Virus record (IMG/VR): IMGVR_UViG_3300044533_000426
Span: 1 to 41,079 of that record
Source of the DNA: a virus
Lineage: Duplodnaviria; Caudoviricetes
DNA length: 41,079 nt
Strand: one strand, 5' to 3'
Made by a program: the position numbers and the translations under genes. Shown in pieces: positions 1 to 41,079 of the stretch; position 1 is the first letter of the stretch, and every line of letters starts with the position of its first letter. The notes beneath the pieces are model-generated. The model did not search any database, was not told the origin of the DNA, and worked only from the letters and a program-made list of their open reading frames with translations.

Positions 1-615
1 ATATAACGATGCGTTTGTTCTTTTCCAGTAATCTTCTTTCTTAAGTCCATTTTCTGTCTTAATTTTAGAATACCAATTAACAAATTTTTCTATTTCAGAA
101 AGTTGTCTTTGTATATTAGAAACACCTCTACCAACTTTTGCTTTTGGTGAAGAATCTTCTCTTTTAAGTTCTAACCATCTATTTTCGGCCATAATCATAC
201 CACTAACATCTGCAATTTCTGCACCGGGATTCTTTTTAGCAGCCGTTGGTTTCATTGGTAGTGCTTCATCTCTACTAGCAGCAACATCACCCAATGCCCA
301 ATCCTTTTCACCTTCCCCTACAATTGTACCACCAGATATTTTAGCTAATTTTGCATTTTTACCAGCAACATCAGATGGCTTTGAAAATGGTGCACCAGCA
401 CTACTTGTTATACCTTCTTCTAAATCATCAACAACAGTACCACCAGTTACACTAGCTAATCTATTGTTTTTCTTTTTGGTTTGACCGGGTTTTGAAAATG
501 CAGCTGGTGTATCATATCCTGCTACACCACCAGTTACAGACATTTCATCCAATGTCTTTTTCATATTACGCTCTCTAACGTATTTCCTAATAGCCTCTTT
601 TAATCTAGCTTCCAT
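1..615 (-). CDS. Hypothetical head-associated protein, 3'-truncated by the window edge (not in the ORF track)
   Basis: Manual translation: the ATG at 615-613 overlaps the upstream stop (TAATG) and the frame stays open to position 1 (MEARLKEAIRKYVRERNMKKTLDEMSVTGGVAGYDTPAAFSKP...YWKRTNASLY). It has LxE motifs and an internal 37-aa-period repeat, and lies two genes downstream of the portal. Confidence 0.85.
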   Translation of the reverse strand, partial: MEARLKEAIRKYVRERNMKKTLDEMSVTGGVAGYDTPAAFSKPGQTKKKNNRLASVTGGTVVDDLEEGITSSAGAPFSKPSDVAGKNAKLAKISGGTIVGEGEKDWALGDVAASRDEALPMKPTAAKKNPGAEIADVSGMIMAENRWLELKREDSSPKAKVGRGVSNIQRQLSEIEKFVNWYSKIKTENGLKKEDYWKRTNASLY

Positions 616-1484
616 TATTTTAGTTTAGATTTAAGTTCTTTAATTAGCTCATAAGAAAGCATAATTGATGAAACTTGAGAATCGGATACAGTTTTACCCA
701 TTTTCATTTTTTCTAAAACAGAAATGGTTTCAGATAGTTTAATAGTAGTAACTTTATCTTCCACTTTTGATTTGATTGTTTTTAGTTCAGCTACAATCTT
801 TGGAAGTTCAACCGAAACATAATCTTTGAATTTTGTAGTATTGGTAATATTATTAATATACTCTTTTAATAAATTCTTTTGAGAATCATCTAAATTTGTA
901 TATTTTTTATTAAAAGTTTCTACTAAGATTTTGTAGGTTAGTAATCTAAGGTCTTTGTCTTGTTGTTTATAGGTTTCAATCAACTTTTTATCTTCAGTTG
1001 GTTGAAGTTTTTGTGAGGGCTTAGATGTAATATTCTCAATTAAAGTAATTTTAGAATTAAAAATATCTTTAATATCATAATTTGATTCTCTTTTAGATTC
1101 AAATACTTTATATATAGAAGCTAATACTTTATAGTTAGAAATAGGTGATGATAAGAATTGTTCTATATCAAACTTAGCTGAAACTTCTTTAATAAGATTA
1201 AATTTCTCTTTTGATAATGCCGATTGGTTTAATTTAGCATGTGCATCACATACAGTCTCTACCAATCTATCCGCTTTTGTTTCGGAACTATACTTCTCCT
1301 TTAATAATATATCATAAAGACGTAACTCTTTATTTAACTCTGTATTAGGAGCAAAGAACTCTCTTACGATTGTTTTAGCGGTTTCTTTCTTATCGCCATT
1401 AAGAACTTCCAATGTTATTTGCCTTACTAAAAGCTCAAATAACACTCCAGTGTTCTTAAACTTGGAATGTTTAATTTTTTTCAT
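615..1484 (-). CDS. Phage hypothetical protein (289 aa, helical, Lys/Glu-rich) directly downstream of the portal; possible head assembly factor
   Basis: Long ORF with its own upstream ATATTTATA motif. The function is inferred from position only. Confidence 0.75.
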   Translation of the reverse strand: MKKIKHSKFKNTGVLFELLVRQITLEVLNGDKKETAKTIVREFFAPNTELNKELRLYDILLKEKYSSETKADRLVETVCDAHAKLNQSALSKEKFNLIKEVSAKFDIEQFLSSPISNYKVLASIYKVFESKRESNYDIKDIFNSKITLIENITSKPSQKLQPTEDKKLIETYKQQDKDLRLLTYKILVETFNKKYTNLDDSQKNLLKEYINNITNTTKFKDYVSVELPKIVAELKTIKSKVEDKVTTIKLSETISVLEKMKMGKTVSDSQVSSIMLSYELIKELKSKLK

Positions 1485-1524
1485 TTAATTACCCTATATT
1501 TAATCTACCCTATAAACTAACACA

Positions 1525-1533
1525 TATAAATAT
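1525..1533 (-). promoter_or_regulatory. Putative phage late-promoter motif ATATTTATA
   Basis: Recurrent intergenic motif, 40 nt upstream of the start at 1484. Confidence 0.6.
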
Positions 1534-1550
1534 AAACAAATTTTTCTTTA

Positions 1551-3329
1551 TTAAATTTTAGTGTCATCTAATAGGTTTTTTTCATCTAACATATCAGATT
1601 TTTCGTTTAAAACCTTCTTTTTTGATGAAATTCCGTTTATATATTCTCTTGCAAGCTTTTTTGCGTTTGCATTTAAGTGTCTATCATCTCTCTTTCTCTC
1701 TTTATGATTTTCAGCATCTCCCAATGGGTCTCTACCATACGGATGCTTATCTTTACCATAAGTGTTTCCTTCTTTTGGTCTTCCAACTCCTCTATTTAAT
1801 TCAATTTCGGTTTTAAGTTTACCAATTTCCTCCTCCACATTTTGTTGTTGTGGTGGATTTGCCGGGTCTTGTCCTTGTTGTTCAATTGAAGTGTGTCTGA
1901 ATCTATCCTTAAGGTCTAAGATTACTTTTGCTCTTTCAATATCAACTTCATCCTGTGATAATCCAAATATATTATGGTATGACCAATCGGATGATAACAT
2001 ATTAAGTGCTTTTGCATCAGATGCTAATCTTACCTTCTCACTCCATAAATTAACCTTTTCTTGCTCATAGATTGTAGAAGCGTTAGTAAGAGTTAATTCA
2101 AAGTTTGTCATTTCAGAATCTTCGATACCTTGAGATGCTAAGTGTACAATTGCTATTTTAGTTAATTCACTAACAACTGTTCTTTGTATTCTTTCAATAG
2201 TTCTTGCGAAACGAACATCTTCTGCTGCTAGAGTTGCTTTACCATTTACGTTCTCATCATACGATAAGTAAGCCTTTGGTACTCTTAATGCTGCAAATAA
2301 TTTACCTCTTAGATATTCAATATCTTCAATAGCCGCATATTCTAAACCTTGTAGGTTTTCAATATTTGTACCACTATCACTACCACGCACAGGTAAGAAG
2401 AAATCTTCAGTAAGGTTTTGAATGTTGTATTTTAAGTTGTAATCACCAGTTTCTTTATTAACAAATGGAGTTTTCTTCATTTTGTTAATAATTTTTTGCA
2501 TATAGTTATCAACTTCCACCGGTGGAATATTACCAATATCAATTTTGAATATTCTTTTTTCAGGTGCTCTCATAATACGATGGATTAACATCGCATCTTC
2601 CATAAGTGATAATTGTTTCCAAATTCTTCGTGCACCCTCTACCATTGATTTACCATAAGGTAGAAAGTTTGTATCTGATAACATACGGAAGTGAGCCATT
2701 TCATATTGCTCATACTCCTTTTTACCAAAACGGTCCAACTCTACCTTATACTTAACGTAGTTTTGGTTGTTAGGGTCAGTACCTTCCAATCTCTCAACAT
2801 TGTAAATTGAGTGTGGCATACAATTAATAATACCTTTACCTTCTGCAATTTCTAATGCTAAAAAAGCATCTCCATATTTTACTAAGTTTCTAACCCAAGG
2901 CCATAAATTAAATTCTATGTTCATTATATCATAGAATAAATTATGAAGTAATTCTCTTACGTTCTCATTTGTGGATTTAATTTGAAGTACATCACCATAT
3001 TCGTTCTTAGTTGTACTCTCATCCGCATATATATCTAATGCCGATGATATTATTGGGTCACTATCCATAGCATCATAATCTCTAAAAAGTTCTCTACGAA
3101 CTTGATGATATGCCATTGATTGCGCACCTTGACTAGTTTCATAATAAGACCTTTGTAATTTAGTGTACCTATCTCTAAGGTTTACAAAGTTTGTATTGTA
3201 TTGACGGTCTTCAGTATCTACAACTTTTCTCTTACCATCTTTATCAACCGTTACAATTGCATTGGTTGAAAATAATTTTTTAAGTCTACCAAAGAAACTT
3301 CTATCGTCTGTTTGTTGTTCTTCTGCCAT
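1551..3329 (-). CDS. Portal protein, T4 gp20-like
   Basis: KQLSLMEDAMLIHRIMRAPEKRIFKIDIGNIPP and EDFFLPVRG match the conserved gp20-family blocks (LEDAxxIYRxxRAPxRRxxxxDxGNxP; EDYWLxRR). 592 aa, close to the terminase. Confidence 0.93.
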   Translation of the reverse strand: MAEEQQTDDRSFFGRLKKLFSTNAIVTVDKDGKRKVVDTEDRQYNTNFVNLRDRYTKLQRSYYETSQGAQSMAYHQVRRELFRDYDAMDSDPIISSALDIYADESTTKNEYGDVLQIKSTNENVRELLHNLFYDIMNIEFNLWPWVRNLVKYGDAFLALEIAEGKGIINCMPHSIYNVERLEGTDPNNQNYVKYKVELDRFGKKEYEQYEMAHFRMLSDTNFLPYGKSMVEGARRIWKQLSLMEDAMLIHRIMRAPEKRIFKIDIGNIPPVEVDNYMQKIINKMKKTPFVNKETGDYNLKYNIQNLTEDFFLPVRGSDSGTNIENLQGLEYAAIEDIEYLRGKLFAALRVPKAYLSYDENVNGKATLAAEDVRFARTIERIQRTVVSELTKIAIVHLASQGIEDSEMTNFELTLTNASTIYEQEKVNLWSEKVRLASDAKALNMLSSDWSYHNIFGLSQDEVDIERAKVILDLKDRFRHTSIEQQGQDPANPPQQQNVEEEIGKLKTEIELNRGVGRPKEGNTYGKDKHPYGRDPLGDAENHKERKRDDRHLNANAKKLAREYINGISSKKKVLNEKSDMLDEKNLLDDTKI

Positions 3330-3337
3330 AATTTATT

Positions 3338-3775
3338 TTACCATTTGCGGCAACTCCAATAGTTTGCCTTTGTTCTTGGACCAGGATTATCACAATTCAT
3401 TCTTGCTCTAAATGATTTTCTAGCAGCAGGATTTGATTTTCTAATTTTCATTCCTTTTTGTCCGAAGTTTACTTTAATGATTTTACCAGTCTTAGGATTC
3501 TTTACATATACCTTAAACTTCTTAACATCACCCTGCATTGGTTTACCCAACTTCACTTCTCTACCTTGATATTCTGCTTCAAATACACAAGGGCAATTAG
3601 CTTCTGTTAGTTCGTTTGAGTAAGATTTAAGATATGCTATAAAATCATCCATATCTTCTTGCTCAACATCCAATTCATCGTAATCATCAATTGGATTATC
3701 GATTGGAGTATCACCAGCTTTATAGGCTTGGTCTACATACTCATCTTCTTTTAGAATATTTTGTAATTTAATCAT
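3338..3775 (-). CDS. Small phage protein with an acidic N-terminal half and a basic Cys/Trp-containing C-terminal domain; probable internal head protein
   Basis: The C-terminal RKSFRARMNCD...KANYWSCRKW is a domain type I recall from T4-like phages. The N-terminal 10-mer MIKLQNILKE resembles a capsid-targeting leader. Confidence 0.7.
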   Translation of the reverse strand: MIKLQNILKEDEYVDQAYKAGDTPIDNPIDDYDELDVEQEDMDDFIAYLKSYSNELTEANCPCVFEAEYQGREVKLGKPMQGDVKKFKVYVKNPKTGKIIKVNFGQKGMKIRKSNPAARKSFRARMNCDNPGPRTKANYWSCRKW

Positions 3776-3805
3776 TTAAGTTCCTTTTTTTATTTTGGCA
3801 TATAC

Positions 3806-3814
3806 CATAAATAT
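3806..3814 (-). promoter_or_regulatory. Putative phage late-promoter motif ATATTTATG
   Basis: Recurrent intergenic motif upstream of the start at 3775. Confidence 0.6.
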
Positions 3815-3839
3815 TGTTTTTTATCAAAACACTACTATT

Positions 3840-5435
3840 TTATAACCATTGAGATAAATCTTCATATTCATCACCTATTTTCATTTTCCAAGGATTATCG
3901 TCCATACTACTACCACCATACACCCCATCATGTTGCATGTTTGATGAAATACCACCTATTGCTCTTTTTGTAAGGTCGATACCTTCTTGTCTCAAACGAA
4001 GTGCAGTATCCCTAACCCACAATCCAATACAAAACGCCATTACCAAGTCATCGTTATAACCCTTCATAGCTTCAGCTCTACCATTCATAAATATAAATGT
4101 AAACAATTCATCTATCAAACGATTAGAACGAACTGTAACTGATTTTTCTCTAAAGTATTCATCCAACTTAGATACAATTAATGGTCTAGTCTTAGAAGTT
4201 GTAGAGAATCCAGCTACCATTTGCCTTTCATCTGCCCGATATTTATTTCTCATTTGATTTTCAACATCTACATATTTTAAATCCTTACTCATATAGAATA
4301 AGTTTTTGTACTGTCTATCTATTACTTGTTGAATAGCTGCCCAACCAATGTTTGCGTTCTCTATTACAAGCAATGCATCATTATATTGTGTAGATAATTC
4401 AACTAAGAAATTTCCAAAGTCTTTTGTATCAACCTTTCCTTTATATTCTGCTACTTGTGTACAAGTATTGATTTCCATAACATGTGCTGCTGAATAATCC
4501 GAACCATCTCCTCTAGCCACATCGGCAATTACCATATAAGAACCACCTGGTGCTGGGTATTCCCATCTCCAAAGGTTACCATCAAATCCAGTCTTTTCTA
4601 ATGGGTCTTGACAATATGATTCTTTATAGAACATTAATAATTCTGGGTCTATTACAGTATCACCAGAAGATACGAAGTCACAATCACATTCTTGTGCTGC
4701 TTTCTTTGCTCCTAATAATTTCTCTTGTTCAGCTCTCCATTCCTCACCTCTTTCTGGGTGTACAGTCCAATGTAATCTGATTGTATTAAATGGATTGGTA
4801 CTTTCTTCAGCCGATAACCAAGTTTTGTGAAACCAGTTACCCACTCCATTTGGAGTAGAAAGGGCTATACAGCTACCACCCGTTGAAAGTGTTGATTGTG
4901 CAGATGTCCAAATTTCATCAATATCACCAATGAAGGCGGCCTCATCAAATATTAGAAGTGATAATGCTTCAGAACGTCCAGCATCAGGAGATGATGCAAT
5001 AGCTTTAATTTGAGAACCATTTTGTAATTTAAGTGAAAGTTTATTATCTTCCAAAGAACCACCTTTTAACCAAGAAGGAAGTAATTCATGCATTACTCTT
5101 ACTTTAGTTACTAAGTTCTTTGCTACATCTTGTTTAGTTGCAATAACCAATACGTTAAAGTCCGAATTGAATAACATTCTCCAAAGTGCGTATCCAGCTG
5201 ATAGGGTTGAGATACCAGTTTGACGTGATTTTAATACTATATTAAAACGATTGCCAGCAAATTCAGTTAAAGTTTTTTCCTGAAATGGAAAAAGATGAAA
5301 AGGTATTTTACCTCTCACCGGATGTTGAATCATACAATATTTTTTCATAAAGTGAATCGGGTCTACCGCACACTTTTTGTATTCATCAGCTATAATCTCC
5401 TTTAAAGATTTCTTTTGTGTAATTCCAGTACTCAT
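3840..5435 (-). CDS. terL: Terminase large subunit, T4 gp17-like
   Basis: Adenine-binding FPFQ, deviant Walker A LKSRQTGIS, Walker B LLIFDEAAF, motif III STPNG, and RNase H-like nuclease ADVARGDGSDYS ... DDLVMA. The likely start is the ATG at 5435 (MSTG), 1 nt after the upstream stop; the ORF track starts at 5444. Confidence 0.95.
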   Translation of the reverse strand: MSTGITQKKSLKEIIADEYKKCAVDPIHFMKKYCMIQHPVRGKIPFHLFPFQEKTLTEFAGNRFNIVLKSRQTGISTLSAGYALWRMLFNSDFNVLVIATKQDVAKNLVTKVRVMHELLPSWLKGGSLEDNKLSLKLQNGSQIKAIASSPDAGRSEALSLLIFDEAAFIGDIDEIWTSAQSTLSTGGSCIALSTPNGVGNWFHKTWLSAEESTNPFNTIRLHWTVHPERGEEWRAEQEKLLGAKKAAQECDCDFVSSGDTVIDPELLMFYKESYCQDPLEKTGFDGNLWRWEYPAPGGSYMVIADVARGDGSDYSAAHVMEINTCTQVAEYKGKVDTKDFGNFLVELSTQYNDALLVIENANIGWAAIQQVIDRQYKNLFYMSKDLKYVDVENQMRNKYRADERQMVAGFSTTSKTRPLIVSKLDEYFREKSVTVRSNRLIDELFTFIFMNGRAEAMKGYNDDLVMAFCIGLWVRDTALRLRQEGIDLTKRAIGGISSNMQHDGVYGGSSMDDNPWKMKIGDEYEDLSQWL

Positions 5436-5436
5436 A

Positions 5437-6120
5437 TTAATCAATAGGAGGTTTTACTAAATCGTAATCTTTATCTTTTAACTTATCCCAAGCTTCGTTT
5501 CTTAGTTTTTTTGCCTGTTGTATTTCTTCTTCAAAGCGAGTTATATCAGTTAAAATTTCTGCTTTCAATTCGGTTACATCTCTTTCCATACTCCATTTTT
5601 CAATTGTACCATCTTCTTGAACTACTTCGTATGTTTGTTTAGCATCGTTGTACGCTTGTTGAAATTGAGAAACTACATCTTTACCATAGGAAATCATATT
5701 ATTATATATCTTATAATCTTCATAGGCTTCCCACAATCCATCGTATTTTATTTGAGCCTCTTTTATAGTAAGACAATGTAAACAATATCCAGTTTTAGAT
5801 ATGAGCTTTTTATCAACTCTACCTATTTTAATTGTTTTGCAATTATCGGATTTACAGCTATTTAACTTATCTAAATAAGCTCTTGTTTCGGCCATAATAT
5901 CACCCAACTCCGAAAATTCTATTCTACCACCTTCGGTTTGTTCCCAAGATCTACCATCATCATCTGTCCATTTTTCACCAACCTTACGTTTTATTATTTC
6001 TTTATCAGCACCAGCAAATGATACAAATGCTTCTTTTTGATAATCACCCCCAGTCAATACCATATCCACCAACTTTCTACGTGTTGGATGCATAAACTTT
6101 TTATTAAATTCCTTTGCCAT
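5437..6120 (-). CDS. Hypothetical protein with a putative Zn-binding Cys cluster and coiled-coil C-terminus, immediately upstream of TerL
   Basis: CKSDNC...YCLHC. It abuts terL and has its own upstream ATACTTATA motif. A small-terminase role is possible from position but has no motif support. Confidence 0.7.
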   Translation of the reverse strand: MAKEFNKKFMHPTRRKLVDMVLTGGDYQKEAFVSFAGADKEIIKRKVGEKWTDDDGRSWEQTEGGRIEFSELGDIMAETRAYLDKLNSCKSDNCKTIKIGRVDKKLISKTGYCLHCLTIKEAQIKYDGLWEAYEDYKIYNNMISYGKDVVSQFQQAYNDAKQTYEVVQEDGTIEKWSMERDVTELKAEILTDITRFEEEIQQAKKLRNEAWDKLKDKDYDLVKPPID

Positions 6121-6143
6121 AGTATATACAATATATTTGTATA

Positions 6144-6152
6144 TATAAGTAT
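6144..6152 (-). promoter_or_regulatory. Putative phage late-promoter motif ATACTTATA
   Basis: Recurrent intergenic motif upstream of the start at 6120. Confidence 0.6.
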
Positions 6153-6171
6153 ATCAAAATTAAGAAAACGA

Positions 6172-9100
6172 TTAACTATCGAAGAAAATACCTAAAATTT
6201 GATTTAGTGGGGCGAATGCACCTGTTAGTTTATATGTGTTACCATTATAAACAAATACAATACCTTCGTTTGGTACAATCTTATCAAATCCACCCAATGC
6301 GTTTAAGCGTTGTAGTTCTAATTTAAGTTTTTCAATCTTCTTAGGGTCACCACTTGCTTTTACTTGTTGGATAGTAGATTCCAAACGTGCTACCATTTGT
6401 CTTTTAGCACTATCAGGATTTGCTGTAAGTACCGAACTCATAAAGGATAATACATCAGCACCTACTCCTAAGAATATCTCCTCAAATCTCATTAAATTTT
6501 GTTTTGATATCTTTTGTTGGTCTTGTTTATCTATTTGTTCAGCCCATGCTTTTAGCTTTGGGTCTTGTATTGTATTGATACGAAATGCCTTATCGTTAAA
6601 AGCCCATCTCTTAACTAATCCTATTTTTTCTTGTGCATCTAATTTCTTTCCACCCTTTTCTACAAATTGAGTCCACCATGCTTGATGATAATTAGCCACA
6701 CCATCATTATCAGATAATCCAAATTCCGATTGAAGCTTTCCAATCATTGAAATATACTTTCCTTTTAATTTAGAAAGGTCTTCTGATTTAGGTAACTTAT
6801 TCATTGGTGGTCCTTGTATTGTGTACTTAGATTGAACATGTGCATTTACTTGCTTAATCATTCCACCTAATATAGATGCAGCTTGTTGATTCTCACCTAC
6901 AATAGTACCATCGATATCATAATCAAACGTACCATGAAATACTAACAGGGGTTGATTATAAGGGATTACGTTTACAGAGGTTGGATATATTACTTCTAAG
7001 TTCATAAACGAACTACCATCCTTAAATATCTTCTTACGTTGAGGTTCTGATAGTGCTGCAATTGCTTTAGATAAATCTTGCATAGCGAAGTTGTACGCAT
7101 CGGTTAATCCACCTCTACCAGCAAACTTAGCAGCTACTTGTCCTATTGTCATCGCACCCTCACCTTTGTTCTTTAGGTGTGATTTATTACGAGCAGCAAC
7201 CAATCTACCATTTACCCAACTAACTGCTAATGCCTGTCCATCAGTCTTTTCTCTAGCTAATTCTAAATCACCATTAAGAGCCTTTGTTACAATTGTTTTA
7301 AGGTCACCAAAAGTAAGATTCATCTCAATATCAAATGGATGTGCCATGTGTCCGTAAGCTCCACCTTCTAATAATATTGATTCGTTTACTGATTTACGAT
7401 TAATATCTCTTTTTTGTAACACTAAAGTGTTTATTTGTGAAAATATATCTGCAATATCTTTATTTAATTTTTTTTCATCTGCACTCATTGGAGATTCTAT
7501 ATCAACATTAGAGTAAAGTTTTTTCTTTTTTGCAATTAATACATCTGCTTTTTTAAGTAAATCAGATTTCACTTTATCCAAATCTTTTAGAATTTCAGAT
7601 GAAGTTGCTTCGGTTACATTTTTCTTTTTTAACTTATCAATTTGATTTTTAACTTTATCAATCTCTGCTCTAACTTTCATTTGTGCCGGAGACATTGGCA
7701 TCATCTTAAAAGCCTTATTATATAATGATACAAGTTCTTTCTCTAAATCTTTCAATCCTTCGGCTAACTTTGGGTGATTATCATGTCCACATTTATGACA
7801 CAAATACATAGCATCCCCACCATCTTTTATTTCCCATTGCCAATTACAATTATCACAAATTATAATATCATCTACTACCTTTTCATCGATTGGTTCATAT
7901 TCTTCACTACCATCGCCATCTAATTTAGATTTTAATTTCTTAGCATCTTTTGGGTCTGGTGCTCCATTAATATATCCGCCCGGTAAAGATAATCCTACAC
8001 CGGCTCCGCCACCCAATCCCATTTCACCTATCATTTGAGTTTCCATTTCATCCATAATTTCATTTATATCTTCTTTTGAAATTATAGTATCTTTTTGATT
8101 ATCAGGCAATTCCCAAAATCTTTTAGGTTTTTCATCAGGATTTTCTCTATATGCATCTTGCCAATCCTCAACCTTAAATGGGTCATCGGCCGGATTTAGT
8201 GTACTTTGTACTACATTATTGATTTTATAGTATGCTTTTCTGAATTGAGTTTCGGTATCTTTTGATTTACCTTTACCTCGCATAGCATCCGCTTTTGGGG
8301 AGTCCATTTGAGTATATCCACCTTGCTTATACCAATTTTCTGGTTTAGTTTTATTTAATATTCTTGGCTGCCCATCTGCCACAAATGATGTATCAGGTTC
8401 ATCTTGCCCAGTAAACCCACCGGTAGATGCAGCTTCTTTAAGTTGTTCTTTTTTTGGAATTCGGAATGTTACTGCTTTTTTACCATTGATTGTTGGCATT
8501 CCCCATTCATCCTTACCAATAGATTTTACAATTACTTTTTTGTTTTTGAATTTACCCATTAATAAAGTATCCCCAACATTCACATTTAATTTTATTTCTT
8601 CATTAATACATTCTTTAAGTTTTTTCAACTTAAGAGTTATCATTTTGAATATTTGGTCATCAAACTTTGGATATGCTTTTGTAAAATTCTTTTTTCTTTC
8701 TTCTTCGTTACCGGCACTTAACCAATAACGAACATCAGTACCACTAATAGCGTTTGGTTGTGCAGGTGCAGCATATACATACCCCTTATCAAGATATCCT
8801 ATTTCAACTTTACCTTTATATGGGGTAAAATATTTACCACTTAAACGTGATGAATCCTTTTCACCTACAACAGTTATAAAACCAGTTGTATCTGAATCAA
8901 ATTTATTAAGTATTTCTTGTGGAGCGTATGGGTTTTTAATTTGTACAATTTTATTTGATGAGATGCCAAACATCTTCATCATTATTGCTTTCTTTTCCTT
9001 AAACCCAAATGGTGATTTTTTATTATCGGTTACATCAGAAGTTCCTATATAAACACTATCCTTTCCAAACTTCTTAACCAAATGGTCATACGTTGCGTAA

Positions 9101-9210
9101 TGACCTTTATGAAATGGTTGAAAGCGACCGGAATAGACAACAACTACTTTGTCCATCTCAGCCGCTTCTCCCAATATTGTTTCAACCAAAAATTTTGCTA
9201 ATCCCATCAT
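6172..9210 (-). CDS. Multidomain protein: N-terminal HIGH-type (cytidylyltransferase-like) nucleotidyltransferase, central small domains and Zn ribbon, C-terminal ligase-like covalent nucleotidyltransferase
   Basis: SGRFQPFHKGH (HxGH) and ISGTDVR; Zn ribbon CDNC...CHKCGH; C-terminal EKTDG (motif I KxDG), NLEVIY (III), LLVFHG (IIIa), EGIVF (IV) and YKL (V). Confidence 0.75.
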   Translation of the reverse strand: MMGLAKFLVETILGEAAEMDKVVVVYSGRFQPFHKGHYATYDHLVKKFGKDSVYIGTSDVTDNKKSPFGFKEKKAIMMKMFGISSNKIVQIKNPYAPQEILNKFDSDTTGFITVVGEKDSSRLSGKYFTPYKGKVEIGYLDKGYVYAAPAQPNAISGTDVRYWLSAGNEEERKKNFTKAYPKFDDQIFKMITLKLKKLKECINEEIKLNVNVGDTLLMGKFKNKKVIVKSIGKDEWGMPTINGKKAVTFRIPKKEQLKEAASTGGFTGQDEPDTSFVADGQPRILNKTKPENWYKQGGYTQMDSPKADAMRGKGKSKDTETQFRKAYYKINNVVQSTLNPADDPFKVEDWQDAYRENPDEKPKRFWELPDNQKDTIISKEDINEIMDEMETQMIGEMGLGGGAGVGLSLPGGYINGAPDPKDAKKLKSKLDGDGSEEYEPIDEKVVDDIIICDNCNWQWEIKDGGDAMYLCHKCGHDNHPKLAEGLKDLEKELVSLYNKAFKMMPMSPAQMKVRAEIDKVKNQIDKLKKKNVTEATSSEILKDLDKVKSDLLKKADVLIAKKKKLYSNVDIESPMSADEKKLNKDIADIFSQINTLVLQKRDINRKSVNESILLEGGAYGHMAHPFDIEMNLTFGDLKTIVTKALNGDLELAREKTDGQALAVSWVNGRLVAARNKSHLKNKGEGAMTIGQVAAKFAGRGGLTDAYNFAMQDLSKAIAALSEPQRKKIFKDGSSFMNLEVIYPTSVNVIPYNQPLLVFHGTFDYDIDGTIVGENQQAASILGGMIKQVNAHVQSKYTIQGPPMNKLPKSEDLSKLKGKYISMIGKLQSEFGLSDNDGVANYHQAWWTQFVEKGGKKLDAQEKIGLVKRWAFNDKAFRINTIQDPKLKAWAEQIDKQDQQKISKQNLMRFEEIFLGVGADVLSFMSSVLTANPDSAKRQMVARLESTIQQVKASGDPKKIEKLKLELQRLNALGGFDKIVPNEGIVFVYNGNTYKLTGAFAPLNQILGIFFDS

Positions 9211-9225
9211 ATAGTTTTGTTACTA

Positions 9226-9234
9226 TATAAATAT
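9226..9234 (-). promoter_or_regulatory. Putative phage late-promoter motif ATATTTATA
   Basis: Recurrent intergenic motif upstream of the start at 9210. Confidence 0.6.
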
Positions 9235-9263
9235 GAAAGATTATTCTTTTACAAATTTCATAC

Positions 9264-9632
9264 CTATACGTTAGGTTGTTGAGATTGCTGTTCTGCTAAT
9301 TGTTTTCTTGTTGGTGCACCTGGTTGGTATTGGATAGTACCATCCTTTAAATTGATTCTACCCTGTGGGTATTTATCATCCAACGAATCAACTATCTCTT
9401 TTAACTTAAGATTCAATGCTTTAAATTCATCTTTTCCTGATTTTAAAAACTCATCTAACTTTATCATTTCTTCTTGGATTTCTTCTTTTCTAATGTAAAT
9501 TTGTCCAAATTCATTAATAATGTTAGCTGATTTTTGATTTAAATCTATAATAGTTTTTAGAACATCTTCTTCTAATTTAACTACTTCAATTTCAACTGTT
9601 GCTTTTTGTGGAATTTTATCTAATTCTGCCAT
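9264..9632 (-). CDS. Small coiled-coil protein, paralog of 14169..14414
   Basis: Shares KLE...IINxGQ...KYPQGRINLKDGTI with the 81-aa protein (KQYPNGEIDLVEGTV). Confidence 0.75.
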   Translation of the reverse strand: MAELDKIPQKATVEIEVVKLEEDVLKTIIDLNQKSANIINEFGQIYIRKEEIQEEMIKLDEFLKSGKDEFKALNLKLKEIVDSLDDKYPQGRINLKDGTIQYQPGAPTRKQLAEQQSQQPNV

Positions 9633-9659
9633 AAATTTTTGTTTTTAATGTTTTATATA

Positions 9660-9668
9660 TATAAGTAT
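9660..9668 (-). promoter_or_regulatory. Putative phage late-promoter motif ATACTTATA
   Basis: Recurrent intergenic motif upstream of the start at 9632. Confidence 0.6.
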
Positions 9669-9669
9669 A

Positions 9670-10419
9670 TTATTTTTTATTTTTAAACACAGAAACTCCT
9701 TTTTGTTTTACAACCTCACCAGCACAATAATTTGCCCATTCAATTGATTCCTTAATATTGTTTGTACTTAAGTATTTGGTTATAAACCCAGCTACAAAAG
9801 TATCACCGGCTCCACTTACATCTGCATTTTTGATAGGTTTAACTGGATATGTGGTGTGTTTATGGGCTGTTCCGGTTTTATCAAGTGTACATATAATTTT
9901 ATCAAATAACCATTCGTTATCCCGTATTACATCTTTACTTACTTCCCACTCTAAACGATTTATTTTGATGTAAGTTATATTTTTACACCAATCTCCTAAT
10001 TTCTTTTTCGTATCTAAAATAACTAATGGATGTAACGATGCTATATTGGCTATATCTTCTTCGGTTAAAAATCCTTTGCAATAATCTGAAATTATAATTG
10101 CATCGTATTGCGATACATCAGATAATTTAGATATATCAATTCTATTAACTAAATCATTTTCATCCACTCTTAAATAAAGTTCATTGGTATCTTTATTAAC
10201 ATAACGAGTTTTTACAATATTACCAGTATCGGAAAATATATTTGTTTCAACCCCCATTGCTGTTAAATTATCCATTACATTAGCTGCCATACCCAATCCA
10301 TAGGTTTCACTAATTGGAACAAAAACAGGTCCATTTCCTTCTGGTGATTTTCGGTTTGATGTACCATACACAAAAATATCAGTACAACTTTCTCCTATAA
10401 CTAATACTCTATTCATCAT
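9670..10419 (-). CDS. rfaE1: PfkB-family sugar kinase, HldE domain I-like (heptose-7-phosphate kinase)
   Basis: VLVIGES..D...YG...RKSPEGNGPV (cf. RISPEAPVPV), ISDYCKG (cf. SDYxKG), PfkB anion hole DVSGAGDTF, and ANYCAGEVV..KG. The start may be 10416. Confidence 0.85.
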   Translation of the reverse strand: MMNRVLVIGESCTDIFVYGTSNRKSPEGNGPVFVPISETYGLGMAANVMDNLTAMGVETNIFSDTGNIVKTRYVNKDTNELYLRVDENDLVNRIDISKLSDVSQYDAIIISDYCKGFLTEEDIANIASLHPLVILDTKKKLGDWCKNITYIKINRLEWEVSKDVIRDNEWLFDKIICTLDKTGTAHKHTTYPVKPIKNADVSGAGDTFVAGFITKYLSTNNIKESIEWANYCAGEVVKQKGVSVFKNKK

Positions 10420-10795
10420 CTAAAAGTTTTGTGGTGCTAAACCCATCCAATTTACCAAAGAATTTTATTTCATTTGCATACTCCCCACCAATTATAGGTT
10501 TGTACATATATTCATCTCCAATTACAAATATATCAGGCTGATATGTTTTCAGATGATTTCTCAAAGATTCATCACTATCAAATACTACAATCTTATCTAC
10601 ATCCCGTATTTGCATTAAATTAAATACCCTCTGTCCTTCTGTGTGGAACGGTCTACCATCTCCCTTCATTTGTCGAATCCTTTCATCCGAATCAATACCT
10701 ATTACCAAATCTCCTAAAGACTTTGCATAATCTATCAACTTAAAATGGCCATAATGTAAAACATCAAAGCATCCATTTATCCAAACCTTTTTCAT
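10409..10795 (-). CDS. rfaE2: HldE domain II-like nucleotidyltransferase (heptose-1-phosphate adenylyltransferase)
   Basis: WINGCFDVLHYGH, VIGIDSDERIRQMKGDGRP and C-terminal GFSTT are typical of RfaE domain II. It is coupled to a domain I kinase. Confidence 0.85.
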   Translation of the reverse strand: MKKVWINGCFDVLHYGHFKLIDYAKSLGDLVIGIDSDERIRQMKGDGRPFHTEGQRVFNLMQIRDVDKIVVFDSDESLRNHLKTYQPDIFVIGDEYMYKPIIGGEYANEIKFFGKLDGFSTTKLLDDE

Positions 10796-11940
10796 TATAA
10801 AAACTTTTCTAATTCTTTGATTACCATTTCGGATGTAATTGATTTAGTACACTCAAATTGTCTTTCAGTTCCTTTATGGTCAGGACACCAATTCCAATCT
10901 CCTGCATTTAATCTTAATCTATTAAAACATCCTTCACATTTTCCTGTTGGTGTTGTAATTCTTATACAATCTTGCATTTCTGCCCAATCGTATGAGAATC
11001 CACTAACTAAAACAGTTGGAGTATCTAATGCCCAACTTAACCAACTCAAACCACTACCAATTCCTATGAATGCTTTTGATTTTTTTAATTCGTCCATAAC
11101 CAATTCAATGGGTCCATTTGGGTGTTTTATTATTCCAGTTGGTAATTTATTTCCCATATAATCATCATCTTCTTTGGAAATTAATCTAACTGTATAACCT
11201 TTGTTATTTAACCAATTCACAACATCTTGCCATCCAGTTGGATTATTCCAAAATTTAGATTGAGCAGTACCAAATACACCAATACAAATTTGATTTATTT
11301 TTTCTAATGATGGATTTTTTCTTTTTAACTTTGGTTTTATTTCTTTATATTCCAATCCCAAAATATCGGAACACATTTTTTGAAGTGTTACTGACTTTGG
11401 GTCAATCGGATTTTTAAATAAATTTATAGAATCATCTTCATTGTAATATAACCCAATTGCATACATAGCATACAAATCAGCAGCAGTATCACCCGGTTTT
11501 ATAAATTCTATATTAGGATATTCGTTTGAAAAAAAGTCATTCATAAAAGTTGATACAACTAATTTACAATTATGTTTTTTTCTAAATTCTTCTAAATACG
11601 GAAACCAAGCTAACGTATCTCCCAACGCCCTAGAATCCAATGCTATGTAAACTTTTTTACCATCAGGTTGGTAATCATATTGAGCCCATTTTTTACCATT
11701 TTCGTAAATTACAATTTTCCAATTTACAAAGTATTCGATATTACATTTACACCAACAATTATTTCCAATAGTTGATTTGAATAAAACTTTATCAGTTTCT
11801 CTATCAATAAATTCAACAATATATTCTGCTTTTTTCAATCCTTTTATTTCAACAAAAGGACCTTTTACAAAATGATAATGAACTTTGTTTTCTATATCTA
11901 CTTTATTGTTTTTATTTTTTATTAAATTATCGTATATCAT
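10795..11940 (-). CDS. Aah/TibC-family (autotransporter) protein O-heptosyltransferase
   Basis: ALGDTLAWFPY (catalytic-Asp region LGDxxxW), KFWNNPTGW, FIGIGSGLSWLSWA, and a four-Cys iron-finger-like motif CEGC...WCPDHKGTERQFEC. The likely start is 11940 (TAATG overlap with the upstream stop). Confidence 0.88.
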   Translation of the reverse strand: MIYDNLIKNKNNKVDIENKVHYHFVKGPFVEIKGLKKAEYIVEFIDRETDKVLFKSTIGNNCWCKCNIEYFVNWKIVIYENGKKWAQYDYQPDGKKVYIALDSRALGDTLAWFPYLEEFRKKHNCKLVVSTFMNDFFSNEYPNIEFIKPGDTAADLYAMYAIGLYYNEDDSINLFKNPIDPKSVTLQKMCSDILGLEYKEIKPKLKRKNPSLEKINQICIGVFGTAQSKFWNNPTGWQDVVNWLNNKGYTVRLISKEDDDYMGNKLPTGIIKHPNGPIELVMDELKKSKAFIGIGSGLSWLSWALDTPTVLVSGFSYDWAEMQDCIRITTPTGKCEGCFNRLRLNAGDWNWCPDHKGTERQFECTKSITSEMVIKELEKFL

Positions 11941-14123
11941 TAACTCCAAGTTTTAACTGTTAAATCTAATAAAGAGAATCCTTCCGCTTGTTTTGAATAA
12001 ACTTTGTTAGTTGTATATCTATTTTTAGGATGATTATAGAATACATGATTGAACCAAAGGTCACCAACATCCCAACCACAATCTTCTATTCTATCCAACC
12101 ACCATTGTTTAGTTCGGTTTGGAATTAGGTAAGCATGTGCAAGGTCTTGATTGAATGCTGTTTTTGAAAATAGTTCATCTATTTTTTCTTTACCTCTAGA
12201 TGGGTTATCTGCTAATGATATATAATATACATCTTGCAGTTCTGATATGAAACATGCTTTATGTACTATATCAACAAATTCCTCTAAACCAGTGTAAATA
12301 AATGCATCTGCTTCAAATACTAAAGTGTAATCAAAGTTTTCAGTATCCATAGTTTCTAATGCTCCTCTATGTGCTAAATAACAACCATAATGTCTACCAG
12401 TCATCCAACCCAAACCAGCACCAGGATATAACTCACCTGGCTTATTATCTTTACTTATGTGTTCGGGTCTTCTACAATTTTCAGCAGGTGCAAATCCTTC
12501 GTATGGTGTATTTACAATTTGTTCGTAATACATTCCATATTTTTCTAATTGTTTAATAGATTGAATACTAACTCTTTCCCTCATATCATCAGGTCTTGTT
12601 AATAAATGTTTTATTTGTATTCTTGGTTTTTTACGAATAAATGAACGGAATCCTCTTTGTATTTGTCCATAAAAAAATTCATTTGCTGCTTTAGTAACAC
12701 CAGGAAAAAAACTACCACCATAATCATCACCTGTTATATAACCACCCGGCTTTATTTTGTTATACCATATTTTTAAATCATCAGTTACCGATTCATAGGT
12801 ATGACCCGCATCCAACATAATAAAATCAATACTTGAATTTGCAAACTGATTAGCTGCGTTTTTAGAAGTATCTTTTATTATATCAATAATATCATAGTTA
12901 TTTGATAAGACTGTATTATCTATAAATTCATAAAATATATCTCCACTAAAACTATCAACTATCGTTTTATGTAATTGCTCATCATCGCTACCTTTAAATG
13001 TATCAATGGTTGTAAACTTTATATTTTTTTTAGATTCTCTAATTTTAGTTGCTAAATAATTGGTAGATTTTCCAAACCAAGTACCTAATTCAACTATATG
13101 TGAACCAGCTGGAACTTTTTCAACAACTTCATCATATAAATCTATATATGAAAACCAACCCGGTATTTCATTAAATTCAGGTTGTAATTTTTCTAAGATA
13201 ATTCTCTTAGTTAATTTTAAATCATCATCAATATATGTTACCAACGGATTGTTATCGTATGTATCCAAATATGTGTGTAATTTTCTAAATATAGAAGGCA
13301 TTTTATATGAAAGAGCCTCTTTAACTGAAAGTGGATTTAATTCTAGCTTAGAACTAAAATAAAACATATCACATGCTGCGTAGAATGTATCTACATCATT
13401 TCGTTCTCCCCATATAATGCAATTATCGGGTTTATACTCCATTAGAGGTTTCCAATAATCCTCATAGTTCATAGCTTGATTTCCTACAAAGTGAAACTTT
13501 ATTTTATACTTTTCTAGTTGTCTAGCTATTTGAAATATTTCAGCTTGATTTTTACCAGGTGAAAATAATCCAACATTAAGTACATGCTTCCAAGTTGAAT
13601 CTAATTCCAATTCTTTTTGTGCAGCTTTTTTATCAAAATCATATTCTTCGATAGGATATTCCCATATATCTAAATCAACTCCTAAATTAGCTTCTTCAAA
13701 CTTTTGCTTACTCCATTCAGATACTAAAACATATTTGTCAGGATGATATCTTATTTCATCTGGTTTTGTGAATGAACCATGTGTTGTTGCTAGTATAAAA
13801 TAATTTCTATCCTCTATAAAAATTTTATCTAATACATTTGTAGGTAAATCAAATTCAGGTATTTCTTGAAAATGTATGATATCGGGTTGATATTGTTCAA
13901 TTACTTCCAATATCTTAGATTTATCAGTATCCAATGTATGTATTGGTACTAACGATTTGATTCTATTTTTTTGAACTACAAACGCATCACCACCACTGTT
14001 ATTTATTTCAACAACTTGGATTTCAAAATCGTTTATAAAGTGTTTTACCTGTTTGTATGCGTATTGTGGTTGTCCACCCGTAGAAAGATGTGGACAGATA
14101 TAAAGTAACTTTTTCTTTGCCAT
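11940..14123 (-). CDS. Three-domain fusion: GT4-like (GT-B) glycosyltransferase, class I SAM methyltransferase (Methyltransf_24-like), GT25-like glycosyltransferase
   Basis: HLSTGGQPQY and ELNPLSVKEAL (GT4 E-x7-E); IVELGTWFGKST and DFIMLDAGHTYE...GGYITGDDY (methyltransferase); YGCYLAH...LVFEADA...AHAYLI (GT25-like). Confidence 0.82.
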   Translation of the reverse strand: MAKKKLLYICPHLSTGGQPQYAYKQVKHFINDFEIQVVEINNSGGDAFVVQKNRIKSLVPIHTLDTDKSKILEVIEQYQPDIIHFQEIPEFDLPTNVLDKIFIEDRNYFILATTHGSFTKPDEIRYHPDKYVLVSEWSKQKFEEANLGVDLDIWEYPIEEYDFDKKAAQKELELDSTWKHVLNVGLFSPGKNQAEIFQIARQLEKYKIKFHFVGNQAMNYEDYWKPLMEYKPDNCIIWGERNDVDTFYAACDMFYFSSKLELNPLSVKEALSYKMPSIFRKLHTYLDTYDNNPLVTYIDDDLKLTKRIILEKLQPEFNEIPGWFSYIDLYDEVVEKVPAGSHIVELGTWFGKSTNYLATKIRESKKNIKFTTIDTFKGSDDEQLHKTIVDSFSGDIFYEFIDNTVLSNNYDIIDIIKDTSKNAANQFANSSIDFIMLDAGHTYESVTDDLKIWYNKIKPGGYITGDDYGGSFFPGVTKAANEFFYGQIQRGFRSFIRKKPRIQIKHLLTRPDDMRERVSIQSIKQLEKYGMYYEQIVNTPYEGFAPAENCRRPEHISKDNKPGELYPGAGLGWMTGRHYGCYLAHRGALETMDTENFDYTLVFEADAFIYTGLEEFVDIVHKACFISELQDVYYISLADNPSRGKEKIDELFSKTAFNQDLAHAYLIPNRTKQWWLDRIEDCGWDVGDLWFNHVFYNHPKNRYTTNKVYSKQAEGFSLLDLTVKTWS

Positions 14124-14130
14124 ATTGTAA

Positions 14131-14162
14131 CAAATATACGAATTTATTTTTAAATTACCAAA
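14131..14162 (-). promoter_or_regulatory. Bacteroidota sigma-A-type promoter driving the glycosylation operon
   Basis: On the minus strand: TTTG (14162-14159), a 20-nt spacer, then TATATTTG (14138-14131). This fits the -33 TTTG / -7 TAnnTTTG consensus with its 19-21 nt spacing. Confidence 0.75.
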
Positions 14163-14168
14163 TTTATT

Positions 14169-14414
14169 TTAGAAAATTACAGTACCCTCAACCAAATCAA
14201 TTTCCCCATTAGGGTATTGTTTTTCTAAATCAGATAATAATAAATTTAATTCTTTATTTGTATTTTCAAATTCAACTTCAGCCATAGATATCAATGTATT
14301 GAGTTGTTTTACATCTAAATGTAGTTGTCCAACATTTATAATCAATTCGTTTTTTTTGTTATTAAGTTCTTTTAGTTTCTCTACTAATGAAACTTCTAAT
14401 TTTTCAGTTGCCAT
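14169..14414 (-). CDS. Small coiled-coil protein, paralog of 9264..9632; possible tail-fibre-associated chaperone
   Basis: Heptad-like helix followed by YPNGEIDLVEGTVIF. It lies two genes downstream of the tail fibre. Confidence 0.75.
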   Translation of the reverse strand: MATEKLEVSLVEKLKELNNKKNELIINVGQLHLDVKQLNTLISMAEVEFENTNKELNLLLSDLEKQYPNGEIDLVEGTVIF

Positions 14415-14423
14415 ATTTTGTTT

Positions 14424-15020
14424 TTAGTTATTTGTATTGAAAAAGAAAACTTGAAAAAGTCTTCCTGATATTTTGTTTTTTCCAAAGTAATCCATAGATT
14501 TATGAAACATAGTTGCATCGTATAAAACTAATCTGTTAAATTTATTTGATATTACATCAGTCAATTCCCATTTTGTAATATCTTTATAATCTCTCAAATA
14601 TGGGTGATTTAAATCTTTTTCCGTTGGTGCATCGGTTTCATGTACAAATCTATCAATCAATGTTTGTTTATGTCTATAAAATCCAGTTCCAGCGGATGGT
14701 GGTGCATTTGGTGTTAAGTATAAAACACCCGCCCATTTAAACCCACCATCGGAATGAATCCATGAATGATGTTCTTCGGTTGTATATTGAAATGAACCAC
14801 AACTCGAATCTTCCACATCATTCCAATCGCTAACATATCCAGCGTATGGATATATAACATACTGAATTGCTTCCTTAATCGTATCGTTTAAAAAAGATTT
14901 AGTTCTATATCCAGGAAAGTTACCTTCAATATCAAAGTTTTGATTTAATGCAAATTTTCTCACCTCAAACGGATTTGAGTAAAAATCATCAATTGTAATT
15001 ATACTTAATTTTTGTGCCAT
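14424..15020 (-). CDS. 2OG-Fe(II) oxygenase superfamily protein (DUF6445-like)
   Basis: IDDFYSNP..VR..AL, FPGYRT, WIHSD (HxD), WAGVLYL, GTGFY, FNRLVLYD..MFH (distal His), and RLFQVFF (2OG-binding Arg). Confidence 0.82.
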   Translation of the reverse strand: MAQKLSIITIDDFYSNPFEVRKFALNQNFDIEGNFPGYRTKSFLNDTIKEAIQYVIYPYAGYVSDWNDVEDSSCGSFQYTTEEHHSWIHSDGGFKWAGVLYLTPNAPPSAGTGFYRHKQTLIDRFVHETDAPTEKDLNHPYLRDYKDITKWELTDVISNKFNRLVLYDATMFHKSMDYFGKNKISGRLFQVFFFNTNN

Positions 15021-15035
15021 AACTTATTTAGTACA

Positions 15036-15052
15036 TATAAATATATAAATAT
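15036..15052 (-). promoter_or_regulatory. Tandem putative phage late-promoter motifs ATATTTATA x2
   Basis: Two copies overlapping by one base (15036-15044 and 15044-15052) upstream of the start at 15020. Confidence 0.6.
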
Positions 15053-15064
15053 ATTTAAAACGTA

Positions 15065-18000
15065 TTACAATGAACCACTAATATATGCTTCCAATGCTTC
15101 AACTTTATCCATCAATATTTGAACAGTTTTGGTTAAAGGTACTACAAGTCTATCATACGATACGGATTCTAAAACAGATGCACTTCCACTTATACCATAA
15201 TTACAAAATCTTCGTAATTCAGGATCCATATCCAACCATTCTGCGATAAATCCCCCTTGTTTACCAACATATTCTTTTGGATTTTCCATCAATGGATAGT
15301 TTTGAGAATAATCTTCTTCTACATCACTATCAACTGAAGCTAATGGGGTAAACAAAACAGGTTTGATACGTCTAATACTTTCATACGCCGAATTAGGATA
15401 ATCTTCTATATCTTTCTTTATTCTAATTGTAGATGAATCTGATATTAATTCACGACCCGTACTGATTCCGAATTTTGGTGTACCCGGTCTTAATCTGGCA
15501 GTTCTAGATGGCGAACCTTGTGCAGGGAAGTTAGCACCTATAAGTACTGATTCAGTACCATTAGTACCCATACGAATTCCGGCAGCAACATTTTCAGTTC
15601 CAATAAATCCACCATTTACCATTAAGTTATTTCCAGTTCCGGATAGTAGAATATCACCATCTAATACTTGAATTGATTTACCTGATGCATTTGTGTTTGT
15701 AATTCGTAGTCCAGGTCCAGAATTACTAGTCTTTATATCAACCATAGGGTCCGATATGGTCCTTTGAATCTTTACATAGTTAGTTGAGTCTGCTACTACC
15801 AAAATACCGTCTCCACCTATTTCAGTTTGATTAAGTTGTGCTGAAAATGATTCTGCTGCTGGTTGTAAATTACCAGTTACAGTAACATCCCCAACAGAAC
15901 CATATCCGTATGTATGTGTTGTTGTATGGACGTAGTATGTAGCTGCTGTTGGGAAAGTTATTGATTTTGTATATCCATCACTAAATTGTACATTTATTTC
16001 ATCGAAAGGTCCACTAATATCATTGGGAGATAACGCTAATGTAAATGAATCTATCAAAGTTCCACTAAAATCATCAGTTGTCCATATTTGTGCACTCACA
16101 AATATTGTAAAATATCCACTAAAATTATTACTTGCAATTGCGTATATATTATCCCCAAATCCCCAATCTAATGGTGTTGCTGAATATGTTCCTGCCGTAG
16201 TTACACTAAAGCCGCTTGTATCAAATACAGTATTATCAGAATAGAAATTACCAGGTGCCGTATAAACAGTATTAAAGCTAGGGGCTTGTGAAAAATCGTA
16301 TGTATCTGGTATAGTAAAAGTTACATTAGAAAATGAACCAGCTGGGTCTGATATGTTTGCCTGTCTTATTTCTACTTTTTTTACCCCAGCATCAAAGATT
16401 TGTAATGCTTTTTGGTTTGCGTTTAATACAATAGCTTCGGTTGTATCTTCAAAGTTACCATCAAGTGTAACTCTCCAATTTCCTATTTCAGAAATTTGTG
16501 ATTCATCCGTAACAATTTTTCCTCTAATTTGTAATACATTATTATCCCAACTAATTGATGGTTGTCCAGATGATGGCGTATTCCCAAATCTAAACTCTCC
16601 ATCTTGTGTCAAATAAAATCCAGCACCACCAGTATTCAATCCAGTTGCACCAGATGAACGTATAAATCCACCTACGATTACGTTTCCAGCAAAGTTACCA
16701 GTTGCTGCCGATATATCACCTCTAAAAAACGCATTACCAGATGCATCAACGGCAAATCCTTGAGTTCTAATTGTACTACTTGCCAAATCAATGAATGTAC
16801 CAGATGTTGAGAAGTTACCGGTACCAGGGTATCCAAAGTTTGTGGATGTAATAAGATTTGTTGCAACACGTGATGTTACAATTGCACCAGGTCCAATATA
16901 TGTTAGTGCATCATTTCCGGCGTTAATAGCATCAATTGCTGCCATAGCACCCAACGAACCACTAAATACAGTTAATGCAGTTTGTGCATTTGTTCCTGCG
17001 GTTGCAATGGCATTGGCTTGTGCTGCTGCAGAACCAGATGAAACTGAACCACTTACTCCATTTTGAGTTGCTGCATTACCACCTGTTACAGTAATATCAC
17101 CTGCTATTTGTAAACCACTACCATCCCATTTAAGGAATCGATTACCAGCACCATTTACAATTGAAAATCTACCGGTAGTTCCACCAAGTCCAGATGGTTG
17201 TTCGTATATTCCTAAAAATATACCAGGTCTTTCATATCCAATAACAGTTCCACCGGGATTTAATGTTGTCCCAGCACCACCCGATGTTCCAATTGTTGCG
17301 TTTTGTCCAATAGCTATATATGGGTCAGTTCTACCACCAGCAATTACAATATTTGCAAATGCACCAGTACCATTTTTTGTACCAACGTTGATTGTATTTT
17401 TTACATACGATTCTTCGAATATTGCAATCTTAGCTGCCACAAAGAATTCCTCAACTCCTAAGAATTCCCAGAAATCAGGTTGTGTATCGGGCTGTTTTGC
17501 CCCAATTAAATTAAACCCAGCAGGTGGCGAAGCTCCAACATAAAAAGTAGACGTTGTTGGATTTACATAAGTAGTTGGACCCGAACCACTAACTGCTGCA
17601 TAGTAGTTTGTTGTTCCCGGTACTGCGTTGTAAATTACTGCATCTCTACGATTGTTTGTGTTTTCTACTTGTCCTATATAATCCGTTTGATTACTCCACT
17701 CACCTCTCATTACAATACCAGGCCCCACTGCTCCTTCAAATTGTACTGAGAATGATTGTGTTTTAAATAACGTAGTGCCCGGTCTTGAAATACTTCCAGA
17801 AACATATTCACAATCTATTTGGTAAACAATTTCACCAGTAAGATTATTTTCAGGATCACTCCAAGATATTATAGGTGGCATTGATGCCGTTGCCTGATTA
17901 CCACCTAATATTGCGTTTGGTGTATTGTATGGAGGCTGTAACCCTAAGTGACTAGAGTATGATAGTATTGAAACTACATATTGTTCTTTATATCCAAACT

Positions 18001-21000
18001 CATCGTATGCATCATATTGCCCACCACTAAATCCAGTTGGTCTATGTCTAAGTTGTACATTACCCCTTGATGCTTTTATTGTGTTACCTGTATTATTAAG
18101 TTCTATTTCACCAGATACTTTATATACTATTGCAGAATTTTCATTTTGCATATAAACATTATATGGAGCCGGTGGTGTAAATTGTACTGCTAAAGATTGC
18201 GTTATGAATTGAGTTTGTCTATTTCTTTCAAAATCTACTTTGTAAATAATTTCAGCAGATTGTGAAACTGCCCACTTTCTCCAATCAGATAGATTTGGAG
18301 CTGCTGCAGGTGTTGTTGTAAATCTATTTATACTTTGAGTTACCCAATTTGATTTTGAATGTATGGAGGCAGATGAATATCCCAAATTTCCAATCAATTC
18401 TCCTAAATAATCATAATCATCAGGGAATATTGGAGTAGGATATTGTGATGTAGTAACATTTTGTAATTGAGTTACTCCTTTAAATGTTGTTAATGTAATT
18501 GCTGTACCATTTAGGTTCTTATCCCAAAGGTCACCACTTATTGATGTATTTTCATTAGTACCAACAATTTTATATGCATCTGCCCCTGCTTTGATACCAG
18601 CTATTGTTAATTGACCCTCTGCTCTAATATCTGATGCTACCAAACTACCTATTGATGGTGCTTTACCATCGGTAACTTTTACTTTCCAAGTTTTATTTTC
18701 ACCAGGTCCAGCTGCATCCGATGCATCAATTGATATAAATGCTTCTTTTGAACCAGGGGATGTTTCTGGTATTGGTCCATCATAATAAGTTTCAGAACCA
18801 TCACTATTGATAAAGAAAAAGTAAAAATTAGGTCCAACTTGGTTAGGTTGGCCGGATGAACCAGTTACATTAAATGCGGTTGCTATTAATTCTATATTAC
18901 CATCAGGTGCTGTTTTGTATCCATCTCTATTAAAATTAACCGTATAGGTTGATGCTTTAAAATCAACAGAACGAGCATTTGGTACTGATACATTTTTTGT
19001 AAATGTTTGAGTACGAGTAAAAATAGATGATGTATATTCATGTCCACTTCCTAATGCAAATGGATATACTTGAATTGTATATAATGCACTTGCGGAAACA
19101 TAAGGATAATCAAATCTATTAAATGATGCAGTTGCTGATAATGTTCCCAAATTATTTGGCACAGTATTCAATGATGCAGTTCTTATATTCCATACAGAAC
19201 CACCTCTAGTTTCAATTGAATTTATTTTCCAAGTGCCAGGATTTTGAGATGATGTATATATTAAAAAATCGTCACCTTCTTTTACTTGTAAAGTTGTATT
19301 AGCAGGAGAATATCCAATTGGAGTTACAAATCCAACTTCATCGGCTGCCAATGTTACATTTTGTGGAGATATTAATATTTGAATTGGTGGAGGTCCTTCT
19401 AATACTTTTGTATATGGTTGAACTACACTTGCCGTATAAACCGATGATGTATAATATGGACGTATTTCTAATGGATATGTAATACTACCACTTAAATTAA
19501 TAAATCCAGAAGATGCACTAATAATTAACGATTCGGTATATGCATTATCAAAATAAACTAAACCACCGGTTACATTTGATGCAGTTATTGAAGATTGTGC
19601 TATATGGAATGTACCAGGTTTTCTACTACCGGTAAATGCCAAATATCTACTACCTTGCTTTAATTTAATATCGGTAATAGATGGTTTAAAATCATTAACA
19701 ACACCTCTTGAATTTGCAGCCAATGTTACCGCCGCTGGATTTACTTCAAACACAATACTCTCATCACCAGGCTTACCTTCCGGTACTATTGTAAATAATT
19801 TATCAACAGATACGGATGCCGATGTCCAAGGTTCGGTATAAATAAAGTTTACTAACAATTGTTTAGATTGTTGTGCTGCGAATCCTAATGGGTATGTTGC
19901 CGCATTTGCTCTGGATGGTATTACTAATCCGATTTCATCATACGCAATAACACTAATATCAGGATTAGAACTATGAGTTATATAATTTACCCAATACTCA
20001 GGAACAAAATCCTGATTAATTGACATAGATGGATAAACTTCAATTGAACAACTTATTGGTTCATCAAATCTACCTCTACGATAGAATGATGCGGTTGCCG
20101 ATGAGAATGTAGGCGTGAATTTTGTTTCTAATCTTGGATTAATTGTAAATGTATCCGCATCATATAGAACAACACCAGCATCCAAACCATCCTGTAAATC
20201 GGTAAGAGTTAATACTGTCAAAACTGATGCCGATGGTACTGGAGAACCAGAAGGTATTAAATACAATGTCAATTGCCCTTCAATAGAATCTCTATTAAAG
20301 ATTGCATTATAGTTTAATTCACCAGAACCAGTTGTACCGGGCTGCAATCCCTTTATAAATCCACTTGCACTTGCATCATTAAGTGTAAGATACTTTGAGC
20401 CGGATTGTACGTGAATTTGAGGTGCTGACCTTCCAGCGGGCAACCCAGCTCTAAGTTTAATTTCGTTTACACCATCAATACGGATTGCCTGAACTTCCAG
20501 TGAACCAGATGGGTCGGAGTTTCTTATAAATTGCCCATTATAAGGTCTTAATTCATAATTAACACCACCTTTACCATCAATTACCCTTGTTATTATAATA
20601 GAATCTTCAACACCCTCACATTCGGCAGTGTATTCTATATATTGTACAACAACTTCTTCTAAGCCGGGATCTCTAGAACCTGTAAAGTTTTGTACTGTCA
20701 ATCTGACTGTATCCTTATCAATATCCAATAACCTTCCGGGAAATTGCCAATGGTTAAATGGTGGTGATACTAATGAACTACTTAATGGAGTTGTAGCCCA
20801 ATATGAAGTATTATACATTGATGATGATAATTCCGTATTAAAAAAATCAAATGAGCGAGATGTAAATGTAACAGACCCAGTTAAGAAGTTTTTTACAACA
20901 TCTATAAAAATTGTAGTTGGATTTACAGGATTTCCATTACCAGAACCGGAATCGAATTGAAAATACAATGATGATGGTATTAATTCTAAACTTTTATTAA

Positions 21001-22654
21001 TACGATTTAAATTACCACCATCAAATGTTTTTGTTTCTGTTACAATTATTGGTATGTAGTTATTATTAATATCATAAAATTGAAATAGGAACTCAAATGT
21101 TTCTTTTGGTAAAGTTCTTGGTATTGGCTGTACAAATGATATTTCGTTTGGAGAAAATGAACTTTCTTGAGAAGCTCGTAAACTAATATCCGATACATGC
21201 CATCCAACTCCCCTTACTTCTATATAAAGTTTTGCGTTATTAAATTGTTCTGATTTAAAATTTGCAGTAATGTTTGATTTTTGTAAAACGCTATTATCGG
21301 ATGTTACACTTAATATTTCTTGAGATACTCCAGTTGTTATATTATTATTTGTTCTAGACCCACTTATAAAAAACTTAATGTAATTATCTACTGATATATT
21401 TTGTAAAAGCCTTACATTAAAATCCAATGTATATTCCGAATTTTCAGTTAAATCAATTGATTTTGATGTAAAAAAGTAATCAGTTTTAGTAGACCCAATT
21501 GGAGATGATATATCTAATTTAACAGAGTTATATAAAAATGTTTGATTGAATTGAGTTATTAAATCATTCGATGAGGTTACCCAATAATTTTTAAAATTAA
21601 ATTGGTCAAATATACCATAAAATTCTTCATTTTTTGTTTTTGATTCCAAATCCTTTAGTAATTCATTGGATTCTAATTGTATTTCTTGAATAAATTGATA
21701 ATCCGCTAAATCCGATTGAGACCTTCTATAAATTTTTACTCTAGCCACATCACCAACAAAAGTTTCTAAATCGGAAATTGTAATTTTTCCAAAAGAACCA
21801 GTTAGAGCTGTTGCTAAATTATCAACTCCCTCTACATAATTGAAAGATGCCGTATATCTTTGATTTGAAAAATCTTGCACAACCCCATTTATTGTATATG
21901 GTGTTGTTACAGTTAAATCAGTCTTACTTATTACATCATCTACAATAGAAGAAAATCCTAAATCAGTAAATTCAATATTAGTACCAACAACCGAACCTGT
22001 CCAAGCACCACCATCATTTATTTGAATTAAATAATTTGTTGGTAATGAAAATTGAGAAAGTTTTTCTCCCTGTGCTGGTACTTGTGCAAATCCATCAACA
22101 AACCCCTTTTGTATAATAGGAGTAACTACATTTGAAAATATTGGTTTTACTATTTCATTAATAGTAACTTCAGGTCTTCTATAAAATCTTACTTTGTCTT
22201 CGTTTGCTAGTAATTTATTTATTTGAAAATCACGTTCCCACTTAACATTATAAACATCTCTCCATTGTTCTGGAATATCTTGTACTATTCCATTATCATC
22301 TACAAATGTTTTTAATTCACCCAATATAGTAATTTTTGCACTACCAATTGGAGTATCTTCATAAACATAAACTGCTATCAATTTTGATATACCTTCATAG
22401 TATTCAGGTACACCATTACCAGGTTCGTAATATACAGGATTACCAGCAACATCTAAAATTTGTATTTTAATTTCAGTTGTTTCTTTTAAGTGCTCGGACC
22501 CTTCAATAAGAAAACCATTCTTACCACCACTAAATGTATCTTTAAATTCAGTTACCCTAAAATACCTAGAATTGGGTGAATCATCGTTTATATACGTTTG
22601 AAATGTAGTTAGGTTTGTGGTTAAAGTTTCTGGAAATTTCTTTATTACTGCCAT
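15065..22654 (-). CDS. Giant tail fibre / receptor-binding protein (2529 aa) with C-terminal intramolecular chaperone (peptidase S74-like)
   Basis: Beta-rich, Ser/Thr/Gly-rich. The C-terminal STIRIKK (SDxRxK-like), IKPVLF, GFIAE, VSYDRLVVPL and terminal coiled coil are characteristic of S74 domains. Confidence 0.85.
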   Translation of the reverse strand: MAVIKKFPETLTTNLTTFQTYINDDSPNSRYFRVTEFKDTFSGGKNGFLIEGSEHLKETTEIKIQILDVAGNPVYYEPGNGVPEYYEGISKLIAVYVYEDTPIGSAKITILGELKTFVDDNGIVQDIPEQWRDVYNVKWERDFQINKLLANEDKVRFYRRPEVTINEIVKPIFSNVVTPIIQKGFVDGFAQVPAQGEKLSQFSLPTNYLIQINDGGAWTGSVVGTNIEFTDLGFSSIVDDVISKTDLTVTTPYTINGVVQDFSNQRYTASFNYVEGVDNLATALTGSFGKITISDLETFVGDVARVKIYRRSQSDLADYQFIQEIQLESNELLKDLESKTKNEEFYGIFDQFNFKNYWVTSSNDLITQFNQTFLYNSVKLDISSPIGSTKTDYFFTSKSIDLTENSEYTLDFNVRLLQNISVDNYIKFFISGSRTNNNITTGVSQEILSVTSDNSVLQKSNITANFKSEQFNNAKLYIEVRGVGWHVSDISLRASQESSFSPNEISFVQPIPRTLPKETFEFLFQFYDINNNYIPIIVTETKTFDGGNLNRINKSLELIPSSLYFQFDSGSGNGNPVNPTTIFIDVVKNFLTGSVTFTSRSFDFFNTELSSSMYNTSYWATTPLSSSLVSPPFNHWQFPGRLLDIDKDTVRLTVQNFTGSRDPGLEEVVVQYIEYTAECEGVEDSIIITRVIDGKGGVNYELRPYNGQFIRNSDPSGSLEVQAIRIDGVNEIKLRAGLPAGRSAPQIHVQSGSKYLTLNDASASGFIKGLQPGTTGSGELNYNAIFNRDSIEGQLTLYLIPSGSPVPSASVLTVLTLTDLQDGLDAGVVLYDADTFTINPRLETKFTPTFSSATASFYRRGRFDEPISCSIEVYPSMSINQDFVPEYWVNYITHSSNPDISVIAYDEIGLVIPSRANAATYPLGFAAQQSKQLLVNFIYTEPWTSASVSVDKLFTIVPEGKPGDESIVFEVNPAAVTLAANSRGVVNDFKPSITDIKLKQGSRYLAFTGSRKPGTFHIAQSSITASNVTGGLVYFDNAYTESLIISASSGFINLSGSITYPLEIRPYYTSSVYTASVVQPYTKVLEGPPPIQILISPQNVTLAADEVGFVTPIGYSPANTTLQVKEGDDFLIYTSSQNPGTWKINSIETRGGSVWNIRTASLNTVPNNLGTLSATASFNRFDYPYVSASALYTIQVYPFALGSGHEYTSSIFTRTQTFTKNVSVPNARSVDFKASTYTVNFNRDGYKTAPDGNIELIATAFNVTGSSGQPNQVGPNFYFFFINSDGSETYYDGPIPETSPGSKEAFISIDASDAAGPGENKTWKVKVTDGKAPSIGSLVASDIRAEGQLTIAGIKAGADAYKIVGTNENTSISGDLWDKNLNGTAITLTTFKGVTQLQNVTTSQYPTPIFPDDYDYLGELIGNLGYSSASIHSKSNWVTQSINRFTTTPAAAPNLSDWRKWAVSQSAEIIYKVDFERNRQTQFITQSLAVQFTPPAPYNVYMQNENSAIVYKVSGEIELNNTGNTIKASRGNVQLRHRPTGFSGGQYDAYDEFGYKEQYVVSILSYSSHLGLQPPYNTPNAILGGNQATASMPPIISWSDPENNLTGEIVYQIDCEYVSGSISRPGTTLFKTQSFSVQFEGAVGPGIVMRGEWSNQTDYIGQVENTNNRRDAVIYNAVPGTTNYYAAVSGSGPTTYVNPTTSTFYVGASPPAGFNLIGAKQPDTQPDFWEFLGVEEFFVAAKIAIFEESYVKNTINVGTKNGTGAFANIVIAGGRTDPYIAIGQNATIGTSGGAGTTLNPGGTVIGYERPGIFLGIYEQPSGLGGTTGRFSIVNGAGNRFLKWDGSGLQIAGDITVTGGNAATQNGVSGSVSSGSAAAQANAIATAGTNAQTALTVFSGSLGAMAAIDAINAGNDALTYIGPGAIVTSRVATNLITSTNFGYPGTGNFSTSGTFIDLASSTIRTQGFAVDASGNAFFRGDISAATGNFAGNVIVGGFIRSSGATGLNTGGAGFYLTQDGEFRFGNTPSSGQPSISWDNNVLQIRGKIVTDESQISEIGNWRVTLDGNFEDTTEAIVLNANQKALQIFDAGVKKVEIRQANISDPAGSFSNVTFTIPDTYDFSQAPSFNTVYTAPGNFYSDNTVFDTSGFSVTTAGTYSATPLDWGFGDNIYAIASNNFSGYFTIFVSAQIWTTDDFSGTLIDSFTLALSPNDISGPFDEINVQFSDGYTKSITFPTAATYYVHTTTHTYGYGSVGDVTVTGNLQPAAESFSAQLNQTEIGGDGILVVADSTNYVKIQRTISDPMVDIKTSNSGPGLRITNTNASGKSIQVLDGDILLSGTGNNLMVNGGFIGTENVAAGIRMGTNGTESVLIGANFPAQGSPSRTARLRPGTPKFGISTGRELISDSSTIRIKKDIEDYPNSAYESIRRIKPVLFTPLASVDSDVEEDYSQNYPLMENPKEYVGKQGGFIAEWLDMDPELRRFCNYGISGSASVLESVSYDRLVVPLTKTVQILMDKVEALEAYISGSL

Positions 22655-22675
22655 AGTTTGCTTATATTATTCTAT

Positions 22676-22684
22676 GATAAATAT
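22676..22684 (-). promoter_or_regulatory. Putative phage late-promoter motif ATATTTATC
   Basis: Upstream of the tail fibre start at 22654. Confidence 0.6.
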
Positions 22685-22710
22685 TTACTTAAATTTTTTA
22701 TGTTTATAAT

Positions 22711-22740
22711 TATATTAGAATTCTAAAGAAAACTAAAGAA
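22711..22740 (+). repeat. Three 10-bp-periodic direct repeats ending in AGAA (tatattagaa / ttctaaagaa / aactaaagaa); candidate operator
   Basis: Exact CTAAAGAA at 22723-22730 and 22733-22740, directly upstream of the ribbon-helix-helix ORF. Confidence 0.55.
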
Positions 22741-22745
22741 ACGTT

Positions 22746-22919
22746 ATGAAAAAGTACGCAATGATACAAATTGATGCAGATGTACATCAACTATTAAAGG
22801 AATTTTGTAAAGAAAGGGGATATAAAATAAGCGGATTAATAGAAACCCTAGTAAAAGAAAAAGTGGAGTCCTCAAAGAAGACCCCACTTAAAAATGTATT
22901 ACCGGTTACTAAAAGTTAA
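22746..22919 (+). CDS. Ribbon-helix-helix (CopG/Arc-like) DNA-binding protein, 57 aa (not in the ORF track)
   Basis: Manual translation MKKYAMIQIDADVHQLLKEFCKERGYKISGLIETLVKEKVESSKKTPLKNVLPVTKS* shows an alternating beta-strand, helix A, a G-x-x-x-S turn and helix B. It fills the 22655-22908 gap. Confidence 0.78.
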   Translation: MKKYAMIQIDADVHQLLKEFCKERGYKISGLIETLVKEKVESSKKTPLKNVLPVTKS

Positions 22920-25900
22920 TCTTAGAGAACCCATCTACTTTCTTAATTTCGATAAGTCCATCTACAATATCTCTCATTTGCTCCAAGTGAGAAATTACCC
23001 AAATAAAATCAAATTGAGTTTTAAGATACTGCATCATCATAAACAATGAAGATAGGTTATCTGCATCTAATGTACCAAATCCTTCGTCAATTACTAAGAA
23101 GTTTGGTCTAGGCAGGTTGCAAATGTTAATTAGAGCCACTCTAATCGCTAATCCCGATATGAACTTCTCCATACCACTACACATCTCTAAAGCCCATTCC
23201 TGGTCCTCATAAACGATTCTAGCGTTAATGTTCTTTCCATCCGTATCCATAGAGATTGAGAAGTCTACCACTTGTCCCAATATATTGTTCACTTCGTTTT
23301 CAATTGCTGGAAGTGCTTTGGATATTAATTCGTATGGTACACCATCTTTTTTAACGGCATCTAAGTAGAATGTATATAATTGGTTTTTAGTTTCCAATTC
23401 CTTAACTTCTTCCATCTTAGCTATCATATTATCAATGTAGGTTTTTGTTGCACCCACCTCTGACATCAATTTCAGCATAAGTTTGTTCACATCAGATATT
23501 TGTTTTTCTACACCTTGCTTCAATCTACGAACATTTTGTATTTGAATATCCAATGCTTGATTCTTTGTAATTGTTTCTACATTATCATTGTATCGTTGAA
23601 TATCAGCGTTTACATTTTCTTTTTGAGTTTGTAATAATTCAATTTTAGAATCTGCAGTTCTAATATCCCCATCCAATCGTTCTGTAACATTAATTAATCT
23701 TTTGTATTCATCGGTATATTCTTTCCATTGTTTGAATTGTTCTTCTACACCTTCCCAAGAATCTAAAGTTTGTTGAATACCCGTACATTGTATAGTTGCA
23801 TTTTTAACAAACCCTTCTAATTCAGGCAATGCTTCTTTTGCTCTCATTGCATCTTTAACAAATTCATTATCGCAACAAAACTTACAATTTGGGTCATATT
23901 CATGCTTATCTAAATGATTAATCTTTTCTTTGGCAGAATCTAATTGTGACTTTACTATTGAATAAGTTTTTTCTGCTTCAATTAAAGCTTTTTGTTCTCT
24001 TTGGTAATTTGAATGTACAACTTCTATACCAATTCCGTTTATGGTAACTTTAGAATCAACCATTTCCTTAGCTTCTCTAACTAATTCTTTTGCTTCCGTA
24101 AGTTTTTGGGTTTTATCAAACTTAGTATCACCCCAAGTAGTTAATTCACCATCAATCTTTTTAAGTTTACGATTTAGTTCATCAATATCTAAATTACCTT
24201 GAATTGGAATGATTTGTTGAGATAGAGTTACAATTTGTTCGTCTAAATCAGCTTTACGAGTTTCTAATTCTAACTTCTCCGCATCCAATTCGCCATATTC
24301 AACTTTCTTTTCGTTCAAGTCGGTTTCTTTTTGGGCTAATTCAGACGTGAAGTCGGTCTTCCTAAAATTTCTGATAAGTGCGTTCACATCCTTAATATCA
24401 TTAGTAGCAGTTTCATACAGCTTATCAAACATGTCCAATCCCATAAATTGAGCAAGGAGGTCTTTCCTTTCCGATTGTGATTTATCAATGAACAGTGCAT
24501 TGTTTCCTTGCAAACTCAATGCTGTCATTACGAAATCCTCATACCTTCCTACATAGGTTTCAATTACTTGATTGGTATCCCTACGTTCCGTTCCGTTAAG
24601 TGATTCCCTTCCACTATCACCATCTCTCCAAAACTCCACATCTACTTTTACGTTTCTTCCCTTATTAATAGTTTTACCTTCTCTACGGATATGATACATT
24701 ACCCCATCAATAGTGAAATCCAATTGGCAATGGAAGTCCTGCTTCCTATTATTCATAACCGAAGCCGCTTTGTATGCTCTACTACACTTATCAAATAAAC
24801 AAAATGAGATTGAATCGAATAGAGATGATTTACCTTGTGCATTTGGTGCGAATAATCCCATCAATCCGTTTACTTTGTCAAACTTAATAACATTATTCTC
24901 TCCATAGCTGAACATATTAGAGAAGTCAAACCTTACAGGCTTCCAGCTTATGTTTCTTTGTAGTTCTGATGGTTGTACTCTACTATTAATGTCACGATTG
25001 ATTTTCTCTATCCCAGCTAAGTCCTCTTTCGTTACGAATGGCATCATACGTTCCACATACTCCCCTATTAAAGAGTTTTGATGGTTTATATCACTCACAC
25101 TATCTACTTCCAACCTTGCTTCTCTATCGTTGGTTTTCTTCTTATTGAATGTATCCGTTCTAATGATTGTAAAGTCCTCAACACCATACTTTGCCGTAAT
25201 ATCAGCCATCATTCTCTTTGTATCTGCGGTATCCGTATTAGTTACCCTTACTCTTAAACGAGGGTATAACGGCATATCAGTTACATCCGGCACAATACCA
25301 CCATCAACATCTAAAGTGTAGTAACCATAATCGTTTTTGATATCAATTTCTTCATAAGTCATTGTATCCAAATCCCAAGCTAAGAATCCGTGCTTGTCTA
25401 AGGTTTCACCGAAGTTTTGTTGTACCAAAGAACCAGCATATACCACCTTACATCCGCTTGGTGATATCATTTCTTGTCTTTTGTGGATATCACCCAATAA
25501 GGCTAAATCATATCCATCAAATATATCAGTTGTGAAGTGTCTACTACTAACTACATACCCTACATCGGTTGTAGAGTTATCAACAGGTCCATGAAACAAT
25601 GCAATCTTTTTGTTTCCAAATAGAGTGTTTGCTTTAGGCCAATTATCTTTGTTATCAAATATACTGAATACTGCAAAATCAACTCCGCCAATACCATAAA
25701 CTTGCGTATCTCTTAAATAAGTTAGGTTTGGTAGTTTCAATGCATCAACAATTGGAGTAAGTACATCCATTCTGTCCGAATTATTCATATTACAATCGTG
25801 GTTACCAGCGATTACAATTGTAGGACATAGTTTGTTACATTCCGTAAACAACCAACTAATCTCACTTACCAATTCAGGACTCATTTCTAATTTAGCATGA

Positions 25901-26055
25901 GCGATATCACCAGCTAAGTAGATAATAGAATCTTCCGTTCCTCTTTTTTGTATTTCATCAAACATAGCATAGAATACTTCTCTGAATTCTTTGTGTCTTT
26001 TGATGTTTCGGATGTGTATATCCGCAATGTGATAAATTCTTTTTAATTTACTCAT
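22909..26055 (-). CDS. Fused Mre11/SbcD (gp47-like) nuclease and Rad50/SbcC (gp46-like) ABC ATPase
   Basis: Phosphoesterase motifs ADIH, GD, GNHD, FHG, GDIH and YAGS. Then Walker A APNAQGKSS, Q-loop, coiled coil with Zn hook CKFC, signature CSGMEK, Walker B/D-loop IDEGFGTLD and H-loop ISH. Confidence 0.93.
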   Translation of the reverse strand: MSKLKRIYHIADIHIRNIKRHKEFREVFYAMFDEIQKRGTEDSIIYLAGDIAHAKLEMSPELVSEISWLFTECNKLCPTIVIAGNHDCNMNNSDRMDVLTPIVDALKLPNLTYLRDTQVYGIGGVDFAVFSIFDNKDNWPKANTLFGNKKIALFHGPVDNSTTDVGYVVSSRHFTTDIFDGYDLALLGDIHKRQEMISPSGCKVVYAGSLVQQNFGETLDKHGFLAWDLDTMTYEEIDIKNDYGYYTLDVDGGIVPDVTDMPLYPRLRVRVTNTDTADTKRMMADITAKYGVEDFTIIRTDTFNKKKTNDREARLEVDSVSDINHQNSLIGEYVERMMPFVTKEDLAGIEKINRDINSRVQPSELQRNISWKPVRFDFSNMFSYGENNVIKFDKVNGLMGLFAPNAQGKSSLFDSISFCLFDKCSRAYKAASVMNNRKQDFHCQLDFTIDGVMYHIRREGKTINKGRNVKVDVEFWRDGDSGRESLNGTERRDTNQVIETYVGRYEDFVMTALSLQGNNALFIDKSQSERKDLLAQFMGLDMFDKLYETATNDIKDVNALIRNFRKTDFTSELAQKETDLNEKKVEYGELDAEKLELETRKADLDEQIVTLSQQIIPIQGNLDIDELNRKLKKIDGELTTWGDTKFDKTQKLTEAKELVREAKEMVDSKVTINGIGIEVVHSNYQREQKALIEAEKTYSIVKSQLDSAKEKINHLDKHEYDPNCKFCCDNEFVKDAMRAKEALPELEGFVKNATIQCTGIQQTLDSWEGVEEQFKQWKEYTDEYKRLINVTERLDGDIRTADSKIELLQTQKENVNADIQRYNDNVETITKNQALDIQIQNVRRLKQGVEKQISDVNKLMLKLMSEVGATKTYIDNMIAKMEEVKELETKNQLYTFYLDAVKKDGVPYELISKALPAIENEVNNILGQVVDFSISMDTDGKNINARIVYEDQEWALEMCSGMEKFISGLAIRVALINICNLPRPNFLVIDEGFGTLDADNLSSLFMMMQYLKTQFDFIWVISHLEQMRDIVDGLIEIKKVDGFSKINF

Positions 26056-26990
26056 ATATTATTTAGTTTCGAAAGTACTAAGTCATCCCATCCGGTTTCT
26101 TTAGCTTCTTTCAATAGTTCATTTACTTTTTTAAATCCCATTTCACCAGCATCCTTATCAGTTGGTATAATATTCCTAACTTTAATCCCATTCTTAATAA
26201 ACCATTCAGTATGTTTAGTTGAATCATCTACTGCATCGGAATCTAACATAATTGTTACTTCCTTAACACCATTCTCCATAATTTTGTTTTTCAATTTACT
26301 AAGTAAAAATTTACCTAGCAACGGAATTACATTTCTCTTTACTGAAAATGAATCAAACACTCCCTCAACTAATGTGATTGGTTCTTTCCAATTAATTTGA
26401 TTTTCAAATACAATCACATCCCTACTAATAGGTGGATTTTTATATTTGTATGGTTCATCTTCATAAAAAGAACGAGCTACAAAATAGTTTAATTCACCAC
26501 TATCATCATAGGATGGAATAATTACTCTGCCACCATATAATCCATCTTCACAATATCCAATATTGTGTTTTACAATATCTGCTTTAGAAATACCTCTCTT
26601 ACTTAGGTAATGTATAGCCTGATTATATGATGGATTAAATGAACCGGTTGGTTTGAAATATAATTGTTTGAATTCTTTCGGTAATTGTAACTTAGCTACA
26701 TATTCTTCCTTTGAATCATATTCAGGCTCATCACCATAAACATCTTTAACCTTATTCAGGTCTCTTATATCCACATTGAGTTTGCGGAGTAGTGAATAGA
26801 TACTTCTACCTTTAGAGTCACATACCCAACAATGCCATCTTTGTGTATCTAAATTGATTTGGAGTTTCTTTTTATGGTGATTACAAAATGGACAATGATG
26901 TGCCTGTTCATTCCCCTTTAAGGATGAACCCACACCAAGTGTAGAATCTAATATTGTGATTATTTGTAATTTATTCCTACCAGATAGCAT
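26052..26990 (-). CDS. DNA primase (DnaG/T4 gp61-like)
   Basis: N-terminal Zn finger CPFC...HCWVC, YL..RGI, RVIIP, KYKNP, and TOPRIM LVEGVFD and LDSD. ATGA overlap with the next gene. Confidence 0.88.
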   Translation of the reverse strand: MLSGRNKLQIITILDSTLGVGSSLKGNEQAHHCPFCNHHKKKLQINLDTQRWHCWVCDSKGRSIYSLLRKLNVDIRDLNKVKDVYGDEPEYDSKEEYVAKLQLPKEFKQLYFKPTGSFNPSYNQAIHYLSKRGISKADIVKHNIGYCEDGLYGGRVIIPSYDDSGELNYFVARSFYEDEPYKYKNPPISRDVIVFENQINWKEPITLVEGVFDSFSVKRNVIPLLGKFLLSKLKNKIMENGVKEVTIMLDSDAVDDSTKHTEWFIKNGIKVRNIIPTDKDAGEMGFKKVNELLKEAKETGWDDLVLSKLNNI

Positions 26991-27009
26991 AGTTTGGATA
27001 TTATTATCA

Positions 27010-27041
27010 CAAATATACGAAAATTATCTGATATAACCTAA
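27010..27041 (-). promoter_or_regulatory. Bacteroidota sigma-A-type promoter upstream of the primase and nuclease-ATPase genes
   Basis: -7 TATATTTG (27017-27010) lies in a 13-mer identical to the one at 14130-14142. A -33-like TTAG sits at 20-nt spacing (27041-27038). Confidence 0.65.
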
Positions 27042-27242
27042 TTAATGGTTGGAATTCTTTACCTCATAAAGAAAATCTGCTAAAAATTGTAATTTGTTAG
27101 CGATTTGTTCTCTTGGCATATTGTTTGCCACCATTGCTTTAAGGTCTACTAACGATGCAGCTGCAATTTGAAGTGCGTCATCTTTTGCGTTTAAATAAGC
27201 TTCGGAAATTCCGAACTTATGTGCGATTTGAGGTATTGTCAT
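27042..27242 (-). CDS. Small hypothetical protein (66 aa), N-terminus weakly HTH-like
   Basis: MTIPQIAHKFGISEAYL resembles an HTH. The ORF is tightly packed between its neighbours. Confidence 0.6.
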   Translation of the reverse strand: MTIPQIAHKFGISEAYLNAKDDALQIAAASLVDLKAMVANNMPREQIANKLQFLADFLYEVKNSNH

Positions 27243-27244
27243 AA

Positions 27245-27658
27245 CTATGGGTTTATAATATCCCTACGGAAGAATTTTCCCATAAGGTTTTCGTTTATTG
27301 CTTGTTCGTTGGCTAGTACATCGTAATGAAACTGCCATTTAATTTCGTAATATGATAAAGATTTTTTGGAAAAGCAAAACTGGATAATCTCTCTTTCAAA
27401 ATCACCAGCTCTACCTTCTTTTACTTCGGATTTAATCCATTCGTTTGATGAATAGTATTTCTCCCAATCGGAAGCACTTCTAACAACTCTCTTTCTAGTC
27501 TTGCCCTTAAGGGGCTTCAATCTTCGAACCTGATTTAGGGATTTCTTCCCTATATAAAATCTACCAGTTGGTATATGTATCATTTTATAGACAAACCCAA
27601 CTGCACCTTCCGGTGTGTTTTCCTCCGTAACTATATTTCCATTAAATTTCCAAGACAT
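27245..27658 (-). CDS. Stand-alone GIY-YIG-family nuclease-like protein
   Basis: GFVYKMIHIPTGRFYIGKK (GIY...YIG), with later conserved-type Glu (YYE) and Asn (INEN). It has no long C-terminal DNA-binding tail. Confidence 0.75.
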   Translation of the reverse strand: MSWKFNGNIVTEENTPEGAVGFVYKMIHIPTGRFYIGKKSLNQVRRLKPLKGKTRKRVVRSASDWEKYYSSNEWIKSEVKEGRAGDFEREIIQFCFSKKSLSYYEIKWQFHYDVLANEQAINENLMGKFFRRDIINP

Positions 27659-27661
27659 TGA

Positions 27662-27850
27662 TTATCTTTTAATCGAATCAGAATATTTCTTTGTATTCAA
27701 AGCACCACCTCTAGCTTTTGCTAAAGCTTTATCATCGGCTGATAAATCCAATCCACCATCTTTTTCAATTTTGGTTTTATCTCCACCTTTTAAATCGGCT
27801 TTACCTGTTGTTGGTACTCCGTTTTTGTAAATATCAATTATACTTGCCAT
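27662..27850 (-). CDS. Small basic hypothetical protein (62 aa)
   Basis: ORF preceded by the ATATTTATA motif and ending 3 nt before the next gene. Confidence 0.65.
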   Translation of the reverse strand: MASIIDIYKNGVPTTGKADLKGGDKTKIEKDGGLDLSADDKALAKARGGALNTKKYSDSIKR

Positions 27851-27872
27851 TTTTTTAGTATTTGTTTGTCTA

Positions 27873-27881
27873 TATAAATAT
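27873..27881 (-). promoter_or_regulatory. Putative phage late-promoter motif ATATTTATA
   Basis: Upstream of the start at 27850. Confidence 0.6.
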
Positions 27882-27885
27882 AACC

Positions 27886-28746
27886 TTATGTATCAAAACG
27901 AACAATGAAGTTCAACGGATAATCCGGCATTGATTTTATTGGTTGTGGTAATTTAGCAACAGCTACCATATTTAAGTCATCATCATATAATCCAATTGTT
28001 GTAATGTATGGTGCTAAATATGAACCAGTAGTATCCAACGAACTACTATAATCATATTCACCAAAGCCACTAAATACGTTAGGATTTACATTAGACTGTA
28101 TTGAATGTAATTTAATTTTACCAAATTTACCATCAGTATCATAATCTACGGCTGTTGGGTTTTGTGAAACATTAAATTCTGATTCCAATACTGATAAAAG
28201 TATTTCGTTTTCATAAATTGTTTTAGTAGAACGAAAGTTTAATGTATATTGAGATAATACAGAACCACTAACAATATCCCTTGTCAGTATAACCAATCCT
28301 CTATCATAAAATATATTACCAGCTACATTACTTCCAGAATCTATAAGATTTGAGTATCCATCATCTTCGTATATTTTACCACTTTGCTCATCTTCTAATC
28401 TTACACTACCAATCTTAACACCCTCTCCATAATATATTTGTGGGATGGATATTACTGCTAATTCATTATTTAGATTTCTTTCATCGGTAGACGTATATGA
28501 TTTTCGTAATCCAACTTCGGTTATTATTGATGCTGTATCTGCGTTTCTGTAAAATTGAGATTTTACCGATTCATACAATACTTTTTTGACAAACCCATGC
28601 GTTTTTTCATCAGAATTTACATCGATTAAGTTATTATCCGGCGTTTCTCCAAATAATGGATATACATCGTTCTCATCTAAAGTCCATTCTTTATAAACTT
28701 TGATTGGTCTTGTAATTATATCAGATTTAGGAATTTCTTTAATCAT
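27886..28746 (-). CDS. Putative tail/baseplate structural protein, paralog of 28824..30059
   Basis: GNIFYDRGLVIL, EFNVSQNPT and YITTIGLY...VAVAKLPQPI are shared with the upstream 411-aa protein. Confidence 0.7.
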   Translation of the reverse strand: MIKEIPKSDIITRPIKVYKEWTLDENDVYPLFGETPDNNLIDVNSDEKTHGFVKKVLYESVKSQFYRNADTASIITEVGLRKSYTSTDERNLNNELAVISIPQIYYGEGVKIGSVRLEDEQSGKIYEDDGYSNLIDSGSNVAGNIFYDRGLVILTRDIVSGSVLSQYTLNFRSTKTIYENEILLSVLESEFNVSQNPTAVDYDTDGKFGKIKLHSIQSNVNPNVFSGFGEYDYSSSLDTTGSYLAPYITTIGLYDDDLNMVAVAKLPQPIKSMPDYPLNFIVRFDT

Positions 28747-28759
28747 CTATTATTTTTTA

Positions 28760-28768
28760 TATAAATAT
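28760..28768 (-). promoter_or_regulatory. Putative phage late-promoter motif ATATTTATA
   Basis: Lies just after the terminator and upstream of the start at 28746, where a new promoter is needed. Confidence 0.65.
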
Positions 28769-28778
28769 TTCTTAAACT

Positions 28779-28800
28779 AAAAACCCCCTTTCGGGGGGTT
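28779..28800 (-). terminator. Intrinsic terminator
   Basis: Minus strand AACCCCCC-GAAA-GGGGG-TTTTT: a GC stem, a GNRA loop and a U tract, starting 24 nt after the stop of 28824..30059. Confidence 0.85.
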
Positions 28801-28823
28801 CTTATATTGTGTTTATTTTTTAA

Positions 28824-30059
28824 TTAGAATGATAATTTAACTTTAATAAGTACTTCCTTATCAAACGATTTAACTACCGGTTGTGATGTTTTTGCAACAG
28901 CTATCAACTCATTTGAATCATTATATAGTCCAATCGTTGTTATATATGTTTGAGGGTCGGTTTCAAATGTAGATTCTACAAAGAAACCATCCGCATCAAT
29001 ATATGTAGGATTATTAGAATAATTAAATTCTCTATTAGTTGCTCTTACAAAGAAATGTTGTGTAGAAATGTTTTCAGTTCGTCTTGCTTCAAAATCACCA
29101 CCTCTTTGGATTGCTTGTAATAATCTATATTGATTGAATTGCTCTGATGTTTGTAAATGCGAAGGTGATACACTACCACTTTGTATAAATGTACCATCTT
29201 TTGTGTAAATTGTTTGGTTTGCAATAGTACCTAATGTAGAACCAATTGCTTCAGCGTTAAGAACGATAATACCTCTATCAGGATAGAATAATCCCAAACC
29301 TTGTCCATTTGAACCGGTTGTTGTGTTTATTGTTGCTTCATTTTCAGTTCCTAAGTTTAATGAACCAGAAACTACTTTGAATACTCTACCACTCAATCCT
29401 AAATCATCTCCAAACTTCTTACCACTATTATCGATAAAAGTAAATGTACCATTTCCACCTGTTAATTTCAATGACCAGTTACCAGCATCCATTTTTTCTC
29501 TAAAACGGCTTCTAGCTACATTTATAACATAGATTGCATTTGCATCAACTTCAATACCAGATGCGTTTTCAAATGAAAATTTACTATCGGTTGGGTCTAA
29601 TAACATAGAACGATATTGTGCATAAGTTGCTTTAGTTGCAAGTAGTGCAGAATCGTTAGTTGCTAAATTCATAGAACCACTACCATTCACATGTCCGTAT
29701 GCAACTGCAAATTGAACTTCTGCAGAATCGGAAAATGCTATTGGGTTGTAATCATACACATTAGCGTAATAGTATCCGCTTGTTGCGGTAGTTTGTGCAG
29801 ATGCTGTAAAGAATTGTGCTAAAGAACCAGAATCCCCAGACCATAATCCGGTTGTTACTACTTCTATTTTAGCGTTTACTTTATCAAAATCACCAAATCT
29901 CTTATAGATACCAGTAGCTACTCCAGCTCCGGTTGAAATTTGCTGTCCCGCTGGTAATACAGAGTTAAGCAAGGTTACTAACTGATTTGAATCAATCGTA
30001 CCTGTATTTGCCAAATCTCTAATTTGGGCGGTTATATTCGGGTCATTAATTAGTGCCAT
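28824..30059 (-). CDS. Putative tail/baseplate structural protein (411 aa)
   Basis: Beta-rich and Ser/Thr/Gly-rich, with C-terminal YITTIGLYNDSNELIAVAKTSQPVVK. It lies in the baseplate cluster. Confidence 0.7.
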   Translation of the reverse strand: MALINDPNITAQIRDLANTGTIDSNQLVTLLNSVLPAGQQISTGAGVATGIYKRFGDFDKVNAKIEVVTTGLWSGDSGSLAQFFTASAQTTATSGYYYANVYDYNPIAFSDSAEVQFAVAYGHVNGSGSMNLATNDSALLATKATYAQYRSMLLDPTDSKFSFENASGIEVDANAIYVINVARSRFREKMDAGNWSLKLTGGNGTFTFIDNSGKKFGDDLGLSGRVFKVVSGSLNLGTENEATINTTTGSNGQGLGLFYPDRGIIVLNAEAIGSTLGTIANQTIYTKDGTFIQSGSVSPSHLQTSEQFNQYRLLQAIQRGGDFEARRTENISTQHFFVRATNREFNYSNNPTYIDADGFFVESTFETDPQTYITTIGLYNDSNELIAVAKTSQPVVKSFDKEVLIKVKLSF

Positions 30060-30074
30060 TTTATATATCTATTT

Positions 30075-30698
30075 TTATGCTTTATAAGTTACAGCCACTG
30101 GAATTGTTTCTGAACCACCTGTTTCATTTCCGTATACTGTTATTGTTGTTGAAATATCAATTGTCAAGTTTGGATTTGGTGTAAATCTAAATTCTAAACC
30201 ACTTACCACTTGCGCAGTTGTTGTAATTTCTTCTCCTAAGAAAACAGGAACACTTCCAACATTGGTAGCCCCTCTAGTCACAGTAATAGTACCAGCTCTT
30301 TGGTCAGTTAATACTACGGTGTATCCAGCGTTTGTATTTCCAGATGGAGATGTTGTTGGAGTTAGTCCTACACCACCTTCAGTTTGATTAACTGCGATAG
30401 ATGGTACACCAAATCTAACAACAGGAATTTGAGTTGTTCCTTTTGGAAGGGTAACTAATTTATATCTTAATACTTGAGTTTCATCAGGACTAGCTTCCGT
30501 AATAGGAATAGCTCTAATTGCTGAATCATAATAAGCAGAACCTTTTGGATGCGCTGGTTCGTAAAGCGTATAATCAATCTCATCATCACCCAAAGAAAAC
30601 TTTGAAATGTTTAGTGATTGACCGGATGCCAATTTTTGTCTTCCTTTTTTGGTAAGAATTGCATCTACTGTAATTTCGGTATTATCTAAATATGCCAT
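30075..30698 (-). CDS. Putative baseplate/tail structural protein
   Basis: AILTKKGRQKLA...ISKFSLGDDEIDY at the N-terminus. The likely start is the ATG at 30698 (MAYLDN), downstream of the 30732-30740 motif, rather than the ORF-track start at 30746. Confidence 0.7.
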   Translation of the reverse strand: MAYLDNTEITVDAILTKKGRQKLASGQSLNISKFSLGDDEIDYTLYEPAHPKGSAYYDSAIRAIPITEASPDETQVLRYKLVTLPKGTTQIPVVRFGVPSIAVNQTEGGVGLTPTTSPSGNTNAGYTVVLTDQRAGTITVTRGATNVGSVPVFLGEEITTTAQVVSGLEFRFTPNPNLTIDISTTITVYGNETGGSETIPVAVTYKA

Positions 30699-30731
30699 TT
30701 GATATTGTTTTTTTAATTCTTTATTATCTAA

Positions 30732-30740
30732 AATAAATAT
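30732..30740 (-). promoter_or_regulatory. Putative phage late-promoter motif ATATTTATT
   Basis: Upstream of the likely start at 30698. Confidence 0.55.
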
Positions 30741-30761
30741 AACCAATTAATATTTTCATTC

Positions 30762-33700
30762 TTAATCCACTTCAAGTATTGGTTCACCACTACCTCTACC
30801 TGTCTTAGCCACTCTAAGGATGTTAGGATTCGTAGTAAATGTTTCCACTGGAGATAACCCATCCGGTGTAGTTGCGGTTGTTTGATATGAACCTTTGAAG
30901 TAAGAACGCTGTAATCCTTCCGATAAATTATTCTTAAAACGATAGTGTGTTGGTAGATATCCATTTATAGATTGTACCTCTACAATATCATTTCCAATTT
31001 CAATACTACCACTAAAAGGTAAAACCGAAACTCTGTACTTATTTCGTATTACAGGTTGTTTTCTATATCTAACTTGGTCACCTGGTTGGTATCCAGCTAC
31101 TGGATATCCAGATATTTGTACTTGTTCGAATTCGGTATATTGCTCTTTAACTAAGAACATAGATTTTCTACTTCCAGTTGTTTCCGAATTACCGAATACA
31201 CCTTCCCAATATCTAACCAAACCATTACCCTTTTTAGCGTATAATCCAAATCCCGCATTTGCCAATGAATCCCTTTCCATTCCGATTTGCGTAGATGAAA
31301 ATACATCCACACTACCAAGTAAAGTTTCTCCAGTTGGACAGAATATATTAGCAGAACCCGTATTTGGATATGTAGGAAATTCCGTATTTAGATTATCACT
31401 TAAATTATATACTATACTACTATGATATGAGGGATTTGTACCTTCCAATAGTATATTATCGTTTGCTTCAACTATTGTATCATAGTTTGGTAAATCTACA
31501 TTCAATTCAGTTAAATCTTTTAAATCCAAAACGGAATTTTTAACCAAATACTCTAAGTCTATTTTAGTATCATCTCTAGTATCCACAGTTGTATCATAAT
31601 CATTTTTTAATGATTCTGCTTTTCTCCAACTAGTTTTACTTCTTTCTAAATAGTGTGGTTCAATTAACAATCCTTTTGATACTTTTGCTCTAGCTGGTGC
31701 TAAATCTGCTAAAACATCAAATAAAGATTTATCAATATATTTTACTAAACGAATATATTCATAGATATCTCTATTTGCGAGTCTTTCAAAATAGTATTCT
31801 CTCAAATTTTCCAACTCTTTATATGAATCTTTATATTCATCCGATGGGTCACCAATATAGTTATCAATATTAAAATCACCAAATGCTTTTAAGATATCCA
31901 TATTCAATTCTTTTGTTGGTGAAAAGAATAATCCTAAACGATTTGTATCTATTGGTGCTTGGTCAAATGCTTTTTTAGTTGCTCTAGTTTTGTATGATAA
32001 ATCAGTAACCAATGATGCTGATTCAAATCTTATTTTATTAGAATATGTTAATCCCAATGATGGTACATTAGCTGTTACTGTTCTATCGTATGGAGTGTAT
32101 TGATATGGGTATATTGGTGCAGACCACATATTACTTGCTGATGCAAATTGTTCACCATAACTCTCATTGATTGCTACGTTTTTAATATTAGCGTCTAAAT
32201 TTCTATCTTTTGGATATTCAAAATCCAAACGGAATACTAAATCTGCAGTAGATGCTGTAAATGAATTACCATTAATTGCGTCTGGAAATAGTGTGTGATT
32301 TTCAAACTTACTTCTTTGCAATGGCGTTTTCCATAAACGGAATTCATCTAAATTACCATCAAAGCCATTACCACCAATTTGTAAATAAGAACCAGTTTCC
32401 CATTGAGTATCATCCGTTGCTAATGACATACTAACAAATGTAGTTATTCTACTTCCATTTGATGTAGCTAACCATACTTCAAACCAAGAAGATGAATCGG
32501 GACTATTATGTCTATTAATTAATACGTTTGTATAGTTTTCCGTTGATATAGGAAAATCTAAACTTCCTGTTTTTAAATCAGGACCATAAGCGTATGGTTC
32601 ATCATCTATATATGCTATATAGTATTCAGCAGTATTTGATATACTTTCAGAAAAATAAGTACTGGTTGATTGGTCACCACCAAAATTTAATTCTAATTTT
32701 GCAAATGAACCCGTTGTTTTTACCAAATCTAAACTCCATTCACTTCCCGATATCAATGTATATATTGGGTTTGGTGTTGTTGTTGGCTTTATTCTAAACT
32801 CAACTGCATTTGGATAATCACCAAATCCAGATATTACTTTCCAAGGTATGTTTACCTTCGAGTCTTCTTTTAAATAAAGTGCTGCCGTTCTATCATCGAA
32901 TGTAAATTGCGTACTTCCCCCCTTTGTTGGGTCTTGAGGTCCACCAAATTCCATTATTGTCAACATAGATTGAGGTACACCATAACAAGCCATTACAGCT
33001 TTCATAGCTCTACCAGTTCCTTTATGTTTTAATAGATATGGTAAGTTATTTAAGATTCTTCTCCAAACTTCGTTATTAGCATCTTCCAAACTTCTTCCAT
33101 ATTTCTGGCCACCTTCCTCGTTAGTACCAAATGCATACTCCCATAGGAATTGAGAATCAAATGCTCTCTTTCCTTTCCAGCCCATAGAATCTAACATTTG
33201 ATATACCATAGCGTTTGATATACCAATATCTTGTTTATGTTCTAAATTTTTATTAGCTTTTAATGCATTTATATAACACCACAACACATCAAAGTGCTGA
33301 CCAATCATATCTAAAAATAATAAGAAATCTGAATTCTGATAGTCTTCTATCAAATATTCAGGCATATTATTTTTCATAGAGTTTATATTATCCGCATCAT
33401 AAGTTCCTCCACTATTAGTTGCATATTCAAACCAACTAACCGAATCGTTATCATTCCATGTTTTTAAAACTCTATATGTTAATCCATTAGGTGCTAAATA
33501 ATTTTGTTTTGGGAATGCCAATAAATCTTCAGTTTTATATAACCATTTTTCAAATCCATCAAATCCTTTTAATAAATTATTTATTTTAGTTGCTAATCTT
33601 TCAATTTCACCTAATTGAGAAAATCCTTTGTCACCAGAATAAACCTCCCAATTTAGTGTATATAAAGAATCTTCAGTAACTATATCATCACCACCTTCGG

Positions 33701-36002
33701 TTAATATAGCAGCGTCTATAACTTGGTATGGTGGTGTAAATGTTGTAGCTAATAAAGCTTGATATTTAAATCTTAAATCTTCTAATATTTTTATCTTATA
33801 ATAAAAGTTATTAACTCTTTCTTCGGCAGAACCAAAGTGTACAAAATTACTCCAACTATATTCAGAACCAATTACATATTGTATATTTAATTTTTCAGTA
33901 TCAATTGCATTTTGTTCAGCAAATTTATTTATTAAATCAGTCGAAGTATATGAACCACTTGCTATAAGTTCATCATATACTTTGAATCCAATACCATTAT
34001 CGGGTTCTAAAGAAAAATTAGGCCCTTTTAATGGTGGGCAAAATGATGTATCAACTCCACTTATAGTTATCGTTTCAACTATTGGGTCAGCTTGTAATTT
34101 AGAAATCCAAACTTGTTGATTTGGTTGAACTGATGTTGGTAATGGTTCATATAGTTTTAAAATTAGAGAACCCTCACTACCAGTCCAAGTTGTAATTACT
34201 TTATTATCACCATTTCCTAAATGTAATAAATGTGTAAGATACTTAGATGAATCTATTTGAAAAGGTCTATCATCAAATTGATTTACAAATCCTTCTACTA
34301 ATCTACTTATGGCAACTTCTCTTGGAATCGTTAAATCGCCTTTATCAAAATTTATAGTTATTACTTCCGTCTTACCAACAACAACTTCCTTACCACTTTC
34401 GTTATATGGTACTAATTTTAAAATTATTGATATTTTATCGGTATCTTCAAATGTTTGAGATGAATCTAAATCTAAAAGTTGTTGAAAATTTAAAACAACA
34501 TTTCCACTAGCAGGAGCTTTAATAAATTTATCACTTCCAACTTTATATATTCTTACATAATCAGTACTTACTGAATCATACGATACATTAAAATTTACAT
34601 TAGTACCAACATAATCAGGCCCAAATAGTTCTGATGGATAATTTATGTTTCTGATATCAGGAACACCTACCCAAATATCTTTAGTTGCATTAATTGTTAA
34701 TTCTAAAGATTCACCATCACCTCTTGTATTGGATGGAACTATAATTATTTTATATACACCAATATCGGAAAATGCATACGGTGGTAATGATATGACAAAT
34801 TCATTTTCTACCGGTACATTGTATTCTAATTCTTTTTGATTAACATAAACCTTTATAGATTGTATGTTAGTTTCTTTTACCAAACCAATAGGAATTGGTG
34901 CACCAGAATTTAAATTATATAATCTTTTTGTTTCTGCATTACTTAATCTAAGGATTGCAAAATCTTCTAAAATTGGTTCAACAACGGCTTCCGATGTAAT
35001 GTTTATAATATCCCCTTCTACGGCCTCAAATCTAAATGATAAACTTTCGTTTGATTGTGCAGTTAAATCCTGAACTATTTCAGTATTTCGTATTAATTGT
35101 ATAGATGTAATTCTATATAACGATTTATCAGCAGTTCTTATTAAACTAGGTCTATCTGATTTAATAGGAACTTCAGTAGTTCCGTTTGTAATCCTTTGTA
35201 CACCATCACTAAGTGATATCGCTTTTTTATTGATAAATTCTACACTATTATCAATACCATTTAAATTTATTTTTATTTTACTTTCAGATGGAATTGGGTC
35301 TACAATTATAGGGTCTTCTTTTTTTATTAGAAAATCATTAAAATCTAATACCTGTATTTTGTCATCTATGTTATAATTAAATTCTTGTAATACATCGTTT
35401 TTATAGTATTCAATTTTTATAGTAAATAATGGTGTAGATGAATACACCATAGATGCATTTGATAAATCAAGTAGGCCTCTAGTTGTATAATTTACTAAAC
35501 TATCGTAAGGATTTACATTTATCCCAAAATCGTAATTTGGATTTTGAACAACACTTACTACATATTTTTCATTTGAAGTATATCCTTCTTTTTGCAAAGT
35601 AACAACTGCAGATGATAATGAAAGTTCACTTATTGTTTTTCTAAATGTATGTGGAGTTGTTTTGAAAATATTTTCATTACTTATAAAAATAGATGCATTG
35701 GAAACATTAGATGATACTCTAAATGTATATGATGAATCACTATTAGCCAACCCAGGTTGACTTGTTATTGGTACATAGGGAGTTTCTCCATTTTGTGATG
35801 GTTCACTTGGAGTGGTAATTGCATCACTTGGTACAGGTATAACAATCCCAGTAAATCCATAATCATCAGCACCTTTGACATCAGATGAACCACCCGCACC
35901 AGCACCACCCCCATAGGATATACCAGATACAGGTTCCGAGTCACTTAGTAAATAACTATTGTATTCGGAATTAAAATTTTGCTCATCGTTTCTTTCTGCC
36001 AT
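30762..36002 (-). CDS. Large baseplate wedge/tail protein (1746 aa) with a P2 gpI/T4 gp7-like segment and a LamG-like domain
   Basis: FLDMIGQHFD...RRILNNLPYLLKHKGTGRAM (KGT motif of gpI-type wedge proteins) and GFDGNLDEFRLWKTPL (LamG-like). Baseplate context. Confidence 0.7.
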   Translation of the reverse strand: MAERNDEQNFNSEYNSYLLSDSEPVSGISYGGGAGAGGSSDVKGADDYGFTGIVIPVPSDAITTPSEPSQNGETPYVPITSQPGLANSDSSYTFRVSSNVSNASIFISNENIFKTTPHTFRKTISELSLSSAVVTLQKEGYTSNEKYVVSVVQNPNYDFGINVNPYDSLVNYTTRGLLDLSNASMVYSSTPLFTIKIEYYKNDVLQEFNYNIDDKIQVLDFNDFLIKKEDPIIVDPIPSESKIKINLNGIDNSVEFINKKAISLSDGVQRITNGTTEVPIKSDRPSLIRTADKSLYRITSIQLIRNTEIVQDLTAQSNESLSFRFEAVEGDIINITSEAVVEPILEDFAILRLSNAETKRLYNLNSGAPIPIGLVKETNIQSIKVYVNQKELEYNVPVENEFVISLPPYAFSDIGVYKIIIVPSNTRGDGESLELTINATKDIWVGVPDIRNINYPSELFGPDYVGTNVNFNVSYDSVSTDYVRIYKVGSDKFIKAPASGNVVLNFQQLLDLDSSQTFEDTDKISIILKLVPYNESGKEVVVGKTEVITINFDKGDLTIPREVAISRLVEGFVNQFDDRPFQIDSSKYLTHLLHLGNGDNKVITTWTGSEGSLILKLYEPLPTSVQPNQQVWISKLQADPIVETITISGVDTSFCPPLKGPNFSLEPDNGIGFKVYDELIASGSYTSTDLINKFAEQNAIDTEKLNIQYVIGSEYSWSNFVHFGSAEERVNNFYYKIKILEDLRFKYQALLATTFTPPYQVIDAAILTEGGDDIVTEDSLYTLNWEVYSGDKGFSQLGEIERLATKINNLLKGFDGFEKWLYKTEDLLAFPKQNYLAPNGLTYRVLKTWNDNDSVSWFEYATNSGGTYDADNINSMKNNMPEYLIEDYQNSDFLLFLDMIGQHFDVLWCYINALKANKNLEHKQDIGISNAMVYQMLDSMGWKGKRAFDSQFLWEYAFGTNEEGGQKYGRSLEDANNEVWRRILNNLPYLLKHKGTGRAMKAVMACYGVPQSMLTIMEFGGPQDPTKGGSTQFTFDDRTAALYLKEDSKVNIPWKVISGFGDYPNAVEFRIKPTTTPNPIYTLISGSEWSLDLVKTTGSFAKLELNFGGDQSTSTYFSESISNTAEYYIAYIDDEPYAYGPDLKTGSLDFPISTENYTNVLINRHNSPDSSSWFEVWLATSNGSRITTFVSMSLATDDTQWETGSYLQIGGNGFDGNLDEFRLWKTPLQRSKFENHTLFPDAINGNSFTASTADLVFRLDFEYPKDRNLDANIKNVAINESYGEQFASASNMWSAPIYPYQYTPYDRTVTANVPSLGLTYSNKIRFESASLVTDLSYKTRATKKAFDQAPIDTNRLGLFFSPTKELNMDILKAFGDFNIDNYIGDPSDEYKDSYKELENLREYYFERLANRDIYEYIRLVKYIDKSLFDVLADLAPARAKVSKGLLIEPHYLERSKTSWRKAESLKNDYDTTVDTRDDTKIDLEYLVKNSVLDLKDLTELNVDLPNYDTIVEANDNILLEGTNPSYHSSIVYNLSDNLNTEFPTYPNTGSANIFCPTGETLLGSVDVFSSTQIGMERDSLANAGFGLYAKKGNGLVRYWEGVFGNSETTGSRKSMFLVKEQYTEFEQVQISGYPVAGYQPGDQVRYRKQPVIRNKYRVSVLPFSGSIEIGNDIVEVQSINGYLPTHYRFKNNLSEGLQRSYFKGSYQTTATTPDGLSPVETFTTNPNILRVAKTGRGSGEPILEVD

Positions 36003-36025
36003 TTTTACTATGTTATCCTTTAATT

Positions 36026-36034
36026 TATAAATAT
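36026..36034 (-). promoter_or_regulatory. Putative phage late-promoter motif ATATTTATA
   Basis: Upstream of the start at 36002. Confidence 0.6.
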
Positions 36035-36035
36035 C

Positions 36036-37283
36036 CTACCGAATGTTTTCTCTTTGATTCATATCTCTCTCAAACACCTGCTCTCTACCAAATCCAGTTC
36101 CAAAATCTCTTTCAATATAGCCGCCGCCTCCACCGCCTCCTCCAGAATATACAGGTGGGGTTGGTTCGGTATATGGTGGGTCACCAACAGGTGTTTCAAT
36201 TGGTGGTTTTGGCAATGATGGTTCGTCCGGTGGAGGTGGTGGAATTTCTTTTTCCAATTCCTTTTCAAAAACTAAAGCTTTTTCATCTATTATTTGTTTC
36301 TCTATTGTAACAATTTTTCTTGCAGGAGATTGAGTATCTATTAAAATATCAGTCTCATATCTCTGCATAACCTTACCAACATCATCTAAACTTTCTTCAA
36401 GACCAACTCTTTGTGTAACATCTCTCTTTACATCTAATTGAGTTAAATAAAAATCTACCGATTTTGCTAATAATAATTTACAACTTTCTTTTATTTCATT
36501 TTTAGATAAATCAAGTTTTGGTCTTGTAGTTAATGGTTTACCATAACTATTACTTCTTATATCAGAATTTCTATTGGTAAAATAATATCCAGCAGACTCT
36601 ATAAATTTAGTATGGATTTTAGCTATCAAAGATTCAAAATCGGCAATTTTATATTCTGCTCTAAATTTATCAAACCATTCTCTTGAATATTTATTTCTTA
36701 TAAAATCTGATATTGATGTAGGTGTTATTTTATCTAAAAAAACAAATGCAGAGTTTATTATATCATCTCTGAATTGTTGGTTTTGAATAAACATACTATA
36801 TCGTTTTTCCAATTCCGTATTTGTAAATCCAGAATTTTTTATAGGAAATAATCTAACTTCAGTACGAGATGGTGATATTTCAGAAACCCATAATTTATCT
36901 TGGGGTTGTTCACTACCAACTCTTTTATTTAATAAAGTTATTTGTGTTTTAAATATACCATTATCGTATCCGGCTTCTCGTAATAATCTTTCAACATCTA
37001 TAAAATATTCAGATGGGAATTGATTTTTTTCAAATAATGTACCTTCTGCTACTAAAAAATAATCTCTTATATTTTCGGTAGATAATGTTACATATCTAAT
37101 TAACTTATCATCCTTTTGTGGTAATTGATTATCATTGATATCATATACAATAAATTCAATAGCATCTTTATCACCAAACCCAAAAAAAGATTGTAGATTT
37201 CCTTCCTCAAAAATTTTTCTATCTTTTGAGTTAATTCGGTATCCTTTATAATCTATAATATCTTTAAACTTCTTTACTGCCAT
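36036..37283 (-). CDS. Hypothetical structural protein with a Pro-rich and poly-Gly C-terminal tail
   Basis: 415-aa ORF inside the baseplate operon; tail PPPPPDEP...YSGGGGGGGGY. Confidence 0.7.
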   Translation of the reverse strand: MAVKKFKDIIDYKGYRINSKDRKIFEEGNLQSFFGFGDKDAIEFIVYDINDNQLPQKDDKLIRYVTLSTENIRDYFLVAEGTLFEKNQFPSEYFIDVERLLREAGYDNGIFKTQITLLNKRVGSEQPQDKLWVSEISPSRTEVRLFPIKNSGFTNTELEKRYSMFIQNQQFRDDIINSAFVFLDKITPTSISDFIRNKYSREWFDKFRAEYKIADFESLIAKIHTKFIESAGYYFTNRNSDIRSNSYGKPLTTRPKLDLSKNEIKESCKLLLAKSVDFYLTQLDVKRDVTQRVGLEESLDDVGKVMQRYETDILIDTQSPARKIVTIEKQIIDEKALVFEKELEKEIPPPPPDEPSLPKPPIETPVGDPPYTEPTPPVYSGGGGGGGGYIERDFGTGFGREQVFERDMNQRENIR

Positions 37284-37294
37284 TTTAATTTATT

Positions 37295-38311
37295 TTATCC
37301 ACCCCATTGGTTTCCTCTTTGTTTTTGTAATGCCACCGGAAGATTAAGTGTACCCACTTCCGATTTTAAAATAAGATTTCCGTTATACTCCGTATCTCCA
37401 GTAAATCCAAATCCGGCGTTTGGTTTATACCCATCAACCTTTTTATCGATTGTAGATACTTTAACACCTTTATTTTCACCAGGCTTTAAAGTAAGTGGTG
37501 GTATTGGGTTGAATATACCGGCGATTGCACCATCCTGTGAAAACGTAATAGTGACTGGCTTTTTTGTAAAATTTGCAATCCTTAATTCAGGACCATTAAC
37601 CCAAGTTCCCCTACCATCATCTTTTGCTCTACCTCTAAATGTTAAATCAGGATATTGTTTATCTGAGATGTTTGCCACTTTAGCAGCAAAATCATCAGAT
37701 ACCTTAAATCCTTCTTGTAGTTTAGCAGCTTTACCAAATAATTCTTCTCTCAATTGGTCTACCTGCTTTTCCAATGTTTGATTTCTTGCAAATAAAGAAA
37801 CTCTTTGAATTGATTCTGCGGTTGCTTTTTGTATTGAATTTTGAAGTTCTATAATCGTACCAGTAACTTTAGAATTAGCTTGCTGTGTTTGGTTTTCAGC
37901 CGTTGCAACAACTAAATCCTTTCCATCAATTTGAACTATTAAACTTTGTGTAACTATTTCCAATTCAGTTACTTTAGCTCTTAAATCTAATATATCCGCA
38001 TTCAATTGTGTTATTATAATATCTCTATTTGCAATCTCAACTAATGCTGCATCATAGATTGTTTTTAAAACCATCTCAGGTAAAACCGGAGCTTGCACTG
38101 GAATTAATTCTATAATTGTAGTATCTATCGACTTTAATAGTTCTGATTCTTTGTATTTTGGTCTTGATAATTTTCCAGAAACAATACCATCTTCAGCTAC
38201 AGAACCACTAAACACATGGACACCAAACGAGTTTTTAGTGGTAAGTGCTAATGAACCACTAACTAAAATCTGTCCAACTTTCTTTTCGTTTTTTAATCCC
38301 GTTTTTAACAT
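37295..38311 (-). CDS. Hypothetical structural protein: central coiled coil and C-terminal beta (Ig-like) domain
   Basis: Heptad-rich centre and beta-rich C-terminus; operonic with baseplate genes. Confidence 0.68.
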   Translation of the reverse strand: MLKTGLKNEKKVGQILVSGSLALTTKNSFGVHVFSGSVAEDGIVSGKLSRPKYKESELLKSIDTTIIELIPVQAPVLPEMVLKTIYDAALVEIANRDIIITQLNADILDLRAKVTELEIVTQSLIVQIDGKDLVVATAENQTQQANSKVTGTIIELQNSIQKATAESIQRVSLFARNQTLEKQVDQLREELFGKAAKLQEGFKVSDDFAAKVANISDKQYPDLTFRGRAKDDGRGTWVNGPELRIANFTKKPVTITFSQDGAIAGIFNPIPPLTLKPGENKGVKVSTIDKKVDGYKPNAGFGFTGDTEYNGNLILKSEVGTLNLPVALQKQRGNQWGG

Positions 38312-38313
38312 TT

Positions 38314-39384
38314 TTAATCTTTTACAACATTGAAAGTTAATTCATTATCAAAATATTGAACATCACCATCGTTATCAATTTTAAATTCAATCTTATAAAC
38401 TCTCCCAGCTTCCCAATTTGAAAGATTTAGTTTTATATAATTTCCATTGGAATCACAATTTAATTTTGAGTAATTACTAAATGGTATTATAATATCATCG
38501 GAAGCAAAATCTTTAATTTGGTAGTATGATGTTTGTGGTAAATATTTTATATCAGTATATGCAAATGTATTTGTAAAAGTTTTTAAAGGATATAATTCTC
38601 TAGCAAATATTCTCATAGTTGGAGTTGTTTCTGCTTTATATTCTTTTTTCAAATTAGTAATTCCTATTTTAATATCAGATGCTACTAATTGAGTTAATGA
38701 ACCCGTTATGAAAGATTGGTCATTCCAACCAATTCTAATTTTTGGTTGATATATTGTATTTGTTTCTTTACTAAATAGTTTTAGTACACCATAATCTTCG
38801 GTATCGTTTTCTAAACTATCACTAAATTTAATTATTAATCCATCATTTGGAATAGAACCACTCATCCAACCTCTTAACATTGGTTTTAAATCCATTGTAA
38901 TATCTGCCGATTGGTATTCAAATGATTGAGTTGAACCACTTGCTAAATACCAAGTTCCACCAGTACCATTATTTGGATTAGAATCACTACCAGATGCCAA
39001 AGTATTTTGCAACCAATCTAATTTAGTATCACCTTCTCTATAATTCCAAGTTACACCTTGAGTTGATACGTTATCGAATCTAGTACCATTACCCATTTGC
39101 CAACTTTGTGAGATTGGATATGCATATAATGTGAAATCCAATGGAACTTCCTCACTTTTAGTTTCTTTTAAAATTAAAGTAGCTTCCTCCATTTTAATAG
39201 CATTATTTACTAAAGATGATGATAAAAACCCAACTTCAAATTTTAAAAGAGTACGTGACACATCTTTAATATTTCCATAGTAAAGTTTACTGATTTCTAA
39301 TATCTCATCCAAGCCAGTATTTTGGTTTGGTTGTTGTAAATAAATTGTTGCATCTTTTGATGCTGTTAGGAAATAGTATGCCAT
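38314..39384 (-). CDS. DNRLRE/CBM96-like domain structural protein
   Basis: ASKDATIY...N.G...SRTLLKF...ATLIL...SW..G...TW...NDGLIIK...FSKE...PKI pattern. TAATG-coupled to the wedge gene. Confidence 0.6.
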   Translation of the reverse strand: MAYYFLTASKDATIYLQQPNQNTGLDEILEISKLYYGNIKDVSRTLLKFEVGFLSSSLVNNAIKMEEATLILKETKSEEVPLDFTLYAYPISQSWQMGNGTRFDNVSTQGVTWNYREGDTKLDWLQNTLASGSDSNPNNGTGGTWYLASGSTQSFEYQSADITMDLKPMLRGWMSGSIPNDGLIIKFSDSLENDTEDYGVLKLFSKETNTIYQPKIRIGWNDQSFITGSLTQLVASDIKIGITNLKKEYKAETTPTMRIFARELYPLKTFTNTFAYTDIKYLPQTSYYQIKDFASDDIIIPFSNYSKLNCDSNGNYIKLNLSNWEAGRVYKIEFKIDNDGDVQYFDNELTFNVVKD

Positions 39385-41079
39385 TATCTTACTCTACCTT
39401 TTATGTCCGAATCCGGATATTTAATTTCGAAAACCGATGGGTCTAATGATGGATATACAATCTTATCTTTAGTTGCCGCATCTATATTATATGAATTTGG
39501 TGAATATCTACCACCACATTTATTTATTAGTTTAACCATAGGAACTGATGATACTCCCTCAACGTTTGCTATTAATAATTCAACTTCACTTAAGTTTATT
39601 GTTTGATTAAATGTCCAATTATCTATACTAAAATACTGCTTAAGTTCATCTATACATTTTGTAAGAACCTCACTTTTATTATAACTACTAAATACAATTA
39701 TTTCAAAATCAATTCCAATATTAATAACAAATCCATCTAATAAATTAATACCATCGGTTAATAATCGGTATTCATTCATATAAGTTTTTAAATTTTCCTT
39801 AACACCTCTATTAATATTTGTTAAATGCCCAATTCCATCATATCCTAACAAATATAAATTAATTGCAAATGGATTATTCTTTTCATTTTCATTTGAAGTT
39901 TTTCCAATTAAAAATCTAGTTATTTCTTCCTTTATTGATTGTTGAGTAGGTTCTTCATCATCCGGTTTAGAAACAAAACTCATAACCAAATCGGTAAACT
40001 CTTGTAAATTATTTGGAGAGGCCAAGATAGATGATGGTGAGTTATTATCTAATGTACCATCGGCTACTGCAAATGCTTTAGCAACTGCCCCAAATTTTGG
40101 CGGCATTGATAATGCTCTAATTTGGTAATCGTTTGATGTTACTGCTCTATTTTGTGAACCAAAATTAGCTAATGCATTTTGTCTTATTTCTTCTAAACTC
40201 TCAGCACCCCTACCACCACTCCCAGGCACTTCGTTATCAATTGCTATTGAGTTTTTTACGGTATTATATATTGCTAATTCAGATGCATTATATGATTCAG
40301 TATCTTCTTCAAATTCTATCGTATCAACTCTTGTCAATTCCCCAACGGGTATATTTGATTCAACACCACCACCAATCATATACTTTACAGTTATAGTTGT
40401 GCTGGATGGGGATGTGCCATACGTTTTAGTTTTCAAAAAATTAGTTGGGTCAAATGATTCTTCCAATCTACTTATAGAATTTGGTAAACCCAATCCAACA
40501 TTTTTAAGATTTGGAATCAATTGCTCATCAGATGCCGATGAATCACCTGCACCAAATTGGATAGATGTTGTATTGTTTTGATTTACTTTTGATACAAATC
40601 GTCTAGCCGTTTTTATTGTTTTTAATACAAATGGTACAGTTGATTTAAACTGATATAAATCAGGATCATTTACCTCCGTATTAGGTGAATCAACAAAAAC
40701 CATTTCTTGTGCTAAATATGGAACTTCATACCATTTATTTCCATTAGAATCTCTACAATCGTAAATTTGAATTACATTAGTTTCAGGTAAATCTATTTTT
40801 TGAAAAGGTGAATATGAATCAAATAGCACTTGTTTTTCTACTAATTCACCAGATAAAGCTTGAACATATTTTTTAACTAAATAAAATAATGGTTCTCCTG
40901 TATTCACATCTCTTTGATATATACTTATTTCCCTATCACTTTCATCAGAAAAATCTACTACATCAGTTGTTCTAAAAATTATACCAGCTTTGGTTGATTT
41001 ACTCAACATACCCTCTTTTATTCTTAAATAATACTTTTCATCCGGTTTATTATTAATACCAATTCCAATAGATGGAACT
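39384..41079 (-). CDS. Baseplate wedge subunit, T4 gp6/Baseplate-J-like, 5'-truncated by the window edge
   Basis: GG...ESLEEIRQNA...QNRAVTSNDY and FG.G motifs. The frame stays open upstream of 41009 to the window end (..VPSIGIGINNKPDEKYYLRIKEGM). Confidence 0.88.
   Translation of the reverse strand, partial: VPSIGIGINNKPDEKYYLRIKEGMLSKSTKAGIIFRTTDVVDFSDESDREISIYQRDVNTGEPLFYLVKKYVQALSGELVEKQVLFDSYSPFQKIDLPETNVIQIYDCRDSNGNKWYEVPYLAQEMVFVDSPNTEVNDPDLYQFKSTVPFVLKTIKTARRFVSKVNQNNTTSIQFGAGDSSASDEQLIPNLKNVGLGLPNSISRLEESFDPTNFLKTKTYGTSPSSTTITVKYMIGGGVESNIPVGELTRVDTIEFEEDTESYNASELAIYNTVKNSIAIDNEVPGSGGRGAESLEEIRQNALANFGSQNRAVTSNDYQIRALSMPPKFGAVAKAFAVADGTLDNNSPSSILASPNNLQEFTDLVMSFVSKPDDEEPTQQSIKEEITRFLIGKTSNENEKNNPFAINLYLLGYDGIGHLTNINRGVKENLKTYMNEYRLLTDGINLLDGFVINIGIDFEIIVFSSYNKSEVLTKCIDELKQYFSIDNWTFNQTINLSEVELLIANVEGVSSVPMVKLINKCGGRYSPNSYNIDAATKDKIVYPSLDPSVFEIKYPDSDIKGRVR

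Follow-up and report, generated by a model that had tools for sequence, protein, structure and literature searches.

A TibC-type glycosyltransferase cassette in a large T4-like phage, with proline-free Gly-X-Ser fibres as its probable acceptors

Inspection of a 41,079-nucleotide stretch of phage DNA (referred to here as the window) reveals a gene cassette that probably acts as a TibC-type unit for the cytoplasmic O-glycosylation of serines in (Gly-Ser/Thr-Ser)n tail fibres, with a fusion enzyme that would extend and methylate the glycan, and with stabilisation of the fibre's triple helix as the likely result. The acceptor fibres of the window's own phage would be counterparts of those seen in collinear relatives, and for the first sugar we lean towards a nucleotide-activated manno-heptose. 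Enzymes of the TibC type are known from pathogens, where they accompany adhesins, and to our knowledge few cases of virion glycosylation in tailed phages have been described. The system bears on two questions, namely the purpose of viral heptose enzymes and the folding of proline-free collagens.

Organization of the cassette

The window is part of a large T4-like phage genome and its main open reading frames are all on the minus strand, with profile matches for portal, large terminase, primase, SbcCD-like nuclease and baseplate wedge genes. (A PHROG label of 'minor coat protein' within the window was not accepted at face value.) The nearest record, G001, overlaps the window on the baseplate side only, and two longer records are collinear with the whole window gene by gene: G002 (136 kb, with a terminase 91% identical to the window's) and G004 (271 kb, 100% complete). 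A cultured relative, Mel-JY01 (PP395634), has Microcystis as its deposited host according to its record. In the bS21 phages of Chen et al. 2022 the bS21 gene lies on the opposite strand inside the terminase-portal-capsid region, whereas in G004 it is at 227 kb, distant from the terminase at 83 kb; no bS21 gene was found in G002. The features of the cassette and its neighbor are as follows.

14131..14162, minus strand: Bacteroidota-type −33/−7 promoter-like site, TTTG-N20-TATATTTG, 7 nt before the ATG
11940..14123, minus strand: GT4/methyltransferase/GT25 fusion, 727 aa (Pfam, PHROG, ESM Atlas)
10795..11940, minus strand: Aah/TibC-family (BAHT) protein O-glycosyltransferase, 381 aa (TIGR04414, PDB 4RAP, AF2 model)
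10409..10795, minus strand: HldC/RfaE-II-like nucleotidyltransferase, 128 aa, accessory (TIGR02199, PHROG 7878)
9670..10419, minus strand: HldA/RfaE-I-like PfkB sugar kinase, 249 aa, accessory (TIGR02198, PDB 4E84)
15065..22654, minus strand: fibre-like neighbour outside the cassette, 2529 aa (conserved position; 19% Ser+Thr)

The arrangement reported in a preliminary description of this DNA, four overlapping genes under a single host-type promoter, is borne out. All four open reading frames are present, as are both TAATG overlaps (11942-11938 and 10797-10793) and the 8/11-nt overlap of the nucleotidyltransferase and kinase genes (GATGATGAATAG); the transferase length is counted from the ATG, the ORF caller's start being three codons earlier at a TTG. 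The putative promoter at 14162-14131, predicted from the sequence, matches the Bacteroidota −33/−7 consensus as given in PMC6847099 and is conserved in 37 of 39 distinct upstream sequences. The promoter call rests on this conservation, because the −7 word by itself shows no enrichment across the window (76 versus 66 ± 8); a sigma-70 scan likewise gave no excess (32 versus 41 ± 8). In G002 and G004 a TTTG/TANNTTTG-type site also precedes the primase and other non-structural genes, and most structural genes, those for fibres included, are preceded by another motif, ATA(C/T)TTAT(A/T), which we infer to be a late promoter. The TTTG/TANNTTTG promoter type indicates that the host is probably a member of the Bacteroidota.

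The placement of the cassette is conserved in a close set of 81 loci (80 from IMG/VR plus the window). The fusion gene is directly upstream of the transferase gene in 79 of these, and the remaining two loci begin at the transferase. As the preliminary description of linkage to tail genes led one to expect, the cassette stays between a giant fibre-like gene, found upstream in 50 of the 51 loci whose upstream sequence exceeds 6 kb, and the packaging genes, with terminase downstream in 75 of the 81.

Immediately upstream of the cassette is a variable slot that holds other modifier-substrate pairs, which suggests that this region serves virion-protein modification. Wherever the slot holds Pro/Thr-rich or poly-Thr proteins (nine loci), a prolyl-hydroxylase-like oxygenase or an HPAT-like glycosyltransferase accompanies them, and 9 of the 11 loci with either enzyme have such a protein. 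The HPAT-like glycosyltransferase of the slot compares with plant HPAT at a TM of 0.74, and a PDB search with it gave no match.

The transferase and the fusion enzyme

The assignment of the second gene to the Aah/TibC type is well supported. First, the protein passes TIGR04414 with 284.2 bits against a cut-off of 200, and contains LGDTLAW and the four cysteines Cys335/338/352/364. Second, its only PDB sequence matches are to TibC (4RAP, E 1.8e-56). Third, an AF2 model (27 sequences, pLDDT 91.8) superimposes on TibC 4RAP with a TM of 0.86–0.87 and an rmsd of 2.4 Å. An identity as an LPS-core GT9 enzyme was considered and rejected, since the WaaC model scores 25.6 bits, far below its cut-off of 185.3, and the TM to WaaC/WaaF is 0.37–0.49. 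Fourth, the transferase keeps Asp108, Thr225, Lys229, Trp300 and Phe362 (TibC Asp110, Thr226, Lys230, Trp305 and Phe368), and these as well as the four iron-finger cysteines are each retained in all 81 close sequences. The residues of the TibC dodecamer contact, Phe265/Val266/Phe368, correspond to Tyr261/Met262/Phe362, also kept in the close set. Judging from the TibC fold of the model and the retained catalytic residues, the enzyme should move a sugar onto a protein hydroxyl.

The wider transferase family comprises 739 clusters (50% identity, E up to 1e-30). Among its best 150 representatives, which are distant homologues, 128 are longer than 500 aa and 56 have a GT4 domain fused to the transferase itself. 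A GTDB scan for transferase loci found only three in bacteria, and the GenBank background is TIGR04414 in 4 of 50,697 phages.

The first gene encodes the predicted three-domain fusion, with a GT4-type domain (approximately residues 1–315; PF00534, E 1.8e-10), a SAM-dependent O-methyltransferase-like domain (approximately 325–485; Methyltransf_24, E 1.8e-19) and a GT25-like domain (approximately 500–727). The first two are supported by Pfam; the third is weak there (E 0.0045, below cut-off) and is backed by ESM Atlas, with feature matches of 0.96 and PF01755 on 79% of members. Four relatives have the fusion without the methyltransferase domain. It is very improbable that the target of this enzyme is phage DNA or a small molecule and that the fibre link is merely positional. 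In favour of this reading are the PHROG 2675 label of 'DNA methyltransferase' on the middle domain and, just upstream, a 2OG-oxygenase-like gene (DUF6445). The label was not accepted at face value, and set against the reading are Pfam matches of sugar O-methyltransferase types (TylF, CmcI), the presence of the DUF6445 gene in only 7 of the 81 loci and the frequent fusion of GT4 to the transferase.

Candidate acceptors

Consistent with the preliminary description, a family profile search found no autotransporter among the 25 window proteins. Its proposal that the acceptors are the neighbouring fibre and baseplate proteins gives way to a likelier candidate, the (Gly-Ser/Thr-Ser)n fibres of collinear relatives. 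The 2529-aa neighbour keeps its name of 'tail fibre' by inference only, because it has no Pfam, NCBIfam or PHROG match. No collagen-register Ser/Thr run was found in the window, this protein included, and the baseplate-region proteins are repeat-free with 12–22% Ser+Thr.

Three observations bear on these repeats. First, beyond the capsid gene G002 and G004 encode proteins of 3927–4716 aa with 507–1332 residues in Gly-X-Y runs; the Y position is Ser in 982 of 1240 triplets (Gly-Ser-Ser 554, Gly-Thr-Ser 387), and the repeats are proline-free. Second, in each of the two genomes one repeat protein has a Peptidase_S74 fibre chaperone at its end, which is a hallmark of trimeric fibres. Third, Gly-X-Y runs are present in all eight large relatives examined (a single short run being accepted only alongside longer ones), and among five further records in all three that are near-complete (one a near copy of G004, and one with a single match). 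Within the window-like group 26–30 kb separate the repeat genes from the cassette, a distance no shorter than chance, and by collinearity those of the window's phage would lie 20–50 kb beyond the window's left end. Around distant homologues, 50 of 84 loci have a repeat protein at 10 kb or less, as have 25 of 34 distant clusters (70% identity, outside the window-like group). A repeat protein is also this close to a transferase homologue in the 735-kb phage LR756501 and in Mel-JY01; since the latter is cultured and its fused cassette adjoins the repeat fibre, its virions are open to analysis.

The association also appears in the converse direction. Searching with a DNA pattern of the repeat yielded 158 loci and 51 contigs of at least 50 kb, one already known through its transferase being left out. 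Among 44 contigs chosen by the repeat alone, TIGR04414 was found in 24 (23 over the cut-off), and the 20 negatives are mostly fragments; the transferase is present in five of seven near-complete contigs and absent from two. It lies within 12.5 kb of the repeat in 15 of the 24, against 6.4 expected (combined p 0.012, with kinship uncontrolled). Control contigs with other collagen types, at least 35 kb in length and from the first 80 listed loci, are from smaller phages on average and are unmatched for host and lineage; TIGR04414 was found in none of 31 with charged Pro-type collagen and none of 26 with Gly-Pro/Ala-Thr collagen. Terminases related to the window's, at 27–59% identity, occur in 15 of 31 positive records, and the complete small ones have no such terminase. 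That the pair spans terminases of this range and phages that have none speaks against pure kinship. In the small phages G022, G050 and G056 the GT4-transferase gene is next or nearly next to the repeat gene, and in G040 six short genes lie between the two.

Two other substrates have to be weighed. The first, which we consider unlikely, is that the main acceptor is the 2529-aa neighbour or the baseplate proteins, via strand-loop-strand motifs as in autotransporters. Aah is described as recognising such a motif (PMC3835316), which differs from a collagen chain and thus counts against the repeat fibres, and the neighbour has both a high Ser+Thr content (19%) and its fixed position in the 50 of 51 informative loci. 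However, distant phages keep the repeat fibre but have something else in the place of this neighbour, and the composition of the baseplate-region proteins, given above, speaks against them; the neighbour is possible as a secondary acceptor. The second, also unlikely, is that the cassette alters envelope proteins or polysaccharide of the host early in infection and so blocks other phages. The promoter is of the host type common to non-structural genes, not the motif that precedes structural genes, which is compatible with host modification; GT4 and GT25 are typical envelope-glycan families; and such a role has been proposed for pelagimyophage and cyanophage glycosyltransferases (PMC7029224, PMC12801897). 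Against this, the cassette proteins have no membrane segment or exporter and the enzymes are predicted to be soluble, the fold is that of protein-modifying TibC and not of WaaC/WaaF, and the specific link to Gly-X-Ser collagen is left unexplained.

We therefore favour glycosylation of the repeat fibres, which could proceed as follows. The enzymes would accumulate from the host-type promoter before the late fibres are made, and the transferase would place the first sugar on fibre Ser/Thr residues in the cytoplasm. The two HldE-like proteins would raise the donor supply from host heptose-7-phosphate, which the host would cover where these genes are lost. The GT4 and GT25 domains would lengthen the glycan and the methyltransferase cap it. 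Dense O-glycans would then replace hydroxyproline, so that a Pro-free Gly-X-Ser rod could fold as a stable triple helix, and would also shield the fibre. There is a precedent in the report that galactosylation turns (Gly-Pro-Thr)10 triple-helical (PMC11923368). A bolder version, advanced here only tentatively, is that a large viral branch of the TibC family has moved away from beta-helical adhesins and is the folding enzyme of a new proline-free collagen, with fibres as long as hundreds of triplets whose triple helix would form only under dense O-glycosylation with extension and methylation, that the GT4-transferase unit and the fibre move together between unrelated phage families, and that variation in the glycan serves as a virion serotype.

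The sugar donor and relation to known systems

The designation of the last two genes as a split HldE holds in part. Their best NCBIfam families are rfaE_dom_I and rfaE_dom_II, but both proteins are well below the cut-offs: the kinase scores 101.9 bits with TIGR02198 (cut-off 345) and the nucleotidyltransferase 95.1 bits with TIGR02199 (cut-off 181.5). The best PDB match of the kinase is the heptose 7-phosphate kinase 4E84, and its R-x-S-P-E stretch is kept. In the PDB the nucleotidyltransferase is matched best by ethanolamine- and glycerol-phosphate cytidylyltransferases; it reads KLDGFSTT in place of the STTR5 motif (F/L)XXGRSTT, and the STTR5 Arg is found in none of 44 family ORFs.

These genes are accessory to the cassette. 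Among 79 complete intervals both are present in 25, the nucleotidyltransferase only in 21 and neither in 33, so that the kinase (25/79) never occurs without the nucleotidyltransferase (46/79). A tree of 45 transferases needs eight changes of HldE-like state, and well-supported branches enforce two to four for each state; both genes also occur in three window-like clusters that are more distant, a pattern that suggests repeated loss. The rest of the pathway is sparse. GmhA and GmhB are absent from the window, as had been noted; across 34 transferase-bearing records an HldC-like gene occurs in six (4 of 10 near-complete ones) and gmhA in one, and a GmhB-type family was found in none of 10 records searched. 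In the collinear G004 an epimerase-like match (E 1e-8) was not identified as HldD, and gmhA and gmhB are absent, which rules out a full phage-encoded ADP-heptose pathway there. Because these two genes are nearly always missing, the phage cannot make ADP-heptose alone.

What remains of the heptosylated virion of the preliminary description is thus glycosylation of the virion, the best reading, with heptose weakened by the missing Arg286, the repeated loss of HldE-like genes and the lack of gmhA/gmhB in G004. In TibC, Arg286 is reported to read the adenine of ADP-heptose and to be required for activity (PMC4358343). The corresponding residue is Val281 in all 81 close sequences, so that the ADP-specifying contact is absent; Arg is at this position in only 43 of 233 wider domains, and TibC Pro300 corresponds to Gly295. 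A reading that overlaps with ours, and to which we give considerable if lesser credence, is that the fibres are glycosylated as above with a first sugar other than heptose, the viral branch drawing on another nucleotide sugar of the host and the HldE-like genes making a different or optional sugar. In addition to these replacements, it draws on an active site that is the same with or without HldE-like genes at the locus, on the scarcity of HldE-like neighbours among distant clusters (5 of 34), on the cytidylyltransferase matches and on the sub-cut-off scores. Weighing the other way are the retained equivalents of Trp305, Thr226 and Lys230, the rfaE_dom_I and II families as still the best, the R-x-S-P-E stretch and top match of the kinase, the coupling of the HldE-like genes to the transferase through overlaps, and gmhA-, kinase- and HldC-like genes in G005. 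Heptose is plausible only, as the likeliest single sugar.

Our search of open-access text turned up no description of a TibC-type system in phages or of Gly-X-Ser fibres carrying glycans, though annotation tables elsewhere may list the genes. The presence of the enzyme in more than half of the long repeat contigs tested and of the repeat pattern in an estimated ~2600 viral sequences suggests that the system may be widespread among phages of aquatic habitats. If the proposal is true, viral heptose-activating enzymes gain their first known use; such NDP-heptose enzymes are already known, and their role is called unsolved in PMC11573728.

The closest known system is TibC/Aah (BAHT; TIGR04414; 4RAP/4RB4), with which the phage transferase shares, as TibC is described in PMC4358343, the fold, N-terminal beta-barrel, catalytic Asp, Thr/Lys/Trp donor residues, four-Cys iron finger, hydrophobic thumb tip and the Phe368 equivalent. 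It differs in being phage-borne, in the replacement of Arg286 and Pro300, in a thumb three residues shorter, in its ties to GT4, GT25 and methyltransferase domains and in a likely collagen-register acceptor. By sequence it is thus a member of the TibC/Aah family that is without two features of the bacterial systems, Arg286 and an autotransporter partner. Mycobacteriophage glycosyltransferases modify virion proteins at capsid and tail-tube C-termini (Freeman et al. 2023, as cited in PMC12619734), whereas here a TibC-type enzyme would likely act on hundreds of fibre serines. Stand-alone kinase and nucleotidyltransferase genes like HldA/HldC (a split HldE) are already reported in phages (PHROGs 8133 and 7878; PMC11573728); unlike these and other viral NDP-heptose enzymes, the present pair is sub-cut-off, has KLDGFSTT without the STTR5 Arg, is unaccompanied by gmhA/gmhB and is linked to a candidate consumer enzyme. 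Glycosylation-stabilised collagens, as described in PMC11923368 for vent-worm cuticle collagen and (Gly-Pro-Thr)10, have the same Gly-X-Y plan with a hydroxyl residue in Y, for whose folding a sugar would be required, but in the phage repeat the Y residue is Ser and not Thr, Pro is absent altogether, and the enzyme belongs to a different family. Finally, the glycosyltransferase islands of pelagimyophages and cyanomyophages (PMC7029224, PMC12801897) also place glycan genes among the structural genes of T4-like aquatic phages; these are presented there as hypervariable and are read as host-surface modifiers, in contrast to the two-gene core of this cassette, which is fixed in 79 of 81 loci.

Genes bordering the cassette

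The four-gene cassette, from the GT4-methyltransferase-GT25 fusion to the HldA-like gene, is bordered by the following genes:

6172-9210, minus strand: 1012-aa protein carrying a nucleotidyltransferase domain at the N-terminus and a conserved domain at the C-terminus
9264-9632 and 14169-14414, minus strand: two small paralogous coiled-coil-like genes, one on each side of the cassette
14424-15020, minus strand: DUF6445 2OG-oxygenase-like gene, found in 7 of 81 loci

The position of the gene for the 1012-aa protein is fixed, with the cassette on one side and the terminase on the other, and the middle part of the protein varies in length (about 780-1490 aa in relatives). Most relatives have the small coiled-coil-like paralogues on either side of the cassette, with 141 copies counted across 80 loci.

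Related loci in phages and bacteria

The collinear relative G002 has another cluster of glycosyltransferase-like genes after its tail genes (118201-125926; L092-L093), together with a carbamoyltransferase-like gene. Mel-JY01 (L081; PP395634), a Microcystis phage according to its deposit, has a terminase 55% identical to that of the window, encodes bS21, and carries the fused cassette, for which 'methyltransferase FkbM' is the sole annotation; its true host may be a co-cultured member of the Bacteroidota instead of Microcystis. In two Lachnospiraceae genomes (L084, L085) an Aah-like gene keeps Arg286, the TibC residue that reads the adenine of ADP-heptose, and is faced by gmhB, hldE and hldD-like genes.

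The variable slot upstream of the cassette

The stretch between the fibre-like gene and the fusion is variable. L075 has an insertion upstream of the cassette encoding a GT2 domain fused with an NAD-dependent epimerase (298-1887). A radical SAM/SPASM domain is fused to, or adjoins, an HPAT-like domain in L021-L023, L031, L043 and L079, with poly-Thr proteins alongside. At L032, L034, L042, L077 and L078 a prolyl-4-hydroxylase-like 2OG-Fe(II) oxygenase adjoins (Pro-Ala-Pro-Thr)n proteins, and L077 and L078 additionally contain an HPAT-like glycosyltransferase; the slot genes of these loci possibly represent a phage version of a plant-extensin-like hydroxyproline glycosylation set.
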